DNA from: Paramecium tetraurelia
Taxonomy: Eukaryota
NCBI GenBank assembly: GCA_000165425.1
Contig: CT868006.1
Span: forward strand, 186,001 to 250,000
Direction: 5' to 3'
Length of the DNA: 64,000 bases
Shown: positions 1-64,000 of the stretch, in pieces
How positions within the stretch are numbered: the stretch's first letter is position 1
How the letters are laid out: each line of letters opens with the position of its first letter
Position numbers and translations under genes: made by a program
Notes under the pieces: generated by a model
What the model was told of the DNA's origin: nothing
Databases searched by the model: none
The model's input: the letters and a program-made list of their open reading frames with translations, nothing else

Positions 1-1064
1 CACGACCTCCTCTTTGAATGATTCTGGCTTACTCTAGAAAACAATCAGGTTTATGATCTTTCGACAATTCAATTACCGACAATTTATTATCGAATCTTCC
101 TATAACTGCTCTACTATCACCAATATTGGCACAGTATAATACATTTTCAAAGGAGATTACTGTTACAGTGGTTGCACCTGAGTAAGTGACATCAATTCCA
201 CTTTCAAGTAATTCTTCATTGGTTTATAAAAAACAGTTTTTGAGGATTGTGTTAACTTATCTAGGAATTAATTAAATATTGTACTTATCTCTATCATAAC
301 AGGATGAAATGGCCTAGATTCCTTATTCAATGAAGGAAGGTAATACTTATTGTAGGAATTGAGCTACTTAGTGGCCATTTGTGCCATGTCCATCTGAAAC
401 TTAAATATACCAATCATTTTCTTTGTTGTTAAATTTGTTGATTAGTTTGTAGATGTCCTAATTGGTTTTAGTTTAACCATTGTAAAGCATTCCAGGAGCA
501 CTCAATCCATTTGCTTTTGCTATATAGAGGTGCAAGTTTGAAATATCAGGATTACTAATTGAACGAGGTCCTTTAAATAATTTCGATTTAACTATGGATT
601 GTTATTGTTGCTTAGTCATTTCCATTAATTTCTGGTATTTTTTAGAAATGCCTTGTTGATTGAATAGATCTTTGTTTTACTAAATTACAGGTTATTTAGT
701 TTCAGGCCTCTCCTGCTTGATTTTTAATAAGATTGACAAGGCATTGGCAGATAAGTTATGTGAATTTTCTTTGGTTTCAATTAATTTGCTGTTCTAACGT
801 GCATGAGTTTTTTTGAGTAATACACTGCTAACATCTTTGAAATCCTTTCCACTGGCTGGCCTTGATTTTTTGGCTTCAATTTTTGAATTGCCACCTCCAT
901 TCCTATTGCTGGGTACTAGATATCTAAATAGTAATTTGATTGTTGTACTTGTTTGCATTTACGATTGGTGACTTCAATCGGGCTTATTATTCTTGCTCAC
1001 TTTTCCTTTTTAGAAGTGAAGCATATAATTTATCTGGAGAAATTTAGGAGGCTTTAGCTTTCAT
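1..1064 (-). CDS. Protein phosphatase 2C (PPM family) with long N-terminal extension; 3' end runs off the window
   Basis: Code-6 translation from ATG at 1064 (MKAKASQISPDK...) contains the PP2C motifs TNQD, DGHGTNGH, SGATTVTV, CANIGDSRAVIG and LSKDHKPD..EQARIIQRGGRV. 25-nt intron near 926-950. Confidence 0.9.
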
Positions 1065-1672
1065 GCAAAATAGTTGTTAATTATTAAAATTATAAATATA
1101 TACATATTTTACTTGATCATATTTTTTCATCATTCACCTCTCCTCTCGAACCCTCTACTGTGGATTTAGCTTATCACTATACTACTTCAGGAGATACTCT
1201 ACATAAGCCTATAATGTAATAATAAGCATTTTAATTGGTGTTGCATTCATTTATGTATTTCATCATCATTATTCTATTTTATTTTACAACCAAAATATTT
1301 TATTTAATTTTAGTTATTTTATTTATTTCTTAAATATAAAATCACAAATTCTAATCTCTACCTTGATAACTTAAATATTCCACTAAAATCTTAAGGTTTT
1401 CCCAATTAACTATATGAAAATACCAGAATCTTAAGTGATATTCAACAAGCTTTTTAATATCTTTATCTCCCTCTTTGTTAACTCCTATTTTTACAATTGA
1501 CTATTCAATATCAGCAAAAGAAATGATATGCAGTTCATATATTTTTATAAATTATCCATTTTAATAATATATATGTTAAAATTTATTAATATTTATTTAT
1601 TAAACCATACATCCTATATTCGCTAAATATATTTTATTATAAAAACCTTTGATTTAGAGATTATAAAATAAA

Positions 1673-2907
1673 ATGTAAAATTAAGATTAAGAATATTTGC
1701 TCAATAATGTGAACCCCATCTTAGAATAACTAGCACTCTATTTAGTTAAAGAAAAGCCTGACAATGTGGTAATTCCTATTCATTATGATTTAATTAGACC
1801 CAAGCATCAATTGAATGGTTAAGCGTAACAGGAGGTATTGTTATTATTCATCAATTCACTAGCTCAAATTGAAAATGGATTACATCATAACCAAAATTTT
1901 CATAATGACACTGTTGAATCATCTGATGATACAGAATCTGATGAGGATGACTACGAACTCTATGCCAATAATCCCATTCGACCAGATAGAGCAAGCGTTA
2001 GTGCTGAAGTCTATGGAATTTATAACAAGAAAACTAATTTCAAACCTAAAATAGTTGCAAAATCTCACTTGCAAATTCAGAAAATCAAAGAAAAATTAGC
2101 ATAATCATTTATGTTCTCGGAATTGGATGAACATGATCTGAGAATAGTCATAAATGCTATGGAAGTCATCCAATGTAAAAAGGGAGATATAATCATCCGA
2201 TAAGGAGATGACGGTGACAATCTATATATTGTTGATGAAGGGACACTGGACTGCTCACGAACTAAAGCAGGCCAAGATTCAGTTCATCTGAAAACATACA
2301 AACCAGGTGAATCCTTTGGTGAATTAGCACTCTTATACAATTCCCCCAGAGCAGCCACAATAGTTGCAGAGGAAAACTGCGTTCTATTCTCCCTAGATAG
2401 AGGAACCTTCAATCACATAGTCAAAGATGCTGCCATCAGAAAGCGAGAAAGATATGAATACTTTTTAGCTCATGTTGAATTGCTTTAAGAGTTAGACCCC
2501 TATAGCAGATCTTAGATTGCTGATGCACTAAAGAGCAGAAACTTCAACATAGGTGACTACATAGTTAAGGAAGGAGACGAAGGAGATATCTTTTACTTCC
2601 TTGAGAAGGGAGAAGCTGTAGCCACAAAAGTCTTGAATCAAAGTATTCTCTTTCTTAATACCCTTTAGGTTAGCCTGCTTAAGAAGTTTACTTTTATAAG
2701 GAAGGTGATTATTTTGGAGAAATTGCCCTACTGAGATAAGCTCCAAGAGCTGCCTCTGTCATTGCCGAAGTAATCCCCATTTTCATTAAATCATAGACTC
2801 CGTGCACTGTTGTTTATTTGGATAGGGAGACATTCAAGAGATTATTGGGACCACTTGAAGATATACTCACTCGTAATTTTAAGAAGTACGAAAAATACAT
2901 GAATTGA
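1673..2907 (+). CDS. PKAR: cAMP-dependent protein kinase regulatory subunit
   Basis: N-terminal dimerization/docking-like helix (YLLNNVNPILEQLALYLVKEKPDN), inhibitor-site-like DRASVSAE, two cNMP cassettes (FGELALLYNSPRAAT and FGEIALLRQAPRAAS), four tiny introns, TGA at 2905-2907. Confidence 0.95.
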
Positions 2908-3766
2908 GATTATAAAATATCTATTTATTTTATAATAGTAAATTTTATAACTGCATTGCTAATTTATTTCATTTTTCAATCTTTACAAAATTATTCTGAA
3001 CAAATTAAATAATCAATTCTTGAAATCCTATTACTTAAAGTAAATTTGTTCCATTTAATTTAATAATTTTATATATTCTATTTTAAGAATCAAAGTATTA
3101 AAGTTTTAAATTCCCTTTTGATTACTAGGCCTAAAACACTTGACTGTAGAGTGACTTTAGAAAAACAACAATAAAGTTATGTAAATTCTAAATTGGAAAA
3201 ACTAAACATTAACCTAATTATAGAAATATAACAAAAATCAGTTTCAGCTCAGTATCTGAGATTATGCAAAAACCATTTAAGGTATAGGTTGTAATTGCAT
3301 GTTAAAATTTAATTTGTACTTTTTAAATTAATTATGACTAAAAATTTTCATCACTTCTTTTGTAATGATGAATTCTCTTATTTATTAGAAGCCATTATTT
3401 ATCAACAAATTTATGTTAATTTTTCGAAAATTATTGATTTCAACTTTTCCTATTCTCTGTTATATATTCCATTATTACTTAGTAGTATTGCTTCTCTCAA
3501 AATTAGTGACATTTTAATATTGCTTTAAATTTTAGGAGAATCATAATTTAATAGTCATAAATCTCTTACAATATTGATACTCAATTACTAGTAATAATAT
3601 AGAATATTGATTTAGCATTTTTCTATGCTTTTCCATATATTAAGGGTTCTCAAATCGTATAGTAGAGTTTATATACATGTCACAAATCGTTATACGAAAA
3701 ATTTTGATGATAAGAAAAGTAGCATATAATTTAATGTCATATTATTATTAATTATTTGTTAACTTT

Positions 3767-4619
3767 ATGAATTTATCTGCCAGATCCTATATGCCAACAT
3801 AAAAATCTATTTCTCCTTTGAATGATCGAACAACCAAGAAGCGAACTCTTACAATATATGAACTTACCAAGTCTTCAAAAAAAACAAACAAGATAATTAC
3901 AGAAAAATCCACTCAAAAAAAATTGACTTCCAATAGTTCTCAAGAGACTTCAGAAATATGTTTAACTAGGAATGATTCTGCATAGGACAACACCAGATTA
4001 TAATAATTGAAAATTTAAGTTTTAACGTACACATTTATCTCTCTAAAAGCTTAGAGAAAAAGTCTAACAGATTGAATAACTTAATTTCTAGAAAACTACT
4101 CTCCTGCTTAAAGAACTTCAATACTATCGCAATAAGCCCCTTAATAGTTCAAATACTTCGGTAATGGTTGCTTTGGCCTTAGCACGTATCTGATATTATA
4201 ATTACTTTATAGATACTAATATTAATCATTCATAACTCTTAATTATTTTTACTTTAAATCTACTTGTTTTTATGGAAATATTATCATTACAAACTGAAAT
4301 TTCAAAATCTATTATAACTGAGTCAAACATGAGTGATTAGTTATTCTAATAAATTCCCAAGATTTATCGACAGAATAGAGATTTTTTGATTAATTTAATG
4401 GATAAAAATTTTGATACAAATATTTCTAATTGTTATAAGTCAATAATTTCTCAATTATATTACTAATTCATATTTAATAACTAAGAAGTAAATTAGGATA
4501 TTTCTAGAAATAATAAATAAAAAGCAGAATTAATTTATTAATCTTATCTGTGCATTCAAAGCTATCTAGGTAGAAATATCTTACCATAGAAATAAGCTCT
4601 TTATCTAAAAATATATTGA
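3767..4619 (+). CDS. Hypothetical protein (coiled-coil segment)
   Basis: Open code-6 frame MNLSARSYMPTQK..., joined by two plausible tiny introns (about 4027-4054 and 4187-4213) to TGA at 4617-4619. Confidence 0.55.
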
Positions 4620-5004
4620 TACCCTTAATTAATTATCATCATTCCAATTTTTTTTGAATCATTTTTATTAAGGATAATAGTTTTATAATGAAATATGTGG
4701 CCAAGTTTAATTTCCTAAAATTCATTTAGTAATTTTACATTTTATTATTCATTTTTATTACAGTCCTCTCTATCATAAACCTCCTTATCATTTATGTTTT
4801 CTTAGTATTAAAATAACCTTCTAGTATTTCAAATTTATTTTTTTTCACTCTTAATTACAATAAAAATAAAGATGAGGATAATCTACCACAACAAATATGA
4901 GAGTATAACTTTAAAAAGGATATTTAATTTCCTAATATTCGTAAGACATAAAAATTTAATAATTGTTAGATGTATTGAAAACAAAAGAATATTAATAATA
5001 TGAA

Positions 5005-6120
5005 TCAAAAAGAGAATTCACTGCGATCTGACTAAGCTTCAACTTTCTGTTAGCTAATCTTGTATTATACAATTTGATAGCTTGATCTCCATAGTTAAAG
5101 GATATTTTTGGGATTTAATTCCATCTATTCAGCCTTTTCTTTATAATACAGCTCTTTGTAATAATTATCTTCAAATTATTGTAAATAACTTCTAGTGGGT
5201 TCTTCAAATTATTATGAATTTGGAATAAAGAGTGTAATTCCAGGTTCTATTCTTTTTACTCTTTCCTTAAAACTACTCAATAAATCATAGTCTTCATTTT
5301 CTACTTTAATACTGAAATTGTATTGTGTTTTTTCTTAAATATCATTTTATTCATTATTTTCAGTATTTTTTTTGACTTTTTTCTTTTGAGCAGGCTCTGT
5401 TGAACAGAAGTCTTGCTTACAAAATTTTTCAAGTTCAAATTAAAATTATTTCATCTCATCGGACATTTTACATTTTAATTCTTTAATTTTTTCTAATAAT
5501 GTTCTCAATTTATGATAATGGAGCTGATTTACAGGAACTATAGGAGCCTGAGTGTTACAAATTTGCATTTAAATGAGAATTTGTTTTGATTCACTAACAA
5601 AGTCTTATCCTTTGGACCATTTCTTTTATTTTACTTATTTCTCCTTTTCGTCAGCTTAAATTTATGGTGTTTCATTTGTTTCATTATCAATATTCGTTTG
5701 AAATTAAATAACTTGATTATCTTTAGTTTCTTTAGATTCTTTGTAGAAACTTAAGAAATCGAATTCATTTTGAACTCTTTTTTGAAACTCTATCAAAATA
5801 AACTGTTAGAATTTAGTTTCAACACTCTTCGCACTTTCTATTAAAAATGCTTTTAAGTCTTCTCTTACGTTTTCAGGGAGACTTCCTAAATGTTTCCACA
5901 CTCCTTAGTTGGGATATGATTAAAGAGTAGCTCTTCTATTAGCAGTTCCAGGTTTAATTGATACACAAGTTGACAAAAGGTGATATGGTAAATTCTTATC
6001 ATTAAAATATTTCCTCATTGTATTTAATGCCCACTTCATAAATAATTTCTTCTTTCCTTCTATTTCTTGAAAATCTTTATTTGGTTAATTTGACATTTTT
6101 ATTATTGAAATTTGATTCAT
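5005..6120 (-). CDS. Hypothetical protein
   Basis: Long code-6 ORF MNQISIIKMSNQPNKDFQEIEGKKKLFMKWALNTMRKYF... ending ...SDRSEFSF*. No family recognised. Confidence 0.65.
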
Positions 6121-6869
6121 ATAATAACTTGGTTAAAACACACTTAATTCTATCATCTTAATTCTATAAATAATGATACTTAATAAAAAAGACTTTGTAA
6201 TACTATCATAATTAATAGAGTCTGAAATTTTGTAAACTTTTTTACTAAAATTGGAGTGTTAGATTAAAACATGAATGGAGCAAGTCTTCAATCCGATTTA
6301 CTTGATACCTCCCTAGAAATATAGAATATCCAATTTTTGGACTTCTTATAAAATACCTGCCCAAAAGATGCACACCTCAAAAGAGTAAAGCTAAATGAAG
6401 TATATTTTTATAGAAACCTCCTTTCTATAAAGAAGTGTCAAAATAGAATTCCTTTTTACTTTTTATTTAAAAATTCAGTTTATAATTAATAAGCGTATTT
6501 CTATTATTGTAAAATTTTCCAATTTTCATATTAAAACCATTATTTGTTATTTGTGCTCAATATTAGGATCAAAACCTATGTTTACTTTAAATAAAGTGTT
6601 TAATTTGAACCTTTCCTTAATATGTCTAAATTTTTCACAATCATTATAATCAACTTTTGAGTTCTTCCTCAATTATTAAATAAACTACTCATTTAACTCA
6701 TATTCTCAGCTTCCCTTTGATTGATTCAATTGCAATAATAAAATAACAAATAATAATTGCAAAAAGGAATAAAAAAATTGTATAATTCAATTAAAATGTG
6801 TTAGCAAAGGTATAATGATGCAAATGAATTAGAGAAATATAATTTAATGCTCTATTTTAATAATAATCA

Positions 6870-8447
6870 TCATAAATTCCATGATTTCTTTAAAATTGCT
6901 TCAAAAGTCTCATCTTATTCTATTGCTGATGACACATCCTAGTATAAATATAATCAAAGTTACCTAATAAAATTCACCGAACTCTTAAAATTAAATTACT
7001 CTGTCTGGTTATGCCTTATTCCAATGAGACACAAATTCCTAAAACACTTATCTCTCTGTTTTATATCCCTTGAGTACATCAGGATGTTCTTTAACATTGA
7101 TGGTTCTGCCCATGGTATCCAAAGTGACTTTGCCTGCTCTTTATTCAATAGATGCATATGCTCTTTAAACAAAGTAAAGTCTTTTATCGCTCATTTGTAA
7201 CTAACTATGGATTAAAGTAATTTACTCTAAAGGCATCCAAAAATTCATTGAATTCAATCTTCCCATTGTTATTTTTGTCAAATGTTTAAAAGATCATTTT
7301 AGTTTCATCTTCACTCAGATTGAGTCCAAAGTTTCTCAGTCCCCATTTAAAGTCATCATACTCAACAACCCCATCTATTATAATGCGTAAATTATTACTA
7401 TTATTTTGATCCATTTCAAAAAAGCCTTTAGCCAACCCTCTCAATCCATAAGAACCTTTACCTGTTATTTATTATTTAACTCTAATCATAAGATTCTTAA
7501 CATTTCTATTGTCATCCATCACTGATTCATCAAATTATTGACTTTATTTAGTTGCAATAACAAATTTCCATAAATTCTAAGGTCTATAAAATAATTTTAA
7601 TTAATATCTACTCTTAATTTCTTAATGGAATATCAATAGTAGTCCTGCCCTCTTTTTCTGCTATTAAATTTTGTGTTTTATTCAAACATTAATAAGAGTG
7701 CACAAAAACTTCGCGTTCTCTACCAAAATCGTTTTGATACACTATATCATCACTTGCTAACCAATGTTAGGTAAATGAATGTTTAACAAGTACAACGTCA
7801 TCAATTCTAATAGGTTGCCCTTCCATTTCAAATCTAATTTTTGGATCTGAATGTTCTAATTTCCACACTGTATTAAAAACATCGCTCTCTATGGCACAAA
7901 CTTCTTATTTTCTTGATATTTTAGCACATCTGGTAGGTGTCTATGGAAGTGAATGGAGATAAAAAGTTTTATTGTTTGATATTCTTGGATTTGCAAGGAT
8001 TCTGAAATGTTATCCATAATGTAAAATATCATCACCAAAGTAATTGGGTTCTTTGTTATAAGGCACAACTACGAATACAGATCTTACTGTTGATTATGCT
8101 GTTGGGGCTGTAGTAACATTGTAGGCTTCTTCATTTATTTTCAATCTTTCTTAGATGTCTATTGATAAAAAGCCTTATGTTTTTAGATTTTAAAGCATAA
8201 TATGGAATCCGAAATGAATGTATTCATCCTTTGGATAAGTAAGTGATGCTAGTCTAAGACTGAAGTTAGTTTTTTAATCCTTGACAATGCTTGCCAGTTA
8301 CCCATTTTATCTATTTTTCAAATAGTCCTTTTTCCTAATAAATTCATGAACAAATTCTCACTTGGTCTCATCTAACTCCCACTCTTCAAACCAATTACCG
8401 ATGCGTGTCTAGAACTTGTATTTGTGATCGACGTTGAAATTGTGCAT
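6870..8447 (-). CDS. CFAP161-like ciliary protein fused to a calcyphosin-like EF-hand region
   Basis: N-terminal RIGNWFEE, LHYGQHF, DPKIRFEMEGQP, NDFGREREV and QNLWKF resemble CFAP161. C-terminal GLRGLAKAFFEMD, FDKNNNGKIEFNEF, EHPDVLKG and EFGEFYQDVSSAIEQDETFEAILKKSWNL resemble calcyphosin. Several tiny introns. Confidence 0.8.
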
Positions 8448-8856
8448 TTAATAATGATTAAATAAATTATTATTGATTAAAGATAATATTAATAACTAAT
8501 ATTTTTCAAGACCAAAGCCCTGTAGTATTTCAAATAAAATTGAATTTAATAGATCGCACTTGGTAACAAGCAATTAGAAATTATAATAAAATTATAGATC
8601 CTACTTATGTTCATAATGTAAATAAATACAAATTTTACAAATTCTTTGCTTTGAAAATAAGGCTAATTTCTTGAGAAAATATATAACATATATAATTTTC
8701 ATACTAAATTAACATTATGATATTTTAACAATTTGCAATTATTTTCAATAATTTATTATTTGATAATATAATTATTGATATTAGAATTGATTTGCGTGAT
8801 AATGAGCTTTACAAATACTGAATTGACGACTGAAGCTTCATCATTTAAGATTAAAA

Positions 8857-9845
8857 TGTTTGCTTTACTCTCGGGGTATAATTTATAGACCATGTTGAAA
8901 TTATAGCATAGACATATGTCTTGTTGTGTTTATGACTTAAAATTTAAATCCATTCTCTGTAAAATGCATTGTTGTATAATCTTTAACAATCATTTGGATT
9001 TAAAAATTGAGAAATATAATTTTTTGAGAATTGTGAAGCTTTTTATTTGCATGCCAAAACCTATCAAATTGAGTGTAATTTAAAAGATTGTTCTTTAACG
9101 TTATAAATGATTGATTACTGAATGTAAATTTCCTAAAGGTTGTTTATAAACGCGTCAGCTTCAACATTTGAATGCAATTAATAAATCAATTTTGCTTTTT
9201 ATTCCAATTCTACCTTTAGGGTTTTAAATGCATATGAATTTGACTTAAGAATATTATAACTAGTCTGTTTTATTTCCGTGGAAATTATAATAAATTGAAT
9301 CAGCCTCCCTTTTTGAAAGAATGTAATATTTATTTGAGTTTAACTTGCAAATTATAGTTAGATTCATAAAAAGAAAGTTCTTGATTGTTCGCTTACGCTT
9401 TATAAAATAAAATGAATACGTAATCTTTAGACAGAAACGTATAAAACTGTTACATCAATGATTCATTTTAGATATTCCTATAAATATTGATGATGGATGA
9501 TATTGAAAACTAATGAAAGAATGTTGAATAAACAAAAAAATAATTTGAAAAATTAATAATTTATAGGTGTTGATGAAAGCTTTGTCACTACTTTTAAGTG
9601 CACGCACGGCTTTTTCAACCCCTCATAACTGCAGCTACCAGTTTGAAGGGTCTAATTCACTACTACTAATGCTACAACCTCTAATATTCTTCGTTTGGAT
9701 CATATTATTTGATAGCTTACTTCACAACTCCCTCACTTTGATTACTGGCATTATTAATTTAATTTGTGTTATTGTTTTAATTGATATTTGTATTCTTTTA
9801 AATCTCTACATTGATTACATTGTTCAAATTAGTTATGGATGCTAA
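8857..9845 (+). pseudogene. Possible decayed Cys-rich membrane-protein gene
   Basis: Cys-containing fragments in different frames interrupted by TGA, plus a hydrophobic terminal segment (9567-9845). No continuous frame could be built. Confidence 0.25.
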
Positions 9846-10367
9846 AATTAAAAAATAATAAACATGAATGTTATGTTGAGGACATTGACATAATACTAAA
9901 ATCTGTATTGATAATAGGTTCTGGTATAGGCTGCCAAACTGAATTTTCAATATCCTCATGCTTATTCTCCTCATCTTCTTAATATTAACCTTCATAATAA
10001 GGATAATATTTAAATTAGTTTAATTGTGTTGTCCCACTAAAGGACCCTTCCTAACCTTAACTTCCCGCTCCTTTTTATCTTCTTTATTGCTCTCTCATTA
10101 GCTTGCGAAGTTTTCGTTTTAGGATTCTAAGTTTTTTGGTTTTCCTAATAAAAGTAAATTTTTCTAGATTAAATACTTGAATACAACAGACTCTTAAACT
10201 GTCTAGATGATCATGCTCGTAGTGTTATAATGAGCTTCGAACATTTAAGCGAATATTTCTTTTTCTGCTTCTAATTCTAATTCTTCATCGCTGAAGGTTT
10301 ATATGTATTAAAATGAAGTTTATGAAGATAATGTAGAATTACTGATTGATGAGGTGGAGAATGACAT
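9798..10367 (-). CDS. Small hypothetical protein
   Basis: MSFSTSSISNSTLSSQTSFQYIQTFSDEELELEAEKE... with one plausible intron; 3' end uncertain. Confidence 0.45.
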
Positions 10368-10825
10368 TTGATTGATATTATGATTTTTTTTTTGTTTTAA
10401 TTAATATCTCTATTGTTATATATAAATGCTCAAAAATACAACTTAATATTATAGTATATGAATATTGACCTAATAATGCCTTTTTAATAAGTTGTAGTAC
10501 TCTAGATTGAATGTATTTTGTATTAATATTATTCTTTTTCTTTATATGTTTTATTACAAATGGAATTCTTATGTATGTGTGTTATCCAAAATTTAAATTC
10601 TATTTTTCTAAAAAATAACTGGAATTTAGTTTCAATTAATCATTCTCTTGAATAATGTAAACATCAATTTAACCAGAGAATACTCAAAAGTCTACCTATC
10701 TTGAAAAAGTACAAGATATTAGATGCATAGAAAACATTTTAGTTGATAATAATTTATGCCATGAATAATATTGTAGAAATGCTTAAGATTGGATCTTTTT
10801 CCCTTTTGTTACAGATGTAAATCAG

Positions 10826-12479
10826 TCATCTCAATCCAAATAACAGTATGGATCTATTTATTTTTTAGAACAATTCAATATCCTCACTTAATAAGTATCT
10901 ATTAGAATTTTGCTAGAATTCTTAACTTATTACAATCAACTTGAATAAATTAATTTTTAATATCATTTATTTTATATAAATCAATTTAATACAATTATCA
11001 TTAATCAAATTCTAATTTCTGTTTCATGGTAAAGATGCAATATAAATTCCAGTTTTTTCTAAAGCTGAGGTAGTTTAAAATAATAGTCCATCAAGCATTC
11101 TGTTAAGCTGTCTCTAATTTCATGAAAAGGGTTTTATAATTACTTTCCACTAAAAGATCCATTCCTAATCTTAATTTAATATACTCTCTAGTTCTTGAAT
11201 AAATCTCATGATCAATTTCAGATTTAAAAATAGCATCAACAATCTCTTAACTATTAATACATAAAAAGTCTTGAGTTCTTATATTATTTTCTAATTTTAC
11301 CTAATTTTAAATACAATAAAATAATTCCATCAAACTATTTTATTCTTTGGTTTTAGATAAAAGCTCATCCTATTTTGAACATAAATTAAAATTATTTTCT
11401 ATTGTTTTGATTTATTTTTAAACTCTTTATACTTAAATATGGTAATAAAAATTTGAATTTTATTCAAATTCTTGATTAAACTTCTTACAAACATATCTTG
11501 TATTTTAGATGTCTTTCAATGAGCAATATGATAATATACCTTTAAAAAATAAAGTTCCTAAGTTTGAAATATTTTCTAATTAATTTAATTTTGATCTTTA
11601 TTTTGTGAGTAAATTATGTAAAAATATTTATTATTATTATAGATTTAGAACTATTTTTTCTTTGTTATATGCATCACAAATTAATTTATAATCTGATTGT
11701 GTTGTAAAATCGTATAGATTCTTTATATATTTTGTTAAGGCTATATTCTCTTTTGAATTTATGTAATTCTTTTAATTCCTATTTTTTGACATGTAATTCC
11801 TAATCAATCTTCTTTCTTTTTCAAGTAAGCCATACCAATCCAAAGGTTGATACTGAAGGCAGATAACAGTTTACAAGATATCATATTTTGTCACATATTG
11901 TTTTTATTTTTATTCTTAAGATTTAGTTGCCATATATAAATCAGCAAGTAAGGTGAATTAAGATATCTGTTGGGAGGGAATTTGAGAAATGCTTCCATTT
12001 ATCGACATCAGTTTCCTCAATTATTTTAAAATATTATTTAAACTTGGAATTACAGGTTGCTAAAAGTCTTGAATATTGAGGGATTTTACATAATTCTATC
12101 TTTGTATTTTAATATAATATAGAAATTCTATATTTGCTTCTATTAAATGATTTGTTAAAATGCTCACAAGCCTTAATTACATGAGGTCTTGTGTAGATAA
12201 AAACACCATAATATTTCTAAAGACAATCTGAGAAACAAATCTCCCAAAAAGATTCTATTGCTTTTAGGTTTTTACATATTTTTCCAACTTAAATTTTGGT
12301 TAGGGTTATTTTTTATTGAGATTATCTTTTAAATTACTTTTTGGAAGTGTTAAGTTTTAGAATGAATAAAATAAATTTTAATATGCATTAAAAGCTGTTC
12401 TTGTTTATTTTTATGTTATTTGCTGTTTTTATCTTAATCCTTATTGCGAATGCTTTAAAAAGATATTATCTTAACTCAT
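10826..12479 (-). CDS. Hypothetical Q/K/N-rich protein
   Basis: Extended code-6 open frame on the minus strand (e.g. ICLQYQPLDWYGLLEKERRLIRNYMSK); both ends approximate. Confidence 0.45.
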
Positions 12480-13012
12480 TTATTTTTTTATTAAAAGTTT
12501 TGCAAATATAATTATAAAAAGAAGGTTCTGATTCTGTTGAAATCTATTGGATGCAAGAAGCATAAAGTTTATTGATAAATGAAAATTCACCTAGATAAAG
12601 AGTGAAAAATTGAAATTTAACAATCATATCCAATGTTATTTTGAATTATTAATACATATTTTGCTATTTAAATCGTTTTAATAGGTTTTTATAATTATTT
12701 ATCCCTAAGATCAGTCTATGGAAGAGTAAATAAAGGTTTAGGTACCCAATTGAAAAGCGATGATAATAAATAGTCTCCCATTCAAAGGGGAAAGGAATGG
12801 CCAAATGTCTGAGTGACCTTATTATGAATTCGATAATATATATTGAATTATTAAGATTTTCTATAGAAATAGGCAGATTTAAATTGTTAAGTGAACAATT
12901 CCTATCTAAATATTCACTAAAAGATATGAATACTTTTTAAATGACTTGATATAGTAATATCAACTCACAAACAATTAATTATTTTTGCTACAAATCATAA
13001 ATCATAAATCAT

Positions 13013-13258
13013 ATGGGGTTATGCACATCAAAAAAACACAACTATCCGCTTCAGAGAAGCTAACCGTAGAGGAATATTGAAATCGACTTTGTCAAATTGC
13101 TAGAGTATAATCGTAAAAAGGAAGTCAAGGATAATAAGAATAATTAACAACAACAATCATTCTGTTAGATTTTCTTACAAGATAATAAAACCTCTAATCC
13201 TCAAACCTTAACGTAAAACTTAGCTCCAACAGCATAGTTAGACTACAAGAAAATATGA
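13013..13258 (+). CDS. 81-aa small protein with N-terminal MGLCTSK acylation motif
   Basis: Intronless ATG-to-TGA ORF of 246 nt, MGLCTSKKHNYPLQ...LDYKKI*, following an AT-rich upstream region. Confidence 0.65.
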
Positions 13259-14310
13259 TTCTATTCTTGGTTAATCCTTGAAGCTCTATGAGTTATGAAT
13301 ATATTTAATAAACTGAATTATTAATAACAATACTCCTGTTTACTCTACTATTTAAATACTTCCTAATACCCACAAAGTTTCATATTTACTGTATTTAATT
13401 TGAAAACATCCAAATTAATCAAATAATAATATATATAATCAATAGAAATAAAGAATTGTTCAAAGATCTTGATTTGCATCACAATTTGAACAAGTAAACT
13501 CAAGCTCTCAACACTTATTAAGTGTAGTTTCAAAAAAAAATTTATTTTTTACTAGAATCTCTTTTTTTACCAATATTACATAAATAAGTTCTTCTCTTTT
13601 CAACATTTGAGCATTTAACTAATAAATGATAAATTTATGAAGTTCCTTTGTTTAAATTTATCAACATTTAGGTTAGAAAATTTAAATATAGTAGTTCATT
13701 TTATTGTTAATAATTAACAACTCTTTGTTGGTAATCCGATGTTTTTTCAACCTTAAATTGTTGGTCTAATATTTATAGTATTCGTTATATTTAATGTATT
13801 GTTTCTATGATCTTTCAATATTTTAATTTCATCAAAAATTTTGACAATATTAAACATAATGACGAAATGATTAGTCTTTCTACTACTATAGTAAGTTTGA
13901 GTTTAATAAATAAAAGAAGAAAATACAAACATTACAATAAAATAGATTCAAGTAATCTTTCGTAATTACTATTCCATACATTAATTTTTATTTATATTTT
14001 ACTTTTCATTAATAGAAACACATTTTAAGCTTTACCTAATCCAATGACACACTCAATTCACTGATTTGTATTTATATGGCATCGTTTCGTAAAAATAGGA
14101 TGGTTATCTTATTGAATATTTAATGAAAATAATTTATTACGATTTCCATATTATCTGACTTCAAATTCATTATCGTTTTTTATAAAATTAATATTTAAGT
14201 TATCGTTATTTTAATAAATTCTTTTTGTATATTAGACCATGAAGAGTTAGAATGAGTACAACAATTATTGATTAATTTTCTTTACGTATTTATTCATGTT
14301 AATGTATATT

Positions 14311-15442
14311 TCACCACTCAAGGAAAGGATCATCAGCTGGCTTAAGAGCAGGACTCTAGGTATCAGATTCTGGATAGGATGAGAAATTTGACGTATCATT
14401 TGCAGCTCTAATTTTGAATTATAGAATAATTACTTAACAACAGGTTTATAGGGAACTGGTAATTTCTTTTGGGTAAGCAAATTCCAATCTAGATTTCCAA
14501 ACCATCTATGATTCTTAATATCAGCAGCTCCTATGAAATATTTAAGGCTATTGAGATACCATTTTTTAAGTTTCCATATCTTTTCGATAAATCTGCAACT
14601 AATAAATGTTTGACCAAGGATTTAGCATTTCTACAATAAGAAAAAAGAAGTGTACTTGTCAAATGTTTTTGGAAATTTAACCTTGCCCTTAAGAATTTTT
14701 TAATAAATAGCCATAGGATCCTCATCAGAGAAAGGATCGATTCCTGCATTCATTTCATAGATTAAAATTCCCAAAGTCCACCAATCAACAGCTTTACCAT
14801 GTCCCTTATTTAATAAGATTTCTGGAGCCAAATATTCTGGAGTTCCGCATAATGTATAAGTTCTTCCTTCAACTACTTTAGCAAATCCGAAATCTGTTAA
14901 TTTTAAATATCCATCATCAGCAATCAATAAATTTTCTGGTTTCAAATCTCTATAGATAATATTTTTGGAATGAAGGTATTCAAAAATTGAGGCAACTTAT
15001 GAAGCATAAAAACTATAAAATTTAATATAATATTTTACGCAGCATGTGAAGTATCAAGTCTTCCAATACTTCTCAAATATGTAAATAACTCGCCACCTGA
15101 CACAAATTCTAAGACTAAATATAAATATCTTGGATCTTGACAAAATCCTTCAAAATTGACCTATTAAAGATTAATCTATCAATTTACGACGAAAGGATGA
15201 GATAAGTTGCCCAATATAGTATTCTCGTTAATAACATGATCAACTTATTTTAATCTAATAATTTCAGCTTTCTTTAAACTTTTCAAAGCAACATATTTAT
15301 TTGTTTATTTGTTTCTAGCCAATTTAACTCTTCCGAATGATCCTAAAGATAAGAATTGCAACTCAATACCTGTTCCAAGTGTTTGAAACACTTCATAATC
15401 TGTCAATTTCAGCTTCTTTGGTTTTGCCAACCCTGTACTCAT
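14311..15442 (-). CDS. PKAC: cAMP-dependent protein kinase catalytic subunit
   Basis: [47 protein letters not shown]-terminal DPFLEW*; multiple tiny introns. Confidence 0.96.
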
Positions 15443-15725
15443 ATTCCTTAAGATTTATGAAATAAATAAAATATATAGATATAAATTAATAGCACACGCA
15501 TAAGAACTCTATACAAAAATGAATATTAGAAGTACTACTTGACTCTTGTAATCATTTTATCAGACTGTAAGAGGATCAAGACAATATAAAAAATATTCGA
15601 AATTACAGTTTTCTAAAACAGAATCAATAATTTTATTGTATTGGCTTCTTGAAGTAGTATAGAATATCTACTAAGATATTTTATGTAAATGTTAAATATT
15701 TATACATCCTTAAATTTAACAAATA

Positions 15726-17495
15726 TCAGCCATCTCTTTAATCTCCAAAGGTTTCTTGGGGCTCGTCTTCCCCTCCTTAACGTCCTGATTGTTATTACTT
15801 CTTTTTGATTCCCGAAACAACGTCATCTATTCTCAATAACATACAAGCTGATTCAATGGCAGTCTTAAAAACTTGCCTATATAAAATAGATCATTATAAC
15901 TGACTTTTTAACTGAAAGTGGTTCCCAAACATTAATTTCATTCATCTTGGCAATCTTTCCAGTATTCCCATCAACTCCAAAATAAAGACCTCCAGTTTCA
16001 CTGTGTTTTGCTCTCAATTCAGTTAATACTCGAACAGTATCAGCTCCACAATTGGCTGAGAGAGTTCTTGGAATGATTTCTAAGGCATAAGCAACTTTAT
16101 TATGATGAATTGATTAAATATACCTGCTTTGTATGGTAATTATCCTAATCCTTCAACCTTATTAGCTTTTTCCAACAATCTAGCACTAACCTCCATTTCA
16201 ACAGCTCCTCCTCCTGGTAATAGTTTTGGATCCTAATAAATGTTCTTAGCAACAGCCAAACAATCATGTAAATTTCTTTCCTATTTAATTAATTCATTTT
16301 ATAATACCATTTCATTGAGTACATCTTTTGAAGCTCCTCTCAAAATGATTGAACAAGCAGTAGGATTTTGGCAATCAACAAAGAATGCAAAATAGTCATC
16401 TCCTATCTTTTTGACTTCGAAAGTTCCACATAATGTACCAACATCAGTTTCTTACAATTCTTCTGGTCTATTGACAATCGTTGCCCCAGATACTCTTGCT
16501 ATTCTAGTATTGTCTGTTTTTCTAACTCTTCGAATGACAGAAACATTGCCTTTTAATAGGAAATGTTAAGCCAAATCAGAGACTCCCTTTTCTGTAATAA
16601 CAATATCAGGTTTATGTTTCAAAATATCATTACACATTAAAGCAACTTCATTAATTTCTTATTAAAGTGCATCAGTCATATCTGATTCTTTTGTCATCTC
16701 CATATTAGTCATAGACTCTCCCTTTTTGTATTCTAATGTACAATCCAATAAAATGATTCTTGGATTTTTGATTTCTCTTCTCATTCTTGGATGAGTGACA
16801 TCTTTATTAATCATGACTCCTTCAAGTACACAACTTTCTTCAAGAGTGCCACCAGGAATCTTCTCTACTTTTGCATACCTCTTGATTTCCAAATTCAATT
16901 TATTAATATTTCCACCTTCTTAAAACTATCCTTGTTGCTTGTAAGGAGAGATCACTGATTAATGTTCCCCATCTGAATGCAAATTTAGTACCAATACAAG
17001 ATTGTAAGGCTTTCATAACTTCTTCCTTTTTGTCAGTGTCAATCTATTATGCAATTTCATCTAAAATTGAAACTGAATCTTCCAGAGCTTTAAAATAACC
17101 ATTAACAATTTCAGTTGGATGGATATTCTTTTCTATGAATGGTCTTGCTGCAACCATCATTTCACCTGCCAGAATAATAACTGATGTTGTGCCATCTCCA
17201 ACCTCTTCATCTTGAGCCTATAAATTATTATCATTAGCCATACTCTTGCTAATTCGATCATGCTCTTGGCTGCTGGATGTTGAACATCTATCTCCCTTAG
17301 GATAGCATTTCCATCATTTGTCATTACTATTCCTCCCATTGGATCTAGTAACATTTTTAACATCGAACGAGGACCAAGAGTCGTAAGGACTATATCTGAC
17401 ACAGCCTTAGCAGCTTATATATTTCCCAATTAAGCTTTTCTTCCTTATTCTCTTTTTGTATTAGCATTCACAACAATCACTGGAGCTCCTTACAT
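15726..17495 (-). CDS. CCT3: T-complex protein 1 subunit gamma (CCT chaperonin); apparent one-base frame break near 16917-16920
   Basis: TTLGPRSMLKMLLDPMGGIVMTNDGNAIL, GDGTTSV, EIKRYAKVEKIPGG, C-terminal ETFGDQRDG*. Confidence 0.93.
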
Positions 17496-17955
17496 ATATT
17501 TTTTAAATAAAAAAACTTTTAATTGATTTTATTATTTTCTTTTATATTTATTAATATATATAATCATTTGTATATACAAAATTATTCTTATCAATTTTAT
17601 CACATCTTCTAGACTAGATCTAAGAACTATTCAAAATATTGATAATAATTTGGAAAATCCTCCAAATTGAGTTTTTAAGTATTGATGATATTGAATTAAT
17701 ATCCGATCCAGATGGTTTTCAATATTTAACTTGCTCAAATTGCTTTTTATTGTAATTGAAATAATCCATTTATTGATTGATAATGAACTTTAGGCTTTCT
17801 AGTTACCATCCTAATTTATTATTATTAAATAAAAACAAATTTGTATTGAATTTATAACTATTTTTACTTACATAAATTAAGGATATATTATATTAAATTT
17901 ATTATATTATAAAGGACTTATTCTATTTTAAACTCTATAAATATTGATAAAAATT

Positions 17956-19458
17956 ATGCTTCAAATCATTAAATGCCTCCTAATAGCTTAAACAATGTAC
18001 CTCACATATGCAGATATTGGATATAAAATATAATGGGAAGACAACAATTGGATGAATTGTGAAACCAAAACCTAAATTTAACCTACAAAGTGTTCTGAAG
18101 ATGAATTGCATTGGGAAGAATGCTATAAAGTTCCAAATGAAGGTCTTTGTACAATTAATGATATTAAAACAACATTTTAAGGAGAATTATACTTTTACAT
18201 TGCTTTCGAACTTGGATCGAGAGATGATATAATACATTAATATGATATTGAAATAAATAGGAATAGATATTAATGGTTATAATAAGCAATTTAAAGTTTA
18301 AAGTTGGACTCAAACTCGATTAGCATTAAGATAATAACTCCAGGTTTAGTGATATCTGGTTTAACAATAAGGAATACACCATTTTCTAATAATTCTACTT
18401 GTGACGACACTTCTTTTTATTTCAATTACCAATGCTTACCTGAGTATTGCTTAGACTAAATCTCTTCAATCAATTCTAGCACTCACACTGGTTCAACTAG
18501 TTAAATTGATCAAATTACTAATAATTTATAAATAATATCCACCTTTAGCATACCTTTAATCTACTGTTTGGTTCCTAAGGTTTATTTAACTAAATCTATT
18601 GAAGATAACACAATAACAACTATATTACCAGATGAATAAGTTAATTTAGATGATAATGATAACAGAGTCTTATATTATTATTTGACTCCAAGCCAATATT
18701 AGAACTGCGAAAACTTTTAAACCTAAGAAGCGATTGTTTATTAATGTTATATAGGAATAGCCCTTGCAGTCAATAAAGTAACTTAATACTTACTGATGTT
18801 GATTTCCCAGATAATAGTTTAAAAGTCTACAAATGCATACACAAATTCTATTTAGACTTTCGAGATACCAACTTCAAATTCTGAATCTTTTACAATTGGA
18901 CCCATTATTATTTTCAGTGATGCTTCAAACTCCATCGTTGATACAAACAGTATGCTCATCTAAACTACTTAGACTATTATAGATCCAAATTATCAAGATT
19001 ATTAAATACATTTCTTAAATGCAAAGATGACTCAAAATTCAAATACTATTGATTTGAAATTAGAAGAGGAGCAATAAACAGGATCAATAAAAGTGATTAC
19101 TCTATCCTATGATAGCAACAATTTTGATCAATAATAAAATTATTCCATCTCTATAAGATCCTCTTTGACAATGAATTCTACGAGAAGATTGTTAGGACAG
19201 AGAAATATTATTCCACAACTATAAATACGCAGTAGTGTTGATGGAAATAAAGTAGAATATTAAAAGATTAAAATTTATTCAAACCAGGAGTCTACTCTTT
19301 AGGGAGGATATCTGGCTTTGATTTTTATTGCTGTTCTACTATTTTCATTGCTTTTCATAATAGTCACAATCTTACTATTACAAAAAGTAGATGATAAATA
19401 CTTCAAAATAAAGTAAAATGAAGATAAGAAAACTCCAACAGATATATAATCCAATTGA
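17956..19458 (+). CDS. Type I single-pass membrane protein, Cys-containing ectodomain
   Basis: 1503-nt code-6 ORF with a signal-peptide-like start (MLQIIKCLLIAQTMYLTYA) and a C-terminal TM segment (GYLALIFIAVLLFSLLFIIVTILLL) followed by a short tail. Confidence 0.75.
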
Positions 19459-20164
19459 TTTTATACAAAATTAAAATAAATATTTATCTCTAATATAATT
19501 CTTAATTTTACACTTATAATAACTCTAAAAGGAAGCTCTACCTATTAACCGATATAAATTATTACTTTTTATTAAGAAGTAACAACATCTTTGATATTTA
19601 ACAACTACTTAATAAGCCAAATGGATATAAATTCTATCCATTCTCATATTATCACAAAAATATATTTTATATAAAATTATTAGATTATGAGTAATTTTGA
19701 ATAAAAAAAATAGTAAATTATGAATAATTGATTATTTTCTTTTTGCAATAATTTGACATAACAAATCCTTTGAATTTATTAATAGACTATATATTTATAA
19801 TATGTTAATGTGATGAGCCTACTATTGGCTTATTAGTAATGTAGCAATATTTAAGGAGGATATATTATTTTTGGCTATAAAACATATTATAGATATAATA
19901 ATTATTTATTAAGGATGATAATTAATTTGAGTGAAAAAAAAATAAATAGAGATTTGAATTGAGATTCTTTTGGCTTTTGAAAAAATGATATTTAACTTTG
20001 AATTTGGATGTTTATTGACTATTTGATATAGAACAAGTGAACCATGGATTAACAAATGAGATCATTGTGAGAGGAAATTAAATTTAAAATATGCATTAAG
20101 AATTTATTAAAGAGAAGTGATAATAAACTTATAAATAGTTCTAATATATTTTTAATTTATTTCA

Positions 20165-22106
20165 ATGTTTTTGGCTATAAATGGTTCTGCTTTTCCAATA
20201 AGGAATGAATTCAGATTACCAAAACTACGAGGTTAAAAAGGTAGATATCGAATTGTTATATAAAATATAGGTCTTCGATAATCGAAGTCTCGGTTGCAAG
20301 AGTAACCAGAATCTCCAGATAAATCAAGTAAATGTTTGACCAAGCCCTGTAGTCTACTAAAATATCAAGTTCCTGGTTCTATGATTTTGATTGCCAGATC
20401 TATGAAGTTTTCAAAAGACTAATTCACTCACAGGCAACGTGAAAAGCAGGAGGTTATTCCTGAGATTTTAGATGGATACAAATATTCATTAGGGTAAGGA
20501 AATAATCATGAGTTGGTACAGAGAATCATGGATGCAAGAACTGAATGGCATCTATGTAAAGAAAGTAATTCAATGAGTATAAATTTCAGATGGCAACAAA
20601 CTAATAGAGGATATAAATATGATAGACTGATAGCAAATAGTTAATACAAACAATGTGTAAATCACTTTGAGTAACATTTTGAAATTTCTAATAAATAATA
20701 TCTATTTAGAAACCTATGCCAACTATGTGAAGTAATATCTATATAGTTAATGTGTAGAATAATAAATAAAATGTGTTTGATTTTGTTCCTGTTACTTTTG
20801 TCCTAGATTTCAATGATGAATCTATAGATTCACAATTTACTTAATTTATAAAATTTTTTGATAAATTTGCTCCCAAAGATAAAAAAATAGAGCAGTTGCC
20901 AAAAAAGTTATAAGAGTACAAAAAAAAGTTGAAAGTACTTTCAATCAACTATTATATTTTAGATTCAAAGCACTCCCCTATTGGATAAAAAATTGCATTC
21001 CATTCCTCAAAAAATACCCAAGTGTTAAGAAGGAGATCAATATCTTTGGCTCCTTAAACCTACTTTCTTAAATAGAGGAAGAGGAATTCATGTAGTGAAT
21101 GATATCGAAGCGATAATCTAATTAATAAGTGAGTTGTAATTGGGATCTGCAGAAGATTTGGAAGAACAAAAGAAAAAAAATGCCATCAAGGCCAACTCAT
21201 TTGTAATTTAGAAATATATCGAACACCCATTCCTTATAAACAGTAGAAAATTTGACATCAGAGTTTGGGTCTTAGTCACTATGGATTTGAATTGCTACTT
21301 CTTTAAGGAAGGCTATATCAGGACTTCATGCGAAAACTTTACTACTGATAATGTTGATAATTAGTTCATTCATCTAACAAATAATGCTATTCAGAAGTAC
21401 AGTGAAAAATACGGAGAGTTTGAAGATGGCAATCAATTGTCATTTGATGATTTTCAAAATTATTTAAATGATTAAGGATTCAAGGTTGACTTTTATGGAA
21501 CCCATGTTCCCAAAATGAAATAACTTGTATGGACGTCATTGTAATCGGTCAAACGAAAATTGAATCTGTCCTAAAGAAGATATTGTATGGAAATATTTGG
21601 ATATGATTTTATCATAGACAGTGATTTCAAAACTTGGTTAATAGAAGTCAATACTAATCCGTGCATTGAGGAATCCAGCAGTATTTTATAGATGCTCCTT
21701 CCAAGAATGCTAGGTAAATTCATTAATATCTACTTTATTATTAGATGATGCCTTTAAATTGACTATAGATACCATCTTCCCACCGAAATATTAAGATGAT
21801 GAACCCACTGATTCCAAATATCCTGTTAAGAAATATCCCAACAATGAGAATCTATGGTATTATATACTTGATATTTTTAGGGAGCCTCTTGGCTGCTTAG
21901 ACTCTCCAAAACAGTAATCTAAAGCTAATGTAATGCAACAATAACAATTATTATATTAATAGATGTATTACTAAAATTAATAGTAATAATTTTAACAGCA
22001 GATGCAACAGTAATATCAGTAATCTAGCAGTTAACATCATAATTAATTACCATATTATCTACAACCTCTTACGCCTTAATCATCATCCTAATTTTAATCA
22101 ATTTGA
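20165..22106 (+). CDS. Tubulin-tyrosine ligase-like (TTLL) tubulin glycylase/glutamylase family protein
   Basis: WLLKPTFLNRGRGI, QKYIEHP, RKFDIRVWVLV, HLTNNAIQK, EIFGYDFIID, WLIEVNTNP; Gln-rich C-terminal tail. Confidence 0.92.
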
Positions 22107-22544
22107 ATATATATTAATAATATGTTATATAATGTTATAAAGATACTAATCATTCTCCTTTTGAATCAAGATTTAGTTTCGCTTTTAAATTTCATTATTA
22201 AATATAATAATTGATTTATCAAAAGTTAAATATCAATATCCCTTTCAAAATGATTTCTTTAGATGTATTTTACTTTAAATTCAATTGAAATTAAACGCTT
22301 GATTTAATCGATAGGCAATATATTTAAAATCTCTTAATTGTATTTAATTTTAATGTTGAATGATCTTATTAATTTGAAAAACGAAATTGTTTAACTCTCA
22401 TCATTATTATATCTTAATATAATTAGAATAATCTTTTAAATTCTAAGATCTTGGGATGAAAATAAAAATTAGAATGAAATGGCAAAATGCAATAAATAAT
22501 AATTATGCTCTGTACATTAAAATTTTATCATCTGATTATAATAA

Positions 22545-23053
22545 TCAATCATCACCTGTGTTTTTGAAAGTAATAAAGTTTATTACATTGTCTTTGATAG
22601 CACCTGGATGCAAGTTACGTTTGACTTCATTGTTATTACCAGCTGAAAGAAGGATTACTACTATCTATTAATTCTTGAATATTATTGATGTACTTTGACT
22701 ATCATATTAATCAGGGCTGTTATCATGATGGTGGAATGCAAAAGGGAATCTACCTTCGTGTCTAAAATTTTGAATCTACTCCATAAATTGTGCCAGTACA
22801 CAGCATAGACAAAATCAATTATGAATGAGAATAACAATAGATAAATTATCCGAGTATGGAACTATATTAAATTGGAATAATTTGCACTTTCTAAAACTCC
22901 CACAAAAATGCAGCAAAAATAAATAGAGGTAGATTGTAATCAGCTCTTCCAAATGAGCTAATGAGCGACGTCAGAGTTCCAAATATGAGCACCTTCTATA
23001 CTAATTGCCACCTAAATGTCTCATTAAATAATCTACTAGGTTGGTTCAGACAT
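22545..23053 (-). CDS. Small multi-pass membrane protein (weak AGTRAP-like resemblance)
   Basis: Three-intron model MSEPTQWQLVQKVLIFGTLTSLISSFGRADYNLPLFIFAAFLW...SFIIDFVYAVYW...ALINMIVKIVVILL...GDD*; about four hydrophobic helices. Confidence 0.7.
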
Positions 23054-23405
23054 CTACGATAATTGAATTTATATTAATATATAATTAACTATGAAACTTT
23101 ATTATTACATTTCCAGAAAAATAAGTAACTAAACTTCATGAGAGTGGCAAATTACATAATTTGACCACAGTAGAGAATAAGAAGGATTAATAAGTTCATA
23201 TTTAAATATTTTTTCAATTTTAGAGATTCTAAATAATATATTATTAAATTTAATGATTGTGAAGTAAAAAAGAGAAATCTTTCATGTTCAATTAAGAAGA
23301 AATTAGAGAGAATAGATATTTTCAAAAAAAAGAATATTAGACTTGCCACAATAGTAATAATAATAGGGGACTTCAGAATAGGCCATTATACTTTTAAAAG
23401 GAGGA

Positions 23406-24713
23406 ATGTCTAATCAAATGAGTTTGTCAGAGATGTTTTAAGAATTACATTAATTGCTACCTAAATATGGTGATCTTCATTTGAAGACCTTGCCGTATAT
23501 AATATAAGGGGTTAAGAAATATCTGTAGGATGCAGATTCATCTCTACTTTACATGAATGACGAAGATCGTGAAATGTCAGAATATACGGTACTTGAAATA
23601 CTTTAGTATTTGGGATCATTAACTTATCACATTAAGGTGGAATTTGATTTAGAAAATTTGATTGATATGTTAGTGGCAATACTCAACTCAACAGATGAGT
23701 TCAAATTGATTGAAAGAGTATGCTAAGTTTTTTAAAATCTTCTTTTTGACTTCGAAGATGCTTCACCTTATTTACTTAAGTGTGAGATTGTAACTAAGTT
23801 AGCAAATAAGTTTCTAGACTGCAATGTAAGTTATGACTTGAACAACCTTGCTCCTATGTTTAGAGTGTTATAATAATTGGATGGAGTTAACTATTACGAT
23901 TTCAATTAAATACATCCGTTGCTGCATAGATTGTAGAATGACTCAAAGGTTGATACTTAAATGTATTGTGAAATAATTGAAGGATTCTTTGCTTTTTTAA
24001 TAAAATGCACAAATTAATTGAGTGTTCAGGATGATTCACAGAAACTGTTACAATTTTAACTATTTAATAAGTTATTTGAATTTTAATATGTCAATTGGTC
24101 TGTGAGTTTAGTGTTTAAGTACAAAAATCAAAAAAAATTAGTATCAGTAATATACTCATTTCTTCAGAATTTGAGTTAAGGAGATTGTGGAAAGAAATTA
24201 ATTTCTTAAGGTGTTTTAACAGCAATAAATGAGCATTTGGCTGATAAGAGTGTCTCTTAAAATCAACTCTATTCAATATTAACTAATCTTATAGTTGATG
24301 ATTTTGACAGTGTTATGAAAAATGGCATTTTAAAAAAAGTGCATTCTCAATTTGAACAAGGATTTTATTCTGCTGATTACATAAATGAATTAATGTATTG
24401 CATCTCAACTGCTTTTTACACAGCAAGTGAGAGTTAAATCCTAGAGTTAATCAAGCTTAGATTGGCAGACTGTTTAGTTTTATATATCAGTTAGTAGCCA
24501 ATGGAGCTTTTAGACTTAGAATTGTGTAGTGCGATCTTTTCAGCAATACATTCAGTTTTTGTGAAGTAACCCTAGAAGTCGGTGTACAGTTTAAAGAAGA
24601 AATTACGAAATGATTCTATATTTCTTGCAAGGAGTAGTTAAATATACGACATAAGTTAGAAGGATGAAAATGAATATGAAGAAATGGTAAAATATTTGAA
24701 CAAAAATGATTGA
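23406..24713 (+). CDS. Hypothetical alpha-helical (ARM-like) protein
   Basis: Long code-6 frame with one early intron; Leu-rich helical repeats (e.g. YSILTNLIVD, ELMYCISTAF). Confidence 0.65.
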
Positions 24714-24831
24714 TGTTTTATTTATATTGGATTACTTTTAGATGTTATATATTTTAAATAGAATTTTATATAATTTATAGAAGTGGTCTAATCATAGATA
24801 ATTGAAAATAAAAACAATTTGAAGATTTAAA

Positions 24832-25818
24832 TCAAAGTTTTATTAGTTTTCTTCAACCTTTTTTAGTTTTCTTTTTAGCCACAATTACCTCTGTTGATTG
24901 CTTAGAGAAAAAATGTTATTATGAATTGGCTTGTCCTTTATCTACTTAACTACCTGATTTAGTAGATTTTCTTTTGACTTAATCAGTTCTAGGAGTATTA
25001 ATATTTTATGCATTTGTTCTACTAGATTTGTTATTGTTATTGATATTATTATTCGTATTAGTCAAGTTAGCATTTGAACTATTTGGAATACTAACTTAAA
25101 TATTCGATTAATTATTTGACGGTATTTCTTTTGACTAATTTCCGCCAGTATTGTAGAATAATTTACTCTTCATACCATCATGTACTTATTTCATGTCTTC
25201 TCCCAAAGCATCAGCTAATTATTTAGATAATTCACTTATGTTTGCTTACTTGTCCTAAACAGGTTTTTGCTCTTATTATTATTTAGGGATGGTTTTTTTC
25301 ATCTCCAAATTTTCTATTTTCTCTTTGCTTTATTCTTTACCATTTTAATCCAATTTTTCACTAAGATCATCTAAGATTGGATCCTAAAAATGTTTCAGAG
25401 TAATTTCATTATCATTATTTTCCATCATTTCCAACCATTTATTTTCTGATGATGCATCATCTGTCTATTTGCAAGTCTGCTTTTTCTCATTTGGTTGTTT
25501 TTAATTGCATTGTTCTGAACCCAATAATTAAATTCTGATTTTTTTTATATCGGTGTCTATTTATTCAAACCTTTTGTCCAAATCAGTCTTAAAAACAAAT
25601 AAATCGTCTATCTGTGTTCAATTTAATCATTACTTCTTAATCAGCAACTACATAAACAGGTTTCCTTTTGTTCTTATTTTCCTTTAACTCATTAATTTAT
25701 TGTATTAGTATAGCATTTATATCTTGGATTTCATCTATTTTCACTTACTGCGATATATACTATTTCTTACATATTCTTCTATTTATTTCTCTATCTCTTT
25801 GGAAGCACCACATCCCAT
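24832..25818 (-). CDS. Hypothetical protein with N-terminal MGCGASK acylation motif
   Basis: ATG GGA TGT GGT GCT TCC AAA start, two tiny introns, low-complexity Q/N/K-rich body, TGA at 24832-24834. Confidence 0.75.
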
Positions 25819-26358
25819 TTTACTTTATAAAAATAAATTCAATTGAAATTAATAAATCAATTGCAAATATAGTATCAATTAAGACAACAAACCCTTTTAT
25901 ATTAAGAGGCAGTTTTTTGTAATTAAAATATTTTAAAATTGTAATTTAACCCAAAAGTTTAAACAATTATATTTGAATTATTCTTTCTATTGATCAATCT
26001 CTTATATAAATTTATTTATATTAGATTACCTATCTACAATACTTAACCTATAGTGAACCTGATTTTTATATAAACTTCTCAAATGAACTTGCATACAATA
26101 TTTAAAAGAAAAATCTTACAAGAATGAATTTGAGATATATATCGATAATAGACAAAATTATGGAAGGGGCTTTTTAAGATAAAACTGCAGGTCTGTAATT
26201 AGATATGAACTTCATTGGTTCTATGTAACATTAATATTAAATTAAGAACCAAAAATTGAATTTTCGACATTATACAAATGGTATAGTTAAAATGTTATTT
26301 TACTATCTTTTGCATTAGATAATATTTATAATTTTGACAAATTAAATAAATTTATATA

Positions 26359-27255
26359 ATGAAAACAGTTCAAAATCCAACTCAATATTTCTTTGAGTAG
26401 TCAAATAATCCTTCAAGTGAATATTTACCAAAGATAAATGAGTTTCTTAGTAAGTTGTTAAATCAAAAGCAATGTGTTTTATGCAAGAATGATTATAATA
26501 TGAAGGATAGATTGCCACGAATATTGATTCATTGTGGTCACACAATTTGCACTGCTTGTCTCTCAAATTTCTACAGGTAGTGATTGTTAATATGGTAAAT
26601 GATAGAAATAGAAGAGTTAGATGTCCACTCTGTTTAAAGTTAATAAAGCATCTCGATTCTATTGATAGATTACCTGTATCACATTATATCTGATATATGT
26701 AGATCAATCATTCGATATTCACAAGAATTTCTGATGATATTAACAAAAAGAGTAAATTGCACGGTGGTACAGAAGTGATAGATCCGCAACAATACTTATT
26801 CAATTAATTCTAATAATCGGCGTTATAATCATAAAAAGCAAGATAACAAGAGTAAAACACTCATCCTTAAGTTGATCCTGACTCAGGATTAGAGTTTTGT
26901 GAGTTCCACACTGACAGAGTGAAACACTTTTTTTGTATGAAACACAAGGTTACGTGTTGCAGAATTTGTTCTGAGATGATTCATCAAAAGAAAGTAATTG
27001 AGTAATTTAAGTAGGATTGCATAGTGGTGGATTTGTATGAGATCGAGGACGTACCTTAGTTTTTGAAGGAGGCGTATCAACTCAATGAAGAAAATAATAA
27101 TAATCAGTAAGTGAATTAGGGGAGAGAAGACATGGGTTTTATTGAGGATTGTGAATAAAGTAAGTGTTTTGAATACAGTAGATGATGGGGAGAATCAATT
27201 TAATGATGATGATTTGGAAGGGGAATTTGAGGAGAATAGCGTTTAAAGCATCTGA
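26359..27255 (+). CDS. RING finger plus B-box zinc-finger protein (putative E3 ligase)
   Basis: CVLC..PRILIHCGHTICTAC..RCPLC RING; FCEFH..HFFCMKHKVTCCRIC..H B-box; acidic tail. Confidence 0.88.
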
Positions 27256-27384
27256 GAGATTCATTTACAAGATATACATATATATAAAATAATCGGTCTT
27301 AAATCTTTGGTTGTTGCAAGGTGATTATTCTTAATTTTACTAATTCAAGTTATTGTTGGATTTTATATAATTTAATAATATTGA

Positions 27385-28087
27385 ATGGCTCACAAGTTAT
27401 CTTAGAATTGGGTCTTCTGGTATGCTCCAAGAGGCAGGAAGGCTATAGCAGGATCAGATCATTACGATGTGAACCTAAAAGAGATTGGGGAATTTAATAC
27501 AGTGGAGGAATTCTACAGTTATTATTGTTATTTACAGAGACCAAGTGAGGTAAGTATAAGTTGAGATGTGATAGGTGGACATCGATAATAAAATCATGAT
27601 GTTCAGAAAGGAACATAAGCCAATGTGGGAGGAGTGTTTGGACGGCGGAACTTGGATTATCCACTTTAAGAAGAGGGAAAGCGAATTGCTGAATAAGAAA
27701 TGGGAGGCTCTTCTTTTAGGTTGTTGGATTTGGGTTATGAGTAGCATGTATAGGAGAAGAGTTCGATGATGACAATGTCATTGGAGTGGTGCTTTCGATT
27801 AGGGAGAGAAGGAATTTGCTGGAGATTTGGTTGAAGGACAGGAAGGAGAGTGAGAAGATCAGAATAGGCGAGAAGTTGAGAGTGGCACTCGAGATGGATC
27901 CCAACAATCTCACCTTCTTTTTCAAGGAACACAGTAAGAGTTTAAATGTATCCCATCACATCTATGAGTCTAGGATAAATCGACCATGAAGGGAGCTGAA
28001 TCCTACACCTTTGTCAAAACTCCCCTTGAAACTCCGTAGACAGAACCCAAAGGGCAACATCCAGATCTAGATTAATTCAAGCTTTGA
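27385..28087 (+). CDS. eIF4E-family cap-binding protein (4EHP/nCBP-like)
   Basis: HKLSQNWVFWY, FNTVEEF, MFRKEHKPMWEE, GGTW, WEALLLACIGEEF, LEIWLKD; three introns. Confidence 0.9.
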
Positions 28088-28256
28088 TTAATTATATACA
28101 AAATAAATGGACTTACATATTTTAATGATAAATCAATTTGATAATCCGTTGGAACGAGTATTCAAGGGTGCAAATTGTACGGAATATTAAATATGATATA
28201 AATGCACCTATTGTATTAAGAATAAAATCAAAATTTAGAATATCTAATTGTATATC

Positions 28257-28768
28257 ATGCAGATTCAATCTGAGTACACATTTAACTTTGATTGGGAGAC
28301 TGTAGTTAAAGGCTTCTGGAGGAAGTATCCATGCAAAGAATTCGATTTCATCAAGTTCAATCAAGTTGTAGATATGATGCTTAATGACAATAATACTATG
28401 TCCATTAAGAGAATCGTATGATCTCATTCTATCTAAATTTAGGTCTACGCTCGCAAATTCATGGTTTGGTGTTTGACTCTGGAAGAGATCACCTTTGATA
28501 TTGAGAATAGAAGCATGTAGATGCAAACTAAATTACTGAAAGCCTGCAAGTATTATCCCAACCTTTCAGGAGACGAGTCAATCATTTATAAAGCAATAGA
28601 CGATCAAAAAACTCATTACTCTGTATATAAGCATCATTTAAATAGAAACTATTGTCCAATTTCCATCAAACCTTTGTGACTAAATTGTTATCTCAATTCA
28701 ACAGTTCATTTAAAAAGGGCGTTGAGGTAGTCGAAGCTAGATGTAGAGAACTTTAAAACAAATAATGA
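28257..28768 (+). CDS. PRELI/MSF1-family lipid-transfer protein
   Basis: MQIQSEYTFNFDWETVVKGFWRKYP start is typical of PRELI domains; C-terminal FNSSFKKGVEVVE; two introns. Confidence 0.82.
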
Positions 28769-28818
28769 CAATAAATAAATTTTTAACTATTAATCAATTA
28801 TTATTATTATAATATTTT

Positions 28819-31800
28819 ATGATCTAAAAGAAAAAACCCTAATTCCCACAAATTCAAGACGTCGACATAATGGATAAATTTCAGTCTAAGAAACAAATCA
28901 AAGCCATTCCGTATTCCCATAGCCAATCTATCCAGGAGGAGGATGAGCAGTCCTCCTCTTAGATCAATTTGTTTGGCCACTCTAAGCCGTCTTTCTTAAT
29001 GACTTTCCCTCAACAACCCAGAGATTGTCAAGGCAGTGAAGAAATAAAGGCTCCCACTATCATAACTAATTTGCTTTCCAACAAAAGTCAAGAATAACTG
29101 GCGATTAAAAAGGAGTGTCGATAACACAACCCTTTTAAATATCTAGATGAAAGCTCAGAGTTTTCATCTAAGATGAATTCAGTAAAAATACAATGCAAAT
29201 AATTATCTAGATACGCTCCATTTTTGAAGATAAAAAACCTTTATAAATTAATTAAGAGAGGGTTAAATTACTGGTTAATCAAATGAGAGTTAAATTTTTG
29301 AATTTAATTCATTATTCAAAATATAATGATCCTATCCTAACTCAAGAATATTAGGAACGTAAAAAATAATTCGTAATAAATTATAGTTTCGCCTCTAAAG
29401 TACCATTATTTCACCATGTATATATTTTTATCCACCACCTTATCAAACATACTTTCATGTACTTTTATTCCCCTTGTCCAATTCTTTGATGTCTCCTAAC
29501 TTACTACTATTATTTCTCAAATTGTGTATGGATTGACAAATCTAATCATTATCTAAGATTTGATTTTTCAAAGAGGCCCATACAAAATGTAGAGGGGAGT
29601 CATCAAAGTGGATTTCAAGGATAGCAATAAGAAATTACTTGACATTTTAAGAATGTTCTTTTTATCTTTTGCCGCTCTCATTGAAATAGATGAGAGGATT
29701 AAATTAGTGTCAGTCTTACTAATGATGCTATTCTAATTCATAAGATAGGCAGAAAATTTTGAAAATATCTATAGATCCACTCATCATTTCATTTTTATAC
29801 TTTAACTGTGGATATCGATCATAATCTCCTTCAGTTGCATCTACTAAGGTATTTATGCAGAATAATAAGAGTTTCTCATTAAGAAGAAGATCCGAATCTC
29901 TACTTTTGTCTTACTCTTGCCGTCTCTCTATTGACTCATAGTGGAACTATTTGTAAAAAGATATATTAGCATTTTAGAGGTTGAAGCCACAAATAAAAAT
30001 GCTTTTCTGATATCCTTTTACATGATTATATGTTATCTTTGTTTAGCATATACCACTATGATATTATATGTTTGGATGAAGCCAGAAATAGAAATTGAGG
30101 AGGAGAAATAAAAGTTACTTAAAGGATTTGTGGAAAGATTTAGAGAGAAATGCGAAAACGATGGACTTTTAAAGAGATGCTATTCCTATTTGGAATTCAG
30201 AATAGATGTAAATAGTATCGTAAATATTCTAGGAAGATTTAAACAAAACTAAGGATCAACTAACTAAGAAGCTCAGTCCTGAATTAGAGGATGAGATAGA
30301 TATATCCTTGAGATCAACCATGATAGATAAAATTGAATTGCTGAATAGATTCTCTCCTTAATTTAAATAATAATTGATTTATGAAATAGAATAAGTGACA
30401 TTTAATCCAGAGGACAACATTATAATTGTAAAATATGTTACTATTTAAGGAACATCAAATAGAGGATCTAGGGTTGTTTTACATATTAAAAGGATAAGTG
30501 AAGGTTCAATTTTAAGGTTCATCTTTTGGTAATAATAAAAGGGCAGTTACAACTTTATAAGAAGGTTCGACATTTGGATAGTATTCTTTTATCACAGGAA
30601 TTCCTTCAAATATTAGTATTTTCAGTTCTGGGGTAACAACATTGATGAAGATAAAGAGATCTGATTTCATTTAAACAATATCAAATTATCCATAGGACAA
30701 TGAAATATTTTGCACACTCAAAGACAATGCCTTTTATAATTAAAAGCTATTTGAATGTTATTATTGTAAAATCAGAGGGAATTACATAATAGAGTGTAGA
30801 CATTTATAATATTTTCCTTAAAGAATAAACACTATAGAAAAATATCTATATACAGCAAAGTAATAGAGAAGGTAATTCGTTAGAAAATTAAGAAAATATT
30901 TTGCATGGCAAGACATGAATCTAAATCAGGATAGAGCTAGATAATATGCTAATAAATAAAGCTAAGATTTTGTCTCGGATGAATTGCCAGAACCTTCTCA
31001 ATTACCATATTCTGAAAGTAAAGAATCCTTTAAATTAGATTAAACATACTAATCAGTAAGTTTCGTAAGTAATTCCTTGGCATAAAGAAATTAAAGTCCA
31101 GATTAATATCAATCAGTGAGCGAAAGTTTTGATCAATTTAATTTTGAATATGAATGCTCAGATGAATAAACTATCCATATCTAAGAGCCATAATCTAGAA
31201 GTATTAGTAAGAATTCCAATAAAACCACTTTAAAAACAGCAGGTTTCCCTATTAACGGTGAGCCAAATAACTAAGCAAGTGCAGGGAATAATATAACAGT
31301 CATAGAAAAGGATGATAGAGATATCTTAAATCAATTGCAAGAGGCTTAGATGAACAAAGATAGAACTATACTCTTCCCTGCAGTACGTAACAACAGTTAA
31401 AGCAAATAAAAATTTCAATACCTTAAAGAATCATCATAAGGAATCTTGCTAAAAGAGGATCATACTTATCAGTAATAATAATAGTAATAATAACTATCTC
31501 ATCCTACATTAAAATAATCCATTAGACAACCCTCAAGTAGGTCTTAAACATACTCGAATTCCTTGTCTAAGGATGTCTCCAATAATCCTTCATCCAATTC
31601 CAAATAAAATAAATCATAAAAATTATCTATGTAATATAGTTAAAGCAGATTCTAAGATTAATTAGGACTTAAGAAATAAAACAGTTCTAAATCTCTAAGT
31701 GATTAAAACAAATAAAACAATAATAGAAGTCTAAAATCAACCACTAGACAGAGCACTCCTAATTAAATTTCCTAGTTTCATGCTATCTCCACTCCAGAAG

Positions 31801-32058
31801 TAATATAAATTCTTACAATAGAACCAAGGATACTTCATTAACGATTTGTTATTCAATAATTTTGAAACTATGAAGGAGTATAAAATTTACTATCCTCATA
31901 ATAATTACGCTCAAGTTATTGATCGTTACATCAGGTTCTTAGATTCTAACCGATAAAACTAATTTAAAAGGAAAAAGCTAAATCATAGTACTCCTTATTC
32001 TATTAAATGCTTTGTTGCGTCTAAAATTAAAAGAGTTAAAAAGCTATTATAAAACTGA
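28819..32058 (+). CDS. Divergent cyclic-nucleotide-binding-domain cation (K+) channel-like protein
   Basis: Hydrophobic S1-S6-like region, C-linker-like RCYSYLEFRID..LSPELEDEI, cNMP-like segment, YPQDNEIFC and the C-terminal YKIYYPHNN motif seen in ciliate channel-family proteins. Confidence 0.72.
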
Positions 32059-32088
32059 CTAATTATTTAAATAAAAATAATTATTAAT

Positions 32089-32950
32089 TCAATTCGAGGA
32101 GGTTAGTTCTGACAAATGTTTTAGACTCTAATGATTTTTTTTATATAGTTCTCTAAGATATTAGCAATATCCAGTGCAGCTACTACTTTCATTGCAAAAG
32201 GTTTGAGTTTGAGTCTAAAATGATTATGTAAATGGTTTATGATAACACTCATTTTTTAATTAAGTTCTGGAGTACTTGAATCGATCATCTCTATTTGTAA
32301 AACTAGCAAATTGGTTTTCCCCATAGTACTTGTAGACTACTTTATCTTTGGTTGGTATATTTTTAATGAAGAATGTTTTAAGATATTTTGCTTTGAGATC
32401 TTCTACCTGCCTCTTCTTTTTGGCATCTATGGCAGTTCTAAAATTGAATTAAGTCTGAAAGCTGTCCAAAAGTTCTCTAACAGCAGCATCCTAAGCGGGA
32501 GATTGCTGAGGCAAATTATTATTGATTATATGATCCTTTACTGCTTATTTCGATTTAGCCAAAATATTTATTTGAATGTATTTGTTTTTTCTGGTTGAAT
32601 TCATTAATGTGAGTGGATCCTTGGGTATCTTTTCGAAGAAGGTGGGTGGTTACCTTTTTAATTTGTCAAATTTATGTTTCTTCTCATCTGATTTATTTTC
32701 TTATAATTGCAATCCCTCGGCAGTGGACAAATCTGTTCTAATAGGATTGTCATTGCTCTATGTTTGCAGTCTTTGATTCAGCAATCTAATAAGGAGATCT
32801 AATGTACTTCATCTTCATCCTTTCCTACAATGCATCAGTATTTTGTTATTGTATCATCAATTCTCTTTGAGAGCTCTGTCTTTGCAAGCCTAATGAGATA
32901 TTTCCAAATTCCACTTTTTTCATTATTGCTGGACATCTTTGAGTCAACAT
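32089..32950 (-). CDS. Hypothetical protein
   Basis: MLTQRCPAIMKKVEFGNISLG... code-6 frame with one intron; 3' end approximate. Confidence 0.6.
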
Positions 32951-33081
32951 GATGACAATAATTAAAACTTGAAAGATTATAAATATTAATTAAGTGATAT
33001 CTCTAATGGCAAATATATGAAAAAATTTGTTAATCAATTATGTTTCAATTGATTTAATAAGGTCAATATAGATTAATTTTA

Positions 33082-33657
33082 TCATTACTTAATCTTCATT
33101 TTTAATTCATGCAACTATTATTTCAGATCGTAGTTCTCTTTCAAAGCATCCTTAAAAGTCTAATTTGATATATTTTCTCAATAATTACTTGAGGTGGCAT
33201 TAAAGTATAGTTTTCACCAAACAATTCTCTTCGTTTATTTTAGATTTGCTAATATAACTATGTCCTCTCATTGAGAGGCGTAATGTATTGTTGCAAATCT
33301 TCTAAATGAGGGATGGATTGTTTTTTGATATTATATTGACTTAGTTCATTGTTTGTTTTCCTCTCCACCTCGATTTTCTTTTCAATGTCCTAGGATTCCT
33401 CTTCTAGGAGCATTTCCATATTTTTGGTCAATTCTTTAATTTATTCTAAATTCTCTCTTTTGACTTGGACTTATTCTCTCAATTGGAAGGATTGAAGCTT
33501 CATTAATTCAAGTCTTGCATTATATTACAAATACATACTGTTGCTTGACTAAAGCAATATCTTGAAATGATTGTATTCCTTAATGTTTGATCTCACAGAG
33601 ATCATCTAATTCTTTGGTCCTGATATCATCGTAACCCCATTTGTCGAAAAAGCTCAT
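33082..33657 (-). CDS. Hypothetical coiled-coil protein
   Basis: MSFFDKWGYDDIRTKELDDLCEIKH..., one 25-nt intron, ends MKIKQ*. Confidence 0.7.
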
Positions 33658-33866
33658 TTTGCTTATTTTTTAAATTTGGAATATTAATTTAACAATTATA
33701 TTAAGTGCTCTCGTTATTTTGAAAGATCAATACTACACCGAGAAATCAGCAAAAGGAAGGAATGGTCACTTTCTCTTAGGGAGATTAATTATAGGGGATG
33801 CGAGTTCTGGATATTGCAATTTTAATAGTAATTACAATTATCAATTTGAATAAAATTATTATAATA

Positions 33867-36763
33867 ATGGAAAAACATGGTGTAGCTTAATTATTTTTAA
33901 AGGAACTTCAAATATTTCTGGCTCTGCTGTTAGGTGAGAATTGCATTAGCTTAGGTCTACAACAATCAGAGGGGGTTGACTCCATACTACCAATAATTTT
34001 GAATTTTATTTCTGGATTAGCATTTTTCATAGTATAATACAAAGATTACAATAACGTCAAACTGTTTTGGAAATTGAAATTATTAATAATATTGATATAA
34101 GTATCTTTGAACGTGGAGACGAGTCAATATTGCTTGATCGTTGTTCATTTGCTGGATGATTAATTGTTGAAGGGTTTTATTTTGGCAACAGCTCTATTAA
34201 TAAACATAATACAAGATCAGGAAATAAATTACGTAACAACGATTCCAAATGCCATTTTGCTATTTTTCAATATCCTCTATTGGTTGGGGTTCTTTTTGGC
34301 GAACTGCTCGTACAACAAAGCTAGAAATGCCTACATTGATTAAGGATTTCAACAAAAGTCTCTTTAATGTATTGAAAATGTTGATATGTAGTGAAGGAGT
34401 CTATCAACAACAGAGATATTGGGAGCAGAGTTAATTAGCAGCAATCAATGATGCAAGAATTGAACCCACTGAAAATGGAATGCAATGAAGATGAGTAGAT
34501 TTTAAAACATGTGGCATGGATATAAAATCAATCAGTGTTGGTCTACAACAATAAGCTTAACATTGTTTATTAGAATATATTTTTAGGGAAATTGTTAAGG
34601 TAATCAACTTTAGACGAATAACAAACCTAATAATAATCAAAGCCTGATTATGAAGAGCATTTTCTAAGTAGTTAGATATTGATGGGCAGTAAGGAATTGA
34701 CTGACATCAATAACAACAACGAGCAATCAGTCAATAGCGAGTATGTTTATCACAATATATAAATTCTTAAGTGGCTCCTTCCTCTTGAATAGGATGAATG
34801 ACTCTCACAAGTGCCGCTTGAATTCAAAACTCACAATACGCGACTTGATTTTGATGATGCATATTTAGTTCGATAAGTAGTTTACTTGGAATTAAAGAGA
34901 TGGTGCACGTGTATGGTTACTCTGTTTGCATTGAAGAGCGAAGTGCTCGACTTTGAAAATGTCCAAGTCAAAACTTTTGTGAATAAGATAAATGAGTCCT
35001 TCTATGTCTTTTTTCTCTTTGAATAGAAGCCAATTCAGCGGAAAACTATCGAGGGCAGCCTTCCAATAATCAACGTATTCACTACCTTTGTGCACGAGTC
35101 GGTAAGTTATATAAATTGTATTTTAACCCTTATCTTATTAACCCAAAGCGATTATGAGAACACTCTCAAAATATCACTCAAACAGAACTATTACACTCCC
35201 ATCAAACTCATTAGTCAGCGCTTCTTCCTCTTCGTTAACAACATGAGGGATTACATATTCTACATCTAGAATCAGTTGTTTCTGAGGATCTCAGCATTCA
35301 GAGTGAGTGATCTAGCCGAAGAGATATCAAACATCTTCGAGGACAATTTAAAGGTCAGAGATGTGAATTTAATAACCTCAATTGACTTGAGTGATAATAA
35401 TCAAGTGATATTCACTGATATGGATAGAGTAATTACATCATTTAATTAGTTAAAATAAATCTTAGCTTGTTTATTGACCTACTGTTTGAAGTACACCTCA
35501 GGATCATCCTTGAAATTGGACATCAAAAGTTATACTGTTAGTGGAATTATGATATCTTTTAAAGACAGCATGATAGCCAAAGACGAAGGACTCAGAAAGT
35601 CTATAACCAATTTAATAAAGACCTTGAATTCATCCCTCAAGACCTCCTCATTTTATTAGGTTGATCTCAATAACCTATTGGAACTACAAATTTGTGTTAT
35701 TTTATGTTGGCAATTAAGTGGCTCCTTTAAAAGAGGAATAGAGTTCCTTTATGATAGTTAAGGATATGGGACCTTCACTTTTGTCGTAGAATCATAAACC
35801 AGTCAATAGAGAATGCAGAGTCGTCAAGATACAGGCCCAATCAAGATCATTGGACAAAGGAAATATTATGAGACATCCCTATCCTTGTTGTTGGCCTAAG
35901 ACAGCAGTGGCTATAGAGAAGAATCAAAGTATAGATTTTTCGTAATTAGATATTACACGTTAAGTCAATTATCTAAGTAATTCTCTATGAAACCTGGGGA
36001 TGCTTTCGATGTTCAGAGTGCTTACTTCTCCTAAATCTCAAGAATCAAACAGGATTCCTCCAATTCCAAGTAGGTCTAAAATTCAGGTTCAGTTCCAAAG
36101 CAATCGAAAGAACAGAGCAACAGTCACTCTGGCACTTGGAAACAAGCCTTCCCAGATTCAGCCCAGCATACCTATAAAAAGAATAGGAATGAAAGAAGCG
36201 AATCTTAGTAGGATTCTGTTAAGACTCATTCTGCTTATGATTTGGGATTGGAGTAGAGCACTCCATCTATACATCCTCCTGAATTCACTCCCAAATTGCT
36301 TCCGTCTGTCATTAAGTATAGATTGAGACTCACATGTTGTTCCAAAGTCTTGATTGTTGATAACGATCATTATAGTGTGCTATCCTTATAGAAGGTATTG
36401 GAAAAATATAATATAAAATGTGACAAAGCATTCAATGGAGTGGAGGCTCAATAAATGATTTCAAATAAGTAAATTAAACCTTGTCGTTGTGGAAATAGGT
36501 CGTACTTGTTGTTTTTCATTGAATTTTATCTGCCTGTAAATATTTTATAAGGATTGTAGCTTTTTTCAGGAATTGAACTAGTGAAATTTCTGAAGGATGA
36601 GATGAAAAGTGGCTTGATTGATAAAGGGTTTGCAATAATAATTTCAACTTTTGTGGATTTGAACTCGAAATTGGATTGTTTTAAGAATGGGGCAGATTAC
36701 TTCATTGCAAAGCCTTTTGATTTGATAGATATCGGAGCTGCAGTTTAATATTTAGATTTTTGA
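33867..36763 (+). CDS. Membrane-bound hybrid histidine kinase-like protein (degenerate HATPase, pseudo-receiver)
   Basis: N-terminal TM helices; H-box-like FTTFVHESVSYINCI; N-box-like TDMDRLKQILACLLTYCLKYT; receiver KVLIVDND..CDKAFNGVEA..LLFFIEFYLP..GADYFIAKPF. Frame stays open with tiny introns. Confidence 0.85.
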
Positions 36764-36776
36764 TAGTTAATAAATT

Positions 36777-38061
36777 TCATATATCTTTAGATAAACAATT
36801 TGATCGTTTTCTGATCTCTATAGTTTTATCAAGTAAAAGTTCTAACTGTATATTCGTGCAGTGTTTCTTTTTTTTCGTATTCTTCATGAAGTCTATTTCA
36901 GAAGCCTTAAATATTTATTCATTCGGGGATAATGATACAAAAGTTGTATTGAACCAAATTTATAACATTTTGGACTCTGATACAATTGACTTTTAGAAGA
37001 TCTACAAGAGCACATCCCCTTAAAGGTATACACCATCAAAAGTGAAAATCACTTCCTTCTCTGATATAATCTGTGCTTTTTCTATCAATTGCTTGCTATT
37101 ATTCTACAATCGTATCAATGTTCCGTGGATCAAACCAACCAATCTTACTGAAAGCAACTCTACTTAAAGAAATGGCCTCTTGATTAGGTCGTTTTTCAAA
37201 GCAAAACTAAAATAATGAACATATCTAATCTAACTCGGAATGGTAACTCCCTTCTAATTCAAAGTACGAACTAGTCCATAATATGCTAAGGCATCTTGGC
37301 TTGAAACGTACTTACCACAGTATAGCAAATAACAACAAATCATCAATCCCGTTCGCCCCTTGCCAGCCTTACAATGGACTGCAATTACATTATTTGGATT
37401 AGACATCAACCAACTGTGCACCATAGCACAAAATTCAACTATCAAATTAAAAGGGGGTGCCTGATGATCGTCAAAAGGAAATTCAGCCACTTTAAAAAAT
37501 GATTCATGCTTATACTTTCTTTCTGAACATCTAAGTAGCAATCTAAATTTACAAATTGATGACCATATAGTTGTTGGGATGACGTGTATTTAAGAATTTC
37601 TACACCTCTGACATGGGATTCCTATAAATAGCTTCAAAATTCTCTGCAGGAAAACCCATTGCAATTAAATTGTCTTCAATATCTGGATTAGGTATTATTT
37701 ATTTACAAGTTAAATCCAAATTAAAACCATCCACCTTAAATCTTTTCTTCGATTTGGATACGATTTCCTTTATATAATCCCTCGAAAATGCTCTCTTAAC
37801 ATTCTTCATTACCTTCTCCGTAATTTCATCCGCATGATGTTGCAACACAGCAGTGTCGTTAATCCTTTGATCTATATGTCTATCGAATGATATTTCTATT
37901 GGAATTTATGTAATTGCCACCTCCACTTCACATTAATCAACACATTCTTATTTCATTTCTTGAAACTTCTAACTAATTAACGGACTTTCCAAAGATTCCT
38001 CATCATCACTAGAGATCCGATTAAGCGACGTTGTGTCTTCTATATCACACATTGAGATCAT
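36777..38061 (-). CDS. PTEN: PTEN-like phosphoinositide/dual-specificity phosphatase
   Basis: VSKSKKRFKVDGFNLDLTYI, IAMGFPA, FPFDDHQAP, HCKAGKGRTG, GVTIPSQIRYV. Confidence 0.92.
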
Positions 38062-39021
38062 TAATAAAATTTATTTCTTACTATTATATTAAAATACTTT
38101 TATAACTACCCACTTCGAAGAGTCTTTCTAAAACCCAAAATGCTTCAATCATTTAATACTCTTGGGTTTCATCTTCCTTACGAAAGAAAAGTGAGAGCGG
38201 TTCTTTTGTTTAAGGATGAATTTATGTGTTAAAAAGTATCATATATAATAACTATTCCTTGAAACAAGTGATCAATCTGACATTAATGAAATATAAATAG
38301 TTATCAAATGATAATCAATGTTATAAAGATTATTGATAGAAATCATGCTATGAAAACTGAATTATTCTAAGATACTCAAATATAATTTGAAATTTTTAAT
38401 AATTAACCTTCAACTAGTAGTTCATCTACAAATTTAATAGCTTTAATTTAACAATCTCTGATTCTTTGGTTTATATCTAGTTTTATTTATTTTAAATGAT
38501 AATTCTACTTCTAATTTTTGATATTTTTTTTGTAATTTTTGTTTTGATACATTACAGAAGCAAAATAAAAATGTATAGGTATCATATAAATGTTATAATC
38601 AATTAAATGGATGCAATTAAATAATCTATTATAATTGAACTTAGAAATTATTTGCAATAAAAGTTAATTATATTCATTTTTCTCAATGTTCTAATAATTT
38701 AAGACCATATTGCTTATGGGTTAATCATAGACAACTTAAGAAATTAAAATATTTATTTTATCATACATCATAATGAATTACTATTACTTTTCTCGATCAA
38801 AGTTATAATTTATGATATCTAATTAAGAGTTTGATTTTATTCTAACTTTTGTAAATAAATTATATTTGTTAGTAATATAAAAATCTATTAATTAAGTAAA
38901 ATGATAAGATTTTTAAGTTTTGATTTTCAATACATAAAGTTATAATACTTTTTCACAAAAGTTCATTACTAATTAATAATTATTGATTAAAAATTTTAAT
39001 AAATATTTTAACTATCTGTTA

Positions 39022-39288
39022 ATGGAGGTACAGCAATGCTTATCTTTCAGCTCTTTTCTCTTTATACCAAATTTAGATATGAGCATATAATCCATATTGA
39101 CACCGTAAACAAAACAAATTAAGTAATAATAAGAGGATTGTAAGTAAAGGGAGAAAGAAAATAAAACATTAAATGTTAAGTTCAAACTTTCAGATTTATT
39201 ACCGAATGATCAAAACATTACTTTATAAGAAATTTAAAATGATATCTAGCAGATAAAAAATAGATACATGAAATAGATTGTAAATTGA
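39022..39288 (+). CDS. Small hypothetical protein (88 aa)
   Basis: Intronless ATG-to-TGA code-6 ORF MEVQQCLSFSSFLFIPNLDMS...MKQIVN*. Confidence 0.45.
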
Positions 39289-39568
39289 CTATTCGGAAAA
39301 CTTATGATGTTATTTATAATTCTTATTATAAAATCTAATTAAAAATAATAATTCAGTTTTAGCCATTTTGATTATTGGTATTAAAAAGGATTCTAATATT
39401 TTCAATTATTTATTTTTGACATCCAATTTATTGAAGTGCATTTAAATATTCATCATGCGTATACATGATCTAAGATGTTTTTACATCTAAAATTATTAAA
39501 ACAATTTACAATTTTCTTTAAACATACAAATTTTTTGAGTAGGCTGCTTCTTCAAATTCATTGCCTAA

Positions 39569-40920
39569 TCAATCCATATTTAAGAACTTTAAATCACTTA
39601 ATGGTTCATTAAACCCTCTATTAAATTTAACCTATTAAATACCGAAAACACTTAGCTTAATTTCCTTATTTTCAGTTGGTAAGTACACTCTCTTAACTAT
39701 CTTTTTTGCAAATTAACAAGCTTCCAAAATAACAGTTGCATAATCTTGATATTTGTTACAATGATCGAGTAAAGTAATTAGTAATTTTTACACTGAGAGA
39801 TATACCTCGTGAGACACTTAGTAATTAGAAACATTTTTCTAATACTTTTCAGACGACACCTTAGACAGCACTTATTCTAAACAATATGTATAACTATATG
39901 GCAAAGCTACTTCCAACAATTCACTCAATTTCTTTATTACTTCATCCGTAATACTATTGTTTAGAAGAACATTGTGAAAGATCTTCTGATAACTTTGACT
40001 TTCTTCTGATATGTATTCAAAATTTTCTGAATCTTTGGATTTAATTTAATCGAAAATTGGTTTTTTCACTTTATTCAATAATTGGCTTTCTGGCTTAAAA
40101 TGAAGCTATTAATAAATATCTCTTTTAAGGACATCAAAGTCAATCTTGTCTATTGATATATTTTTCTATAATTGTTATTCCATAACACCATTATTTGGTT
40201 GGTGCTACTCTAGTTTTTAACTAATGCCTGTTAAATCGTATTACAAATTCCTGATTACTGAAATCTCAAATATGATAAACTTCATATGAGAATCCTATAA
40301 TAGGTTCTTTCTCTCTTATTCTAAATTGGAGAGCTTTAGTTAATAATTGATAACATCCTTACAACAGGCATCGATGAATTAGTTATAAATAGTAAGAAAA
40401 TTTTGAAAACTTAATTCACTAACTGCAATGCTCAATTTTTTCTTCTGCAATCTATTTAATTAATGTTATTTTTCTTCCTCAATTGCATTCCTAAATTCTG
40501 AAGTAAATTAATTCAGAGTTTATAAATTTTACTAATACTCCTTCTTATTTGCTAAGTTAAATTAGAGTATTTCCTTTTATAAATTATCTTGCTTAATCAA
40601 AAATTATTGTTATTCGCTTATTAAGGTATTATTTAACTACATGGCAAAGCATTTAGTTTATTCTGATTTAATAAGTAAATAACTTCTAAGAATTGTGTAT
40701 AACTCTGTCGTTCCGTCCTATTCATTGATTAATTTGGATATCTATAGACCTATAATATTCAAGATTTACTACCAATATTTTCAAGACTTTTCGAATAGGA
40801 TTCCTCCAATTTGAAGATTTATTATAATAAACCAATAAAACCTTAACTGGATTTCATTTTATCATTAAGCATTTTCTAATAGGATTCGAGATGCTCAGCT
40901 ATCTCTTTATACCAACTCAT
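39569..40920 (-). CDS. Hypothetical helical protein
   Basis: MSWYKEIAEHLESYQKMLNDKMK... long code-6 frame; 3' end approximate. Confidence 0.6.
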
Positions 40921-41627
40921 AAATATAATTTTCAGAATAAAAATAACTGAATATATTAATTCCTTTATAATTGAATAATTATAATTAAATAAACAATCAA
41001 TTTCAATAAAAAACAGTAGAGATTATAATAAATAGAGTTAGTTTTATTCACTCTTTAGAACTTACCTTGAAAAAAAGTAGTATGAAATGTATTCTAAATA
41101 AAATTTAATTAATTAAGAGTTTATAACTATAGAAATATTGTTTAATTTGATATAAAACCTTGATGGATAAAGGGTTAGAAGCCTATTATGGTTTTAATTC
41201 AAAATAAATAAATAATTTTTTTCATCTATTTTATAATATTATATCATTATTTTAATAAATTAAAATAAATTAAGTAGTTCTTATTATTATTTTAAAGAAT
41301 AGAAATACCTGTTGGGAATAACATCATTTAATCAATTTTTTTAATATCTTTGTTAATATATTTCATTTTCATGGGTTTGTTCTTATGACTCAATAATTCA
41401 TATTATTTTAACATTACTCTATTTATCATTCGATCTATGCTAAGTTCCTCTTATTTTAATGAGTTCAACATCAATTTAGCCTGTTCTTTAGTTATTTTTA
41501 CTGTTTATTTTCGAAAATTACTCGATAATCCAAATTAGTATTATTTATAAATAGAATATTTTTTTCAATTTGCATTTTTATACTGTATAGAATATTATCT
41601 TTTCCTATATATTTAATTGTTTAAACA

Positions 41628-42470
41628 ATGGAACTCGCTATTGTATTGGGTTTATTAGGTTTTGAGCCTGCTGGAAAATCCAGATTGAATCAACTTTTAC
41701 CCAGAGTAACTTGTGAGGGATGCACTGCTTTTAGAGATGCAGTCATCAAGGGGAATTAGTTAATGTTGGAACTTTTTGCTTTATTTTGTTAGCAAGGAAT
41801 GCATGAAAAGTTTAAATTTGTTCATGTTATTCTGACCGATGGAGAAGATAACAAATCATAAACAAGTTTATAAGACTTTCTTGTATATTAATAATTTCTT
41901 TAATAAAAACTCCCACCAAACATACTTTAAACATTTTATATAGGTGTGAATGTAGAGAACAACAATACGGTTTAACAAGAAATGTCAGCAATTTTAAAAT
42001 GTAGTGGAAAGTCTGCTTCGTATTATCCCGTAAGTAGTAATTAAATTAATGACATCTTTTAAAAAATTTAAATGCAGATTGGTATCAGAGTTTAAGAATA
42101 AGGAGTTATAATCCAAAATAGCTAAGCTAGAATTGCTTTAAGGTAATAAACTTATTAGCCAGTGGTGTCAATGTAAGTTAACAATTACATTCTGCTTTTC
42201 ACTCTTGATGTCTCTGGATCAATGAGTGATCATTGGTATAAGGTGTGCTCTGCAGTTAGAAGCTTTCTTGATACTCTTGGATCAGGTGATTTGGTACTAG
42301 GAATTACATTCAATGATAATGTATAAGTGTTAACTGCAAAGTAATAATAAGCAGCCAAAAAGACTTAATAGACTTCCACTCCTCAAAGAACCAAAAGTTC
42401 TCAGCCTTAATAATAAATAAAGTAGACGGAGAGAACAGGGGTAGATAGTTGCTGTTGCCAAATCTTTTGA
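41628..42470 (+). CDS. Circularly permuted von Willebrand factor A domain protein with C-terminal CaaX (CCCQIF)
   Basis: Intronless 280-aa ORF. GCTAFRDA (about 41718-41741) and ILTDGED (about 41829-41849) come before LDVSGSM (about 42204-42224). Ends DSCCCQIF*. Confidence 0.88.
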
Positions 42471-42976
42471 ACTTAATAATGATGCTTTTTTATAATATAT
42501 AATTGCAAATATTTATAAGTTTCTAAGCCTATGATACTGATTTTTTTATAATTATTTTATTCAAGTTTTTAGGGTATAACATTATTTTAAATTTATAACA
42601 GTGATTATGTTGTGCTATGATTTACAGACTCCGAAGCATATGAATTCAAGCACTAGATTTACCTCTATATAAATAATTGTTATATTTATGTTAAATTAAA
42701 TAATTGATGAATTTTAAAATTTTAAAAACAACAATAGGATGGATTTCTTTGGAATATTTAATTTATTAAAATCATTTTAAAAAGGTTTATGTCATTATAA
42801 CTAGGTAATTAACTCGTTTCAAACAAAATGACCATTCTTAAATATAAATTTTACAAAACAGTGTGAGTCTTCATAAATTTGTATTTGGCATCTAATTTTG
42901 CAAATTGAGAAGAATTATTTAATTAAATTATCAGACTAATTTTATATATCAAAATATGTGAGTTTTTAATAAAAAT

Positions 42977-44100
42977 ATGATACTTCAATTCAAATGTGAA
43001 AGATTACATTATATTCTAAACACTCACTACATTGTATCAGTGTATAATGACAAGTTGACTATTGGGAATAAGGTAACCTATCTATCGTAATATGAATTAG
43101 AGTCATCCTAAATATGAGTATAAATTTACACTTGAAAATGTTTTACACTGGTACGTGGAGAATCTAAAGCTGCAGGCTTTTGGGATTGAGTATAATGGGG
43201 CAATCAAGTTTTTTAAAGCGAATAATAAAGATTTGGAAAAGTTAAGAGGGTTGAGTAGATGTCTTCTATGTTTCGATAATATTGTGGAGCTCTACAAATA
43301 AATCGATATTAATGAGCCATCGAGGTTGTAGGATCAAATATCCCTTTAATTGTGCAGCATGAAGGTTGTAAGCTAGTAGCAGTTGTTGACAGAGGTTCCT
43401 ATAGTTCGATAGTTGAATCATTAGGGAATAATTTCATACCGTGAATGCTTTCAATATAAAAGCCAATATTATATTGTAACAGAATTTGTTGGAGGAATAA
43501 CATTACAGAAATTCATAATTTAAAACCCTAAGTTGAGTCATCTATAATGCAGAGCCATAATACTTGTAAGTGTTCTTGTTTATTGAAAGCAACTGCTCAA
43601 GGCTGTAAAATATTTACATGAACATTACGTCATACATGCGACAATCGATATTAGCCAAATTGTCTACAAATCAGATTTCATCAAAATTATTGATTTTTCT
43701 GAAGCCAAACAAACTAACAAAATAGATGACAAGGATATCAAGAATTGCGGTCGCATTCTATTCTATCTGTATCAAACATTCTCATCTTAATTTAGGTACA
43801 CTGGCAAAGAGTACAGCGACAAGGATCAAGAACTAAATTACAAGACTCTTTAGAGTGCGTAGACACCTAAATTGGCTTAGGAACTCATTTTAATTATGAT
43901 TTGTGACAACAATGTAACGGTGTCTCTGATTTTGGAGCATCCGTATTTCTCATTCTCGTTGGATGCTGAGGAGAGGAAGAGAAGATTCTAAAAGTTCCAG
44001 CGAGTGTAGAGGTCAACTTCAGAAATGGATGAAAGTGATGCTATCTCTCAGAGTATACCAGAATTGTAAACAAATAAAAGTAAATCATTAAGATAATTGA
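42977..44100 (+). CDS. Protein pseudokinase (CAMK-like fold) with N-terminal PH-like region
   Basis: LNHQGII, YIVTEFVGG, AVKYLHEHYVIHATID, IKIIDFSEA, ILEHPYF; catalytic motifs degenerate. Confidence 0.8.
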
Positions 44101-44150
44101 TGTGAAAAGTATTTTATTATTATTATAATTAAATATTAAATTATTTATTA

Positions 44151-44503
44151 ATGTAAACCGAATCACAGTACCCCTAAATAGATGTCAAGGAATTCAAGGC
44201 ATTTGCTGTTTGGAGATGGAAAGCTGAACAAGTAAGTAAATAAATTGATTATTATAGTTAAATCAAAATTGTTGTTCATGCAAAAAATTGATGACTGAAC
44301 CATGCATTGATTGCGAAGTGAATGATTAGAATGATGAGCAAGAAAAATGCATTGCTGTTTAGAGTGGAAATTGCGGTCATGCTTTACATCAGCATTGCAT
44401 AAGAAAATGGATTCAAACCAAAAGTCAGGGTGGCACATCAGGCACCTGTCCAATGTGTGACTTGATTTGGGAAATCACAAATGAAGTCGAATTATAGAAT
44501 TGA
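44151..44503 (+). CDS. Rbx1/APC11-like RING-H2 protein
   Basis: VKEFKAFAVWRW, CCSC..EPCIDC, GNCGHALHQHCIRKW, CPMC..WE; one 26-nt intron. Confidence 0.85.
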
Positions 44504-44751
44504 CATTCTGAGAATCAATATAATTTTACAATTTTTATTTTAAATATCTTGTATTTATAATACTACTAAGTCTATTCATCAAGATCTACGAATCGTTTAA
44601 TGAGCATCATCCTATAGACTTTAGAGTGTCATTCGAACAGTCTTTTACATCAAATGAATATTGGACTAATAGGTTGGCATATTGAAATACACATATAAAC
44701 ATGGTAAGATGATTAATTAACAATATTAATTAAAATAAAATTCAAATTTTC

Positions 44752-45313
44752 ATGAGCAGAAGTAAGTAACAACCTCAAAGATAAATCGCTCCTTAAAGAA
44801 AAGCTCGTTCTGAACTTAATGAAGAGTAGAAGCAAGAGATTAAGGAGGCCTTTGATTTATTTGACACTGATGGCACAGGATACATTGATGTCAAAGGTAC
44901 GATGTAAATTCATATTTTTTAGAACTCAAGGTGGCTATGAGAGCTTTGGGCTTTGAAACCAAAAAGGAAGAAGTCAAATAGATGATTAAGGAGGTGGATC
45001 GTGAAGGAAAAGGAGTAATTGAATTTCCTGATTTTCTCGAATTAATGACAGTCAAAATGGTAAGATGGTTAATAACTATTAACAGGGTGAGAGAGATCCA
45101 AGGGAAGAGATGCTGAAAGCATTCCGTTTATTTGATGATGACAACACAGGAAAAATCTCATTGAGAAATTTAAAAAGAGTTTCAAGAGAATTAGGAGAAA
45201 CAATGACAGACGATGAATTGTAAGAGATGATTGACGAAGCTGACAGAGATGGCGACGGAGAAATAAGTGAGGAAGACTTTATTAGAATAATGAAGAAGAC
45301 CAACTTATTTTGA
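44752..45313 (+). CDS. CETN: Centrin (EF-hand basal-body protein)
   Basis: [74 protein letters not shown]; two introns. Confidence 0.96.
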
Positions 45314-45342
45314 AAATTAGTTAATATAATTATATAATAATC

Positions 45343-47281
45343 ATGGCATTTGTATATTAAGCTTAACGAGATCTCAACCAATTATTGACATCTGTGCCAA
45401 CTAATGTACTCTCATTATTCTATTCATAACAGGTGGGTCCAGGTTCCTATGGGAAACAAAAGAAAAAGCTAATCAAATAATCAGTAGCTCCTTTCAATAC
45501 ACAATCTACCAGACTCAATCCATTAAAAAACTCCTCATTTCCAGGTCCTGGGAGTTACAATGTCAATTTGGCTAATGCAGGGTACAAAACTATTTAAATA
45601 GCAGGTAGAAAGTGCTGCTTCAATCCAATCAATCAGAACTTAAGATTCTCGAAATACACAAATAACAGTCAGTTTTTGCATCCAAATGTAAGCGCTTTTA
45701 AGAAGTTAATACAAGCGATACTCCAGGGTAGAGTCTTGTATTTGATATCTTAGTCCTGGTTCATACAAACCAGAAGCAAATTAACGACAACATTATCAAA
45801 AGGGATCATCTGAATATTTTATAGAGTCACTATTGAAATTAAATAGAAATAAATCAATACCATCAATCCCATCCAACGAATAAGCGTATGGTTATGATGA
45901 TAGTGGAAGTATGCATATAATAATCTATTTTAATACAATTTAGCACTGTAATTAAATAAGAGTCCCCAAGACATCATTACAGGATTAAAGAATGACTCAG
46001 TGGGACCTGGTCACTATGATCTTAGGAACTCTTTCGATTTAAATAAAGAGAAGGGTCACAATTGGCATTCCTCTAAACAACCAAAACTTGCTCCTGTTGT
46101 TTCCAAAGATTAAAAAATGATAGTTGGACCAGGAGCATATGCTATTGAAAATGAGAGTCAACCCTTATATAAATTGTTGCCATCAGGATCCTTTCAATCC
46201 AATACATCTAGATTCAATAATTTAGACAAGGGACAAAGAAGCAAAGAAATCCTTAGACTTTAATTTGAGAAGAAGAAATCAAAATTGCTACAAGATTCAT
46301 AATTTGAAGATTTGAAAGATGAATAATTTGATATCTCTCAAGTATGCCTATTCAACATATTAGAATGATGGACCTGGCCCAGGATATTATTTTAAAGATC
46401 ATAGTACTGTTTCAACTATATCAACTTCTAAATTGGAAACACAATGTTTTGGATCAAAATTGAAAAGATTTCAAAGTGATTCAAATTAAATAACCGTTGG
46501 TCCTGGAGACTATAAAATTGAAACTTAACTATCAAATAGCAGTCTTGCATTAAAGCAACCACCCTTTTTATCCTCTAATACTCGATTTGAACAACAACAT
46601 TTCAATAGGAAGGTTGGCCCACAATCTTACCACATTAATAAAAGTGTAAGACAATTAGATATTTCATCTAGTTGGAATATGATTTGATTAAAAAACTCGA
46701 AAGATCTCCTGTTGGTAAATTTGGATAGAATTAACCTAGATTTGTGAATGATCAAAGTAAAGAAGAATTGCCTGGTCCAGGTTTCTATGACTATTTATAG
46801 TAATCCACCTAACAAGGAGCTCAAACTATGTTTAAGTCTTAAACTAAGAGGATTGATCCAACCCTATTAAATAAATCAGAAATACCAGCCCCTAGCTAAT
46901 ACAATCCCAGAAATCACACAATCGAATATAACATAAAGAAAGCTGCAGAGGATCTTGAATTTGATATCAATAGACCTCCCTTTTAATCTTCAGCTCCTCG
47001 ATTTAAAAGTAATGTGGATGTCAAAATTGATGAATTGGATGAAGATCTTTATTTGAAAAAATAGAATCAAAAAAAAGAAGAGCACAAGATTCCGTATAAA
47101 TAGAAATAGCAACCGCCTCCATTTAATGTGCAAGTACTTATAATGACAAATGTTTTTATAGGAAAAACGATTTTAATATGGTAAACTAACTGTTTAATCT
47201 CCCGGTCCTGGAGAATATAATGAGTCCACTTAAATTTCATGGGACAAACCATCATTCAATGTTCAATATTCTTAATTTTGA
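45343..47281 (+). CDS. SHIPPO-1/ODF3-like PGP-repeat axonemal protein
   Basis: Repeated (V/T)GPGxY motifs (VGPGSY, PGPGSY, VGPGHY, VGPGAY, PGPGYY, VGPGDY, PGPGFY, PGPGEY) with F-S...RF spacers. Confidence 0.85.
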
Positions 47282-47310
47282 GTAGATGACAATAAATATA
47301 TTAAACGATA

Positions 47311-48403
47311 TCATTTCTTAAAAAATCTATATCCTGATCTTGTGTGTTGATGAGCCTTTCTGGATTAGGGAATGCTTTCTGTAATTTTAAATTATTTGGA
47401 TAGAGAAACACTTGCTTATTGTGATCGATGAGTTTGAATACTACATAGAGAGGGAATGATGATACTTGAGTTTTTATTGAAATTCTGCTGCATGTGGTGA
47501 ATTCATAGTATAGATGTGAGCAGGACTGAGCATTTTAGATAGAGGATCCTTGATTACTCTATGTGTGGATGGGCCATTCTGAGTGAGCAACTGTTCATCT
47601 TTAAATGTTTTAGGAGATAGATGAAATGTTTGTTTGGTTTTTGAAGTTCTTGATATAATCTATTTGATAGTCTATTGACTCACTCCAAATGGAATTCTGT
47701 TAAATGTTTTCGGCGAATGCAATTGGATGTGCGATTAGACTTTAGGCTTTTGTTTTTCTGCTAGAAAGTGAATAAATTTCTGCAGTTATTCTTCTTCCCT
47801 GTTAGAAGGTAGAAATATTAATTCTCCAGTTTTAATCTAAAGACCTTCTAATTTGTTATTAATTGCTTCTATTGTTGTAGAGTTATCGACGAGATCTTGG
47901 AGTAATTTGCTATAGACTGGATTTTGAACTTTAGGAGATGTAGGTTTGAGTTCTTCTGGTTAATCGCCAGCAATTGCTTTTTTAGGTTTGTTAGGATTTT
48001 TGCGATTTTCTACTTCAATAATTCGTTTTATGCGATAATATTCGACTCGTCTTTTCTTATCATGATAACTAACTTATGTATATTTTCGAGATACTTGCTC
48101 ATAATATTGCTGATTTTATGCATAAAGAATCTTGGAATCTCATTATGATATTTGTAGTACTCAGTAAATAACTGAAGTTTATCCCTCAATTCATCTAACA
48201 ATTTTTGTATAAAATATACTGGCAAAATAGAACCGTCTCAAATATTCCTGGTTCTCATTATATGCTAGAGCCTGGTAAAACTCTATCACCTCTTTTGTTC
48301 TGGCTGAATTTACAAAATCATTCAGAGTCCTTGAGTAATAATAGGATTGACAATTGGAGTATTTCTTTTGGAGTAGTATCTGAACATTGTACTTATTCGC
48401 CAT
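47311..48403 (-). CDS. Ciliate-family hypothetical protein (YYYS..EYLRRFY..EYYKYHNEIPR motif)
   Basis: ATG at 48403; a 25-nt intron at about 48195-48219 joins the two supplied ORFs; low-complexity C-terminus. Confidence 0.75.
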
Positions 48404-48480
48404 CGGATATTTAAGTTATGATAATCAATTTAATATAATTTAATCATTGCATATAGGATAGATCAAATAAAAATACTAAT

Positions 48481-49376
48481 TCATTGGAAACCTAATTTAT
48501 ACCACATCTGTCTTAAATCATCCTTTGTTTTCGTCTTTATTTCCTAAGCAATCTCAGTCCATTTCATAACTGAATTGAATGAATTCGGAATTTAAACTAA
48601 TGATCTGAGAATATTGAATGTCTCTCTATCAAAATCATTCATCTTTCTGAAATTTAGACAAAACTTAGTTTCAATGAACTGACTCCCAAATCTAGTCTAA
48701 AGTACTGAATCGTAGTCCGAAACCAGAAGCATTTGCTATGTTATGTTCTGAGTCTGCTTCATTAATATTAAGAATTCTCCTATTTAGTTCTGATATTGTC
48801 AGGTGTCCGATTAAAATGCTTACTAATTTCCCTCCACTTTCTTCCGTATTATTAGACATACTTAATCAAGTCTGCCTCCTCATTCTAACTCCAATAGCCA
48901 TGTCGATTGTTGCTATCATATTTCCTTCTAATCAACTTATAAATAGAATCAACACTTCTATTTGGTATTTATTTTGCAATACTGAGCCATATCTTAGAGA
49001 GTCCAAACGACTTTAATTCAATGTACTCTTATAGATCCTAATTACTAAGATTGTTTTACAATAGATATTCATTGACAACCTTCATAATGCAGTCTACTTC
49101 TTGTTTGGAAAACCGTCCTTCTTTCATTTCTGAGTGATTAACACGGCAATCTAGTCTTTTGTGCCAAGATCTACTTTTAGTTTGTCGAATTCTATTTTAA
49201 TCAATTTATTATTCTATATTTTACTAGTCTTATTATGCTTATGGAATGGCATCAGTTTTTGAATGATTGTTTTGACTTAATTAACGTTCCCTTGAACTGA
49301 TAAGATCCTCGTACTCATTCTATAGTGATTGTTGCTAATTTCTAAGTTTAATAGTTTGTTTTTAAATTTTTTTCAT
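48481..49376 (-). CDS. Hypothetical coiled-coil protein
   Basis: Open code-6 frame from ATG at 49376 (MKKIQKQTIKL...) to TGA at 48481-48483, with at least one intron. Confidence 0.65.
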
Positions 49377-49431
49377 ATTAAAGTTAAAATAAATTGTTTG
49401 ACTGAATAATTATTTCAATTACGCACTAAAC

Positions 49432-51483
49432 ATGCATCCTACAACACAATTGCTAGAAAATGCAAGAGAACGCGTAACATTTCCAACTGAAGAATTAACA
49501 AAGCTCATTTATGTTAATGATGAGATATATGAGACATTCATGAAGGCTCAAAAGATAATAGCAAATGAGCCTACCATTCGCAATCATCCAGATTATCACA
49601 ATTGGAGTCGCAAACAATAAATCATAAAGTCCTATGAGAAATTGAGGATTATGCATTAGCATTTCAATTTGGCTAATGCTGTTCACTGGGCTCCCCTTTT
49701 GAGCATCTTCCAAGGAACAACACCCACAGCAGTATCCTTTGCAATGACAGTGCCTGCCTTGAGATTTCTGGGAACAGACGAGCAATTCAACTTATGGGGA
49801 CCCAAATTCCTGACCATGGAGATCGTTGCCGCCTATGCCTAGACAGAAATAGGTCATGGAAGTGACGTGCAGAATTTGGAAACTACTGCCACCTACGATC
49901 CCTAAAGCAATGACTTTGTGCTTCACACTCCGTCTGTTTCCGCAGTGAAATGTAAGTGACTATGGAAATCTATCTAGTTTGGCCTGGTGAATTAGGCTTT
50001 TTATCTAATTATGCACTGGTCTATGCCAAGCTCATTTTTAATGGCAAGAATAAGGGAGTCCACCCTTTCATGGTGTAAATCAGAGACAATTCCACACACA
50101 AACCATTAAGAGGAGTGACAGTAGGTGACATTGGGCCAAAATTAGGGTATTCAACAAAGGACAATGGATATTTGGCATTTGACAATTACAGAATCCCCTT
50201 AAATAGCATGTTGGCTAGATATGTAAGGATAGAGAATGGTCAATTCTCAAGACACGGAAATGAGAAGGTACAAATAATAATGAGTTCATCATTAGATCTC
50301 CTATGCATCCATGATGGTCTCTAGATAATTGATTATTTTCATCTACCCAAGAATGGCTGCTCAAGCTCTGACAGTTGCAATCAGATACTCTATTACCAGA
50401 CAGCAATTCACAAACGACAAGAGAGAGGAGAATTCAGTGATTGAATATTAGACTCAATAGGACAAGTTGTTACCAAGATTAGCCACTTGCTATGGAATGA
50501 TTTTCGCAGGAATTAGGATAATGCAATTGGTTGATGACAATTTCCATAGGGTCTAAAAGAAGGACTTCAGTACTCTATAATAGTCACATGCCATCTTAAG
50601 GTATTCCTGATAATATAACAAAATTAAGTGCAATAAAAGCCTTCTCCTCCTAATGGGTCGTAGATACTACAGAATGGTGCAGATTATCTTGTGGTGGTCA
50701 TGGTTATGCTCATTATTCTGGTATTCCAGCAGTTTACTTTGATACTGCTCCAAATGTTACACTAGAAGGAGAAAACTAAGTGATGTATCTACAAGTGGCT
50801 AGATACTTGCTCAAGGTGTTATAATATGCAGAGAAGACTCCAGAGAAAGTACCCTTTTATTTCAGCTTTGTATTACACGTCAAAGAGACTTTAGCAAATA
50901 AAGATTAAAGTATTAATTATCACAACTTATTGTAGACACTTCATTAGGACACTGGCTTAAGTTAACTTTGACAATCCAATTGATCCAAGTTGGTAAAAGA
51001 ATCAAAGATTTAATGAATACAGGTAAGACATTCCAACAAATATGGAATGAACATGTTGGTATCCATTTGATGTCTCTTGCTTAAAGATATGCTGAATATT
51101 TCATCTATCTTGTCTTTCAAGAGTATATTGCAAATGCTAATCCTTCTGTTAAAGAGATATTGCAATAACTTTGTGACTTATACTGTGTACAAACCATTTT
51201 GGACAATCCAAATACACTCATTGAGTCTGGTTAAATCACACAAGAATAATTAAAAGCCTTTAATGAATTGAAAATTGAATTGTTTGCTAAAATTAAACCA
51301 TAGGCAATTGGGTTGGTTGAAGCATTTAATTTTAATGATAATGCACTTAGAACTTGTATTGGATGCCATGATGGAAAACCATATGAATATATCTATGATT
51401 GGGCAACAAAGGAGAATTCAGTCAATAAAGTACCATAAGCAGTAATTGATTTAATGGGCACAAAAATCAAAGCAAAATTATGA
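49432..51483 (+). CDS. ACOX: Peroxisomal acyl-CoA oxidase
   Basis: AYAQTEIGHGSDVQNLETTA, KFWPGELG, GDIGPKLGY..DNGYL, CRLSCGGHGY, TLEGEN; C-terminal PTS1 -AKL. Confidence 0.95.
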
Positions 51484-51657
51484 TATTAATAATATATTAA
51501 ATGGAGAGATATTATATGTAATTTCAAATATCTTCATAGATGATTATTATTTCAAAGTCTTGAATGGTAAAATTAAAATAGTTAATACTTCATCTTAAAG
51601 AGATTACAATATTTAAAGTGATTTGAATGAATAAAATAACACATAAATAGAAATAAA

Positions 51658-54370
<2,713 letters not shown>

Positions 54371-54427
54371 CCCTTTTTAATTACTTTATTAATATCGATT
54401 AAATTCAATCCATCCCAAATATAAATA

Positions 54428-54452
54428 TTCCCGCACTACTTATTTTTGGCGC
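54428..54452. promoter_or_regulatory. Two E2F-like sites (TTCCCGC and TTTGGCGC) upstream of MCM2
   Basis: Matches to the TTTSSCGC consensus at 54428-54434 (7 of 8) and 54445-54452 (8 of 8), 58-82 nt upstream of the MCM2 ATG in AT-rich DNA. Confidence 0.55.
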
Positions 54453-54756
54453 AATTCTGTCCCAATTTCTTTTACTATTAAAATTACAGAAATCTATCTC
54501 ATTTTTATAATTTTACATCTCTCTCAACACTCCCTGTCCTCACTCCCCACATTAATTGTCCCTTTATTTCACTCGCTCATCCACTCTACCACCTTCCAAA
54601 CTTCGTCTTATTCCCCTGCAACTATCCTCCCTCATTCACTGTGCAATATCGACGTCCTCATTCAAAATGCAAAGACATTCGTCCTGTTTAAGGAGGATTA
54701 TTAATTTCTAGAAAGTCATTCGATCTAATTTTTATCGTTAATCCATAATTTAAAAT

Positions 54757-56415
54757 ATGAGTGATAATATATTAGTATATTTGAAAGTCAAACCAGACTA
54801 GGAAGAGGAAGGAGGACTCACCATTCAAGATAATACGGTCAAAGTAATCTCGCAATCCTCCTTTGAAGAGAAGACTTATCAATTCAATGCCATCTTTCAA
54901 GAGAACCACGAATTGCAGCAACATTGCATTCCGATCATCGACTAAGCGATTAGAAATCAATAGAATGCTTGCATCATCACTTATGGATAGACGCAGAGTG
55001 GGAAGTCTCATGCCTTAGGGTTCTCACTCTACAACGAAGGATTACTACATTCCTTCCTCCAATATCTGTTTGAACAAATGCAAATACAATAAGTGTCCAT
55101 CTCAATGCTCTAATTATACATGCAATCGGCTATTGATTTATTGACTCAAGACAAATCTCTCAAAGAGTTGAGAATAAGAAATAAGCAGAATGAAACTTAT
55201 GTTGAAAATCTGACTGAGGTACTTGCTCAAAATTATCAAGAATCCTTACTTATCTGCTAAGAAGGAATCTAAAAAACTCAATTCTCTAAATTACATACCA
55301 TCCTAACACTCAAAGTCATGAAATCTAAAATTCAATTCGTTGAGATTTTGGGCAACAACTCCATCAACGCTAAATCTCCCCAATCTAGCAACTGCATCAC
55401 TGCTCTGCTCAAAGTTTTCAGTGCCCTTCTCAAACAACAAGGAACTTAATCATAAGTATTTATTCCTTTTCGAGATTCTAGTTTGACTATGCTTCTCAAA
55501 AATTCATTAACACCCCCCTCTAAAATAATTGTCATCGGCACTATCCTCCCTAAAAACTCTATTGAAACTAGTTAAACTATCAAAGCACTTTCCTCATGCA
55601 TCAAAGTATTCCCACCCCAAGACAATCCTAATAACACCACCTATCATTACAATGCCACCAAGGCCAGAAGTGTAACACCAACAATCACTAAACAAAAACC
55701 CTAAGACATCGTTGTTAATAACGGGTAATAACAATAACAGCACAACTCAACAAATTAATTATAATACAAAGAGTTAAGTGAATATTTATTAAAACTATTG
55801 ACTAAGATTAATTCCCATGCTTGCAAACTTATCAACTAGGAATGTTTACAACATATCGATATCAATTAGAATCTGGATAAGATCATCTCCTAAGTGTAGT
55901 AAGTCTCCCATTAGTTGTTGTAAGTTATCAATGGTAAAATTACCTCTTAAGTCAATCAGACCAAAACTGATGGCTGGCAAAAGGCCCTCAAGTTTTTGTA
56001 CCATACATATGAGGAAGAAATCTAACGCGAAGATAAATTACTTAAGGAAAAACTCCTATATATCATCAACGAAGAAGAACAGTATGATCTGGACAGTCTC
56101 AGAAAGATCTTATTTCCTCCGAAGTAGGAGTATACTAATTCTTTATTTAAAACACTTACGACTTTGAGAAAATACACAAACACCATTCAAATCCCGCTTA
56201 GTCGAGAAAATTACAGGAATCAGTTGACCAACGACATCATGCAGAAGGAGTTGGGAGTAATGAGCAATCAGAATTACGAGTCAAGTGGCAAACAAGAATT
56301 GACTAGTGTACAATTAATTATTATAATATAGTTCCAAAGTTACACGGAGAATTTGATGAGCAAATTTAAATGGCAAAGTGCCTAGAAGCAAGACTATTAC
56401 GGATATCAACCCTGA
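54757..56415 (+). CDS. Divergent kinesin motor-domain protein
   Basis: MSDNILVYLKVKP, YQFNAIF, CIITYGQTQSGKSH, SMLQLYMQSAIDLL, YVENLTEV, IPFRDSSLTMLLKNSL; coiled-coil tail. Confidence 0.85.
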
Positions 56416-56647
56416 GTGAGGCAATTTTGAAATTTAAATATTTTTACTTAATCATTTCTAATTAAGTGGGTATACACACATTTTATCTACAATTTAACAA
56501 TATTTTGAACAAGGAAAATTTGATCAACAGAATCTTTTTGTTGTCAATATATTATTATTAATAAATAAAATTTTGATTTGCTATGTTAATATTATTTCTT
56601 GTATTTAATTTAATTGAATTATTTTTTAAAGATTAATTATTAAATAA

Positions 56648-58175
56648 ATGAAATCAAAACCATTTTCGATTACTAGTTCAATTTTTACTTCACCCAATTC
56701 TTAGTTTTGGAATGACTAAGATTTTTAAAAAACTAAAGAAAATTTCAAAGACGATTATTTTCTCTTTTTCTCGAATAAAAAGCTAACTTACTTGAATAAG
56801 CCTCTATAAAAAGCTGGTTCAATAATTAGGAAACAAAAAAAAAATGTAACCCCCACTTTAATTTATCCTAGGGTCTGTATTTATGGTGTGATGTCAGTAA
56901 TGCTTTAATTGAGCTCATCGAAATCCAACATGTAGGACATGGTTTAAGAATCACTAAAAATTAACAAAGTATTCAATTCTTTGGATATGTGGATGCCTGG
57001 TTTAAGGATTTAAAGAAATTTTGTATTCAAAGAAAAATTAATGAATCATATATAATCAATAATAAAATTGGATGTGGAAGTTATGCTGATGTATTTAAAT
57101 TTAAATTAGCAATTAGGTTTACAAAGTTACTCGAAAGGCTGATAACAAAGATTTCGCAGCTAAGATCTACGACAAGTCATCAGACAAATTCGACCCTGAG
57201 TGCATCATTAAAGAAATTGACATTCTAAGAAAAATGGATCACCCTAATGTAATTTCACTTCTAGAGACTTTCGAAACTCAAAAATATATCTTCCTTATAA
57301 CAGAGCTCTTTATATATGGAAGCTTAGATGATGTGATCACTAAGACACCATTTACAGAGGAGGAGGTTTTAAGAGGGATGTATAAAATAATTGATGCCTT
57401 ATCAAACATTCATTCCAAGGGCATAATACACAGAGATATCAAACCAGAAAATATCCTATTTCGAAAACCAAATCTGGATGATATTTTGATTTCAGATTTT
57501 GGTTTAGCAGATTACTATAACTAAGAAGGATTATATTAATATCAGAGATGCGGTACTCCTGGAAACATGGCACCAGAAATATTGAATGATCAACCTTATG
57601 ATTATAAAATTGATTCCTACAGTGCTGGTTTAATATTTTATTAAATGCTGAGTTTCGGAAGATCTCCCTTTATAGTTGAAGATTATCAGGAAACTCTGAT
57701 TAAAAATTAATAAGGTCTCATTGACTATTCAGAAATCAATGCATCACCCTAAGCAAAAGCCTTGCTTTAATAGATGTTAGAAGTGGATCCAATTAAAAGA
57801 TGCACAATTAATGATGCCAAATTTAATCCACTTTTTAAGAAATTCAACAGAATGACAATCATTATTAAAAGAAAAAGAATTCTCCAAGATCAAACTGTGT
57901 CAAGCTATAGTCCAAGAAGCACATCAATATATCAGACTCCATCTAATTCTCCACAAGTTCTGAAAATTCCGAAAAATAAAAGCATCGGCCTCAACACTCT
58001 GCATTGTCTACCAAATCGAGTAAGAAGCATGGATAGCTAACTCTTTCCTTCTCCTAGATCATGCAACTCTGGAGGAAATAGTGCTAAAGCTCAATGTAAG
58101 CAAAGAAATAGGAATTTTAAGATTAATGTCAAAAATAGTATTTACCAAAGCATGAGTTCAACAAAAGCCATTTGA
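56648..58175 (+). CDS. CAMK-like Ser/Thr protein kinase with N-terminal PH-like region
   Basis: [45 protein letters not shown]. Confidence 0.92.
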
Positions 58176-58451
58176 ATCATTGATCAACTTATTATGATTA
58201 ATGATATCTAATGTATTCATAAATATAATCAAACATTATTATTATCCTTATTTTTGAAATAGAATTATTAGATATCAATATTCAAATTTATCAGAATAAT
58301 TCAAAACCTTATACATTTATAGATCATTTTCATTTAGAGATTTAATTAATAAAATATATTTATAATATTATTAAATAAAATTAGTAATTTTTTATTCACA
58401 AAAACCTATATAACTACTATTTATAGAAATATATTTTATAAATTATTAATA

Positions 58452-59184
58452 TCAAAGTTTTTTCAAAATTGTATCCAATTTTAATACAACATCTAGATCT
58501 CCCTTTTCTATTAATTTATTTAGAACTATTTCTAATATATATTGAATGGCACAGATTGATAAAGCCTTATCAAACAAATAATCATCTCCACTGATAGATG
58601 ACACGATGATTAAGTTCCCCAAAATAAAATAGAAATAACCAACTAGTATGAATTTTGTGTCAATATTCTCTATCAATTTTTTCTTTAGTATTCTATAAGC
58701 TAATAAATATGCAAACAAAAATATGATTAGCTATATTAAATTGTAGATTGGAACAATCAATAAACCTAAAATCCAAGATGATTTATTAAAGTCCTCAATA
58801 CCATAATAAGCATTCATGATTGAAACAACCATCAGATTGTTGGAGATATATAAAATGTATTATCCGATCTTAATTAGCTCAATGTCTAAAAGTTAATTAA
58901 TATTAAAAACTTTGTTTATTCTATTTGAATTATTTGTAGCTATACAAATACAGCTCAAGTAAACCAACTTACTCTTGTTTTCCTTGACTAGTCTTGGGAC
59001 TATTAAGGTCTGGCTAATCTACTGGATTATCCTCCTAAGCATTATTCTTGATGGTTTCTAATTCTTTTGGTTTTTCTTTTTGTTATTCAAGTTTTTATAA
59101 ATGTCTTTACCAAGAGTACCCTACACTAATTAGAATTGTGTATCCCAATAGTAAAGAAATACTATCGACAATCTCTTAGTTCAT
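58452..59184 (-). CDS. Hypothetical multi-pass membrane protein
   Basis: MNQEIVDSISLLLGYTILISVGYSW... followed by several hydrophobic helices; one intron. Confidence 0.7.
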
Positions 59185-59265
59185 AGATAATTTAATTAAT
59201 GATTCCTTAGGATTAAATAATTTGTTTAAGTAAATACATTATAAATAAAATGAATGACAAAATTT

Positions 59266-60820
59266 TCATTAAACTTTTTAAATTTATTTCTTTAAAGCAA
59301 TCTGTTGCAATAGTTCCTAATGTAATACTTTAATTTTTACCTATTTCCTGCTCTGAAATTCTTCCAAATACATATTGCGTTTCGCTTGTTATTCTTCAAT
59401 CTTATATTTTAATTCTACATTTTAGTTTTCTATATTTTCTACAAATTCTGGAGAGTAGTCTTCATTTTACATCAAGTCTTCATCCCAAAATGCCTCCTGT
59501 GGTTATGATTACAACTAAAACACTTATTGTTAACCTTGTATTATCTATTAATTCTATTTAGTCTCTGATTTCTTCACTGATAATCCTGTTGGTGTATGAA
59601 AATAAGTTTATACTTACTAATACTTCTGTTATAACTCTGAATTTTCAACTGATAATTATTTGTATTGCTGGACCAATAATTATTGATCTTCTTCAAGTTC
59701 TTTGCTTTGTTAAACGATTTTAATTCTCATCTAAAAGTTAAATTAATGTAAGGTTCTTTTCCACTTTGTGAAGAATTTACTCATCATTTTATCCTCATTC
59801 ATAACAATCTTATATAAATATTTATAGATGATTAGATTCCTCCTCTTCCTCAGATATTTCATATGGGCTTGATTTAATGCCTAATTTAATTTGCTTGAAA
59901 TAACAGACTAAATATTAAATGGTAATTACTAAATTTTTTATTATGTCAGCATTTGCACTTTAACTATTCTAGTTATTCCTGTTATAACAAACTATTTTAT
60001 AAAAGCCGTATGATATATTTTTTAACATCAGCCTTCTTAATACGATTTTAAAATTCAGCATCACGACCAATTTTTAAGTATTTCGTTATTTATATTTTTT
60101 TAATTCTACGAATGCGTTTGAAACTATCTAAAATTTCTATTTGTTTAATAATGCAACAATTTAAAATGTCAGTTATAAGACTTCATTTTACTTTTTAATA
60201 TCAATTTAAGACTGTTCATTGTAGTTAATTTCAAATTTTTTCTTCCAATAACAAAAACAATGCATTTTTTTATTTTCTAATGCCATAACAAATTTGGATA
60301 TAGCTTCTTGTTTTTTCATCTCTCTTTGTAAATGCATTTCTCTATTTCTCTAGAACTTTTGTAGTATTTTAAGAAATCTTGATTGGTAATTGAATCTATA
60401 AGCAAACACTTTTAAAAATGGAATTATTTTTCTTGAATTTTTATTCATAAGCCTTATCATCAAGTGTCTGTAATGATTACTTACTCGCTTTTGCAAAATG
60501 TAAATCATCCTACACAAAGTCTCTTTTTTCAATATTTCCAATTAAACAAGGTTGTAATTTTACAATTAATGCAATGCTTCTCTGAATTGATTAGTATTTG
60601 AAATATTGATTTAAAATGCTCCCTTTTCATCATCCTTTTCTGAGAGCATTTTGACATTATTTCGATTAGCCATTTTGAAGTTTTTGATTTTTAAATACGC
60701 ATAGTTTCTTAAATTGTACAGTTTTTGCACTATTCTGCGATCTATTATTTTAATCAGAGATTTTAATCTCTCTTCCTTTTATAGTTACTTTTTTTGAAGT
60801 AAGGAAACTAATTGTTCCAT
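59266..60820 (-). CDS. Hypothetical basic coiled-coil protein
   Basis: MEQLVSLLQKKQLQKEERLKSL... long code-6 frame; terminal intron, then ELLQQIALKKQIQKVQ*. Confidence 0.65.
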
Positions 60821-61524
60821 TTTAAATAATTGTTATATAAAATTATAATATAGTTTATTAGAAATTATAATAAAAAATAGATTCATTTCAAATTTGCATT
60901 TAGGTTACTTTAGTAAAGATTACTCTAACGATAAACAATTAGATTTTTGAATTTGTTGTAATCTATTCAATATAGTTATCCTAAACAGGTTTAACCTTAT
61001 TTCATAGAAAATAATTAAATTTCATTGAAAATTATTTTTTTTATTAAAGAGTCCTTTGATTGAAACAAGTTCAGTTCAAATTCTTTAATTCAACAAGAAT
61101 AAAAACTCTAAGGGTTAGTGAAGTAATTAATTTAATAGCTGATGCAAATAATTTAACATCTAAAGACCTTGTTTGAGTTCTTGAATAATATTTATTCGTC
61201 GATCTTTTTTTCCTACTCATTCATATAATATTAAAGTCATTAAAATAATATTAAACTAATTTTAACATGGTAAGGATTACTTTACAAAATAATTATTTTA
61301 TTTTTAAATTGTATACCAAAACGACAATCAAAATATTATTTATACAACTTTAAGAATTTTCCCGTTCCAATAGGTAATTTTATTATATGTTACTTAACTC
61401 TTCTAAGTGTGTTTTATTCTGGATTTAAATAAATTGCCAATGAGATGAGGACATTGTGAATTAATTTCTTATTCATACTAAAAGTCTGTTTTTTTAATAT
61501 TAATATTAATATTACTTTATAGAA

Positions 61525-62631
61525 ATGAAATCCTTTCAATGTACAGATCATAAAAAAGATATTATTTATTATTGTAATGACTAACATTGCGAAATGAGAT
61601 GCTTGTGTGCTGATTGTGAACATGAGCATGAGAAAACTGCAGTACAAAGTTTGCTTGAAGGTTACAATATAAAAGAACTGGTTTAAACCTTCTAAAGTTT
61701 TAAATACATTATAAATGATTTAATGGCAAAGATGGAACATGAATTGAGCCAACACCTTTAATAAATTAAATAACCTTAAGCGACTGCTTAAAATTTAGAA
61801 TAATTCGATAAATAGCTGAGTGAGATCTCAAATATCTAAAATACACTATAATTCAAAATTAAAAATAGATTGCAGCACATTATTAATGCATTAAAAGGAT
61901 AGGATTTAGATTCAAGTCCTAATACCCTAATTGATGCTCGTAAAAAAGACCATTCGAAATCAATTATTCTCAGTTAGGCCTAATTATAATAAGATATGAT
62001 TAAGAAAAGCAGGTAGTCAAAAATATTCAAAATGAACATTCCTCAATCCAATTAGTAAGAAACATAACAGATTCTTTAATAACCAAACTTAAATTTGGAC
62101 AGAGTTGAAGTGGCAAGATTGTAATAACTGAGTACATAAGACTGGGCTTGGAAAATGAGTTCATCCACTGTGTTTTGTTGTATATTCTCAGCCTTACGAG
62201 ATTTGAAAATAATAGGATTTTTACAGCCCTGCTTATTCAAAAGTAATACCAATAATTACCAAAAAAAATCAGCAGTCATCAATTTTGGCATTTATAATAA
62301 AAAGAATTTGACCAAATAACCCATACACATGGAGAAATACACATTGAGACATAGTAAGATGAAGATAGTCAATGATTGTTATGAGTTGATGTTAAGTAAA
62401 CCTATCAGCATTAAGGAATTTACAGAATATTCTATTGCAATATGGCCAAGCAAAGTCTTGTATTGTCACTATTTTAGTATTGCTGCTCCTATAAATCCAT
62501 TCATAGCATTTCAAACTTAAGATTTCAATGACAATCCTAAAATAAAGAGATCTGAAGATTTTCCATAGGTGATATCAACATTTCGTGCAGGTTTAGTCCC
62601 TTATTTGATAATTGATCCAAGAGAGTAATGA
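61525..62631 (+). CDS. B-box-like zinc finger, coiled coil and C-terminal beta domain (possibly PHR-like)
   Basis: 1107-nt ORF; CTDHKKDIIYYCNDQHCEMRCLCADCEHEH at the N-terminus. Confidence 0.72.
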
Positions 62632-62696
62632 ATGACATTAATTTACGAAATTAAGAGTCTGTTTAATATATGAAATATGGCGATATATTATTAAAT

Positions 62697-63573
62697 TCAA
62701 TCATTAACACCTTTACCTATAATTTTTAAAGTGTCTTAGATGGTCTTAATGACACTACTTAGATTGTCTATTATTTAGTTTTGTTGATTAAATCTTTAGT
62801 TCATTTCTTCCTTCAAATTGTAAGCCACATGATTGAATTCATCAATTGTTTTGACATGGAAATCTTGATTATTCTTTCTTTGTCTTTGAATCTCTTAATC
62901 AGTGTGATCCCTTAACTCTTTGCTTTAAAGAATTCTCTCTGACTTTTCATTGCTCAGTTTCTCATTTAATTGATAGGCTTCGTCGTCCAATTTTCTCAAG
63001 ATCTCCTTTTCCCTTTCAACTCTAGTGTTTTTTTCTGTTTCATAATGCTCAAATAAAGCTACGATTGGTAATTAAATGTACTGGTTAATTGTTTCCTGAT
63101 TTCTCTAAGGTTTTCATCAGATTATCTCATTCTTTCCTATTTTTCTTCTTCCAATTTTTAAGTGAGATCCTTAAGATAAACATTAGCGTCAACAATCCTT
63201 TAGTCTGTTTAATGTGCAAATGTTTCATGTTGGGTTTATAATTTCTGATTTGTTTAATTCAACACTTGAGTAAATTTTGAATCATAGGCAATTAAAGTAT
63301 TATTAATTCTTTCACCCTCCTGAGTGATGAATTCCCTAGTATTTTGAATTTTCCTAAGAATAGAGATGAGAATAACCTATGTACATCAAGAAATTTAGCT
63401 TCCAGTTATTTTTTTGCCTCTTCTCTATTTCTTTTCATATCTTCGAAATCATTTGCCAAGTCTCCCATCTGATTCTCGAGTAGTGTGAGTTTTTCATTGT
63501 CTTTAGGCAATTGCTTGTAAGGTTTTTAAGTCAAAGGACCTGTTGCTTATAAATTTGCTTATGTTTATTACAT
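62697..63573 (-). CDS. SF-assemblin/beta-giardin-like striated rootlet protein
   Basis: Short Pro-containing head followed by a long coiled coil, ending NQIIDNLSSVIKTIQDTLKIIGKGVND*, which resembles the SF-assemblin C-terminus. Confidence 0.72.
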
Positions 63574-63620
63574 AAATTAATTTAATAATATTTTGACAAG
63601 AATAACAAGTAACATATTTA

Positions 63621-64000
63621 TCAATGCTAAAAATTTTATCTTCTTTTGATTACTACAGCTTTCGGATTGACAATACCCCTAGCAGTGCTGGGTTCATCCA
63701 ACTAAGTTTTCACTCTTTATGCTAAGCAATCAATTCTATTCTCATGAACTCTATCATATTTTCTTTCTGATTTTGGATCTTGATGATTCAATTTGATCTT
63801 TAATTTAGGTACTTCCATCAATCTCAGAGGTTACATTTTAAAGATAGTTTGGGGTTTCAAGATATTGCCATTGGAACTATTGACAATACTTGTTTTGGTG
63901 ACAAAATTATGATTCACAGTACTCTGAGTATTCTAAACCTACGTGGTAGGATTGAGATTATGATTGAAAAAATGGAAATTGGGAGCAACAGTCCTATGAG
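63621..64000 (-). CDS. 3' part of a hypothetical gene (continues beyond the window)
   Basis: Open code-6 frame ending ...EPSTARGIVNPKAVVIKRRQNFQH*. Confidence 0.6.

Follow-up and report, generated by a model that had tools for sequence, protein, structure and literature searches.

The gene at positions 41628–42470 of the window (the whole 64-kb stretch of Paramecium tetraurelia DNA analyzed here) very probably codes for a membrane-anchored protein whose vWA domain is a natural circular permutant. We propose that the chain would begin inside the betaC region and pass through the MIDAS threonine loop, betaD (with its LTDG motif), betaE, betaF, and alpha7, followed by a linker of ~34 residues and then by betaA with the DxSxS motif, alpha1, betaB, and the start of betaC. 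A disordered tail of ~40 residues ending in CC-CQIF would be prenylated and probably palmitoylated and would hold the vWA domain at a membrane, on its cytosolic side, where the domain could engage a partner protein by binding one of its acidic residues through the MIDAS metal; both the cytosolic membrane location and the partner are features that we infer from this architecture.

The features of the gene are listed below, with conservation counted per row of a 60-row alignment of relatives (A2) that are ~25–38% identical to the query.

41628..42470, + strand: whole gene, an intronless 280-codon ORF plus TGA stop in the ciliate code
41628..42083, + strand: N-block, residues 1–152, equivalent to a canonical vWA domain without its first third
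41724..41726, + strand: Thr33, predicted MIDAS threonine in GCTAFRDA (T in 48 of 54 non-gap rows)
41838..41840, + strand: Asp71, predicted MIDAS aspartate of LTDG (D in 58 of 60 rows)
42084..42182, + strand: linker, residues 153–185, joining alpha7 to betaA (pLDDT 42–59 in both models)
42183..42338, + strand: C-block, residues 186–237, containing betaA with DxSxS, alpha1, betaB, and the first half of betaC
42207..42221, + strand: D194-V-S196-G-S198, the DxSxS motif (D in 58 of 60 rows, S196 in 59 of 60, S198 in 59 of 60)
42339..42449, + strand: Q/T/K-rich tail, residues 238–274, predicted to be disordered (pLDDT 46–57)
42450..42467, + strand: CC-CQIF, residues 275–280, a CaaX-type box (C277-Q-I-F) after two cysteines

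Gene model and transcript

Under NCBI translation table 6 (TAA/TAG read as Q, which applies to 30 of the 280 codons), positions 41628–42470 of the forward strand form a single open frame that closes with TGA at 42468–42470, and the ATG at 41628 is the first in-frame ATG past an upstream in-frame TGA at 41460–41462 (ORF 41463..42470). The first-pass annotation of this DNA had described one intronless ORF of 280 aa and quoted a series of peptides from it, every one of which is contained in the translation: SRLNQLLPRVTCEGCTAFRDAVIKG (residues 18–42), FVHVILTDGEDNKS (residues 64–77), QTFYIGV (residues 101–107), SYYPV (residues 131–135), QINDIFQKI (residues 139–147), YILLFTLDVSGSM...NDNVQVL (residues 187–235), and CCCQIF-stop (residues 275–280).

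The length of the ORF is little proof of a gene, because clearly non-coding frames of 330 aa are also open in the same DNA under the ciliate code; it is homology at the sequence level, and not ORF length, that establishes the gene as real. Five Paramecium orthologues and paralogues are 64–91% identical over their full length and have the start, the order of elements, and the CQIF end in common, with P0002–P0005 (orthologues and paralogues) collinear with the window protein (P0001) from the start through CQIF.

Two raw RNA runs indicate very low expression, with depth over the ORF in one run only and no coverage upstream of the ORF or over its 5′ 65 bases; these runs (X3 and X4) are taken as RNA-derived solely since their contigs carry the spliced form of a neighboring gene. 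The contigs span 41693–42046 and 42061–42452, are collinear with the genome, and contain no joints within the ORF, and the 14 bases between them (42047–42060) are without a bridging contig. A single continuous transcript over the ORF is likely, short of proof because the 5′ 65 bases are uncovered and positions 42047–42060 are unbridged.

Order of the vWA elements

The N-block opens with a short helix at the N-terminus, followed by the second half of betaC (LLGFEP), the MIDAS threonine loop, and alpha2/3, and continues with betaD (VHVILTDG), alpha4, betaE, alpha5/6, betaF, and alpha7, whereas the C-block supplies what in a canonical vWA domain is the first third (modeled strands at residues 186–194, 222–228, and 232–234). 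The full order reads betaC′-alpha2/3-betaD-betaE-betaF-alpha7-linker-betaA-alpha1-betaB-betaC, and the canonical linear order from betaA to alpha7 is absent from the window protein, its order being swapped. The earlier placement of a betaA-alpha1-betaB-betaC block at the C-terminus agrees with the swapped profile matches described below; the accompanying statement that each element appears once holds for the order of the elements but not for the betaC region, which is itself split by the chain break: VQQLMSFEP, continuous in the canonical relative P0082, corresponds here to the C-terminal VQVLTA plus the N-terminal LLGFEP. The linker measures 34–39 aa depending on the helix end that is chosen (~35 aa in the first-pass annotation), and its sequence pattern is conserved, yet it is of low confidence in the models. 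The Q/T/K-rich tail varies in both length and sequence among orthologues.

A profile HMM of the family matches P0082 in two abutting stretches of exchanged order: columns 180–247 align with P0082 residues 3–70 (E 3.5e-16) and columns 22–177 with residues 70–225 (E 4e-39), leaving a single junction at residue 70 and only two profile columns between the swapped stretches. P0083 and P0145, which also have the canonical order, are matched in the same swapped, abutting way (N-block match of the profile to P0145, E 6.6e-28; hhalign of the N-block against P0145, probability 99.1). BLASTP aligns P0001 residues 9–174 with P0082 residues 69–233 (E 3e-16) and residues 181–235 with residues 31–69 (E 0.14). 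The family profile likewise matches ITIH1 (6fpy) at E 1.6e-9, with columns 199–255 (C-block) on ITIH1 281–337 (i-E 2.9e-7) and columns 42–95 (N-block) weakly on 353–403. When Pfam is applied to the family member P0109, residues 131–263 match VWA (profile 59–173) and residues 303–330 match VWA_2 (profile 1–33). For P0001, Pfam VWA_2 is matched by residues 189–243 (profile 1–60) at 20.9 bits, under the gathering score of 27, and its paralogues P0004 and P0005 pass PF00092 (34.1 and 30.8 vs 23.8 bits) through the C-block only, the 34.1-bit match aligning residues 183–254 with profile 2–78.

Two partial profile matches in swapped order, which the first-pass annotation had proposed looking for, are found on P0082, P0083, and P0145, on ITIH1, and within P0109. 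By sequence match, the window protein belongs to the vWA/MIDAS superfamily; the swapped and abutting profile matches, together with the confident single-body models, support the earlier suggestion of a natural circular permutation and thereby the reading of this protein as a circular permutant of a vWA/MIDAS domain.

Canonical vWA and integrin I-type domains (PF00092, PF13519) match the window protein in their secondary-structure elements and in the five residues of the metal site, but in the window protein alpha7 is internal and the termini, which canonically lie at betaA and alpha7, would be found at an edge strand. P0082, P0083, and P0145, which come from environmental assemblies, are the closest canonical sequences among the matches listed and have the motifs LVLTDGENNS, FVGVNL, and IEEIFDRI in common with the window protein. 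All three are ordinary full-length Pfam VWA domains (profile 2–173; for P0082 and P0145 individually, 2–173 and 2–165 of 174), of which the window protein would be the circular permutant; each has its own tail after alpha7 and leader before betaA, the conserved counterparts of the window linker, and P0083 also ends in a box with Cys at −4 (CCIS).

Predicted fold, metal site, and membrane attachment

Structure prediction, another check put forward with the first-pass annotation, places both halves in one confident body. The full-length AlphaFold2 model has a mean pLDDT of 83.9, a pTM of 0.78, and 194 residues at pLDDT ≥90, with residues 1–152 and 186–237 at about 95–98 (range within the N-block, 85–98) and the N-terminal hydrophobic stretch ELAIVLGLL modeled as a helix packed on the domain (pLDDT 85–96). 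A model of residues 1–240 reaches a pTM of 0.86; by our own estimate, ~0.86 would be expected for one rigid body and ~0.67 if the C-block floated.

The solved structures used for comparison were ITIH1 (6fpy), vWF A1 (7eow), Rpn10 (8amz_W and 3jco_W), and the LapA vWFA domain (9no5). VIA-align superposes model residues 8..152 on ITIH1 341..477 (Z 9.2, rmsd 2.6, 133 aligned) and 9..150 on Rpn10 62..192, and in many vWA chains the last ~130 residues match model residues ~8–153 at Z 7–9.2 and rmsd 2.5–3.2. Single-domain alpha/beta folds align over both blocks (e.g., 3rag_B, 153 residues, 56..237, Z 9.6). In a Foldseek search of the PDB, which used in-order alignment, the best matches were 3rag, Csm6 CARF, and COMT (TMq 0.25–0.39), and no vWA domain was among the top matches; we read this as expected, because Foldseek aligns in sequence order and the protein appears to be permuted. 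A feature search of the ESM Atlas returned bacterial vWA clusters at 0.91–0.93, which we treat as a lead only. The models support the folding of both blocks as one vWA-like alpha/beta domain, and the pTM, the pLDDT, and the structural matches together suggest that the DxSxS segment packs against Thr33 and Asp71.

All five MIDAS residues, earlier described as intact, are present and conserved across relatives. Because the two blocks fold together in the model, the metal site would be assembled from both, with D194, S196, and S198 contributed by the C-block and T33 and D71 by the N-block. The conservation of these residues strengthens the prediction of metal binding; the exact geometry of the MIDAS is likewise a prediction.

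At the C-terminus, C277-Q-I-F stands directly before the stop, with Cys at −4 and an aliphatic residue at −2, and CQIF is invariant in all five Paramecium sequences. The rules of CaaX enzymology have the Cys at −4 prenylated and cysteines upstream of it palmitoylated, and CC-CQIF offers candidate sites for both modifications. When tails were scored past a core HMM without tail columns, Cys at −4 was found in 33 of the 116 family tails scored, plus P0050 (mostly ending in [IVL][FLIM]), and hydrophobic, TM-like ends in a further class of 21 of the 116. Of the members whose chain stops at betaC, 24 in all, 7 have an MG start and 4 an N-terminus that is hydrophobic by eye; this class, like that of fragments, may be inflated by relatives' gene calls cut at TAA/TAG. 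The family-wide Cys at −4 and the alternative membrane anchors make lipidation of the window protein more plausible, and the Q/T/K-rich tail is presumably a flexible spacer to the membrane.

The swapped order would also be expected if the ORF were the middle of a tandem two-vWA gene, composed of the end of one domain and the start of a second, with the outer exons missed; with no RNA over the first 65 bases of the ORF or upstream of it, the 5′ end has no experimental fix. This gene-model artefact is nevertheless largely refuted, and we consider it extremely improbable. A tblastn search of the 64-kb window under code 6 recovers the ORF alone, with no further vWA-like coding sequence (next-best match, E 0.3); the TGA follows right behind the conserved CQIF, no earlier in-frame ATG lies between the upstream TGA and the start, and both ends are common to the five Paramecium homologues. 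More distantly, 47 of 63 complete relatives have their starting Met within 20 residues of the N-block, and family tails finish in CaaX-like or TM-like anchors. The flanking vWA exons whose possible existence had been raised in the first-pass annotation were found neither upstream nor downstream in this window by tblastn, and the RNA-derived contigs are free of joints.

If the gene model is accepted, the two blocks might still come together between chains rather than within one, the C-block of one molecule completing the N-block of another to form domain-swapped dimers or head-to-tail polymers on the membrane. Permuted proteins derived by duplication can domain-swap, and the linker has a conserved pattern yet is modeled as disordered; both monomer models, however, are closed within one molecule with high confidence (pTM 0.78 and 0.86). 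In I-domain structures the two ends of a canonical vWA domain adjoin each other, so that 34 residues of linker suffice amply to close a single chain. We regard such intermolecular complementation as unlikely, and assign a similarly low probability to a structural scaffold in which the MIDAS-like residues are kept for folding alone and bind no metal. Some intracellular vWA domains, such as those of Rpn10 and Ku, do lack a working MIDAS; against this, all five MIDAS positions are kept in relatives only ~25–38% identical to the window protein, a pattern expected under selection for metal coordination. The reading that we prefer remains that of a single chain, circularly permuted and closed on itself, with a putative metal site.

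Family, origin, and significance

A profile search for the family returned 288 representatives at E ≤1e-3, of which 142 are at ≤1e-10 and 40 at ≤1e-30. Among the 157 related proteins examined (with profile matches limited to the best 150 of the 288), 83 are permuted vs 3 canonical, so that the order noted in the window protein recurs in other proteins. Domain fusions within the family include at least PLAC8, TMEM151, and a claudin-like 4-TM domain. A single-protein search, which is a weak test, found no longer (fused) relatives in 1842 candidates, whereas exhaustive profile search did find long members; a word-indexed profile search added one further close relative, the rest being mostly canonical prokaryotic vWA proteins. 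Two of the entries, P0024 and P0060, derive from a Nonionella stella transcriptome and could be ciliate contaminants. This large protist family with a rearranged order does not seem to have been described: its members are named automatically at most and none has been studied, and, as in the first-pass annotation, which knew of no such architecture, we found no published description of a permuted vWA domain in the freely accessible literature that was searched.

Head-to-tail duplication of a canonical vWA gene, with both outer ends lost afterwards, is the most likely origin of the permutation, because the linker shows homology to a canonical relative's C-terminal tail joined to its N-terminal leader. 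The start of the linker (P0001 residues 152–174) aligns with the tail of P0082 after alpha7 (residues 210–233), and at the end of the linker HMM columns from 180, before betaA, align with the P0082 leader from residue 3. Among the 157 proteins examined (best 150 of the 288 matches), none is a tandem-duplicate intermediate with a full domain and an extra block, and the N-terminal extensions of members such as P0059 and P0109 have no match to the C-block.

Parts of this architecture have parallels in known systems. The anchors of Ras- and Rho-type proteins resemble the window tail in having Cys at −4, an aliphatic residue at −2, extra upstream cysteines, and a flexible hypervariable tail, but they carry a GTPase, whereas the cargo here is a vWA domain and its lipidation is predicted from sequence. 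Copines, which combine two C2 domains with a cytosolic vWA domain (PMC10968396, PMC1327671), likewise bring a cytosolic vWA domain to the membrane, as predicted here; at the level of the vWA superfamily, at which the two were compared, the copine domain has the canonical order, and its membrane binding is transient, mediated by C2 domains that depend on Ca2+, in contrast to the putative permanent lipid or tail anchor and the permuted domain of the window protein. cpRAS, reported as a Ras-like GTPase of circularly permuted order that is found fused to vWA domains (PMC2430557), is a precedent for natural permutation of a Rossmann-like, nucleotide- or metal-binding alpha/beta domain in protists, including paralogue families in ciliates; in cpRAS it is the GTPase that is permuted, the attached vWA domain (Sec23/24-trunk type) being canonical, and the family is separate from that of the window protein.

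The window protein also illustrates how tools that depend on sequence order under-annotate permutants: Pfam sees a 55-residue piece of it, and Foldseek ranks unrelated Rossmann-like folds first. It would be a clean case of permutation by duplication in which the old termini are still recognizable within the linker.

The vWA/MIDAS domain is among the best-studied modules of adhesion and assembly (integrins, von Willebrand factor, complement factors, Rpn10, and copines), and its allostery passes through the C-terminal alpha7 helix. With alpha7 internal and the metal site apparently built from both ends of the polypeptide, the family provides a ready test of the role of canonical connectivity in MIDAS opening. 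It is conceivable, though we think it rather doubtful, that the permutation goes beyond a neutral rewiring and that these proteins constitute a new class of protist membrane-tethered MIDAS switch, in which alpha7, normally free and piston-like, is captured by the conserved linker leading directly into betaA, the strand of the metal site. On this view the new ends of the chain, lying at the edge of the sheet, would permit regulated opening or an exchange of strands, head to tail, between adjacent molecules on a membrane, and recombination has joined the module to many anchors and adaptors (those named for it being CaaX, tail-anchor, MG/MGCC starts, PLAC8, TMEM151, claudin-like, ZZ, SAM, MBT, and CCCH). 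More broadly, the finding points to ciliates, and perhaps other protists, as having a sizeable set of cytosolic MIDAS proteins that are putatively anchored to membranes.

The vWA gene and its neighborhood

The vWA gene at 41628-42470 is real, conserved and transcribed. The window is AT-rich (GC 0.23-0.38) and makes coding sense only in the ciliate nuclear code. Translated with NCBI table 6, the plus-strand vWA interval forms a single frame of 280 codons that begins at the first in-frame ATG (41628) after an upstream in-frame stop, ends in TGA and contains 30 TAA/TAG codons translated as Gln. All of the peptides quoted for the product (herein P0001) in the first-pass annotation were found in this translation, each where it had been placed. 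The database proteins nearest to P0001, all automatic gene models, are titled 'VWFA domain-containing protein'. Homologues occur in Paramecium octaurelia (285 aa, 88% identity by BLASTP) and P. primaurelia (276 aa, 75% identity), together with a pair of paralogues (262 and 264 aa, 67-69% identity), and all five Paramecium sequences are collinear from their start to an invariant CQIF C-terminus. The gene is thus conserved, and the window represents macronuclear DNA from a species of the P. aurelia complex.

Contigs from sequencing runs X3 and X4 cover the ORF at 41693-42046 and 42061-42452 with zero joints, and have no coverage at 40925-41692 or 42453-42949. These contigs are RNA-derived, since they carry the spliced form of a downstream plus-strand protein kinase gene: the match of both the X21 RNA reads and the X3/X4 contigs ends at 43072 and resumes with the letters of 43101 onward, removing a 28-nt GT..AG intron (43073-43100). 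Mate orientation agrees between the few raw RNA reads on the vWA ORF and the reads on the kinase gene. The first 65 bases of the vWA ORF lack coverage and 14 mid-ORF bases are unbridged; one continuous transcript is likely rather than certain. The first-pass annotation had also raised the concern that flanking exons might encode another vWA piece; tblastn of P0001 against all 64 kb (code 6) returned only its own ORF, the next match having E 0.3, and hence no further piece is encoded in the window. The neighbors are unrelated:

39572-40780, minus strand: 403-aa ORF, Q/N/K-rich and coiled-coil-like, no Pfam family at E<=0.001
41628-42470, plus strand: vWA gene
43101-44102, plus strand: protein kinase gene, at least two exon-like ORFs, Pfam Pkinase profile 39-104 and 105-152
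44249-44500, plus strand: small RING-H2 protein of Rbx1/APC11 type (zf-rbx1, E 3.2e-13)
44713-45313, plus strand: centrin/caltractin-like EF-hand gene, several short ORFs (EF-hand_7 E 3.8e-16, last exon)

The spread of the EF-hand gene across several short ORFs implies small introns. The 403-aa ORF and the vWA gene are divergent, and the AT-rich spacer (~850 bp) between them is unusually long. The catalytic-loop region of the kinase reads HATID rather than the typical HRD, and the protein may be a pseudokinase.

Circular permutation and the predicted metal site

The first-pass annotation described P0001 as a complete but circularly permuted vWA domain. Along the chain, the later two thirds of the fold (N-block, residues 1-152) precede a linker (153-185), the betaA-alpha1-betaB-betaC start with its DxSxS motif (C-block, 186-237) and a tail (238-280). 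Pfam matches P0001 only at residues 189-243 (VWA_2 positions 1-60, sub-threshold), and the same C-block in the paralogues exceeds the PF00092 threshold (profile positions 2-78). Three relatives among the matches listed (P0082, P0083 and P0145; best 150 of 288) have the canonical order, and Pfam VWA is full-length in both of those scanned (P0082, profile 2-173; P0145, 2-165; of 174). On all three, the family HMM yields two swapped partial matches that abut exactly, the pattern predicted for a permutation: on P0082, HMM 180-247 falls on residues 3-70 (E 3.5e-16) and HMM 22-177 on 70-225 (E 4e-39). BLASTP agrees: P0001 9-174 aligns with P0082 69-233 (E 3e-16), and a second, weak alignment pairs 181-235 with 31-69. 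The junction sits in the betaC region: P0082 reads VQQLMSFEP there, and the two halves of this stretch are represented in P0001 by VQVLTA at the C-end and LLGFEP at the N-end. ITIH1, a solved structure, matches the family profile with the C-block at 281-337 (i-E 2.9e-7) and, weakly, the N-block at 353-403, and the family member P0109 carries a swapped Pfam pair (VWA at 131-263, profile 59-173; VWA_2 at 303-330, profile 1-33). The swapped matches to canonical relatives and the permuted order across the family confirm the original observation and support its interpretation as a true circular permutation. P0001 is homologous to MIDAS-type vWA domains and would work in the same way; because it departs from them in one defining feature, the linear order, we file P0001 as a permuted variant.

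All five MIDAS residues reported initially are intact: the C-block supplies D194, S196 and S198, and the N-block supplies T33 and D71. Of 60 alignment rows, 58 keep D194, 59 keep S196, 59 keep S198 and 58 keep D71, and T33 is kept in 48 of 54 non-gap rows; the aligned relatives outside Paramecium are just 24-38% identical to the query, and conservation at this distance argues for a working MIDAS built from both chain ends.

Predicted structure

An AlphaFold2 model of full-length P0001, built with a 60-sequence family alignment, has a mean pLDDT of 83.9 and a pTM of 0.78, with 194 residues at pLDDT >=90 and low confidence solely in the linker (156-179) and tail (238-280). The predicted helices (3-10, 20-26, 35-55, 81-94, 113-129, 137-151 and 203-215) and strands (62-70, 100-107, 130-135, 186-194, 222-228 and 232-234) are those expected. 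A model of residues 1-240 reaches a pTM of 0.86; by our own estimate, ~0.86 would be expected if the ~212 ordered residues formed one rigid body and ~0.67 if the position of the C-block were undefined. When aligned to 48,161 chains with VIA-align, the model overlays many vWA domains, its residues ~8-153 falling on their final ~130 residues:

VIA-align matches of vWA domains to the P0001 model
ITIH1: chain 341..477, Z 9.2, rmsd 2.6, 133 aligned
Catenulispora vWA: Z 8.4
Rpn10: chain 62..192, Z 8.0
vWF A1: Z 7.5
LapA vWFA: chain 63..193

Foldseek placed no vWA in its top ranks, listing generic Rossmann-like folds first, because its comparison is order-dependent. Single-domain alpha/beta folds span both blocks, such as 3rag_B (Z 9.6, 153 aligned across 56..237), an uncharacterized Alicyclobacillus protein that is the best order-dependent match (Foldseek E 1e-4, VIA rmsd 5.3); its likeness to the model may reflect just a generic Rossmann-like arrangement.

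Family, origin and membrane attachment

Searched exhaustively with a profile, 1.84 billion representative proteins yielded 288 matches at E<=1e-3, of which 142 reached <=1e-10 and 40 reached <=1e-30; nearly all among the matches listed are collinear with the query. The same permuted order, sought in other proteins, was seen in 83 of the 157 examined; three are canonical, 27 contain only the N-block, 36 only the C-block and eight are smaller fragments. Since TAA/TAG would shorten any ciliate relative gene-called with the standard code, such calls could account for part of the fragment class and of the proteins that end after betaC. Four members (P0024, P0060, P0156 and P0157) are filed in EukProt under the foraminifer Nonionella stella, one with MBT repeats preceding the permuted vWA; either the family reaches Rhizaria or this transcriptome contains ciliate sequences. 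The family is large and apparently undescribed, no published description of a permuted vWA having been found by title and abstract in a search mostly outside subscription journals.

The permutation probably arose by head-to-tail fusion of two vWA copies, the outer parts of which would then have been lost, because the linker resembles both ends of a canonical relative: its start aligns with the conserved post-alpha7 segment of P0082 (P0001 152-174 with 210-233), and the profile columns directly before betaA align with the P0082 N-terminal leader from residue 3 onward. On P0082, the two HMM stretches lie just two profile columns apart. No tandem intermediate was found among the 157 proteins. Throughout the family, hydrophobic residues alternate along the linker (window 42084-42182; IGIRVQ..GVII..ARIALR..PVV). 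Despite this pattern, the linker has a pLDDT below 60 in both AlphaFold2 models, and it may fold only upon binding or within an oligomer.

A protist precedent for a permuted Rossmann-like domain is cpRAS, where it is the GTPase that is permuted and its attached vWA keeps the canonical order (PMC2430557), whereas in P0001 the vWA itself is permuted. The nearest functional analogues are copines, which two reports describe as cytosolic vWA proteins at membranes, although they attach by C2 domains and retain the canonical order (PMC10968396, PMC1327671).

The lipidated tail proposed in the first-pass annotation is probable on sequence grounds: CQIF fits a CaaX box whose -2 residue is aliphatic, and the pair of cysteines just upstream could be palmitoylated. 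Phe in the last CaaX position favors geranylgeranylation. Among 116 family proteins that reach the C-block end, Cys at -4 occurs in 33 (34 with P0050, which our script placed in the short-tail class), hydrophobic TM-like ends in 21, a chain end within 12 residues of betaC in 44, Cys among the last eight residues in two and other tails in 16. The Cys-at-minus-4 box also terminates the canonical relative P0083. Of 24 inspected full-length members ending at betaC, seven start with MG (Ser at position 6 in four of the seven, MGCC in one) and four, judged by eye, have a hydrophobic segment at the N-terminus. Fused Pfam modules include PLAC8, TMEM151 and a claudin-like four-TM domain, as well as ZZ, SAM, MBT, CCCH and C1-like modules. 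Collectively, these features support, but do not prove, a family theme in which a cytosolic permuted vWA module is held at membranes via varied anchors.
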